64,000 bases of DNA, from the NCBI RefSeq assembly GCF_021028975.2, contig NC_059438.1, forward strand, positions 24,986,001 to 25,050,000, read 5' to 3'. The stretch comes from Sphaerodactylus townsendi (Eukaryota). Positions within the stretch are counted from its first letter, which is position 1; each line of letters opens with the position of its first letter. The notes beneath the pieces are model-generated. The model was not told the origin of the DNA. It saw nothing but the letters and a program-made list of their open reading frames with translations, and searched no databases. Below are positions 1-64,000 of this stretch, piece by piece. The translations under genes were made by a program, and so were the position numbers.

Positions 1-157
1 GGCATCCATGCCCCGGGGGCGGGGGGGGGGATTGATGTGCCCCCCACAAGAATGAGGAGGTACGCCTGCACCCTGCGTGGATTTTCCTCCTCCATTTGAG
101 ATATTCATTGTTAACAGCTGCTCAGGAGACAGGTCTGCAGGAGTCCCAGTGACTGAC

Positions 158-250
158 CTGCTGCTGTCTTGTATGGCGAAGCCCCAGTGCTGGCTATACC
201 AGTTTCAGCTGTTAGGAGCAGACTGCTGGGCGGCGCACTCTCTTGTAGGG
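158..250 (-). CDS. CTU2: Tentative CTU2 exon 12 (ALQESAPPSS...PYKTAA)
   Basis: Phase-1 acceptor ttcag|CC at 250 and donor G|GTCAGT at 158 keep the frame open. This region is poorly conserved, so the boundaries are uncertain. Confidence 0.45.
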
Positions 251-409
251 CTGAACTGTGGGGGTGAACTCCAGAGGAGAGGGGCAGGAGGGAACTTCTG
301 GTTCCTCCAGTGCTGATCCCCTTTGCAGTTGGGGGGGCCTTCCCTTCTCCATAGCATAAGGCATGTACTGGCCATTTTCCTCCCACCCACATATGCCACC
401 CCTACATAC

Positions 410-3400
410 CCACATTGGTATCGAGGGTGCAAAGGCATAAGAGGCAGCGCTCGGGTTCGGCATCTCCGCCAGCAGCAGCATCTTGAGGGGCCGTCCCGAG
501 TTTCTCCCCCGTCCTGCAGAACAGGCCAGAGAGTGTATATCAGTCAGTGTCCTGCAAATCACGGAGAATTCTGAGCCCCACCCCCAGATTCTGCTGGCCA
601 CACCCCCTAGCCGTGCTGGCACCTGCTGCATTAAGGGGCGCAAGCAAGGAACAGCACTGCTTTTGCACGCAGAATGACCCAGGATTCATCCTGGCCTCTC
701 CCTGAAGAAGTGGCTCAAAAGTAGCAGAAGCAATGGAAGACCCTTTTCTGCCTGAGATGTAGGAGAGCCCAAGACCAACCAGAACACCTGGGGCTGGGTT
801 CAATGGACCAGTCCGCATGCAACCAGGGATACCTGAGCGCTACCTACAATATCCTAAGAGTAGCCATGGATCAGATCAATGGGCCCACCTAGCCCAGCAC
901 CCTCTTCCTAAGAGGGGTCAGTCAAATGCTGAGGAATGTTTGTTGGCAAAGTCCCTCCCCTGGCACGAGAGACTAAGAGTCCAGTAGCTAAAAACCTCTC
1001 ATTTTTAACAGAAGAAGAACTCGGATTTATATCCCACTTTTCTCTCCTGAAAGGAATTTCAAAGCAGCTGACAAACTCTTTCCCTTCCTCTCCCTGCAAC
1101 AGGCGCCCTGCAAGATAGGTGAGGCGGAGGGAGTTCTGAGAGAACTGTGACTGGTCCAAGCAGCAAGCTTCAAGTGGAGGGGTGGGGAAAGACATCCAGT
1201 TCACCAGATCAAGAGTCCATTGCTTATGTGAAGGAGCGGGGAATCAAACTTGGTTCTCCAGATTAGAGTCCACCTGCTCTTAAACACCACACTATACCGG
1301 CTCTCCGGCAGAGTCTCTACCCAAAAACTGGCAAAGGTGGTTTGAAATCCTGCCAGTGGTGCCTGGTAATCTCAAGCAGGAAATAAGATGCACAGAAGGG
1401 AGCCAACAGCCTGCTCTCCCTAACAATCTCATTGGGGTTTGGTGTCCACAGCCCTGCTTGCAAGGTAGGCAAGTACAAACAGCTGCGTAGAACAAAGGTT
1501 AGCATGGGGGGAGGGGAAGATGGCACAAGAATACTTCTTGTTAGTTACATGAGGCAATACTCACCGGTAGACAGTGCTGATGGTGGAAGGGAACTCAGAC
1601 TGCAGCTTATAGAGGAAGCTCTCAATCAAGCGGTGGATGCTGGCTCGGTCAGGGGCCTGGGGAGAGAAGGGAACGAGGCTGCCCCATCGCTGCGGAAGGG
1701 GAGGGCGCCCCAGAAGCCCAGCACCACCCTATTTCCGTACTGCATCCTGCACTTTCAAACTGAGGCAGCTGATGCCTGGACCCAGAAATCCTATCACAAG
1801 AAAATATCCCGAAAACATTACAAAACATAACACCACAATAAATAAACGGGACTAGCTGGTTAGACTGCTGGGTTTTTCTAAAGTCAAACTCTCAGCACAA
1901 AACTGGTGGAAAAGCAGAGCCAGTGAGACCACCCAGCTGCTGAGGAGCGTCTGCAGAAAACAAGCTTTCTTCCTGGCATTGTCATGGGCACAGGTTGCCC
2001 AGCGGGCACCTGGATCAGCGGGCGAGCTTCAGCCTCCACTCAAGAGCTGCCTCCTTACTTTGGTATCCAGCGAAGGCGTGAAGACAGCAGGCACCCTGAA
2101 GAGGCGGTTATAGAAGGCGATCTCTTTGGCAGAGTACTCCCGCATGGGGCGCAACACTAGCACATCACCATGGCGGCCGTCTGAAAAGCCCTGGGGAAGG
2201 AGTGCGAGGAAGAGGGGGTGAGGATTGGAGCAGGGGCCGAAGGAGGGCCAAAGGCAGCCGAGCAGGCTGGACTTGCTGGGCAGGGAGGGACTGAGGAGCA
2301 AACGACAGGGAAGGCCAAGGCCTGGGGACCTCGCTCTCACCGTGTCTCCTGCAAGGAACGCCCCCCGGCCCAGGCTGAGGTTTGTCAGCAGCTTGACAGC
2401 CACGCGGCTACAGCTGTCCCCCACCATCACTTTGGTGTAGCCGTTTGTCCGAGCCACGTGTAGAATCAAGTGGTTCCTGAAGAGGAGAAGGACCGTTTCT
2501 AACTCCTGCAGCAGTCAAGTGACACTAACACCCCAAACCACACAGGAATCTGGGAGGCCAGGTGTACGTGTCTGCATTGCGGTGGCCACCAAGAGCCCAG
2601 GTCCGAGCACTGGCCTCCACACACCCCTGCCCAACCCCCGCCCCCGGCCTTTAATTTTTGAAGTGCCCCATCAGTAGCATCAGTGGATATAATATTACAT
2701 TACTACATCAAAGTAACAATCTCCATTTTATCTTATTCATATATATATAAACCTTTATTAGGCATAGAATCCAAATAACAGCCAACATTGTCCAAACAAG
2801 TATCCCATACATGAGGACCATCACAGGTAATCATTTCAAAGTTTCCATAAGGAACCTAGCTACAAAAGTTAAAATCTCGGAGGCAGAATTGTTTAATAGG
2901 AACGTAATCTTCCCCACAGTAGAGTATTCGTTAAAGATTACAGGACAAAGAGCAAAAAGTCTGGTCCTAGATCCCTCGTATTTGGGGCAGTCGAGCAATA
3001 TATGTTCCATGGTTTGAATCGCTGTGGTACAGTGAGGACATTTCCGCTCTTGCAGGTCGATTTTTCGGAACCTTCCTTGTAGCATAGAGCAAGGGAAGGA
3101 GTTACAACGATCCCTAGTGATTATCCATCTATGCTTGGGCTCCTGAAGTAAACTCAAATAATCTGCCATATGATTGATTTTAAATTTGATATTAAAAAAG
3201 AGGGGGGAGCAATTGCTTCTCGCCTTGTCCTGCAGAACTCTTATTCATGTATACCCTCCCTTTCTTGTCACTGAAAGCAACTTACATTATTTGCCTTCCC
3301 TCCATTTCTATCCTCAGCACACCCCTGCGGGGAGGTGAGGCTGAAAGCATGTGACCGGCCCAAAGACATCCAGCGAGCTCCCACGGCATAAGTGGGATTT

Positions 3401-5276
3401 GAACCTGGATCTCCCAGACCCTAATCTCACAATCTTCACCACTATTGAGTGCGTTAAATGTATAACAAGAACCTGCCAGCCCCAATCAAAGAACATCACT
3501 ACTGCCCCTCCTTGGGTCCAATGCCTGTGGGGAGCGCCAGAGCTTGGGCTAAAAGGGCGGGCCTCTCTTGCCTGTTCAGGAACTCACCGGAGCGTCTGCA
3601 GGAGCTCTTCCTTGGCAGTCAGTGTCTTCACTGCTCCAAAGAGGCGAGTCAGTTCTGTCGTGTGCAAGACAGGCAGCGGCCCTGGGACCTCAGTTGCCTC
3701 CTTCCTGGAAGGCTCTCGTATGCCAAGCTCAGCCAGCTGGCCTGGCAGAGAGACTCCTGCCTTCGCACTCTGCTGCTGCTGTTGCCGTAGGAAACCATCC
3801 ACGGCTTCCTTGTAGTTCTGGCTGCGGTCTGTGGCCTCGTGGGAAACGGAGTGCAAGATGGAACTGGGAAGGTCAAACACCTGCCAAATGACACAGGGAG
3901 CCCCTGTTCAGTCACCACAAAACCACCAGCAGCCTCCCAAGAACAAGGAGGAGTGGAGCAGATGGACGTGCTTGTGGTCACAAGAGGATGCTACAGGCTT
4001 TTTATGCAAGAAAGTTAAAGACTTTGTGAAGTCTCATTAGGTGAGGGTAGGAGGGGAGACAGAACAAAAGGGTTCCCTTTGTTAGTGCCAGAGTTCTAGT
4101 GTAACAGCACTAGATAAATGCGTCAATAAGGTTGTTCTATTACTGATAAGCTAAACTGAGCTCAGTTGAGTTTGTAAGTCCCCAGTAGGCTGAAGGGGGA
4201 AGGCATAAAAGGAAAGGGGCTGAACCCAACAGCACTACTTCTGCATGGGGGTCTTCCTTACCTCCTCCAAGTGCACCAGATGGAAGGGAAACCCCGTGGC
4301 TCTCAGGATCAACTCCACCTGTCTGTGGACCTCTCCTCTCTTCTCTAGATCCTGGCCGCACACAGCTCCTTCTACACAGCAAGAAAAATGGGCCAGGAAG
4401 ATCAAAAGGCAACCAGAAGACAACTAGGCTAGCCCCAGGACAGTCACAATCCTGACGTTAAAATCTAGCTGCCAATGTGGGAAACGGGCAAAACGTGTGT
4501 GAGCGGGTGTGTGTATAAATACACGCACCTTTTAAGCCAGCCCATTCCAGTCCAAACATGCTGCCCTAGCACTATGGACCTTGGTTCTCCCGGCACAAAA
4601 GGAAAGATGCAGAAGAAGTGTTACCATCAACAAAAATGATGCCTGGCTTGAAGCGGAGTTTCTTGGCTGCTTCCTGACTCAGGCCCTGGGAAGGAAGAGG
4701 CGAGGTTGGTTCAGTAAATGTGAAATACAGGGTGGCTAAGAATCTAACGATGCATACTGTCTACAGGTGGCTTAAATATTTTTCTCTGTGGAAGCAGGCC
4801 ATCTGGCCCCTAGGAGCCAGAAGAGATGAACAGAGACCAGGACACCTATAGGGTCCCTCCATCCATTGGAAAGCCCCTTGGCTCCTGGCTGTGCTTTCCT
4901 GAACTTCAACACTGTATGTGTAACCCACTCTTTTAAACACCGGCAGGACATTCAGATCTAGCCTATCCTCCCCAACTACCAACAGGGCAAGGATCCCCCC
5001 TCCCCCAGTTTAAATTAATTTGTAACCCTTTCCCTAAATCCCCATTTTTCAAAGGTTGTCAACTTGAACCCATTTGTAGAAATGGTCTGCCTTCCACCTC
5101 TTCTGCAGATCAGGGTAGCAATCTAATCTTGGATTACAAAAAAACCACTCTGACCATTTGTTTCTGAAAGCTGCCTAAAACCCAACCCATTAGGGAGGGA
5201 AGCAGGTGGCAATATGCACTTCTGTGGCTGGAAACCCACCCCCTCAAGACAGTTGATACAACCCCCATCTCCCCAA

Positions 5277-5313
<37 letters not shown>

Positions 5314-6335
5314 AATCACTATGCCAATCCCCAGTCTAGCTGGCTCCTCCAAGTGACAAAACTGCAGATCTGGCTAGAGCCTAGGGAAATACCTCCTGGA
5401 CTTGTCGCACCATTGAACTGGAGGCAGGTCCACCCGAAAATGCAAGCAGGACCTGCAGCAAAGAATTAATGTGCTGAAAGGTTATGACAAACTGTTTTTG
5501 TTGCTTCTAGTCATTTTCCCCATTGCCAAGAAATATTCAGACTGGACCTTTTCTCCGGGGAAAATGCAGCGATTCTTCCCAAGGATGGCACGGAACTTGT
5601 GGACAAAGTAATCCTTGAAACAGGCCCTGCAATCAGAATGTGCTCCTGTAAACATTTTAGTCTGAAAAAAAAAGTGCCCCAGAAAAACCACACTGCACAG
5701 AACTCTGTGATCTGAGGTAGAGTGTGGGAAAAAAAAGCAAACCACCCCCAGGTTTCTTGGCAGAGTCTACAGCCATCTGCTCTCCCTTGTGCTCACTTGC
5801 AAAAGGCATCTCCAACACGGATGATCAATACTGGAGGCCCCTCTTTGCACTTCATGCACTTCAGGGGGTGGCTGTGGAAAGTGGAAGAAAAGACCAGAAC
5901 TCAAGAAGGTGCTTTAATAAGAGTCTTTTGCAGGAAAGGAGAGAGGCACCGGCGGCACCGTGAAGTGGTCGAAGGGTTTGGGGAATCCAGGTTCGCGTCC
6001 CTGCTCTGCCATGGAAACTCCCTGGGCGATCTTGAGCCAGTCACACCCTCTCAGCCTAACCTACCTCGCAGGGTTGCTGTAAGGATAAAACGGAGCAGAG
6101 GAGAACCATAGAAGCCACTCTGGGGACAAAAGACGCCAAATAAATACTGCCCACAGGCAGGGAGTTCTGCAGATTGCAATTTATGGCGTTTGGAGGCGGG
6201 GCTTTTGTGTTCTCATAACCCCGCCCCTCTGTCTGGCCCCACCCACCTTTCCCGACCTCCGCCCCTTCCTCACCTGTCTCGCGGCGCCTTCGCGGGCCGC
6301 CCTCCGCAGCAGCCGCCCTCCGCCGCTTCGCACAT
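410..6335 (-). CDS. CTU2: Cytoplasmic tRNA 2-thiolation protein 2, exons 1-11 (gene continues past window start)
   Basis: Exons (minus): 6335-6274, 5871-5797, 5626-5548, 5452-5393, 4685-4625, 4371-4262, 3880-3588, 2476-2341, 2190-2059, 1656-1565, 513-410; all GT-AG, phases consistent. Peptides: KCMKCK...GDAFC, FVHKFRAILGKNR, VLLAFSGGPASSSM, GDSCSRVAVKLLTNLSLGRGAFL, RPMREYSAKEIAFY, LQSEFPSTISTVYRTGEKL, CLLCLC. Head-to-head with RNF166 as in human. Confidence 0.95.
1011..1305 (-). mobile_element. Squam3-like SINE
   Basis: Reverse complement of the same family, more diverged. Confidence 0.75.
2738..3237 (-). mobile_element. RTE-X-like LINE 3' end
   Basis: ORF 2831-3169 with GRF...ERKCPHC...EHILLDCPKY...R C-terminal zinc knuckle and VARFL end; AATAAA and (TA)n tail. 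Confidence 0.7.
5279..5310. repeat. (CT)n microsatellite
   Basis: Read directly from the sequence. Confidence 0.95.
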
Positions 6336-6490
6336 CTCGCCCGGACCCCGGGGAGACTCGGGTCACTTACTTCCGGCGCGCCCTCATGACGTCAGCAGGC
6401 CTTTATACCTCCTGGCGGTCGCGGACAGTGACGCGTCGCGCGTCCCCTCCCTCCGCTTCCGCCCGGGCCGCCGCCGCCGCCGCCGTCTCC
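6336..6490. promoter_or_regulatory. Compact bidirectional CpG-island promoter, CTU2/RNF166
   Basis: 155 bp between divergent ATGs (6335, 6491). ETS site ACTTCCGG 6369-6376, full CRE TGACGTCA 6387-6394, TATAAA on minus strand 6402-6407; CpG-rich about 6180-6760. Confidence 0.8.
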
Positions 6491-9400
6491 ATGGCCGCCG
6501 CGATGTTCCGCAGCCTGCTGGTCTCGGCGGGCGGCGGCGGGGGGTCCCGCGAGGCCGCCGCCCCCCCGGCTGAGGCCGCCGCCGCGCTCGAGGCCCAGTT
6601 CAGCTGCCCCATCTGCCTGGAGGTCTACCAGCGCCCCGTCCGCATCGCCCCCTGCAGGCACACGTGAGGGGCGCGGGACCCCCGGGGGGGGCGGGAGAGG
6701 CAGGGCGTGACGGGAGGGCGGTGCGGGGGCGTCCCTCCCCCCTCCCGGAGCTCAAAGCAGAAGGCGCGGTGTTATCCCTACAACAGCCCCGCGAGGTAGG
6801 CTAGGCAAGGCAGCACATCGTGGGAGAAGTTGGGGGAGGACGTGCCAGATGCCAGGGAAGGGGGGTGGGGGGACGGCAGGCAGGCAGGCCCAGTGCATGG
6901 GGGAGGCAGAGGGTGTCTCCAAGGACTCAAAGGGAAGATTGCAGTTGGGGGAAGCAAGTGGAGGGGGGCTGGGAGGGGGGGCAAGATAAGGAGCCCCCCA
7001 CCCCGAGGCTGCTCCGTTCTCTTCTCCTACTTGAAAGGAGGACTCCGGCATTGCTGCCTGCAAGTTTGCCTAGCAATAACAACCCCAACATGCCTGCCAG
7101 GGTTTTCTGCATGGGCAGCAGCGCCTTTTAACCCAGGCCCTGACTGGGGGGCTTGAGTGGGGAGGGAGGCCCTCTGCTCCCTCCCCTTTGCTGCACGCAA
7201 ATCACAAGCTTCTGTTCCAGATGACCACTATGCCTAAAACAGGTTGTGTGGCTGTTGCTGCTCCTCCTTTTCTCAGGCGCTGCTGCCCTGCCTGCGCTGC
7301 TGCGCCGAGGTTGACTGTGTGATGCCCTCAGAATTTGCACACAGGAAGGGCTGGAAACCATGGCTGCTGCTGCGAGATCTCAGCCGGTGGACTGGAAGGC
7401 TTGTTTTGTGGCCCCACGGCTCTAAGAACTTTCCCTAGCAGCTCAAACTATTGGGCAGAGTAGACCTCCCTTTGAGAAACAGTCAAGGCCCGTTCAGTGT
7501 GTCTTGATGCTGCGAATGAGGCATGTCCTCTTAGGAGCCAGAAGGGGCTTGTCTTTCACCCAGCTAGTGGTAGCATGTTACCACAAGGAGGTGATGCTGG
7601 CCACCTTCCATCCCCCGTGGTGGTTGGGAGCAAATCTGCCCCCTCTGTGTCTCGATCCCTCCTTCTTGTGTTGCTCTGACCAGCGATTTGGGCTTCTTGT
7701 CCCAAGAACCAGTCCTGGAGATGGGCTTCAGACCAGTTTGTATTTACCAGCACAAAGGCAAGGGGGGGGGGGGGTTCCTGTGGAGCCACAGAGACAAGTG
7801 ACTTTATTGCCTGCTGCACGTTGCTAGTTGCATTCCTGTGCTTCATCTTCTTGAGTAGTAGCTGATCGGCATGATGATCAAGAGCTTCTTGAACGCCAGA
7901 CTGAAAGAGGAAAGACGTTTGTGTGAAGATGCTGTAGCTTCTCTGACCTGTTGAGCCTGATGTGTGGCCAGCTGCATTTTCCCTCCTTGGCTGAACTTGC
8001 TATTTATAGATACTTTCTAGAAGTGGTTGCTGAAAATAGCTTTTTTGGGACACGGAGCAATTTGGGGCAGAGGGGATACAAGCACAAGAGGCCGTCCTTG
8101 GAGAACTGTGATTGAGGTCGAAGGGAACGAATGACCTTTAGTGTCTTATTGGCCCCAAGAGATAGTAACTTGGAGAGCTATTTGAGGACAGGCAACCTTG
8201 TGGCTGAGTCCCCTCCTGAAGGAGCACAGCTAGATGTTTTGCAGCACAGACAACAGTGGGGCGGTGAAGGGTGCCAGGAATCACTTGCCTGCAACTGAGC
8301 TGGGAAAATGGCATGGTGCTACAATTTAGGAGAAGGGCCAGGTCTCCTAGGCTCAGTTCTTCCACCTTGATCCCAGAGTAAGCCATTCACTTCACAGTCA
8401 TAAGCAGATGGCGCACCAGAGATAAGAAACCGCCCTCTCTTGGCATCGCTCTTCGTTGCCAGTTTCCAACGGTTTGCCTTGTATCATCCCTGCCTTGCCT
8501 CTCTAATGGGGACTGGAAACGTTGTGGATAGGGGTTGTGTAGTTCCTGTGTTCAGTAGAACACCTTGTGTTACAGTGGCACAATAAATTTCCACTTGTCG
8601 AAGCAGGGTTACAGCTAAGTTGTGGGAAAGGCCCTCTCCCAGCCGTTGTTTCCTTGTCTTTCCTTCCTGTGAAGTCTTCTGGAGCAGAGAGTTCGTTTGC
8701 TGGCTGAGACATAGAAATGCAACAGGCTTTCTCTGACACAGAAAATGTCAAACATCTGGGAATGACCAGGCCGCTTTCTTGCAAATGTCCCAGCGTGATG
8801 CCAAAAATAGAACACCCCTTTGTGGTTCATAATCAAGGGCAGATGGAGTTGTGTACTTGTGGTCTCCTCCATATTTTTGGTCCTCCTGATCCTTTCAGGC
8901 TTCCCAGCACCCTGCCCTGAAGAGGAATTCAGCCAGCCTCCATGTTGACCTTGGTGGCAAAGATGAGTGTTTCTTAGTAGGTGGATAACAGCGGATCTTG
9001 GTTTTCTTTCCAGATTCTGCGGAGAGTGCCTGCAGCCTTGCCTCCAAGTACCGTCTCCTTTGTGCCCACTCTGCCGCATGTCCTTCGACCCCAAGAAAGT
9101 GGAGAAGGCTTCCAGCGTGGACAAGCAGTTGTCGTCCTTCAAGGCCCCCTGCCGGGGCTGCACCAAGAAGGTACTCCAAAGAGCGCTTTGCCAACAAAGC
9201 AGGGACGGATCTATGCACAGATGCCTGCCTACGATGTAGACGATGAGGAAGCGGTTGTGGTGCCTTAGTAGGTTCAGGGATCTGCTTGATGTCAGACCAG
9301 CCTGTGGTAGAATCAGCACATTTTCATTATATGGAAGAGTACTTAGAAATTCTGTTGTGTTCTTGGCTGGGGCTTTCTGACACAAAAGTGAGCATGTTGG

Positions 9401-12400
9401 ACTTACAGGAAACAGGAAGAGGGCAACACTGAGGCTTGGTTGCAGGTCTGACAGAATTACTTTTAATGGATTTTGGGTAGCAGATGTTAAAAGAGTCTTC
9501 CTGAATCCCTGGAGAGCTGTAACTAGTCAGTGTACAGTACTGACTCAAATGAAGCAGTGGTGCAACTTGGTATAAAGAAATTTATACCACCTCGATCTGA
9601 GATTGCAAATGCCTTAGCAGACCAGGTGCTCAGGAGCAGCAGCAGCAGAAGGCCATTGCTTTCACATCCTGCATGTGAGCTCCCAAAGGCACCTGGTGGG
9701 CCACGGCGAGTAGCAGAGCTAGATGGACTCTGGTCTAATCCAGCAGGCTCTTTCTTATGTTCTTAATTTGATAAGATCATATGAATAAAAAAATCAATTT
9801 TGCCTGCCCAAATAATCCTCTCTCAACGGCAAGTGCTCCCCCCCCCCCCCATCTGCTGCAGTTTGTAGCTTGGCTTGCTTATGCAAGACATCTCTTCGTT
9901 AAGCACTTTTTTGCAACTCACCTGCCTGGTGTTTCTGCTCTCTAATGGTGGGGGTTATGTATGTTAACTGTCAGGTGGTTAACCGTTAGCAGGGATTTTG
10001 AGTTGTTTAAGGAAAGGAAAGGCCAGGCCCAGGAGACAAAAAGCAGCTGCTGGACCATTTTCGTTCTGGTTACAAGTCTGGTTCTGTGTCCAAGAGACTT
10101 GAAACTATTTTGTGAAGTACCAGAGTCACTGCAGAGACTGTCCAATTATCTCCCTTTTACTTATGCATTTGCGTGTTGCTAATTTTTCCCAAAATTCGAC
10201 AATGGGGCAGACGTTTAAAAAACTTCAAGATAACGTTCCTGTTCTCAGTCCTCCTCCTCTTTGTCTTCCAGGTGACGCTAGCAAAAATGAGGTCGCACAT
10301 CACGTCTTGTTCTAAGGTTCTGGAGCAGATGGCCAACTGCCCAAAGTTTGTTCCCGTCGTCCCCACTTCCCAGCCCATCCCCAGGTATTAATTTCTCCCC
10401 CATTTGGAGCAGCAGTTCTGACAGCTTCCACTCCCAAAGGTGGGGCAGGGCGGCTTCTTTCAAAAGGAAGTGTTTCCCAGCCACCCTACAGTGCTCCTTT
10501 TCTGGTTGATCCTTCTGCGCCCCACCCACCCACCCCCCTCGCGCGCAGGCACTTTCTCTCTCTCTCTTCCTCCCCCTTTGCAGCAATATCCCAAACCGAT
10601 CCACGTTTGTGTGCCCTTATTGTGGAGCACGAAATCTGGACCAGCAGGAACTGGTGAAGCACTGTATGGAAAACCACCGCAATGATCCGAACAAAGTGGT
10701 GAGTCACGCCCTTGTCTCAGTGGCGCTGCCACAAAATGAACACCTGAGGGAGCTGGAGAGGGAATTGGGGGGAAGCGCATTCTGTGCCCCCCCCCTTGCC
10801 CTCCAAACGCTTTTGCTGTAGTGCAGTGGTGGCGAACCTTTGGCACTCCAGATGTTATGGACTACAATTCCAATTGGCCATGCTCGCAGCGGCTGATGGG
10901 AATTGTAGTCCATAACATCTGGAGTGCCAAAGGTTCGCCACCATGGCTGTAGTAGTTGCTACTGTATATTCACCCTGTTGGGTAGGACTGCTTTGACCCC
11001 GCTTCTGTTTTCCCTCCCTGGGCGCTGCAGGTTTGTCCTGTCTGCTCAGCCATGCCTTGGGGTGACCCCAGCTACAAGAGTGCCAACTTCCTTCAGCATC
11101 TTCTCCACCGGCACAAGTTTTCCTACGACACGTTTGTGGTGAGCTCTGCTGGGGTGGGAAGTGTGGTTGTTGAAGGCCCTGGCGGATGCACAGTTATTGG
11201 CTGCGGGGTGGGGGTGGGGAATAATTGGAACAAGGGCTCCATCTCTGCTCTTGCTCGTGGACTAAACTTTCAGCTGCTCGGGGAGCGTGGCTGGCCCTGA
11301 AATTCAAGCGGCTTCTGCTTCCCGGCTCTATCGGGCATTTTGTCTCCCCGTTCGTAAAAGGCTCCTTCCCTGGAGGTGAGCCGGAATAATGCTTTCAGAC
11401 AGATCTGCGTGTGTTTGCGCATGAATGAGTGAGCGGTTTGGCTTGCCTTTTGTCCCCCCAGGCTGTTGTGCACAATTTGAGAGGCTGAGTGCAGAGTGGT
11501 TCATAAGTCAGGCAGAGCAACTTCGACTTAGGAGGGCTGTCGGTGGCTTAAGGGCCACATCTGGCCCAGGGGCTGCTGAAGAGCTTCCTAGGAGCAGGGA
11601 AGGTGCCCTGGCACTGGGGAATGGGCAGAGCCACGGCGCGGTTTAGAGTCCTCTACAGCAGCTTGAGACCAAGAGATGGGCCTCGGGCCAAAAACGCTTG
11701 CCCTCAGCCGGGCCGTGGGCAGGGCTGTGTTCACACAGCTACAATCAAGCCTGTGCTGCTGTCAGCCAGGCATGAGAGGGCAAAGAATCCTCCTAGCACT
11801 GTGGTGGCGAACCTTTGGCACTCCAGATGTTATGGACTACAATTCCCATCAGCCCCTGCCAGCATGGCCGGTTCTGCTCGGTCTCAAAAAGCCATCATTT
11901 CACACAGGGGCTAAATTGCAACCGAGCTTGTACTGGGGCAGGATCTGTGGCTCAGTGCGGAACGTGGCATCCTGGTCCATGAAGCTGCCTGGCACGAAAT
12001 CAGACTCCTGGTCCAGAAAGGTCTGCGTTGTCAACTCAGACTGCCAGCTGCTCTCCGGGGTCTCGGGCAAAAAGGGGTCTTTCACATCACCTGCTGCCTG
12101 CTCCTTTTTAACTGGATCAAACCTGGGGCCTTCTGCACGGCAACGGGATGCTCTGTCACTGAGCCATGGAGCGTTCTACCACGTCCTACATGTGTGCATG
12201 CTTGTCCCGTGCCTTTTCCCCCATTCCCCAGGGAGGGTTCAAGTCAGTTTATGATATTGGAAGAAGATGAAGAGTTTGGATTTGCTCCCTCCCATTTGTA
12301 CCCTGTAAGGAGACTCAACGGGGCTGACAGTCTCCTTTCCCTGTGAGGTGGGTGGGGCTGAGAGAGCCCCAAAGAACTGTGACTGGCCCAAGGTCACCCA

Positions 12401-12917
12401 GCTGGCGTGTGTTGGAGTGCACAAGCTAATCTGGTTCACCAGATAAATCCTCCACAGCTCAAGTGGCAGAGCGGGGAATCAAACCCATGTTCTCCAGATT
12501 AGAGTGCACCCGCTCTTAACTACTACGCCACTGCTGCTCATTGGCACATCATGCTTTTTAAATTATAAAAATACTCTAATGAAAAACCTGCCAGATACTC
12601 AGCAATCAAAAGAGGGATAAGCAATGTTGGGGTAACCCCTGCTGCCACTCGTGTCGTTTGGGTGCAAAAGAGCGCCTTGCATGACTCACCTGGAAAGTCC
12701 TTGCGGCTAATTCCAAGGCTGGGTGTTGAGCCACAGGCGAGGTTTCCCAGTGGACTGGAGGGGTTGTGCCAGCCTTGCGTAATATTGGGAGGGGCAGGTC
12801 ACGCCCTCCCGCTGTGGTTCCTCCAGGCGGCCTCTTTCTTCTCGTTTCCAGGATTATAGCATTGACGAAGACGCGGCTCTGCAGGCGGCTCTGGCCCTGT
12901 CCCTCTCCGAGAACTGA
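6491..12917 (+). CDS. RNF166: E3 ubiquitin ligase RNF166, 243 aa, 6 exons
   Basis: Exons 6491-6663, 9014-9170, 10272-10384, 10584-10698, 11031-11138, 12852-12917 (732 nt). [16 protein letters not shown]...CRHTFCGECL...CPLC, zinc fingers [18 protein letters not shown] and [15 protein letters not shown]-terminal [26 protein letters not shown] at 13245 and 14165. Confidence 0.97.
10824..10946. mobile_element. Palindromic hAT MITE
   Basis: Long TIRs CAGTGGTGGCGAACCTTTGGCACTCCAGATGTTATGGACTACAATTCC; 8-bp TSD CTGTAGT(G/A). Partial copies at about 11800-11868 and 29161-29266. Confidence 0.75.
12260..12539 (-). mobile_element. Squam3-like SINE (fragment also at about 14505-14580)
   Basis: Same family consensus. 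Confidence 0.8.
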
Positions 12918-14801
12918 AGGGGGCTGCCCAAGGGCAGCTGGGAACAGTGGGCGGGGTCATTTCTACAGGCCCCCTCCCTCCCTCCCTCCTGGTGCGGAGG
13001 CTCCGTGCTCGTCCTTCCCTCGGCCTCACCCAGCGAGGAGGCAGCCTGCGTCCACAGCTTCCGTCCTGCCACGTTGGAGTTGAGTGGAACCAACCTTCGT
13101 CTTTCGCAGTGGAGAGGTGAGCTATCCTGAGGCGCCAGCCGGCTGGACGGGGAACCGCAGAGGTCGCCACGCCACCCGGTTTGTACTGTGGGGTGGATGT
13201 TCCATATCAACGTACAGAAGGGTCTATTTTATTGGGATGCTTTTAATAAAACTTTCACACCGTTGGCCCTGGTTCCATTTGTGGTTTGCAATAGCAACGA
13301 CGCATTTTGTGGATAACTCTCTTGATTGATTGATTTATTTTTTATTCAACAGTGTGTTAACTCATTCAGGGTTTTTAACTTTAAAAAAAAAAAGCATGGG
13401 ACGTTGAAACTTTATAAAGGGACTTATTGTGTCGATTGCCTGCTGTTGCCCCTGAGGCCAAGAGCAGCCCTGGTCTAGAACCTCGAGTGGTTTTGCTGAT
13501 GAGCATTCCAGAAATCCCCCCCCCCCCCCAAGAAGAGGCAGAGGTCGGTTGTCCCTGCCCCGCGAGCTCCCTTCTCTCTTCCCCCCGCTTTCCCTGGCTG
13601 GCCTTTCTCATTTTGTAATGGCTTTTGTGATACTCTAGAGGTTCTTGCTTTTTTTTCTACATCTCTCAACGTGACAATGTCCTTTTCACATTTTATAGAG
13701 GAAAAAATACAAAGCAGTTAACTCTTGATATTGCAATATCTGTGTCTGACTAGGAACAATAGTATTTTTATGGAGTATTATTTTTTAAAGTCTATTTTTT
13801 AAAGAAAAAAAACCAGCACCGGTTCAAAAACTTCAGTCTGGTCATGGGGGGGCGGGGGGCATGTTGGGACCTTGGACGGAGGAGGGGGGCTTCCTTTTAA
13901 CACCCCACCGATGTACTTGGGTTTTGCTTTTATTGTTTGCGGGGTGGCTTTTTTCTTTCCTCTTAAGGAAAAAAAAAAGAAAGGTCTTTGTTGAACTGAC
14001 CTCTGAAATTCTGTTTCTCCGCGTAATAACTGTTTCTTTTTAGAAGCTAGAGAGAACACAAGACCATTTTAGGTGGTTGTAATCTCTGTTAGATCTGCTG
14101 CCACAACGTGTGTTGTCCAGGTTTTACACCACTGGGTCAGTGGCTCTTGAGTAGACTTGACAGGAATAAAAAACTGTGAATAAGTTGCAGCGTGTTTGCG
14201 TCTGTGTGTCTTTCTCACCACTTGAAGGGTTCTTTTAACTGGGAGCAGAGGCAGCGCTGTATAGTGCAGCCACCGCTGGATGCCAAACGAAACCCTCAAA
14301 TGCCAGCGCCATGGAAGAGCGGGCGCGACAACTCGTTTCTAGCTGCTCGTTTCTATCAGGGGATGCTCCAGGATTCTGCCCACTTCTCTGTGGGAAGCTG
14401 ATTGGAGGTTTCTTCTGCCAATGAATCGCCTCACCTCTGCTGGCGGTAGCGGATGGGGAGAACTCGTGTTGGACGGGATGTCGCTAGGGGAGTGAACCTC
14501 GGCTGCACAAGCTAATCTGGTTCACCAGATAAAGCCTCCACAGCTCAAGTGGCAGAGCGGGGAATCAAACCCGGTTCTCTCACCCACCGGCTGGCTGGCA
14601 CCCTCCAAGACTTCACCCTGGGACACGAATGTAGGTGCACGTGAGGGAGATTCAGCGCTGTCAGCACGTGACTTGACACCTCAGGGCTAGACTTTTGGGG
14701 ACAACAAGTGAAGGGCTGTGGGGTTCAGAGAACTGACCCCCATGTGGTTTCTCCTGCTGGAAATGCTTCATTCCCGCATTTCAATGACTCTTCCTAGGAT
14801 A

Positions 14802-15090
14802 GAGAGCCAGCCTGGTGTAGTGGTTAAGAGCAAGTGCACTCTAATCTGGAGAACCGGGTTTGATTCCCCGCTCTGCCACTTGAGCTGTGGAGGCTTTATC
14901 TGGTGAACCAGATTAGCTTGTGCACTCCAACACACGCCAGCTGGGTGACCTTGGGCTAGTCACAGTTCTTTGGAGCTCTCTCAGCCCCACCTACCTCACA
15001 GGGTGTTTGTTGGGGGCGGGGGAGCTTGTAAGCCCCTTTGAGCCTCCTTACAGGAGAGAAAGGGAAAATATAAATCCAAACTCTTCTTCT
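14802..15090 (+). mobile_element. Squam3-like (MIR/Ther1-derived) tRNA SINE
   Basis: A/B boxes TGGTGTAGTGG and GGTTTGATTCC, CORE GCTGGGTGACCTTGGGCTAGTCAC, L2-like end CTACCTCACAGGG, (CTT)n tail. Confidence 0.8.
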
Positions 15091-15167
15091 ACATTCCTGC
15101 CTTTCAGAGGGTGACTGACCATGTTGGTTTGCATTAGGACAGCTCAGTAGCATTAGGACAGCTCAGT

Positions 15168-15459
15168 AGCAAAATTTCTGCTAACAATAATAGACGTAAG
15201 TCTAGATGAATACCAACCAATGTCTATGTATTATGACCACATATAGCCAGCAGTAATTTTGCTAGCTTCTGTCAGTATCCGATGACGTTTAAGTGAGTTA
15301 ACTCAGCTGAAGGAAAGTCCTATAGTTACAGAAGGACCATGTATATATTTTAGTATTTAGTATTTTAGTACCAGTGTCTATAATTGTGAGCAATAATGGG
15401 CAAATTTTGTATGCTGATTTTGTATGTTTATTTTATGCCAATAAAGGCTTCTGAATGAA
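15168..15459 (+). mobile_element. 5'-truncated LINE 3' end (RTE-X-like) with 13-bp TSD
   Basis: TSD AGGACAGCTCAGT at 15155-15167 and 15460-15472; begins (V)AKFL; ends GCCAATAAAGGCTTCTGAATG. Confidence 0.65.
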
Positions 15460-15552
15460 AGGACAGCTCAGTTGGAATCCAGTAGCACCTTAGAGACCAG
15501 CAGGATTGGGGTGGGGGTTATGAGCTTCCAAGAGTCAGATAAAGAAGGGAGC

Positions 15553-15910
15553 TTTCTTTTCTTTTTTGTTTAAAAAGTAAACTTTATTAACAAAAAAGTA
15601 CAAAGACAAAAAAACAAACATTACAAACTAAACATTTATATAACAACACACATCAAGTAACTCACAATTGCTATTAACTCACTTAAGTTAAAAAAAACTT
15701 ATATAAAAATAATACTTCCATTTAAAAAATTGGATTGTTTCAATAAACAGTTATTATTCCCTGCTAACCTTTAAATACATCAGGTTTACTCTTTATCCTC
15801 ATCTAAATCCAACATATTCCTTACATCCTTTAAACTTGTAAACTTTAGTAAGAAGAGAAAAAAGCACAAATCTTATTATATTAACCATACAGCTGTTAAA
15901 TTCAATGCTG
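15553..15910 (-). mobile_element. AT-rich LINE (L1/Tx1-like) 3' end
   Basis: On the minus strand, AATAAA followed by an A-rich tail and a T-rich 3'UTR. Confidence 0.45.
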
Positions 15911-16887
15911 CCATAAGGGAGCGTTCACTGAAAAGCAGATACCTCAAAACGTGTGGGGACAGGGGGGGTGTCCTGGGCTTTGAGGCGCCTGCTGTGCCCT
16001 CCAAGGGGAGCAACTTTCTCGTCTCTGCTCTTCCACTTCTGAAATCCTTCCTGGTTTGAGGCAGCGCTTGACTTGCCTTTGGCAACAGTCCTGCCTCTGA
16101 TCGCTTGTTCAAAAGGGGCTTTGCAAGGCAGGTGCGCTTAGCTGTTGCACTCAAGCCATTGCTCACTGAGGTGTTGTGGGTTTTCCGACTGTATGGCCGT
16201 GCAGGGGTCTCCCGGAGAGGAGCAGCTGCAGCAGCCGCAGCGAGCCTTCCTCCGGTCCTCCTCCTCCTCCTCCTGTGGAGTGAGCAAAGGGGCGGACAAG
16301 ATCAGCCCCACATGCCTCCCTTTCCCAGGACCAGAACTCCCCCCCTCCGCCTCCCCCACAGCAGCTGCCCCCTCCTCCCGCCCCCCTGCAAGTGACAGAC
16401 CCACCACCCCCCCAAGACCCCCTAGCCGATCGCTCCTCCACTGCCAACCCCTCCCCGCCCATCAGGGCCAGGGAGGGAGGGAGGGCGGCCAGAGTCCCCC
16501 CAGCGACGACGAACCTCCAGCAGCAGCCCCCATCCCCTCGACCGCTGCCACTGAACCCCCCCCCCCGGCCCCGGAGAACAGGGCGGCGGCAGCTGCTGCT
16601 GCTTGGGGGGCTGGACTCTCCCCAAAAACGCCCCCCCCCACCTAGCCTGGCTCCCCCCCTCTCACGTCCTGATCGGCTGCAGCAGCTGAATACAATCTGA
16701 CCCTTAGTTCTAGGGAGAGAGAGCTCTCAGGGAACGTTGTAATGTTCTCAGAGAGAGTAGTAACGCTATGAACGTTATAATGCTCTCGGAGACCGCTGTA
16801 GTGCTCTCAGAAAGTGTGGTAACGCTCTGATAGCGTTACGATGCTGAGAAGTGCCGCGCTGTGGGGGGGGGGGGGGGGGTCGGCGCT

Positions 16888-17194
16888 TGTAGTTCATGCC
16901 TTTGGCCACCGGAGGGCAGCAGCAGCAGCAGCGTCCCCAGCGGCTCCCCTGCCCAAAGAGGCTCGGGACACTCCACAACCTCGACGTGCGGCTTCGTGCG
17001 AAGGCGGCCCCTGGGAAAGGCCGCCCTAGGCTCTCGGCTCCATTGTCCCACCGGGCTGCCAGGTCAAAGAGGCTCGGGAAGTCAGCGGAATCACCCCATC
17101 GCATCCACGTGCGGTCTCGTGCGAAGACGGCGGTCAGGGTGGCCTGGGACGGGGGTCGGCGCTTGTAATTCACGACTTTGGCCACCGGAGGGCG
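16888..17194 (+). promoter_or_regulatory. Two co-oriented CTCF sites with upstream module
   Basis: TGTAGTTC-N7-TGGCCACCGGAGGGCAGC (16888-16920) and TGTAATTC-N7-TGGCCACCGGAGGGCG (17164-17194). Confidence 0.6.
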
Positions 17195-17996
17195 AAGAGC
17201 AAATCTGTGTTGTCCAATTTCAAATGGAAAATAATGCTTTGGCGATCTTTCAGAGGAAAGCATTGCACGTTTTTTGATGGTTTTTGCTCCTTCTTCCTGT
17301 CCGTCCAGATGTCCCTCCCTTGCCCAGCTGGATTCAGCTGTCCTGCACTGTCAGTGGCACCCAGTACACCAGGGGCTGCAGGCTGGCCAGATCTCAGCAG
17401 TGAAGCAGGGTCAGCCCTGGCAAGGAGAGCCGGGGGGTTTCTGTCCTGCAGGCTGTGGGAAATCACCCGAAAGGAGCGCGTTTCACCCCCTCATCAAGTG
17501 GTGGAGTGCTCGGTAGAAACAAGCGTGTCCGACCCAGAGCCACGGGCTATTATGGAAAAAGAAAACAACCTGTGTGTTTAGGGTCTTTCTTACGCTGCCC
17601 TTCTGCCCCACGGCTTTTCAACTTCACAACAACCCTTTGAGGTGGGCTCGGCCGCGAGAGCAGAGCTCCTCTCGGGAGTCCGGCGGCTTGCTTTGCCTGC
17701 GACCGGCGCGTTCCGAGCAGGCTGCCGGAGGGGGGGGGGAATCTCCCGACCGGGAGCCGCCCTCCACTGCCCGCCGCTCCAGCAGAGCCGGGGCGAGTGC
17801 CAGCGAGGCTGAGCCAAGAGGAAAGGAAAAGCGCTGCTGCCGCTGCCAAGTCGGGCCAGGTGGGGGGCTGCTCTGGGCGGCGTCCAAGGCCGGCCCCGCG
17901 GGCGGCGGTTGGCTCGGGGGAGGCCCATGCTAATGAGGCGGCGGCGGCTTTATGGGCCCGGCCGGCCGGCCGCTGCCCCCCACCCGCCCTGCGGCC

Positions 17997-20900
17997 ATGC
18001 CGCGATCGTTCCTGGTCAAGAAGGCGGACGCCGCCCGCACCCGCCGCCGCGCGCCCAACTACGGCCACCTGGACACGCGGCGCCCAGGTCGGCAGCCCCA
18101 CCGGGGGGAGGGCGGGGCGGGGCGGGGCGGGGCGGGGGGCTCCTGGCTCCGCACGTGCCTGGCGGGGCTCTCCGGGCGGGGTCCCCCCTGGGGTGGGTCG
18201 GTCCGGGCGGCTTTGCAGGCGCGTCGGGGCGGGAGGGCGGCTACTGAGTCCGGCCGGGCCAGGTGCTGCCTCCGAGCGGGAGGTCCTTTGGGGCTGCCCG
18301 GGAGGCCGATCACAAGAGGGAAACCGGCAGCGGGGAGCTCTGCGGAGCTCCCTGCCGGGCAGGCTGCCTTGGGCTCGGGGGCAAGCCCTCCTCCGGGCCC
18401 CCGAAAGGCCTTTTCCGACGGCGGGCGGGCGGGCGGGCGGGCGAGCGAGCCAGGAGGACCCCTCTTCCCTGAAAGGAGGCCGGGGCCCCGGGCCCAGCCG
18501 TCTCCAGCGCCCCGCTGCCGGCTTTTGGGGCCGCCGACCCCTCGGGCTGGAACCTCACCCCCCCCCCCCCACCGCCCTTCTCGTCTGGGTTTCCCAGCCT
18601 TTTTTGAGGCGGGGGTGGGGGTCGGGGGACGACCTGGGATTGCCAAATAATAATAGTCAACCACCAGTTAAAGAACTAACAGCTGTGAAATCAACAATAG
18701 TAATATAATAATAATAAACATTACAACTTCCTAGGCCTCTGGGTGAGGCTCGAATTGTAATGAAAGGCCATCAGCCACCTAAAGAACTGGCAGCTGGGAA
18801 ATCATCCGATGATGGTAGTAGTAGTAGTAGTAGTAGGTGCTCTGGGAGGAATACCAAGAAACCTTGAAAAGCATCTGGAAAGCCTGAACTTGGACAGAAC
18901 ATCAGTCCCCATGCTGCAGAAAGCAGCACTTGTAGGAACTGCACACATACTACGCAAATACCTCTAATATCCTAGGTCCTTGGGAAGGAATCGATATTCA
19001 GAGATGAATTCCAGACACTTGTGCTGTGTTATGTGTATTAATAATAATGATAATGATAATGATAATAATAGCTGGGCGCCACCCCAAAAACACTAGGGTA
19101 GCACTTGAAACATCTTCGAATTGACAAAATTAACATCTGTCAAATTCAGAAGGCAGCCCTGCTGGGATCCGCACGAATACTACGCCGATACATTACAACT
19201 TCCTAGGCTTCTGGGTGAGGCTCGAATTGTAATGAAGACCCAACAACCAGCTAAAGATCTGGCAGCTGTGAAATCTACAACAACAATAATAATAGACTCT
19301 CCACAGCTAGACTGATTCCCTTGTATTAAAGTGATGCTCTGGGCCCCCCTCTGTTAGTGCCTTGCCTGGGATGCCTTACAGGGTTGTCGCTTTTCAACAC
19401 TGCAGCAGCTGTGCAGTCTGGAAAGAGATCTGGCCTTGCTTCTCTCCCCCCCCCCCTCCCACCACAGGGCAGTCTCCTGCAGTGGGTGGCTGCCGGGGTT
19501 CACCCCAGGACTGAGCCATCCAGCAGACTAGCCCTGTTGTGTTTGGCGTAAACAGCCCACACGTGCTGCCGGCTGCAGACAGGCCCCGGAGTCTGTGCAG
19601 GCACCTTCCGGATGATTGACGAGGTTTAATGGCTGATGGTGCAAAGATTCCCCAGAGGCAGAAAGTGTGTGAGTTAATCCACCCGACTCCTCCGTGAGGC
19701 TCGACCCTGTTGATAAATGCAAAAGGAAAGCTTCCGAGGGGGTCACTGAGGATAGAGGCAGTCGGGAGGGGCTGCCCGCTGGGAGCCTCTGTTGCAGTGC
19801 AGGCCGGGTGCAGCTGAGAGTGTTGGGGGATCACTGGGAACCAGTGGCTCCCCCTGGGAGCCAGCGTGGCGTAGTGGTTAAGAGCAGGTGTACTCTAATC
19901 TGGAGAACTGGGTTTGATTCCCCACTCTGCCACTTGAGCTGTGGAGAACCAGATTAGCTTGTGCACTCCAACACATGCCAGCTGGGCTACCTTGGGCTAG
20001 TCACAGTTATTTGGAGCTCTCTCAGCCCCAGCCCCCTCACAGGGTGTTTGTTGTGAGGGGGAAGGGCAAGGAGATTGTAAGCCCTTGCAGGAGAGAAAGG
20101 GGCAATATAAATCCAACTCTTCTTCTCTGGGGAAGAGTTCAAGCAGAGGCTGGGCTCCACTCTGAGCGGATGCTTTGGCTTCTTGCACTGAGGGGGTGGT
20201 GAGACTCAGTGGCCCGTTTTGAATCTGGGTCGTCGTGATCCACACAGTTCCCATTAAGATGAATGGGGGGGTTGCAGGGCCCTGGTGTGGTTCTGTGGGG
20301 TGGGGAGAAGTCCAGTTCGGTCATTTGTTCTCCCCCCCCCCCCCGTGACCGTTTCGGGCTTTTGCTGTGACCTCTGCGGCTCCCTCCCATGGACAGAGCT
20401 GGGACGTCACAGGGAAACTCTGCTGAGCTTAGCTGGAAGATTTTGTGCCTCTGGAAGTGACCAGCAATGCGACCTTTTGCTCTCAAAGCTTTTCTTCTGT
20501 TTCTCCCCCAGAATGCAGTGGGCCGTGCCCAGGCTGGCAGGGGCTGGCACTTCCACTCCTCATGCCCGAAGATGCCGCCTGCCTGTCCCCCTGCGAGGCT
20601 GGCTGGCTCTGGGACCGCAGTTCTGGCTTCGCCCACCCATCCTCGCCTCTTCCGCAGAGCAGCCAGGCCAGAGGGGATCCCGCTGGCTCCGGCCGGCAAC
20701 CCACAGCCTCTGGAGACGGTGCCCCAGCCGGAGGCCGACCCTCCAGCTCACCCCTCCGGGATAATCCAAACAACCTCAATCTCCCGTCTGCCTTTGGACT
20801 GCCTCCCAAAAGGACTCTCCATCTGGGAAGCCCTGCAGAGGGCGGAGGGGAGAAAGTGCAGGGGGAGCCAGGCGGGGCTGCTGCCTCCCCCGAAGGATTG

Positions 20901-22230
20901 GTGTGTCCGGACTGTCGCAAGGCCTACCACGGCTTCTCGGGCCCACCCCAGCACAGACAGCTGCATTGCAAGCTGCATTCGGCAGCCAGGAAATGCTTCA
21001 ACTGCAAGTACTGCGAGAAGGAGTACGCCAGCCTGGGGGCCCTCAAGATGCACCTCCGCACCCACACGCTGCCCTGCGTCTGCCGCATCTGCAGCAAGGC
21101 CTTCTCCCGGCCCTGGCTGCTCCAGGGGCACATCCGCACACACACAGGTAGGGGCCAGCCTGGGAGGAGGGGGTGGAGGGCCGCAATAAGGAGGGGGCTT
21201 TCTTCATTTGGACAGGAGTAAGGGAGAGAGAGAAGAAGAGTCTGGATTTATATCCCCCTTTTACAATCTCCTTCCCTCCCCCCCCCCCCCCACAGCAAAC
21301 AACCTGTGAGGTAGGTGGGGCTGAGAGAGTCCTGAGAAAACTGTGTCTAGCAGTGCACAAGCTAATCTAGTTCCCCAGATAAGCCTCCACAGCTCAAGTG
21401 GCAGAACGGGGAATCAAACCTGGTTCTCCAGATTAGAGTGCACCTGCTCTCTAATAAGATGCCAACCACAGATGCAGGTGAAACATCAGGAGAAAATGCT
21501 ACTGGAACACGGCCATACAACCCAGAAAACTCACAACACCCTAACAAGAAAATTGTTTGCAACTGCACCTCCAGACACATTTCTTCTTAGAGAAGATACT
21601 GTATGTATCACAGAAGTGCAGTTTAATATATACCGTGTTTCCCCGAATATAAGACAGTGTCTTATATTAATTTCTGCTCCCAAAGATGCGCTATGTCTTA
21701 TTTTCAGGGGATGTCTTATTTTTCTGTGTTCTGTTCGTTGGGCATGCTTCCAAACAAAAACTTTGCTACGTCTTACTTTTGGGGGATGCCTTATATTTCG
21801 CACTTCAGCAAAACCTCTACTACGTCTTATTTTCCGGGGATGTCTTATATTTGGGGAAACAGGGTAGTAATGTATAGCATGTGCAGTTTATCGACTTGAA
21901 AACTCTGCAGGGCACCCTAAGTCAGCTGTGATTTGAGGGCCCTTCCCACCCCCACAGTTGGGGGGCTGAGATCCCTAGAGTAGCTCCACCGGGGCCTGAC
22001 TCTCTTCTCTTTTGGTTCCCTGCCCAGGCGAGAAGCCCTACTCCTGCTCCCACTGCAGCCGAGCTTTTGCGGACCGCTCCAACCTCCGCGCCCACCTGCA
22101 GACTCATTCGGATGTGAAGAAATACCAGTGTCACGTGTGCTCCAAGACATTTTCCCGCATGTCCCTGCTGATGCGGCATAAGGAGGCGGGGTGCTGCCCT
22201 CCCACCCACCAGGGCTTTGAGCAGGACTAG
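17997..22230 (+). CDS. SNAI3: Snail family transcriptional repressor 3, 309 aa, 3 exons
   Basis: Exons 17997-18087, 20512-21147, 22028-22230 (930 nt). [13 protein letters not shown]; SNAI3-type [12 protein letters not shown]; C2H2 fingers [63 protein letters not shown]. Lies downstream of RNF166 as in human. First downstream AATAAA at 23231. Confidence 0.93.
18657..19294 (+). mobile_element. Cluster of four 3' fragments of R4/Dong-clade non-LTR retrotransposons in SNAI3 intron 1
   Basis: 18833-18967 encodes [15 protein letters not shown]...[17 protein letters not shown]; 19071-19206 encodes ...[20 protein letters not shown]. Fragments are separated by (TAA)n/(TAG)n/(CAA)n tracts. Confidence 0.75.
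19857..20127 (+). mobile_element. Squam3-like SINE
   Basis: Same family consensus. Confidence 0.8.
21230..21452 (-). mobile_element. Squam3-like SINE, partial
   Basis: Same family consensus. Confidence 0.75.
21456..21541 (+). mobile_element. Truncated PLE terminal-repeat fragment
   Basis: AAGATGCCAACCACAGATGCAGGTGAAACATCAGG...CACGGCCATACAACCC; lacks the CTG of the core and abuts a SINE. Confidence 0.7.
21633..21864. mobile_element. Tc1/mariner-superfamily MITE (second copy 39489-39730)
   Basis: TIR CCGTGTTTCCCCGAA.ATAAGAC, TA TSD, internal GTCTTATTTTC repeats. Confidence 0.75.
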
Positions 22231-22433
22231 CCGAAAAACTGGCCGTCCAGGAAACGACGGAGAAGACACGAAGTGCAGAAGCCAGAGGTTCCTTATAACA
22301 TTCAGCCTCTGTCACAAATTGCCTTGAAGAATGGCTGCACTCAGTCGGGTCAAGGCCGGGATGCTCTCGGGTCAAGTGATGGAGGGGTGTCAGCTGCCTC
22401 CTGCAAGGAAGCTGGCTAAGAGACTGGTTTTGG

Positions 22434-22900
22434 GGTGCTGTGTGGTTTCCGGGCTGTGTGGCCGTGTTCTAGCAGCATTCTCTCCTGACGTTTCGCCTGC
22501 ATCTGTGGCTGGCATCTTCAGAGGATCTGATAGCAGGAATGGAAAGCAAGTGGAGTATATATACTGTGAGGTCAAAAGGTAAGGCCCTCTGAATAGAGTA
22601 GCCTGGTATGTGAGTCACAAAGTCTGTAGCCTGGGAGTAACAATGAAGATAGCAAGGTCAATTATTACTCCCAGACTTCTTTGTGACTCACATACCAGGC
22701 TACTCTATTCAGAGGGCCTCACCTTTTGACCTCACAGTATATATACTCCACTTGCTTTCCATTCCTACCATCAGATCCTCTGAAGATGCCAGCCACAGAT
22801 GCAGGCGAAACGTCAGGAGAGAATGCTGCTAGAACACGGCCATACAGCCCGGAAACCACACAGCACCCCAGTGATTCCGGCCGTGAAAGCCTTCGACAAT
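22434..22900 (+). mobile_element. Penelope-like (PLE) terminal-repeat element, fold-back, with hammerhead ribozyme motifs
   Basis: Inverted arms about 22431-22640 and 22665-22870, plus a unique 3' tail 22871-22900. Flanked by direct repeat AGACTGGTTTTGG (22421-22433, 22901-22913). Confidence 0.85.
22776..22818 (+). ncRNA. Minimal type I hammerhead ribozyme motif (antisense copy at 22483-22525)
   Basis: TCCT-CTGAAGA-T-GCC-loop-GGC-GAAA-C-GTC-AGGA: stem I TCCT/AGGA, CUGANGA and GAAA core, GUC cleavage triplet, palindromic ACGT helix III typical of PLE hammerheads. Confidence 0.8.
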
Positions 22901-23629
22901 AGACTGGTTTTGGATTCTTTGCACCAAATTCTGCAGCAGGATCGTCTCTGTTGGGCCTTAGTTGTTCCACCCAGAGAGGGCCGTTGGTGTGCTTTCTGCA
23001 GGCTGGTTCACCCGGGCAACAGAGATCCTGCCCCTTCTTGCCCACATAGCAAGTTCCAGCTGCTCCGTTAGGAGATTTCCACCTCCTGGTATGCAATGAA
23101 ATGTGGTTTCCCTATATTCTTGTGGTTATCTCCCCCTCCACCCTGCCCTACCCACTCACAATTTTTGTGGGTGTGGCTGGAATATGGGATCTTCCTCTTT
23201 CTGGTTTGGTTGTCTTCTTTGATTTTAAGAAATAAAGTAATGCGGCTTAATGTTGACTCCAATCCAATTTCTTTTTTAAAAAAACCATTTAATGGAAGGG
23301 TTTGAAGGCACCTAATTCATTGCATTTTTAAGTTCCTGTTCAGCTTCCTTCATTGCTGGCATTGATCACGAGCTGGCATCAGGCACGCCGCCTCCAAAAT
23401 ATGGCAAGGAGTTCTCCGTGACAATTTGTTGGCTTGCGAGCCACAGCGGAGACGACAAGCTGCTAAGTAGCCTTGTTCCAAGAACACTGGAAAAATCCTG
23501 CTGGTTCAATTCACTACTGGTGTCTTTCACACATTGCGTGGGCTCAGTGGGCCACCAACTTTGGCATCAGGGCCTGTTTGTGACATGTCAATAATTATTT
23601 TTCCTTGCCCCTGCCCTTTGTGTCTGTTG

Positions 23630-24070
23630 GAGAGCCAGCATGGTATAGTAGTGGTTAAGAGCAGGTGCATTCTAATCTGGAGAACTGGGTTTGATTCCCT
23701 GCTCTGCTACTTGAGCTGTGGAGGCTTATCTGGTAAATTAGATTAGCTTGTACACTCCAGCACACGCCAGCTGGGTGACCTTGGGCTAGTCACAGCTCTT
23801 CTGAGCTCAGCCCCACCCACCTCACAGGGTGTTTGTTGTGAGGGGGGAAGGGCAAGGAGATTGTAAGCCCCTTTGAGTCTCCTGCAGGAGAGAAAGGGGG
23901 GATATAAATCCAAACTCTTCTTCTTCTAGTCACAGTTCTTCAGAGCTCTGTCAGCCCCACCTGTCTCACAGGGTGCTTGTGGAGAGGGGGGAAGGAAAGG
24001 GGGTTTGTAAGCCCCTTTGAGTCTCCTACAGGAAAGAAAGGGGGATATAAATCCAAACTCCTCTTCTTCT
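23630..24070 (+). mobile_element. Squam3-like SINE followed by a second 3' half (23927-24070)
   Basis: Full copy then a 5'-truncated copy, each ending ATAAATCCAAACTC(CTT)n. Confidence 0.8.
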
Positions 24071-26639
24071 TTTCAGTGGGCAGGAGGGCAGCTCAGCGCC
24101 TTGTCCTTTTGGCGCGTAGCATCTCTTTCTAAAAGAGGGAGCAGCATTTTTACAAGGCAGGAAGCAGTGAAGTTAGCTGGTCAGGACCGCACAGGCTGAG
24201 CAACGCAAATATTTGTGATCGGGGCCATGGTGAAGGACAGCCGTACCCAAACACACACAAATAGGGCTCAGATACCTAAAGGAAGCTACATTGTAAATGG
24301 TGTTCTATTTTGAGTCCCACGGTGTCTAAATCCGGCTGCTGCACCTGTCATTTCAAGGGCCGGAGCAGGAAAGAATTCTCGCAGGGCCTAAAATAAGCCC
24401 AAATGCTTTCCTCCTTGTTGCAGATGGAAAATGCTTATAAATACGGAGCTGGGCTATTGGGATTGGGGGGGACGGGGGGGGGGGCGGCGGAGGCTGGCTG
24501 CCAGACAGTCCAGCCGGCCAAGAGCAGGAGAGTTGATACGGAGTGAATGAATGAGTTTTTTCCATTCTTGCTAAGCCGACTGGACTTGCAGAGCCACACA
24601 GTGAGGCTCGCTCTGTTATTTGCTAGTAGTGGCTGTTTGCAAGCTTTCCTACAGAGTCTCTCCTCCCCCCCACCCCGGCCCGCCCCAATCGAGAAGAAAA
24701 CATTTTGAGCCCTGTGAATGTAGATGAGGCACAGAGTTCTGTGGCAGGACTTGTCTGTTGTGGGGAGAGGAAGGGAAAAGGAGTTTGTTAAACAGCTTCG
24801 AGATACAGGAGAGAAAGGTGGGGTATAAATGCAAACTCTGCTGCCAGTTCTTGTACTTGTTCTTCTTGCATTCATAGCCTTGAGTAGGTTGCCAGAGCCG
24901 GCTCCTCCTCTTAGGTGCCCAAGCAGTCTATCTGTCCATGCCTTTGTACAGTTTTGGCAGAGGCGCTGGGACTCAGCCGAGTGCAGGAGAACTGTGTTTG
25001 AGCATTTTGGGAGGACAAGACCACTCAAACCGGCGTGGCCTCTGGCTTTATTCCACCCAAACTGTGGCTTGAACAGGCAGGCTGCGGGCAGAAATTTACG
25101 AGGCGAACTTTCCCTTCATTCCCTTCATTCCCAGGCTGTCCGGGCTGTTGACAAGAGTTGTAAAAAAGGACGGCAGGGGGGCAGAGAGGGATGGAACCTA
25201 TGATGGTCAATACACACACTCCTGAGTCCATCAGTTCCTGACAGCCAAAGAAATTAACTCGGAGTAACAATTGTTTTTCTTTTCTTTTTACACCACAGTG
25301 TTGAAATGTCAATGTCCATTTTTTAGTGATTCTGTGAGTGAATCACTTCCAAAACATACCATTATTAACTGGCCTTGCAAACGGAGGGGAAGACCAACGC
25401 GTCCCTGTCCGAGTCCTCTTTCCCTTCCTCCTTCCTGCCGCCTTCAACTCTTCCTGTCATCCTGTTGCCTTCTCAAGATGTAGTCATGTTAGCCTTCTGA
25501 TTTTGATTTCAGATGAAAACATGAGTAGTTTCTAGGTGCTTTTCTTGCAGAGGGGAGGCTGGACTTGCGCCGAAAGGGGGGAGGGGTGGCCTTCTTTGAA
25601 GTGTTGGGGGTCTACGAGTCCCCCGTCCCGACACTGAAATTTCATAAAATTGTAGATATTTTTTGAGAACCCACTACTGGATTACAGCAAATGATTTTTA
25701 AAGTTGGAGAGAGGAAAATGCAGATTGCCTCCAAACACCTTGCTCTCTTTGTCCTTGGAACTCTGCATATGGTCAGAGGCACTTCCTTACCACTTCACCA
25801 GGTGAACTCTGGTGTCAAGAATACTGAGGAATCTAGCCATTTAAGACCTGGACCAGCCTGGACAAAACAGACCCTGTTAACAAAGTCAACAGAACTTATT
25901 TAATTCATTTGCATCTTGCCTTCTCTTCAATTGCTTTGGGAACCCAAAGCAACAGACATGATTCTCCTCTCCTCCTTTTATCCTTACAACACCCCTGTGA
26001 AGCAGGTTGGGCTGAAAGTTTACCCAGAGAGCTTCCACTACATAACTTGGGATTCAAACCTGGGTCTTTTGGACACCAGTGTGATACTCTTAAATCACTT
26101 TACCCCGCTGGTTCTCAACTTAGGCTGGAGAAAGTGGCCTTCTTTTTGAACCCCATTTTATGATCTTTTCGTTTTACACGTTGCCAATAATACCTGGCCT
26201 GGCCTGACATGTCTGAACATACGAGAGGTGGTGTCGATGCTGGCCAGGACACCTTGCTGTTCACACCTGACCTCTTCCTCCCATGACAAATGGGAAAATA
26301 GTGCTGGTTCCCCCCCCCCCCCCGCCCCCAGAATTAGCCTGTATAAATAGTGCCTGCTTCTGGCCAGGCCACATTTCTCGGGTGATGACACCAAAAGAAG
26401 CAAAAATAGTGACTGCCTTTCTATCTATACCCTCCTGGCTGGCCCTCGGCTTTCTATCTTTAGTCCGCTGGCAAGCTTCTTTGGAACCCTGCGTGCCGAC
26501 TTCCAGGGTTCCGTGAGCACAGCGGATGGCAGGCAGGAGGCAAAACAACTCCCCGGCTGATACTGTGCTAGGGGTCGGGGTGTGGGGGAGATCTGAGCCG
26601 GATGGCAGAGGGTAGCCCACAAATCCTAGGGTAATTTCC

Positions 26640-26863
26640 TCTCCGGGAGGGGGTTCTTATTGATAGTTTTAATGCTGGACGCCATATGGTTTATACGGAA
26701 TGCTGTAATTTTATGTAACTTCTATATTTAATAATGTTATTGATTTTAAATGATATTGTTATTGCCACATTGTTGATAATATTTGTTGTTCACCGCCCAG
26801 AGCCCTTAGGGGATAGGGCAGTTTATAAATGCAATAATAAAATAAATAAATAAATAAATAAAT
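26640..26863 (+). mobile_element. L2-like LINE 3' end
   Basis: CACCGCCCAGAGCCC...GGGCAGTTTATAAAT plus (AAAT)n tail; similar stubs at 36930-36990 and 48361-48434 (TSD GAGAATTA). Confidence 0.55.
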
Positions 26864-27039
26864 GATGAGACTGGATTTTCCATATGCTGGCTTTTCTTGT
26901 GGATAGAGCAAGATCTGGGGCATGATAGTCCCCTTTGGAAGAATTTGCAAGGACCATAGGCAGCAGGTAGCTGGCTATACTTACTGTCCTGAGCATAGGC
27001 CATCGTCTCTTAGTTTTTAACACATGCTCCAGTCCCCCA

Positions 27040-27199
27040 GTGTAACAGTGTAACACACTTTTCTCTGTGATACACCTCTGAAGATGTCAGCCACAGATGC
27101 TGGAGAAACGTTAGGAACAAAATCCACCAGACCACGGCCACACAGCCTGGAAAGCCCACAACAACCAGTTGAGTCTGGCCATGAAAGCCTTTGACAATA
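27040..27199 (+). mobile_element. Diverged PLE terminal repeat with a decayed hammerhead
   Basis: CCTCTGAAGATGTCAGCCACAGATGCTGGAGAAACGTTAGG (27075-27115), then the same tail ending GAAAGCCTTTGACAATA. Confidence 0.7.
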
Positions 27200-27267
27200 C
27201 ATGGAGAAGTTTGCTTTCTGCTGCTCTGGAGATTAGGACATGGAGTAATGGATTCAACCACAGAAAA

Positions 27268-27478
27268 AGAGATTCCACCTAAACATGAGGAAGAATTTTC
27301 TGACAGTAACGGCTGTTTGACAGTGGAATGCGTTACCTCGGAGGGTGGTGGAGTCTCCTTTGGAGGTTTTTAAACAGAGGCTGGATGACCATTGGTCAGG
27401 AGTGCTTTGATTTTGTATTTTGGCATAGCAGGGGGTTGGACTAGATGGCCATGGTGGTCTCTTCCAACCCTGATTCTA
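27268..27478 (+). mobile_element. CR1 LINE 3' end
   Basis: RFHLNMRKNFLTV...WNALPRRVV-like ORF2 end, followed by GGGGTTGGACTAGATG...TTCCAACCCTGATTCTA. Confidence 0.7.
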
Positions 27479-28155
27479 AAATGGCTGAGGGAGGGAAGAA
27501 TTGTGTATACTGGCTTGAGCTACATGACAGAACGGAGGATAAAATATAATGTACAAACTCTGACTTGTCTCAGTCAGTGGTTTTAATTAATTCATTTTGC
27601 ATTGTGTGGAGAGTTCTGGAAAACTCAAAAGCCTGCCTTTGTCCTAATAAAAACATTAACATAGCTTTTGTTTTTGTCAGTTTTTGCTTTGAGCACTCAC
27701 AGCTGCCGGCATCTTCTGTCTAAACAAGAGCCAGGACAGGCAGTTCCAACTCCCAGATAAAAGGCCAGGGGGGAATATTGTTTTCTGTGGAACCTGCAGC
27801 CACTGAGCTCCCTCTAGCGTCTTCACTGCGGAACAATCTCTGCTCCCTTGAGAGCCACTGATGCCGGCAGGAAGTCTGATCCTTTGGGTACATGTCGAGG
27901 ACACAACTGAAGTGACCCCAGTGTGGGGACGGCCTGGAGTGACAGGTCTTGTCCTGCATTAACCCCTTGCTGACAGTCATGTGGAACATGGTGAGCATCT
28001 TCACATTCACCAGATGTTCACAAGATTCCTTATTTGTTTCTGGATGGTTTCCAACTTTCCATGATTAATCTGCAGGGGGTCAATCTTTAGATTTGCAGAT
28101 GCCCCTAGTGAGTTTCTTCTTTCATAGCCAATCTGCAATTCTTTAAACCATCCAG

Positions 28156-28427
28156 GAGCAGCAGTGGCGTAGGAGGTTAAGAGCTTGTGTATCTAATCTG
28201 GAGGAACCGGGTTTGATTCCCAGCTCTGCCGCCTGAGCTGTGGAGGCTTATCTGGGGAATTCAGATTAGCCTGTGCACTCCCACACACGCCAGCTGGGTG
28301 ACCTTGGGCTAGTCACAGCTTCTTGGAGCTCTCTCAGCCCCACCTACCTCACAGGGTGTTTGTTGTGAGGGGGGGAAGGGCAAGGAGATTGTAAGCCCCT
28401 TTGAGTCTCTTCTTCTTCTTCTTCTTC
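28156..28427 (+). mobile_element. Squam3-like SINE, young subfamily
   Basis: GAGCAGCAGTGGCGTAGGAGGTTAAGAGC head; near-identical to 39931-40241(-), 53931-54235 and 57822-58147. Confidence 0.8.
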
Positions 28428-31325
28428 ATCCAGCTTCCTGTTGTGTTTGCCGGCTGGCTGGAATAGAGGGGAGGAAACGTGGTCCAGCTCTTGTCGCGAA
28501 TGCTGTGAGACCCCCAGGCAGGGGGCAGGGGGCCTGATTCTCTGTCCATCAGCACACTGGCCTTGCAGCACAAGCATTAGCAGCTCTCAGAACTGCACGT
28601 GAGAAAAGGAGCGGGGCCCAAACTGCTCCTGACGCTTGCTGGCATGAAGCGCTGCCCAGTCTCTGCCAACGCCAACTTATAGCAAGCCCTCGAAGTTGTC
28701 AAAGCCAGAGGTGGTTTGCTATTGGCTGTCTCTGTGTGGCAACCCTGGACTTCCTTGGCGGTGTCCTGTCCTGTCCAAGTCCAAACCGGGGCCAGCACTG
28801 CTAAGCTTCCGAGATTGGCCTTTCCCAGGCTACCCAGGTCAGGGAATATTTCCCAATAGCCCCCTCCCCCCCATAGTGCAGGCAGCAAAACTGATGGCAA
28901 TCCACTGGTTTTCACCTAAACAGCAGCAACAGAAATCACCTACTTCGGGAGATCTTTCCAGAACAGCCGGCGTGGTGTAGTGGTTATGAGTAGGTGGACT
29001 CTAATGTAAAGAACAAGGTTTGATTCCCCACTCCTCCACATAAAGCCTGCTAGGTGATCTTGGGTCAGTCACAGTTCTCTGAAAACTCTCTCAGCCCCAC
29101 CTGCCCCACAAGGTCTGTTGTGGGGAGAGGAAGGGAAGGGACCTTTGAGGATCATCTAGTCCAGGGGTCTGCAACCTGCGGCTCTCCAGATGTTGATGGA
29201 CTACAAATCCCATCAGCCCCTGCCAGCATGGCCAATTGGCTGGGGCTGATGGGAATTGTAGTCCAACACCTTGAACAACATAGGAAATTCCCAGCTACCT
29301 CCTCCTCCCTCCCTTGTAGGCCCAGCTCTTTGCGCCCCCCCCCCAATTCCTTGTGATGAAAGACCCTGTGTTTGCGAGTGAGAGCTTCCGACAGCCTCTC
29401 TTTTCCCATTTCTAACATCCGCTCCAGCAGAAGAACTCCTGTGCTTTGAGACCCTGGACAGGTGTGTGCAGGCTCCTGGAGGCACACCTGAGATTTGGGT
29501 CTGGCCTGTAATGAGAGTGGGGGTGGGGGTGGGCCTTGTCTATGCCATTGTTGGGGAAGGAGCCCTCCAGTGGCCAAAGCATTGACTGCAGAAAATGTAT
29601 GTCCGACTTCAACAGGGGCACACCTTGCTGCTTTGACGACTGCTCCGTCCCATAAGAGGATGAAGGGTTGTTCCACACAGTGCAAGAATTCACCTGGGTT
29701 GGTCCTGGAATGTGCAGGAGTCGGCAGAATCCATGTCACCTGTTCACGGACTGGATCCTACGATACATGTCCATTATGACGCTCCCTGAGCAAAGAGCTG
29801 CAAGCAAAGTGGGGGTGGGGTGGGGGTGGACTGCTTCTTGCTTGCTCCACGGATGCCTTTTCAATTCTGCTGCCCTATCTGGAAACTGCAGTTTGGGGCA
29901 AGAATTGAAGTCTGGTGAGGAATAAGTGAAAGGGTATCTCTGTCAGCAATTCCTTCCTGCCCTCTCCAGTTCCCAAGTGACTTGTGGGGGGGGGGGGGGC
30001 GACACATATGTGAGCCTTCACACCAGCCCTGATTTCCAGAGAGTATTCGTTTATTTAAAACAACATCCAGGAATTGACAGTACTCGGTTTATATCCTTTT
30101 TCGGGGGGAAAAAGAGGCAAAGGCAAACACTTTCCCAAGAGTAGGAAAGCATGCCCCTCCTTTGACTGAAAAAGGCTAGAATACATGCCGCTGCCCAACC
30201 ACCCACCCCCACCCCACACACCTCACACCTGTATAGAAGGAAGGGAAGGCAAAGAAGCCGGCAAGGCACAGAGCCCTTAAGAAACTGGGAGGGGAGGTTG
30301 GGGGGGTGGAGAGAGCAAAAGCAGATCCCAGGAACAGAACAGACTGATACATTCACTCTCTGCTGCTGCTCCCTGCCTTGGTTCCTACTCTGTGCAGCTG
30401 ACCTCTCAAGCAAGGAGCTTCTCAGAGCCACTTGGCAGAAAGGACCAGGCAGGATTGATGCACAAGGCCCTCTAGGCAGAGGTCCCCAGTCCCCTCGATC
30501 ACGGCAGGGAAGGAACGCCAGACCAGTCCCTCTGAGAGCAGAGGCCTCCAGCAAAGGGCCGAAGCAGCCCTGCTCACAGGGGTTGGCCCTCTCAAAGGGA
30601 TGGCTGTTGGAAAGGTGGAAGTGGGACCCAGCTGAAATACCTGCCCACCAGGTGGGAGTCCACGGTCTGGGAGGGTGCAGAGACGGTGGGTGTGTACTTG
30701 GCGAGTGAGAATCGTTTGCAAAGGTCACTTACGGGTGCGTGGAAATCCAAGGCAGGGAACGAAGCTGCTGGCAAAGGGGGCCAGGGGATGCCTCCCGCCC
30801 TCTGAAAAGCAGCCTGACCCCTCATCCCGTCAGTGGGGGCTACAGGAGGAGGAGAGCCAGGCCACGCCTCCCTCCACACACACAGGCAGCTGTGCAGATG
30901 AGGACCCCGTCCCTTTTAAGAGTGCCCACTAGCTCACACTCATAACAGCCACGCTAGAACTAGTTTACAAGGATCCGGGATCCAGTTCCTCCCACCACCA
31001 CCATCACCACCACTCCCACTACTCCCCCACACAGACGAACGGGACAGGAGGCCAGGAGTGAAAGGAGAATCTCTAGGGGAAAAAAAAATCCAACCCAGCA
31101 AAATTGCCCCCCAAGCCGAGGCAAGCCGGCTCCTGTCCATGCTGAAAAAGAGAGGAGATGCGCTGCTGTCCCCCCACGAGGAGGCGTTCAGTGGCAGTCT
31201 CACAACATGCCCACGGAATGAGGGACCAGTCCAAAGAGGAGGAGGGAGCCGGGAGTCTCCTGCAGAGGCCCCACAAATCATAGCTGGCCAAGGCTGAAGC
31301 AACAGTTCCCGGTAGCAGGAGGGGG

Positions 31326-40471
<9,146 letters not shown>

Positions 40472-41346
40472 CCTGGCCGGAGTCTCTGCCTGCGTCCCTT
40501 ACCAGGACTTCCGCGTTCATGCCACTTCCGGATCGTCTCGGACATGACGTCGCTCCGTCGGCTTCTTCAAAGGAAGGGACGACGCGCGCGCATCCGTGGT
40601 GGTTCGAGTCTCTGGCGGGTGCTATAGCAACAAAGGGACCGGAAGAGGACCTGTCAGACGTCGGGGGAGGGGGCGCCTCTTCTCCGTGTTTTCTTCCGGG
40701 AGAAGAAAGCCGGAAGGCACATGCGCCGAGCGCGGTGCCCATCCTTCTCCCCCACCCCGAGAAGCCGCTGAAAATCTACGAGCCCCGCCGGAGCGGCTCC
40801 CAAGCGGACACCGACGGAGGAAGCCTGGCCTGTGCTGCCGGGAAGGGCTCCGAGGACGCAGCCTGCCAGTTTCCCAGGCTCAGACTACAGCTGCAGGGAA
40901 AGGAGCTGCTACATAATACGCCCCACTCCGGGGACACCCCCCCCCCCCATACACACACACACCCGCACCCATCATGGCTCAGCACAAGGCTCCCTGGCTC
41001 AGTTTCTCTGTCCAGCTCTTCCCGGTTCGAGTTAATTCCGTGGGAAGGAGCCCCGTGATCCTAAAGGGGATCCAGGGTGGTACAGCCTCCCCCCCCCCCC
41101 CCCCCCCCCCCCCCACAACCATTCGGGTCTCCCACCCTTGAGGGTCCACAGACTATCCGGATGAAGAGAGAGAAGGCTGGGTGTATCCAGGGTCTTCCTT
41201 GAGCTGAAGCCCCTCCTGGGACAGCAGCCTGTGGTGTGCATCTTCTTTGATGATGATGGTGCTGGTTGGTGCTGAGTCACAAAAGGGCCCAGGCAGTGCA
41301 ACAAGATGTACCAGGGCCAGGGGGGGCCAGGACTGTTGGCTCATCT

Positions 41347-43265
41347 ATGGGGCGGTCTCAAAGCAAGCATGAAGACCCGGCAGGAGGTAAAGCATTCTCA
41401 TTCCTCTTAACAAAGGGTTGCTGTAGAACACAGGTGTCAAACTTGCGGCCCTCCAGATGTTATGGACTACAGTTCCCATCATCCCTGCCAGCATCATGCT
41501 GGCAGGGGATGATGGGAACTGTAGTCCATAACATCTGGAGGGTCACGAGTTTGACACCTATGCTGTAGAAAGATAAAGCTGCCAGGAGCAGGATGGGGCC
41601 AAGCCAGGGGAAAGCTTTCATGGGCAGGACCTTTGGGTTTGTTGGGCAGCTTCCATTCCAAGCAGGGCTCAGGTTGAAATCTTAACCCTAACACCCCAAA
41701 CATTTCTCATCCAGGAGTTGGCAGCCAGAGCTCTTGGATCACCCCAGTTCTGTTGAGTCCATCAGCTGCATAAGCCCTCTAATGAGTGATGGAGTTTCCC
41801 CTACATTCCGAAGGGTAATCCAAATGCTGTTGACAGACTACATAAAATAAACATGTGAGCAACTACAAAGAGTTCAGCTCAGCCTCTTAAAAGCATGGCT
41901 GGAAATGAGCTACCATCAGGCCTTTAAGAAAGGACTAATGGAGAAAGCCCAAACCTGGAAGGCCCAGGCTAGCCTGACCTCATCTCATTTTGGAAGCTAA
42001 CCAGGGTAAGTCAGCCCTGGTTAATACTTAGACGGGAGACCACCAAGGAAGTCCATGGTTGCCATGCCAAGGCATGCAATGACAAACCACCTCTGACTGT
42101 GTCCTGCCTTGAAAATCCCTCAGGGTTTCTGTAAGTCAGCTTGACCTGACTGCACTTTCTGCCACCACCAGTGGAACAAAGATCTATAAACAACCAGATG
42201 CCCTCCTGGGACCATGTAACCGGGAGGGCTTGGGGGTTTTCCTGGGACCTTCCTGGATGCTTCTCTAGAAAAATCCTGGGTCTGCTACAGCTCTTCTGTT
42301 CCAACTGACTGCTGGTCCTTTGCAAAGGTTGCTGCAAGAGCACCGCACAAGAGGAAGGAGGTGAGTCTTCTCTTTTCTTTCTGGTCTTTGTTTTTCTCAA
42401 GTGTGCGCATGTTCACACAGGCATAGATACTGGCAAGATAAAAGATCCCAAGATTCCACAAGTCAAACCGGAGCAGAATGCACACGCTCACCAAGGCATG
42501 GGCCATCCCTCAACATCCAGATCACCAAGGAAGTCACTGGTTCATTCTAATGTAGAAGGTATGTGTTATTTCCAGAAGGGCTTTTTGCAAGTTAAGCTCC
42601 CTCTTTGAAGACCGCTTGAACAGTTCAAAAAGTACAAGGAGGAAGTTATTGCTTTCCAGGGCCATTGAGAATACATGAAGCAGCTTCCAGGCTGTGGCTT
42701 AGTGCTAGAGCATCTGCCTGGCACATAAAGTTCTAGGTTCAATCACCTGCATCTACAGTTAGAAAAACCTCACCCCAACACCCTGGAGAGGTGCAGCCAG
42801 TCTTGAGTAAACAGTATTGACTTTGATGGACCAATGACCTGATTCAGTATGAGGCAGCTTTCTATCCAACCTTCTCATGTGTGGAATCGGGGGTGTGTGT
42901 GTGTTTGTGTGAGGTGGAGGGCTTCACCTTCAGCCATGAAGTCCAGATATCCTAGTGGGAGGTACAGATGAACAGAAGCAGATCCCTGAGATGGCATGCA
43001 GGACTGGGATCTGTTTCCCTGTTGGCAGATGTGCGTTTACCTGTCCCCCTTTCTTGCAGCACCTGATAAACAAGGAAAGAGGAAAAGGACTGTTCCCAAA
43101 ATTGTGGTCAGTGGGCCCTCCAACGAACATCTGGCAACCACCACCATTGACGACGAACTTCCTGAGACTAAAACCATCCGGGATTCAGAAGACTACGGCC
43201 CCTATACGGTGCACTCAAAACCCAGCACAATAGATGCTTATAGAACCACCACAGAAAAGCAGTGA
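41347..43265 (+). CDS. SPATA33: Spermatogenesis-associated protein 33 (about 127 aa)
   Basis: Exons 41347-41386 (MGRSQSKHEDPAG), 42421-42558 and 43060-43265. The last exon encodes VPKIVVSGPSNE...TIRDSEDYGPYTVHSKPSTIDAY, matching the recalled SPATA33 C-terminus (PQIIITRASNE...TIRE..DWGPY..H.NPST.DAY). Syntenic between CHMP1A and CDK10; AATAAA at 43481. The middle exon is less certain. Confidence 0.85.
41429..41562. mobile_element. Palindromic hAT MITE
   Basis: Near-perfect inverted repeat; TSD CTGTAGAA at 41421-41428 and 41563-41570. Confidence 0.8.
41972..42170 (+). mobile_element. 5S rRNA-derived SINE (SINE3, 5S-Sauria-like)
   Basis: GCCTGACCTCATCTCATTTTGGAAGCTAACCAGGG...CCTGGTTAATACTTAGACGGGAGACCACCAAGGAA resembles 5S rRNA across boxes A and C, followed by a Sauria/RTE-like tail. 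Confidence 0.7.
42690..42860 (+). mobile_element. tRNA-headed SINE with CR1-like tail (related pieces at about 11940-12170 and 48990-49170)
   Basis: GTGGCTTAGTGCTAGAGC...GGTTCAATC head; GATGGACCAATGACCTGATTCAGTATGAGGCAGCTT end. Confidence 0.55.
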
Positions 43266-44050
43266 GTGAGCACACCAGAATGTTAGCCATGCTGATGGTG
43301 GCAGGTGCCACTAAAGAAAGCTAGAAGCACAGTCCTCGTCCCCTCTTAATAAATGGGAGTCCATCCCAATGAATCCTTTCCTGGTAAAACTGTCCCCACC
43401 ACGACTGCTGCGTGTGCAGAGGGAGGGGCGGGGGCAGAGCTTCGCCAGATGTAAATGTGGGGGCAGGATATTCACTTCCAAATAAATATGTTTAGTAAAT
43501 GCTTTATGATTCCCGACTGATAACAAAGCCATGTTTTCATGGATGCATTCATGCAGTTGAGACAGGATATCATGACCTGGCCGTGATCTGGGCCATGTCT
43601 TAAACGGCCGACTCTTGCTTGCCTGTTGGTTTCTGTTGCTCGTTGGACACCTGCTGGCGTCTACACTTCAAAGCATTGGGAAGTATGGCTTCTTTTGCCT
43701 TCCCATGAGAATGGAGGGGTGCTGTTCCCTCCCCTGGGAACTGGTTGTGGGAGGCGGTGTCAAGCTATGTGTAAGTGGACAAGGGGTGGTGGAGTGAGGG
43801 TAAAATGGAAGCTGTTTTGGCCCCTAATTCTTAGTTCTGTCAACAGAAGTCTAAATGCTTTATCCTAATGCTGTTTTAAATAAAGGAAATAGTTTGAACA
43901 CAAAGTCCCGTTATTGAATATCCACGGGAGGCATTTCTGAGGCATTGAGGTACCATCCAGCATGCACACAACCAAGTTGCACCTAAAATTTTGCTTTGGG
44001 GAAGAAGTAAATGGATGCCGAGAAACTCGTCTATGGGGTGCCACTTTGCC

Positions 44051-44417
44051 CAGTGGTGGGATCCAAAAATTTTAGTAACAGGTTCCCATGGTGGTGGGAT
44101 TCAAACTGTGGCGTAGTGCCAATGGGGCTGGGCGTGGCGTGGCTGGGCATTCCTGGGCGGGGCTGTGGGCAGAAGCACGCAGCCGCTGCGCCGGTCCTTG
44201 GGCGGGTAACGAATGCACGCAGGCGCAGGCTGCCACGCACGCCGGTGCACCTCCTGCTAGACTGCTTCTAGTTCTGCGCGCTACTGCTGAGAGGAGGGGC
44301 GTAACTAAGGCAAAAATCACGCGGCAAAATCACCACTTAGTAACCCCCTCTCGGCACACACCAATAATTAGTAACCTACTCTCGGAACCTGTGAGAACCT
44401 GCTGGATCCCACCTCTG
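44051..44417. mobile_element. Non-autonomous hAT-type DNA transposon
   Basis: TIR CAG(T/A)GGTGGGATCCA; TSD (A/G)CTTTGCC. Confidence 0.75.
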
Positions 44418-45001
44418 GCTTTGCCCCATTTTTGGGTGCTGAATGGTGGTTAGAGGATCAAACTAGGATAAGGAAGAACCAAGTCTGCCTGGAAGCTTGC
44501 TGGGCCAGTTCTTGGGCCAGTCACGCACTCACCCTAATTTTCCTCACAGAGGCTGTTATGAGGATAAAATGGGGGACAGAAGTCAAATCAATTCAGGGAC
44601 GCAGGACTCCTGTGGGTGGGGATTTAAACCTGTCCAATGTTCTGTCTGCCTGAGCATTCATCTCCTCCATCTCCATGCACCTTTTTAAAGATGTTGCTAT
44701 AGTTATCCAGGACAGTGTGGCAAGCAAGCGCGTGAAGCCCACCTGCTTTAGGGTTAGGGTGTGTGCCGTGGCATGCCTCCAAAAGACACCCGCCTTGCAG
44801 CCGCGATCTCGCCTCCTGGAGCTAGAGGCAGCCTCATCGCCACCCATGCCTTGAGCAGGAAGGGTGCTACCCCCCACCCCAAGGCTGCCACCACCAGCGT
44901 GCTATGGTGGTTGAAGTGTCACACCTGGGGGACCCAGGTTCGAATCCCAGCTCTGCCACGGAGGCTCATTGGCCCACTGAGTGGCTGGCTAGTTGCATGT
45001 T

Positions 45002-46006
45002 TGTTACCGCGAATTGCCAGGTAACAATAAGTGATTTCAGCTCAGCAACTTAATGAGGCGCAGGAAGCTGGCGTTTCTTCAAAGCAGGAAGGATTTTATT
45101 GCAAGTGATCTCTTGGCACAGCTCAGCAGAAAGGACTCCACATGGCTGTACATCAGCCCCTTTTATACATTTCCCAGAAAAGGGGTGTAGGGCAGTCCCA
45201 CCCCCACAGTGCAAAACCCAGGAAGGGGGCGGTCTCCTTCCATCTAATACAGAGAAAATATAACACCAAAGGGAGAAAACAATCTCTTTGCACATGCTGA
45301 TGAGATCAAATCCCAGAAGAAAAGCTAGCACCTTCTTGCCTGAGGTGGTTCCCTGGGAGTGTTAGACAGAGACAAGTTCAAATGATCCAATGAATTCTTG
45401 GATCCTGAAAGTAAGGATGTGAACAGTCCAATGAGCTTCTGGATCCTGAGAGTAAAACTTCAAACAGTCCAGTAGCAAAACAGGGTGACATCCTTTGTTA
45501 GTCAAAAGGCCCTTTTGTTGGTGAAGATGGGATTACCTGGGTGTTGGTCCAAACTAAATTCCAGGAGTAGTTTCCTTGTCCCTTAATATCAACCTTTCTG
45601 GCCACTGCTTTGGCCATCAGACACAAATTTCAAAAATAACATTTCTAAACTTAAATGTTAGGGAAACCTTAAAGGATAAACACATGTACTTATACTTATG
45701 GGCAAGACTTTACAGATACTTATTGGCATGGCTTTCTTAAATCTAACAATAACAAAACCTTAAACTAACTGAAGAACCTAACTAAACTAACATCCTAAAC
45801 TGCAGGCACATCACAAATTCAACTTAAAAGGGGCTTTTAATACATCCTAGAAAGGCATAAACAAGAGGGAAACCATATAGCATTGGCACAAACATACATA
45901 TGCGTTCTCTGTGAACCTTATGGAGGCTTCTGAACCACACAAGTCTCTGCGTAGCCAGGCAACCTGACTTCAGGAAAATATTTTGTTTATTTTCCTGTCG
46001 GTAACA
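45002..46006 (-). mobile_element. Solo LTR (1005 bp) inserted in a MIR-like SINE
   Basis: Termini TGTTACCG/CGGTAACA, 4-bp TSD TGTT (44998-45001, 46007-46010), TATAAAA (45161-45167) and AATAAA (45095-45100) on minus. SINE head at about 44895-45000 and tail at about 46010-46110. Confidence 0.8.
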
Positions 46007-46315
46007 TGTTCAGCCTGACCTACCTCAGTGGGCTGTTGTGAACATACAGTAGAGGCGAAGAGGACAGTGTAAGCTGCTTTGGGGCCCACTGGAGCGAGAG
46101 GCAAACAAACAAACACGTGCAGCAATTCTCTCTCTTGTAAGGGGGCGGTCCGCTGGAGCGCTCCCCCACCCCCCCGACGTTGGGCGCAAAGCCCGCCGTG
46201 CTTAGCAACCGTTGCTAGGGTCGCGCCTGGCGGAAAACCCGGACCGGAGGGTCGTACTGCGCCTGTGCGGAAGTGTGTCGGCATGCGCAGAGACTCCGTG
46301 TCTCTGGGGCGCGTC

Positions 46316-52768
<6,453 letters not shown>

Positions 52769-53930
52769 GCCGGTTAGGCGGCACGTGAGGTAGAAAGGAG
52801 TGGCGCGTGCATGCCGGGCACCGTTTGCCTCCAAAAGAGCCAGGGTCTTTCATGAGAGGAAGAGAACTCCTCCACACTCGGTCGTGGGCTGCTTGAGGGG
52901 CCCTGAGTCTCTAGGAACAGACAGGAGGAGGACGGTGCCGCACGCACCAAACAGTGTCCTCTCGCTGGGTGCCTCTAGAAGCTGACCGGCAGGGTGCGGT
53001 GGTGCCAGCTGGGCCTCCATTGCTTGCTCTTGAGCACATAACCACTCTTCACCACCAAGTCGCCTCTGTACTGTCAGCAGGGCAGGCTATTCTGCATGTT
53101 CCTTTGTACAGCCGAGGGCTCTCTCAGATGAGGACTACAGCTCTGCCTTGGAGAGTGGGCTGGCTGGGTGGCAGGACTGTACACCACACAAGACAGTATT
53201 GGCAGGCAGGTGAGACCATGAAGCGAGACACCGATATAAAAGGGGACTGCTCTACCCGCTGTTTGAGCAGAGACTTTGGCTTTTTCACTCCTCTGTCAAT
53301 TTTCTCGGAGCTTTCTGCTACAGCCTCAAAATCTCCCCCCCTCTCTGTCTCCACTAGTTCAGACCCCGTCAGCATATATTTAAAGTTTAAGGGCTCTCTG
53401 CCCCGCTTCATACTGGCTTCCATTGTACATTGTTTGCACTGATGCCACTCGTTCACCCAGCAGGGAAAATCTTTTGAAGCGCCTCCCGATCTGTCTTAGT
53501 GTTCACCATACCGAAACATTCGGTGTAGCCTGCAAACCTGGCTGCCACCTCGCTCACCCCAAACCCTCCACAACGATGCTGAAGGGCACGGTCCCACTGT
53601 GAGTCCTTTGGGGGCTGGCCGGCTGCTCCTTACATTTGTACCCTCCACCCCTCAGCTTTCTGATGTAATAAGTTATAAATTGATGGGAGACCTCATCTTG
53701 CATTTCCACAGCTGCTGAATTTATTAATGGATTTTGGGCAGGGAACTTTAATCAAGCAATTTTGGAAGCTCAAATAAATGCCTGCTGTCTCACCTGTATC
53801 TGTGCGCTTTTTACCCCTCTCAACCAACACCAGAATGCAGGTGAGGCAGGCCTTACCTTTGCAGCAGCCACACTGACCGACTCAATCAAAGCCTGTTAAT
53901 AGTTTCACCTTCTACCACTTTTGCCCAGTG

Positions 53931-54235
53931 GAGCAGCAGTGGCGTAGGAGGTTAAGAGCTTGTGTATCTAATCTGGAGGAACCGGGTTTGATTCCCAGCT
54001 CTGCCACCTGAGCTGTGGAGGCTTATCTGGGGGATTCAGATTAGCCTGTACACTCCCACACACGCCAGCTGGGAGACCTTGGGCTAGTCACAGCTTCTCG
54101 GAGCTCTCTCAGCCCCACCTACCTCACAGGGTGTTTGTTGTTAGGGGGTGGGGAGAAGGGATAGGAGATTGTAAGCCCCTTTGAGTCTCCTGCAGGAGAG
54201 GAAGGGGGGATATAAATCCAAACTCTTCTTCTTCT
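53931..54235 (+). mobile_element. Squam3-like SINE, young subfamily
   Basis: Same family consensus. Confidence 0.8.
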
Positions 54236-56498
54236 ACCATTAGGCAAACTGGCCTCTTATCCCCCCGATCATTTTGTAAAGGGCATGCAGCCTCTGGGGA
54301 GGGGGTTGACAATTTGCCCGTGGCTGTAGCAGCTCGAGGAGCTCACACTGGACTCCCTTAAGCACCCTGGGGGGCAAAGGAGTTAATTAACCTGCCACTT
54401 GGCCAGAGTGCGCCATCTTGTGCCACTCAGTTTTTCTGTCACCCACTTCAAAGTGGCAGCTCCAGTCTGGGCATCACCCAAATACCTTCTGCCATGGTGT
54501 AGCGCTTCTCATAGAGGTTTTATTAATTTCGTTAGATGTTGCCTACATGTCAATTTCAACAGCTCTTTGCAAAAATATGGGCTAGACACTCACAATATTT
54601 CTGGCAGCTGAATCCTGATCACACGCTCACATCCCCCCCCCCCCCCACGCTCCACCTTCCCCCAGGTAGTGGCTTTTGCTGCTCGACCAGAATCATGGCA
54701 TCGAGACACATACTTGCTATTCACAAGTAAACTTTCCATATTGAGAACGACTGGGAAATACCGAGTGCTGACAAAAACGGTCCCAGCACTGGCAAATAAG
54801 TCTAGCGCTGATAATCAAGGCCAGTCGGCAAGAGGCACGGGAGCCAGGCCAGGGCCCGGCAGAAGCCAGACAGGGAGCGGCCCTCAGCAGCAGGGCAAGT
54901 TCCCAGAAATGCTCTCTCAGAGCTCCTCAAAGCGCCCCACTGAGTGCCAGCTGGGGACCTGACTCAACCCACGGCAGCCATCCTGCCCAGGAGAAAGGAG
55001 GACCATCCAGCAGCAGACTTTGCAGTCCTTTCCCCCCATAGTTCTGCACGAAAGATAACGGAATCCCTACCGAGACTTCTGCTGCTTCCTGCAAGTGGCG
55101 CACGCGAAGTGGTGCGCGTGAAGCTTGTTGCACCGCTGGAGAAACAGAATTTGGCTGCCAAGGAGGCCGTTCCATAAATAGCTGAACAAACAGCCTCCCT
55201 CTGCACCTTCCTCCCACCCAGTCATTGCATTTCTGCCTACACAAGATGGGATCTGGGGCTTTGTGCCTGCAGGAGGCTCTGCTTGGGTGGGGAGGAGCTG
55301 AGAGTCGGGGGTGTGTGTGTCAAAGGCCCTTTTCCTGCCACCATCCCAGCTATAGCAGCCCTCCACAATGTCACTGACCTGTCCAAATCAACAGGGTTGA
55401 AACTACCAACACTGACAAGGTCCCTTTGCTGCCTGCTCTGTTGCTCAGCAACCAATGCGAGTGGTGAAAAGCCACCCACTTGACACCCATCTCTTTGCCT
55501 GCCTGTTCACAACATATTTTCTGGGCCGAAGGGAACGGGATTGTTTTCAGACGGCAGGAACGTCACATCTGGTGCCAGATTCTCAGGCTTTCTGTGTGAG
55601 ACTGAAAGTCTTCCTTGGACTGTGTGTGACCTTCTGGCCCTTCCAGTCTTGAAAGCAGCCAACTGACTCTTGACTCACCTGGCCTTCCCATTTGCTGATA
55701 GACCGGGTGGGGAAACACTCAGTTATCTAACTGGACTCTTTCCCAGTGGAAATTTTGGCCCAAGACCAAAATCCTTTTGCGGACTCTTTCCCCTGGCCCA
55801 CACAGTGTGTGTGGCGGGAGTGTGTGTGTGTGTGTGTGGGGGGGGGGGGAATAGCTAGAGAATCCACCTTTTCCTACTTTGTGTATTTCACACTGTAGGT
55901 GCTGCCAGACACACGAGACAGAGCAAACGGAGGGGGCTTGTTCCCCCGTGGCCCTGTTTTAAAAGTCATCAGCCTACAGCCCATGCAAAGAACACCCTCC
56001 CCCAACTTAGGGGAAGGTCCATTAGCAGAAGCAGGCAGACGGTCAGTGCCTGCCGGTTAACCTCGTGGCACCTTCAGCCCTTCCACGCATACAGGTCGAA
56101 GCCACGTAGGGCTGCTGTGTGGGGCAGCAGGCAGGGCTCGTCGGTCTGCAGGGGTCCAGCACAGCAGATGGCCCCACAACTCTCCCTCTCTCTGCTGCGT
56201 TCTCAGTGTGTGAAGCACCAGATTTTGGCACACGTGGAAAAGGAAAAGCAAATTCACCCAAAGAAACTACCGCCCGCCTGCCCGCCTCCCACTGCCTGCT
56301 CTTCTCCTTCCACGCATTTTCAAACTGAGAGGTGGGAGACGTGCTCTCGCCCCTGGATGAGAAGCGGGGAGAAGAGAGAAAGAGTCTCGCAGAAGAGGTG
56401 AAAAGCAAGTTTAGTGGGTGCTGCCCCAGGTGGGCAGATGAGGCATCCAAACCCCCAGGGGAGTGGCTGCGCCCCCTCTCCCACTGCTGCCCCCGGCC

Positions 56499-58668
56499 CT
56501 ACCCATCCCCCTCTTGCAACAGCTTGTCCACCTCTGTCCGCTGCAGCCAGAGGCGCTGCTGCTTCTCGCTCTGCAACTCTTCGACGTGATGGGAGCTGCG
56601 ACAGTGCTGGGCCATGTCGCAGATGTTGCCGTGCAGCAACCGGCAGCTGCCGCAGCAGGACAAAGGGAGGGCCCCTGGGAGCAGGCACGAGTGCAGATGG
56701 TAGCGGGCGGGCTCTGGCCCCGCCACCCCTGAGCCCAGCCCTTGCGCTCGCCGCAGGCCCACGGGACTCAACTGGGGGCTCCGCAGCTGCCTGGCAGGAG
56801 GAGGAGCCGGGCTGTTTGCACCATGCGGCTGCGGGCTGGGACTATCATAGCGGGGACTGGGCGACAAGAACCAGCTTCCCGGCTGCGTGGGGTAATCCGT
56901 GTCACTCGACTTGCTGAGCTCCCGCCTCAAGGAGATGAAAGAGAAGGAGGTCTCCAGGTCAGGCCCCTCGGGGGTCACGAGCCCATTCCCATAGGGCTGC
57001 TCCTGGCCAGGGCCCCACAGCTGGCTCCTGCCCTCCGACGGGCACTGGGGGCTCCTGGCACGCAGCTCTTTGCTCCTCAGCCTGGGGCTGCTGAGGTGCT
57101 CGTAGTGGGGAGGCTGATGCTGAGGCGGGGGCCTGGCTCCCGCCGGCTCGCAATAGGGCTCCAGTCCCTCGGGGCTCTCCCTGTACAGGTCCACCCCATC
57201 AGCCGGCTCCACGCAGAAGTCGTTGCCCCTGGGCCAGTGCGCCAGGCTCTGCAGCTTGGCCACGCAGCCCTCCAGGCCGCCCCGGGCCTCCCTCCGGGCC
57301 TGCAGCAGCTCTTCAGAGAAGATTTGGCAAGGCTCCAGCTCCTCCACAATCTTGCCCAGGATCTGGCACTCCACCTGGGCCGCAAAGAAGCTGCAAGCAA
57401 CGCGGAGCAGGCCAGCCCCCGGCGGCAGCTGGGAAATCACCAGGTGGAGGTGGTCTTTCTGGACATAGCCCATCCGGTGGAAGCTCTTGGTAATGTCAGC
57501 CTCGGAGAGGACTCCTTGGAGAACGTGCACGTAAACTCCAGAGAAGGTCTGCAAAGAAGGAGACACGCATCAGCCCCCTGGCTCTCCCCACGCAGCATGG
57601 GGCAGAGGAACACCCTGCTGTTATATTTAGATTATTTTTATATTCACGTTTATATCCTGCCCTCCACAACAGGGCTCAGGACGGCAAAACAACATAATAC
57701 AGTCAAAACAATCATCAATCAACATAATAAACAAGAAACAGTAAAAGAATACTGTAAATAATAAACAAGAATAATAAACAAGAAACAGTAAATAAACAAG
57801 AAACAGTAAAAGAATACTGTAGAGCAGCAGTGGCGTAGGAGGTTAAGAGCTCATGTATCTAATCTGGAGGAACCGGGTTTGATTCCCAGCTCTGCCGCCT
57901 GAGCTGTGGAGGCTTATCTGGGGGATTCAGATTAGCCTGTGCACTCCCACACACGCCAGCTGGGTGACCTTGGGCTAGCCACAGCTCTTCTGAGCTCTCT
58001 CAGCCCCACCCACCTCACAGGGTGTTTGTTGTGAGGGGGGAAGGGCAAGGAGATTGTCAGCCCCTTTGAGTCTCCTGCAGGAGAGAAAGGGGGGATATAA
58101 ATCCAAACTCCTCCTCCTCCTCCTCCTCCTCCTCTTCTTCTTCTTCTAGGTGGCGAAAACCCACCCCCTTACTGTGCCCACAGGAGGCCAATGATGGCAG
58201 CAGGTCAGGCCGGAATGCCTGGCGGAAAAGCTCGGTCTTGCAGGCCCTGCGGAAACCACTCAAGTCCTGCAGGGCCCTGATCTCACTCGGGAGCTTATTC
58301 CACCAGGTGGGGCCCGGGGCTCCTTCCCCCTCCTTCCTTGATGCCCCAACAATACTCACTTTTATGGTGCTGAATTCTTTGCGCCAGGGGAAGAAGTACA
58401 GATTGATGGCTGCCAGCTCCAGCACCTCGAAGGCCCTGGAGAGATTCTGGAGGGCCGCCCCCAGGTCCAGCTGCCCCCGCAGGGCCCCCGCAAGCATGGC
58501 AAAGGTATCTTCCCCTTGCAGCGCCCAGTGCAGCTCCGGGTCCTCCAACAGCTGGCGCCACAGCTTCTGTTTCAGAGATGAGTCCGCACATACCCCCGAG
58601 TGACCTCTGCGGAAATCCCTCTCCAAGCAGCGGCGGTATTCCTCCTGCAGCGCAGCACTGGGACTCAT
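56499..58668 (-). CDS. SPATA2L: SPATA2-like protein, 452 aa, 2 coding exons
   Basis: Exons (minus) 58668-58360 and 57548-56499. PUB-like LELAAINLYFFPWRKEFSTIKTFSGVYVHVL, FSFISLRRELS and C-terminal Cys/His region HSCLLPG...CCGSCRLLH...QRLWLQR. A non-coding first exon probably lies in the CpG island at about 60300-60700. Confidence 0.93.
57822..58147 (+). mobile_element. Squam3-like SINE, young subfamily, expanded (CCT)n(CTT)n tail
   Basis: Same family consensus. Confidence 0.8.
58190..58325 (-). mobile_element. L2 LINE ORF2 C-terminal fragment (3' tail continues at 57620-57820 beyond the SINE)
   Basis: PTWWNKLPSEIRALQDLSGFRRACKTELFRQAF is the L2 C-terminal motif (P.LWN.LP..IR...F...LKT.LF). 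Confidence 0.7.
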
Positions 58669-59899
58669 CCTGCAGCAAAGCAAAGGCCAAGCCCTGAGAC
58701 CCGCCCCACTCAAAATCTCAGACACCCCCACCTTCCCACAGCTGGCCCAACCAGCACTGCCCCACCTGGATATAAAGGGGGCCACAGCACTTCCAGCACA
58801 CAGCTGCAAAGTTATCAGGTGAAATTTAAACCCTGTCTCGAAAGACCTTGAATGTAAACTACGCTTCACAAACACACACTGTGCACGCAGAAGGGATCCT
58901 CTGGCAGCTCCGGCTACACTTTTTGTACCCTGAACTCAGCAAGCTTTTAAACATTAATTAAAAATTGATCGTTTGCCTTTTTTCCATTAGGAGCTCAGGG
59001 CAGCTTGCAATATAGACACAGCACCCAAAAAACCATAAACAGCCAAAATGTGAAATCACAGCCAAGGATAGCCAGTGAATTAATCGAACAGGGTGCCACA
59101 TGAAACTGCTTTTAACTGGCTCCTAAAGATCAGGGTCCTCAGGACCACTGAAGGGCCGCCGGGGGCCACCCAGCTGCCCCTCCTACCTGCCCTCTGCTAC
59201 TTGTGCCGATCTGAAGATCCTGTGCCGATCTGAAGATCTAACCGGCTGGCCTTTAGGGATGCAGCAGCAGGGGTATCTTCTGGGGCTTTGTTATTTTACT
59301 GCCACATGAAACTGCTTTTAACTGGCTCCTAAAGATCAGAAGGGAGGGGGGGCCCCCCCCCCCCCCCCGGAAAGGTTGTCCCCTGATCCTGGGGCTGTGT
59401 CTTCCTTGAGACACATCTTTTGGACCACGTTCTTGATTGGCTTGTCCTAGTCAGCAGGTGAGTTTCCCATCAGGTTAGCTGAGACCCACCCGGTAGGAGC
59501 TTTTCCAAGCATGGCCCCATAGTGTCCTCAGGACCACTGAAGGGCCGCCAGGGGCCACCCAGCTGCCCCTCCTGCCTGCCCTCTGCTACTTGTGCCGATC
59601 TAACCGGCTGGCCTTTAGGGAGGCAGCAGCAGGGGTATCTTCTGGGGCTTTGTGATTTTACTGCCGCTGAGCTTTTCCCAGAGAGCCTCCTGCTCTTGTC
59701 GGTGCCTGCCTGGCCCTGCATCATGTATGAGTCCAAGCCCGGTTTCGGTCAACACATCACGGGGAGATTCATTCCAGGGTGTCAGATTTAGGGACAAGGG
59801 GATCCCAGCTGTCCTTGCAAGGGCAGGGTGGGTCGGGACCCCCGACCTTTGACACTCCCACCCACCCACCCACCCAGTCCTTTTTTGAAGGGTCTCCCC

Positions 59900-60700
59900 C
59901 CGCCGCCGGGGAGTGGATCAGGTGAAACCGCCAGAAAACCAGCCAGCCTGTCCATCGCCAGCATCCCAGTGAGGAGCCCCCCGCCCACCCCCTTGCGCCT
60001 CCCTTGGTCCAGGCTCAGACACCTGGGGAGGGGAGGGGAGGGAGCGCCACCCCCGGTCCCGCGGCCGGAGGGCCAGAGGAGCCCAAAGGCAGCCAGCGAC
60101 CCCCGCCGGGCCGGGCCGCCCCTCTGCCCCTGGGGGTCCCTCCCGCTGCCAGGGCGAGGGTGGGGAGAGAGTCCGCAGGATTCGCCCTTGAAAGCCCACC
60201 CAAAAGCCGCCGCGCCGAGACACCGAGTTGGGCTGCGCGAAGAGCAGCGCCCGCGGAACGTCCCGCCACAGGAGCCCGGCAACCCCCAGCCCCTCCGCCC
60301 GGAGCGCCGCACCTGGAGCACGCGACGTCACACTCGCCTCCCGGAGCCCGCACCCCGCCGCTCGCCCTCCCCTCCGCTGCCGCCCGTCACCTCCGGCGCG
60401 CCTTGGCCCCGCCCCGCAGAGATGGCGTCACGCGCCCGGGCATTAACCCTTCAAGCGGCGGGGCGCCCGAGGGGGCGGGGCTGGCGCGCCAAGGCGGCGG
60501 CGTCCACACGTGCGAGGGGCAGGCAGGGGCGACGCGTGTCGCAGAGGCCGGTCAGTCGGAGTGGAGCCGCTCCGGTGCCCCGCTTGGCATGCAGCAGCAG
60601 GAGCGCCTGGCGAGAGGAGGATGCGGAAGGCGGAGGAGGACCGACCAGGTAGCCGCTCCTCCGCCCGTGGACCCGGCAGCGGCAGCAGATCCCCATTATA
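59900..60700 (-). promoter_or_regulatory. CpG island, probable SPATA2L promoter and first non-coding exon
   Basis: Very GC- and CpG-rich, upstream of the SPATA2L ATG exon (acceptor cag|GATG at 58669). Candidate minus-strand donors at about 60312 and 60390. Confidence 0.6.
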
Positions 60701-63256
60701 AAGGGGACCCCATTATTTCTCCCAGCCCCCCACCCCCCCAGCTGAGTTTCCTACTGATGTGCCGCCAGGGGCTGTGCCAAGACACGCGGTGTTCTGTACA
60801 AAAACTGCTTACCTAAGGACATTAGGTGGGGAGGGGGCGATTCCCCCATGGCTGGCCCCATATGGCTGTCTTCTTAGCCTTGTCATCCGGGCAAAAGGCC
60901 CTGCTGCAGCTGGGCTTCATTTGCATTCTGGACACAGACGCCTGCCTTTCTGTGTTATACTCCCAGGCCTTCCCCAGACACTAGAAAACAAAGATTTCCC
61001 GCCCCCCTCACAGTCTTGCCCTGTCCGAGGGCTGCGGTTGTTGAATGGGAAGGATTTGGAAAATCTTGGCTCAAAACTTTCCCCGGCTATAGAAGCTCCC
61101 TGGTTCTCCTTGGGCTAGTGTTGTACGCACTCCGCCTAACCTGCTGCCTCACAGGCGGGTTGTTACTTTAGAAGATATCATGGAGGGAGAACAGTGTATG
61201 CCCTTTTAGGGCCTGGAGGGCATACATTAAATAAATATGATTGAACATCTCGTTACATGCTTAACAAGTTACCTACAGCTGTTTTCTTGGTTTAATCTTT
61301 TAAAAAACATCCATTCTTCCAACTTCAGTGTGTCCTGTTCTCTGCACTTCCCTTTCCCAAGAGCCGCAAGCTCAGGTTTCCTGTTATCTTCCTTCTCACG
61401 GCCCCTCCGCCAAGCTCTCCTGTTGGTTCCCTCCCTGCCTTCTAGGCTGTCTGCACAGAGACCAGCATGAGGTTGCCGGGGGCCGTGCCGTTGTCTCTTG
61501 GAAACTTGGCAATGGAGCAGGCCAAGCAGGAGGCGACAAGCCGAAAATAAAACTGGACCTTGCTGTGAACCCGACTTGGGCTTAGTTGTGTGGGCTCCCC
61601 CAAAAAAGCGGGGGCCACAGTTGTGGTCGTCTGGACTGCTCCAAGGAGCTATCCAGAGTCAGGGATTCCCAAGAGGCCTGCGAGCCAATACATTATAGGA
61701 ATGGTTTCCAAAAATGCAACTGACGTGCTTTCTTTTAAGGATCAGTTCCTTAAGCCGATGCCATTTTAAGAGGGAAAGGGGGCAGCCCCCAGAAAGGCCC
61801 TTCTTTCCCCCCTCCCCAGCAAAGTTCCCATCCAGCTCCACATTCCAACAATGCAACTTCTACAGCAGATTATGTCTTTATTATGGAAGCTGAACAAGGA
61901 GAGCAGCCCCAGTGTGCCAGCGCCAGAGAGGTCAGGCAGGGGACTTTGAGGAGCGTTACAGTGCCAGAGAAAACAGCAGAATCCAGATCTCTTCTACTTC
62001 ACAGAATTGGCCAGCAGCAATCTGACTTTACAGCTCTCAGCTCAGCTGAGTCTGGGCACGAGTTCCCTTTCCTTCCCCTGCTCTGGCCCAGGCAGGCGGC
62101 ACAGGGCCCACACCCAAAGACGCGAGCAGCGTTCCTGTAAAATGTAGCCCAGTGGAGTCCAGCTGCCTTTGGCTCAACAGCAGCTCTAGAACAATTCCAG
62201 AGGCATCAAAAATCCATCCAGTGTGGACAAGGCCCTGTTGCAATCTTTGCTTTTCAGGAAATGGTGCAAATTCTCGCTAACGCACCCCCCCCCCCCCCCC
62301 CCGCCAATCCAGCCACTGTCTTCAGTAGTCGTTAGCAAAGCAGCATCTACCGCCTACCCCGTCCAGAGTTTCAGAGAGGACAGCTGGGCAGACAGAAGCA
62401 CAACCTGCCTCATGTTAGCCTCTGCAATTCTCTCACTCATACAACAGTCCGGAAAGCCGGTGTGGCGTCAGGGGCTACAGTGTCTGACTCAGAGGTGTGA
62501 GCACCCACTTCAGGTCCCCATGCTGCCACGGAAGCTTGTTGGGTGATCTTGGGCTAGTGCCACTCATTTGCCTAGTCTACCTCACAGGAGTGTTGTGCAG
62601 AGTAAATGGACAAGGGGAGGATATTGGTCCTCGTTGGGAAGAAAAGGCAGGTAACCAGGAAGTAAATAAATAGTGAGTAAAAGGAGTGCTAGCTGGGCCC
62701 ACCCTCTCCCATCCAGCTACAGGATCCCCAGGAACAAGCCCCGCCGGCAGCACAGCCACAAAGTAATGGCGACAACTACTCCACAGGGGTCAAGCGGATG
62801 GCAGCAGGGGGGCAGGCGGCCTGGCTCCTCCCTCAAAAGCCCTTGGGTGTCCTTACTATGCAAGACGGAGTGACTGGGGGGAGTGGGCCATGCATGTGTA
62901 GCTTCACTGTAGGGGCAAACACACCCACCCCCTTTCCGCTCAGAAGTCGCAGCAAGCCACAAATCCGCAAGTCCTGGGTCAGCTCTTGCAACCAAGAGAG
63001 GGCGGCACCCTCTGCCTCCCCTCCTCCTCCAGGGAGGCACCGCTCACAGCATTTGCATCAATACGTGGCCTGAAGGAGACCACCCCCACAAATCCTGAAC
63101 AGGGTCTGGGGGAGGCATTATCAGTTCAGTCTTCTCACAGGTTCACAGGGAATGGCTGCCAGCAGCCTTTGTGACTCGGACAGCACGGGGCGGGGAGGAG
63201 GCACAGAAGCAGGAGTGGATCACGACAGGCGGAGGCTTCAGCCACAGGGGGCTCAG

Positions 63257-63350
63257 CTACTTGCTGAGGGCCGGCCCATGCAGGGACTCCACGTAGGAGA
63301 GGGCGCTCTGGAGAGAAGTCAAGCAGTAGCCCTCCTCGCCAATCAGGTAC
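63257..63350 (-). CDS. VPS9D1: VPS9 domain-containing protein 1, last coding exon
   Basis: Acceptor cag|G at 63350; [30 protein letters not shown]-stop matches the VPS9 domain end (GEEGY motif). Syntenic after SPATA2L; AATAAA on minus at 61877-61882. Confidence 0.9.
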
Positions 63351-63489
63351 CTGCAGGGGAGCAAAAGAGAGCCTGTGAGCAGGGCGGGAGGGAGGGAACG
63401 CCCTGCCAGAGGATCCTGCAGAGAAACAGGAGCTTCCTTTTACACATCTAACTAGCACATACATAGAAAGATAAAGAAAAGATCTAGTC

Positions 63490-64000
63490 CCCCCTCCCCC
63501 TTATAACAATAATACTAAATGAAAAGAAAAACACACACACACACACATATATATGGTGACTTCCAGCTACTTCACTAAGGATCCAAGCTTAAATCTAACT
63601 TGGTGCTTGTAATTAATATCTACGTTTTTTCACTTTCAGTCCTTCTTATAAAGTTGTCTTAATCCAATACACTGTTTTCATTTAAGTCTCGACTCCTGCT
63701 GTTGTTTCTCTGTATATGTTTTCAATAAGTGGTCTGGTAAAGGATTTCCAGTCTTTCAGGAAATTGTCCGTATTCTTGTCTCTTATAACTGCCGCCAGCC
63801 TGGCCGTCTCTGCACGCCCTGGGACTCTCAAGATCCGGCCTGGTTTTGTTGGAATGTTGTTGCCCCTCCATTTGTATGCGTATAAACTCCTTGCTGCAGT
63901 TGTTAAATACGTAAGAAGTGTTTTATATAGATCAGGAATACCCTCCCCATTCAACCCCAACAGAAACGCCTCAGGGACTTTTTTTCCAATTGTTATTTTC
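63490..64000 (-). mobile_element. L1/Tx1-clade LINE ORF2 C-terminus and 3'UTR
   Basis: PEAFL-LG...LLTYLTTAARSLYAYKW...AETARLAAVIRDK...FLKDWK, typical of the squamate L1 ORF2 end. Confidence 0.7.

What the first reader, a model, noticed from the sequence alone, without database searches (positions are those of the whole stretch)
22421..22913. Fold-back hammerhead element inside the probable SNAI3 3'UTR
Seen: about 200 bp after the SNAI3 stop there is a TSD-flanked (AGACTGGTTTTGG) insertion with roughly 200-bp inverted arms (four transition mismatches over the first 190 bp) and a 24-nt loop. An intact sense hammerhead lies at 22776-22818 (predicted cut after C22814) and its antisense copy lies upstream. 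The first AATAAA after the stop is at 23231, beyond the element. Inference: SNAI3 mRNA would carry a long dsRNA hairpin in which a self-cleaving motif is masked by its own complement. It could be an ADAR/Staufen/Dicer substrate, or a conditional mRNA-cleavage switch on a transcription-factor message.
Basis: partly seen in the sequence, partly recalled or inferred. Interest (0 to 1): 0.8.

Follow-up and report, generated by a model that had tools for sequence, protein, structure and literature searches.

The report
Penelope-type retrotransposon stub in SNAI3 3'UTR
The fold-back with a hammerhead motif is real, but it is an ordinary, young, truncated insertion of a Poseidon/Penelope-like retrotransposon that landed in the 3' untranslated region of a gecko's SNAI3 gene, and its inverted arms, one-sided tail and minimal hammerhead all follow from that element's published insertion mechanism rather than from any SNAI3-specific switch.

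Summary
Observation confirmed. A 467-bp insertion (22434-22900) is flanked by a perfect 13-bp target duplication. It has ~190-bp inverted arms with four transition mismatches, a hammerhead core at 22776-22818, and no poly(A) signal before 23231.

Interpretation mostly not supported. The element is a stub of a Poseidon-clade Penelope-like element (PLE).
- Bases 22786-22900 align without gaps to nt 1-115 of the green-anole Poseidon_Ac consensus (97/115 by hand count).
- The copy ends at ORF +115, and the inverted twin starts about 30 nt further in, leaving a one-sided "tail". Frangieh et al. 2024 and Craig et al. 2021 describe exactly this.
- The hammerhead is the helix-III-less "min-HHR" of PLEs, which is not active as a monomer.

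Four more family copies lie in this window, one of them a second fold-back. An earlier follow-up on another piece of this genome (s1-740868) reached the same verdict.

The host gene is SNAI3 of Sphaerodactylus townsendi. Two other geckos have the empty site and the same conserved poly(A) signal. RNA reads cover both flanks and stop after 23231, so the site does lie in the 3'UTR. A generic dsRNA effect is possible; a ribozyme switch is very unlikely.

The parts
22027..22230 (+). Last coding exon of SNAI3 (zinc fingers 4-5), stop TAG at 22228-22230
   Evidence: Translation. Exon 2 (20511-21146) is 100% identical to NCBI 'SNAI3 isoform X2 [Sphaerodactylus townsendi]'. Acceptor and phase.
22421..22433 (.). 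Left copy of the 13-bp target-site duplication AGACTGGTTTTGG
   Evidence: A single copy is present at the orthologous site in Heteronotia and Eublepharis.
22434..22622 (-). Left arm: inverted, tail-less, 5'-truncated PLE copy. It starts at about ORF +82 to +85 and is antisense to the SNAI3 mRNA.
22483..22525 (-). Hammerhead motif of the inverted copy. In the mRNA it reads as the complement of the motif.
   Evidence: core at 22487-22521, minus strand.
22623..22678 (.). Central junction of the two cDNA-derived arms: imperfect pairing with a 4-nt indel, and a loop of about 16-24 nt. This stretch is also repeated in the genome.
   Evidence: Depth.
22679..22870 (+). Right arm: sense copy of the pseudo-LTR end plus the first ~85 nt of the PLE ORF
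22776..22818 (+). Minimal type-I hammerhead (PLE min-HHR). Helix I is 22776-79 with 22815-18. Core residues: C3-A9 at 22780-86, bulged U at 22787, G10.1 at 22788, C11.1 at 22806, GAAA at 22807-10, C15.2/G16.2 at 22811-12, U16.1 at 22813, C17 at 22814.
   Evidence: Features as listed in PMC4209133 and PMC11167929.
22786..22900 (+). First 115 nt (38 codons, [13 protein letters not shown]...) of the PLE ORF. They align without gaps to Poseidon_Ac nt 1-115.
   Evidence: hand count 97/115 identical.
22871..22900 (+). One-sided 30-nt 'tail', present only at the 3' end. It is the stretch between the two internal reverse-transcription start sites.
   Evidence: Family copies end at 22868/22870 or at 22901 with diverse AT-rich flanks (table 7). 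PMC11167929 and PMC8557442.
22901..22913 (.). Right copy of the target-site duplication
23231..23236 (+). Conserved SNAI3 poly(A) signal AATAAA. RNA depth falls to zero after about 23262.
36549..36766 (-). Second fold-back copy of the same family. It has the 12-bp duplication ACTTAGCCCTCT (36767-78 and 36537-48), 95-nt arms, and the same outer ends and tail.
27075..27198 (+). Older copy of a sister subfamily, with tail and a degenerate helix II
21456..21541 (+). Tail-less copy, 5'-truncated inside the hammerhead core

Best explanation
The feature is a young, dead, 5'-truncated insertion of a Poseidon-clade Penelope-like retroelement (PLE) in the 3'UTR of SNAI3 of the gecko Sphaerodactylus townsendi.

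Inferred mechanism, following published work on the anole element:
1. The element's RT/GIY-YIG protein nicked both DNA strands 13 bp apart.
2. Each nick primed reverse transcription of element RNA from an internal start. One started at about ORF +115 and gave the right arm plus tail. The other started at about ORF +83 and gave the inverted, tail-less left arm.
3. Both cDNAs stopped about 135 nt upstream of the ORF start and were joined head to head.

The hammerhead is the element's own minimal ribozyme at the pseudo-LTR/ORF junction. It lacks helix III, needs a partner copy or the element's protein, and here is locked in a ~200-bp duplex.

For SNAI3 the insertion is most likely neutral or mildly harmful baggage. 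The only plausible effects are the generic ones of a long dsRNA in a 3'UTR.

Shown: the anatomy, homology to the anole element, family membership, the empty orthologous sites, and that the site lies within the UTR. Inferred: the two-strand priming, and any effect on the mRNA.
For: - Homology: the Poseidon_Ac consensus matches 22786-22900 without gaps (97/115 by hand), and its pseudo-LTR end resembles the sequence upstream.
- Published geometry: ORF starts at stem II, the hammerhead cut is 26 nt after the start codon, RT starts lie 111-118 nt into the ORF, and the tail is the stretch between two start sites. Here the ATG is at 22786-88, the cut is after 22814, the element ends at +115, and the tail is 30 nt.
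- Published biochemistry: the protein cleaves and extends both strands.
- Known PLE signature: an inverted 5'-truncated twin plus a 30-40-bp one-sided tail.
- min-HHR features all present: a base between positions 9 and 10.1, a G10.1-C11.1 pair, and palindromic 15.2/16.2.
- Second fold-back: it has the same outer ends, a different fold-back point and a 12-bp duplication. There are also tail-less and tailed single copies.
- Family behaviour in reads: they end at 22868/70 or 22901 next to varied AT-rich flanks, and depth over the element is enormously higher than over the flanks.
- Empty site in two other geckos.
- Site lies in the UTR.
Against: - No full-length RT/GIY-YIG copy of this gecko family could be fetched, so clade assignment rests on 115 nt plus architecture.
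- Identity to Poseidon_Ac is a hand count, not a computed alignment.
- The two arms differ at a site that is polymorphic in the family (22769). The simple picture of one RNA copied twice and then mutated is therefore not proven.
- No RNA read was shown to bridge a flank-element junction. The RNA runs differ from the window by 2-3% in the flanks, so their source may or may not carry the insertion.
Confidence: 0.9

Rival explanations
1. Exapted dsRNA element. The insertion is PLE-derived, but its long hairpin now matters for SNAI3. It would be edited by ADAR, bound by Staufen-type proteins or diced, and this would measurably change mRNA level, localisation or translation in this lineage.
For: - The site is inside a conserved 3'UTR, upstream of the conserved poly(A) signal.
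- The hairpin is extremely stable.
- Locus-specific C22534 is enriched in the one RNA run that covers the SNAI3 flanks: 19/38 against 5/44 and 2/28.
- RNA runs list more A>G and T>C places than the DNA run.
- Long inverted repeats in 3'UTRs are known ADAR substrates (established knowledge, inverted Alu pairs).
Against: - The element is not conserved: the site is empty in two other geckos.
- The arms differ by only about 2%, so the insertion is young.
- Thousands of similar fold-backs exist, so nothing singles this one out.
- Two other locus-specific marks have no RNA support: A22581 in 0/10 reads and the absence of AAG after 22619 in 0/11 reads in X21.
- There is no matched DNA, so no editing call can be made.
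Confidence: 0.06
2. The masked hammerhead is a conditional self-cleaving device that cuts SNAI3 mRNA at 22814/22815 when the hairpin is opened.
For: The core nucleotides are intact in the sense arm. Hammerheads in 3'UTRs can regulate genes, as in the rodent Clec2 genes (established knowledge).
Against: - The motif has no helix III, gives no Rfam hit and has no stable fold of its own.
- The anole counterpart does not cleave without the element's protein, and no RNA ends at its cut site were found in vivo.
- PLE min-HHRs cleave poorly even as dimers.
- It sits in a -422 kcal/mol duplex.
- It is absent from orthologous UTRs.
- The same motif occurs in every copy of the repeat.
Confidence: 0.02
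3. Fold-back DNA transposon (MITE) or an assembly artefact of a palindrome, rather than a retro-insertion.
For: It has long terminal inverted repeats and a target duplication. PLE inverted structures are known to trouble assemblies. The short-read contigs of X15 break inside the element (table 8).
Against: - The termini are asymmetric: the tail is on one side only.
- Duplication length varies (13 and 12 bp) and arm length varies (about 190 and 95 nt) while the outer ends stay fixed.
- The arms are homologous to a retroelement ORF start.
- Contigs of an independent DNA run match both flank-element junctions without any difference.
- Orthologous empty sites match the duplication exactly.
Confidence: 0.02

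Closest known systems
Poseidon_Ac / PAc, the Poseidon-clade Penelope-like element of Anolis carolinensis (Arkhipova 2006; Frangieh et al. 2024, PMC11167929)
   Same: - Hammerhead at the pseudo-LTR/ORF junction, with the ATG at stem II and the cut 26 nt after the start codon.
- The copy ends at ORF +111 to +118.
- A tail of about 30 nt lies between two RT start sites.
- Ungapped match to ORF nt 1-115, including exact shared runs through GGCGAAACGTCAGGAGAGAATGCT and GAAAGCCTTCGACAA.
   Different: - The host is a gecko, not an anole.
- It differs by about 16% over the 115 nt (CUGAAGA here, CUGAGGA in PAc), and the pseudo-LTR is more divergent.
- This copy is a stub of about 220 nt plus an inverted twin, with no RT/EN coding capacity.
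General PLE insertion architecture: pseudo-LTR, upstream inverted 5'-truncated copy, 30-40-bp one-sided tail (Craig et al. 2021, PMC8557442)
   Same: An inverted truncated twin lies directly adjacent, the tail is at one end only, 5' truncation is variable, and the duplication has variable length.
   Different: No ORF body and no tandem pseudo-LTR. Only the terminal module is present on both arms.
PLE minimal hammerheads (min-HHR; Cervera & De la Pena 2014, PMC4209133)
   Same: Type-I layout, no helix III, an extra base between positions 9 and 10.1, a G10.1-C11.1 pair, palindromic 15.2/16.2, and a short helix I.
   Different: Helix II carries an internal A.A mismatch. Here the motif is paired to its full complement in cis, not arranged in tandem with a second copy.
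L1 twin priming (Ostertag & Kazazian 2001; from my own knowledge)
   Same: A second priming event on the opposite strand produces an inverted, truncated segment within one insertion flanked by a single target duplication.
   Different: In L1 the second primer anneals internally by chance homology. Here both primings use defined internal RNA start sites, and the enzyme is a PLE RT/GIY-YIG protein.
Inverted-repeat Alu pairs in human 3'UTRs, and the discontinuous hammerheads in rodent Clec2 3'UTRs (from my own knowledge)
   Different: No evidence here of editing, retention or cleavage. The hammerhead is a minimal, partner-dependent type, and the element is not conserved at the locus.

Membership tests
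Penelope-like element, Poseidon clade (truncated copy) | Sequence homology to a curated PLE consensus | tested here: met
   22786-22900 against Poseidon_Ac nt 1-115: ungapped, 97/115 by hand count. The peptide [13 protein letters not shown]... compares with MPAIDVGETSGEN....
Penelope-like element, Poseidon clade (truncated copy) | 3' end at the internal RT start (ORF +111 to +118) and a one-sided 30-40-bp tail | tested here: met
   The element ends at +115. The inverted twin starts at +82 to +85, giving a 30-nt tail. Family read ends lie at 22868/70 and 22901. Criteria.
Penelope-like element, Poseidon clade (truncated copy) | Adjacent inverted 5'-truncated copy, with variable truncation among copies | tested here: met
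   Arms of about 190 nt here and 95 nt in the copy at 36549-36766, with the same outer ends.
Penelope-like element, Poseidon clade (truncated copy) | Master copies encode an RT plus a GIY-YIG endonuclease in one ORF | not testable with these tools
   No vertebrate genome collection was searchable for full-length gecko copies. This copy holds only the first 38 codons, as expected from the insertion mechanism.
PLE minimal hammerhead (min-HHR) | Conserved cores CUGANGA and GAAA with a UH cleavage site | tested here: met
   CUGAAGA at 22780-86, GAAA at 22807-10, GUC at 22812-14.
PLE minimal hammerhead (min-HHR) | [quoted passage not shown] | tested here: met
   U22787; G22788-C22806; C22811/G22812; A15.1 to U16.1 is ACGU with no loop (criteria).
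PLE minimal hammerhead (min-HHR) | Self-cleavage (as a dimer or with the element's protein) | not testable with these tools
   Needs a bench assay. The anole homologue cleaves only with protein.
Canonical hammerhead ribozyme (Rfam Hammerhead_1/_3/_II/HH9/HH10) | Match to an Rfam covariance model, including helix III | tested here: not met
   No hit at gathering score in the window and none at E<=10 in 22300-23000. The isolated fold has z = -0.18.
Conserved regulatory element of the SNAI3 3'UTR | Presence at the orthologous position in related species | tested here: not met
   Heteronotia binoei and Eublepharis macularius have one uninterrupted target copy and no element, while the surrounding UTR and the poly(A) signal are conserved.
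Fold-back DNA transposon / MITE | Symmetrical terminal inverted repeats and a duplication of fixed length | tested here: not met
   One-sided 30-nt tail; duplications of 13 and 12 bp.

The most novel reading that the evidence does not exclude
In Sphaerodactylus the PLE twin insertion has put a ~200-bp near-perfect dsRNA into the conserved 3'UTR of the transcription factor SNAI3. This hairpin would be hyper-edited or processed, so the filled allele would give measurably different SNAI3 output from the empty one. That would be a lineage-specific regulatory change made in a single step by a Penelope-type insertion.
Probability: 0.08. Interest if true: 0.4.

Novelty: new member of a known kind. 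Interest (0 to 1): 0.15.

Why it matters
It matters mainly as a clean-up. Fold-backs carrying hammerhead motifs will turn up again and again in this genome, and they should be read as Poseidon/Penelope-like insertion scars, not as ribozyme switches.

Two smaller points are useful.
- Natural gecko insertions reproduce, base for base, the two internal reverse-transcription start sites and the two-strand priming that were proposed from in-vitro work on the anole element.
- The ~115-nt hammerhead plus RT-start module is strikingly conserved (about 84%) between a gecko family and an anole family.

For SNAI3 itself the insertion is a natural experiment: a long dsRNA inside a conserved 3'UTR. Nothing so far says it has an effect.

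Tried and rejected
- Rfam, over the whole window at gathering score and over 22300-23000 at E<=10. It gave no hammerhead, only generic miRNA-hairpin look-alikes far below threshold. These reflect the long hairpin and nothing more.
- Folding the isolated motif 22770-22826. It is no better than shuffles and the minimum-energy fold is not the hammerhead.
- Laying RNA reads to prove that the element is in the mRNA.
  - The element is so abundant that reads from other copies swamp it, and junction-bridging reads could not be singled out.
  - The RNA source differs 2-3% from the window in the flanks.
  - Locus-specific letters gave mixed signals: C22534 is enriched in X21, but A22581 and the 22619 indel state have no support.
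  - No editing call is possible because no DNA of the same animals was available.
- MITE or fold-back DNA transposon: rejected on the asymmetric tail and the variable duplication length.
- Non-LTR retrozyme or circular RNA: rejected because there are no tandem direct repeats.
- Computed alignment to Poseidon_Ac: not run, because it would have meant typing the published consensus into a tool. The 97/115 figure is a hand count.
- Joined SNAI3 coding model: left out. Only exon 2 was searched, by reference.

Full report
**1. What is there**

- The last SNAI3 exon ends with TAG at 22228-22230.
- A 467-bp block (22434-22900) starts 203 bp later. It is flanked by a perfect 13-bp direct repeat, AGACTGGTTTTGG, at 22421-33 and 22901-13.
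- The block is a fold-back with arms at 22431-22622 and 22679-22870, 98% complementary.
- The arms have exactly four mismatches, all transition-type, at 22458/22843, 22532/22769, 22534/22767 and 22581/22720.
- The centre pairs more loosely, with a 4-nt indel, around a loop of about 16-24 nt.
- As RNA it folds into one hairpin of -422 kcal/mol, z = -42.5.
- The right arm is followed by 30 nt (22871-22900) that have no partner on the left.
- A hammerhead core lies in the right arm, and its complement lies in the left arm.
- There is no + strand AATAAA or ATTAAA between the stop and 23231.

**2. It is a repeat family, not a one-off**

BLAST of the element against the window finds four more copies.
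- 36549-36766 (minus strand) is a second fold-back. It has a 12-bp duplication (ACTTAGCCCTCT), arms of only 95 nt, the same outer ends and the same one-sided tail.
- 27075-27198 is an older single copy with tail, from a sister subfamily.
- 21456-21541 is a tail-less single copy.
- 16163-16201 is a fragment.

The pattern CTGANGA-N12-26-GAAACGTH occurs five times in the window against zero expected, and every hit lies inside these copies.

The laid reads agree.
- Depth over the element is orders of magnitude above the flanks.
- Reads of other copies leave the element at 22868/22870 or at 22901 and run into varied AT-rich sequence.
- So the family has two alternative 3' ends about 30 nt apart.

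**3. What the family is**

The architecture is the published signature of Penelope-like elements: heavy 5' truncation, an adjacent inverted 5'-truncated copy, and a 30-40-bp tail at one end only (Craig et al. 2021, PMC8557442).

The match to the green-anole Poseidon element (PAc; Frangieh et al. 2024, PMC11167929) is base-exact in its geometry.

| Feature | Published for PAc | Here |
|---|---|---|
| ORF start | at the start of hammerhead stem II | ATG at 22786-88 |
| Hammerhead cut | 26 nt after the start codon | after C22814 |
| RT start | 111-118 nt into the ORF | element ends at +115 |
| Tail | stretch between two adjacent RT start sites | 30 nt; the inverted arm begins at +82 to +85 |

The Poseidon_Ac consensus given in that paper's supplement lines up with 22786-22900 without a gap. 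By my hand count 97 of 115 bases agree. The encoded peptides are [13 protein letters not shown]... here and MPAIDVGETSGEN... in Poseidon_Ac. I did not type the consensus into an aligner, so this figure is manual.

**4. The hammerhead**

It has every feature that Cervera and De la Pena (2014, PMC4209133) list for PLE minimal hammerheads.
- The cores are CUGAAGA (22780-86) and GAAA (22807-10).
- There is an extra base between positions 9 and 10.1 (U22787).
- G10.1-C11.1 is formed by 22788 and 22806.
- Positions 15.2/16.2 are palindromic (C22811, G22812).
- There is no helix III.
- Helix I is a short 4 bp.

This explains why Rfam finds nothing and why the isolated motif folds no better than shuffled sequence. 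Such motifs cleave weakly and only as dimers. The anole one cleaves only when the element's protein is added, and no RNA ends at its cut site were seen in vivo. So "intact" is true of the core letters, not of a self-sufficient ribozyme.

**5. How the fold-back arose (inference)**

The PAc protein nicks and extends both DNA strands and starts reverse transcription at two internal RNA sites. A 13-bp staggered double nick would produce two cDNAs. One, primed from +115, gives the right arm plus tail. The other, primed from about +83 on the opposite strand, gives the left arm. The two cDNAs are then joined head to head.

This gives exactly the observed structure and explains three things:
- the outer ends are constant;
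- the fold-back point varies between copies;
- the duplication length varies (13 and 12 bp).

It is the PLE counterpart of L1 twin priming.

One open detail: the arms differ at 22769, a site that is C/T polymorphic in the family. Either two template RNAs were used or the arms mutated later.

**6. Host gene and UTR**

Exon 2, searched by reference as 20511-21146, is 100% identical to NCBI's SNAI3 isoform X2 of Sphaerodactylus townsendi. All next-best hits are gecko and other reptile SNAI3. The joined coding model was not built.

The orthologous 3'UTRs of Heteronotia binoei (L001) and Eublepharis macularius (L002) align on both sides of the insertion. Each carries one uninterrupted copy of the target...AGAGCCTGGCTTTGGATTCTTTGCACC... 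in Heteronotia. The insertion is therefore lineage-specific and the duplication is genuine.

The signal AGAAATAAA at 23231 and the following CTCCAAxCCAA are invariant in all three geckos, and conservation stops just after them.

The RNA reads of runs X21 and X20 point the same way.
- They cover the unique flanks on both sides. In X21 the depth is about 4-8 upstream and 10-19 downstream.
- Depth vanishes after about 23262.

So the insertion site is inside the real SNAI3 3'UTR.

**7. What the RNA data do not show (all)**

- The RNA source differs from the window at 2-3% of flank positions, all as fixed differences.
- No DNA of those animals was available.
- Reads from other copies swamp the element.

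Signals from locus-specific letters are mixed.
- C22534 makes up about 6% of family DNA depth. It is seen in 19/38 reads in X21, the run that covers the SNAI3 flanks, against 5/44 and 2/28 in the other two runs.
- A22581 is seen in 0/10 reads in X21.
- The lack of AAG after 22619 is seen in 0/11 reads in X21.

I therefore cannot say that the sequenced mRNAs carried the element. I also cannot call editing, although A>G at 22471, 22474 and 22477 is 10-30% in RNA against under 0.5% of DNA depth.

**8. Verdict**

The element is an ordinary Poseidon-type PLE stub. The claim that SNAI3 mRNA from this allele contains a long hairpin is well founded.

The claim that this is a conditional cleavage switch is not supported. 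The ribozyme is partner-dependent and buried, it is shared by every copy of the repeat, and it is absent from orthologous UTRs. A generic dsRNA effect on the message remains possible but untested.

An earlier follow-up on another piece of the same genome (s1-740868) reached the same classification. I saw it only after reaching mine. Two first-reader notes on this window (s1-746426, s1-746387) describe the family and the second fold-back, both of which I checked here.

Noticed in passing
window 22471, 22474, 22477 (left arm): A>G in 10-30% of RNA reads in all three RNA runs, but under 0.5% of DNA depth in run X15. RNA runs also list more A>G and T>C places overall (11-23) than the DNA run (3). 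This could be ADAR editing of family hairpin transcripts, or copy variants of a different animal. No matched DNA was available.
   Followed up: partly
window 22786-22900 against Poseidon_Ac nt 1-115: A gecko and an anole PLE family share about 84% identity, without gaps, over the hammerhead plus RT-start module, while their pseudo-LTRs are far more diverged. This suggests strong constraint on the RNA module across Gekkota and Iguania, or horizontal transfer.
   Followed up: no
window 22767/22769 against 22534/22532: The two arms differ at two sites two bases apart (22767 and 22769). One of them, 22769, is C/T polymorphic across the family (23-41% T in reads). The two arms may have been copied from two different template RNAs.
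   Followed up: no
window 36537-36778: A second fold-back of the same family, with 95-nt arms joined without a loop and a 12-bp duplication. According to a first-reader note it lies close to a CHMP1A exon. I did not check the exon.
   Followed up: partly
window about 23806-23930; L001 2343-4686 and 12379-12719: A unit of about 105 nt downstream of SNAI3 matches a long tandem array in the Heteronotia SNAI3 locus at 78-84%. It is a satellite or SINE-like repeat shared among geckos.
   Followed up: no
window 22901 (table 7, run X20): About 2,500 reads in X20 leave the element's tailed end into a single flank (consensus agreement 0.79). One particular family copy is highly transcribed in that sample.
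   Followed up: no
window 21360-21455: The sequence just upstream of the tail-less copy at 21456 looks like a tRNA-derived SINE body (…GGGAATCAAACCTGG…). Repeats are nested in the last SNAI3 intron.
   Followed up: no
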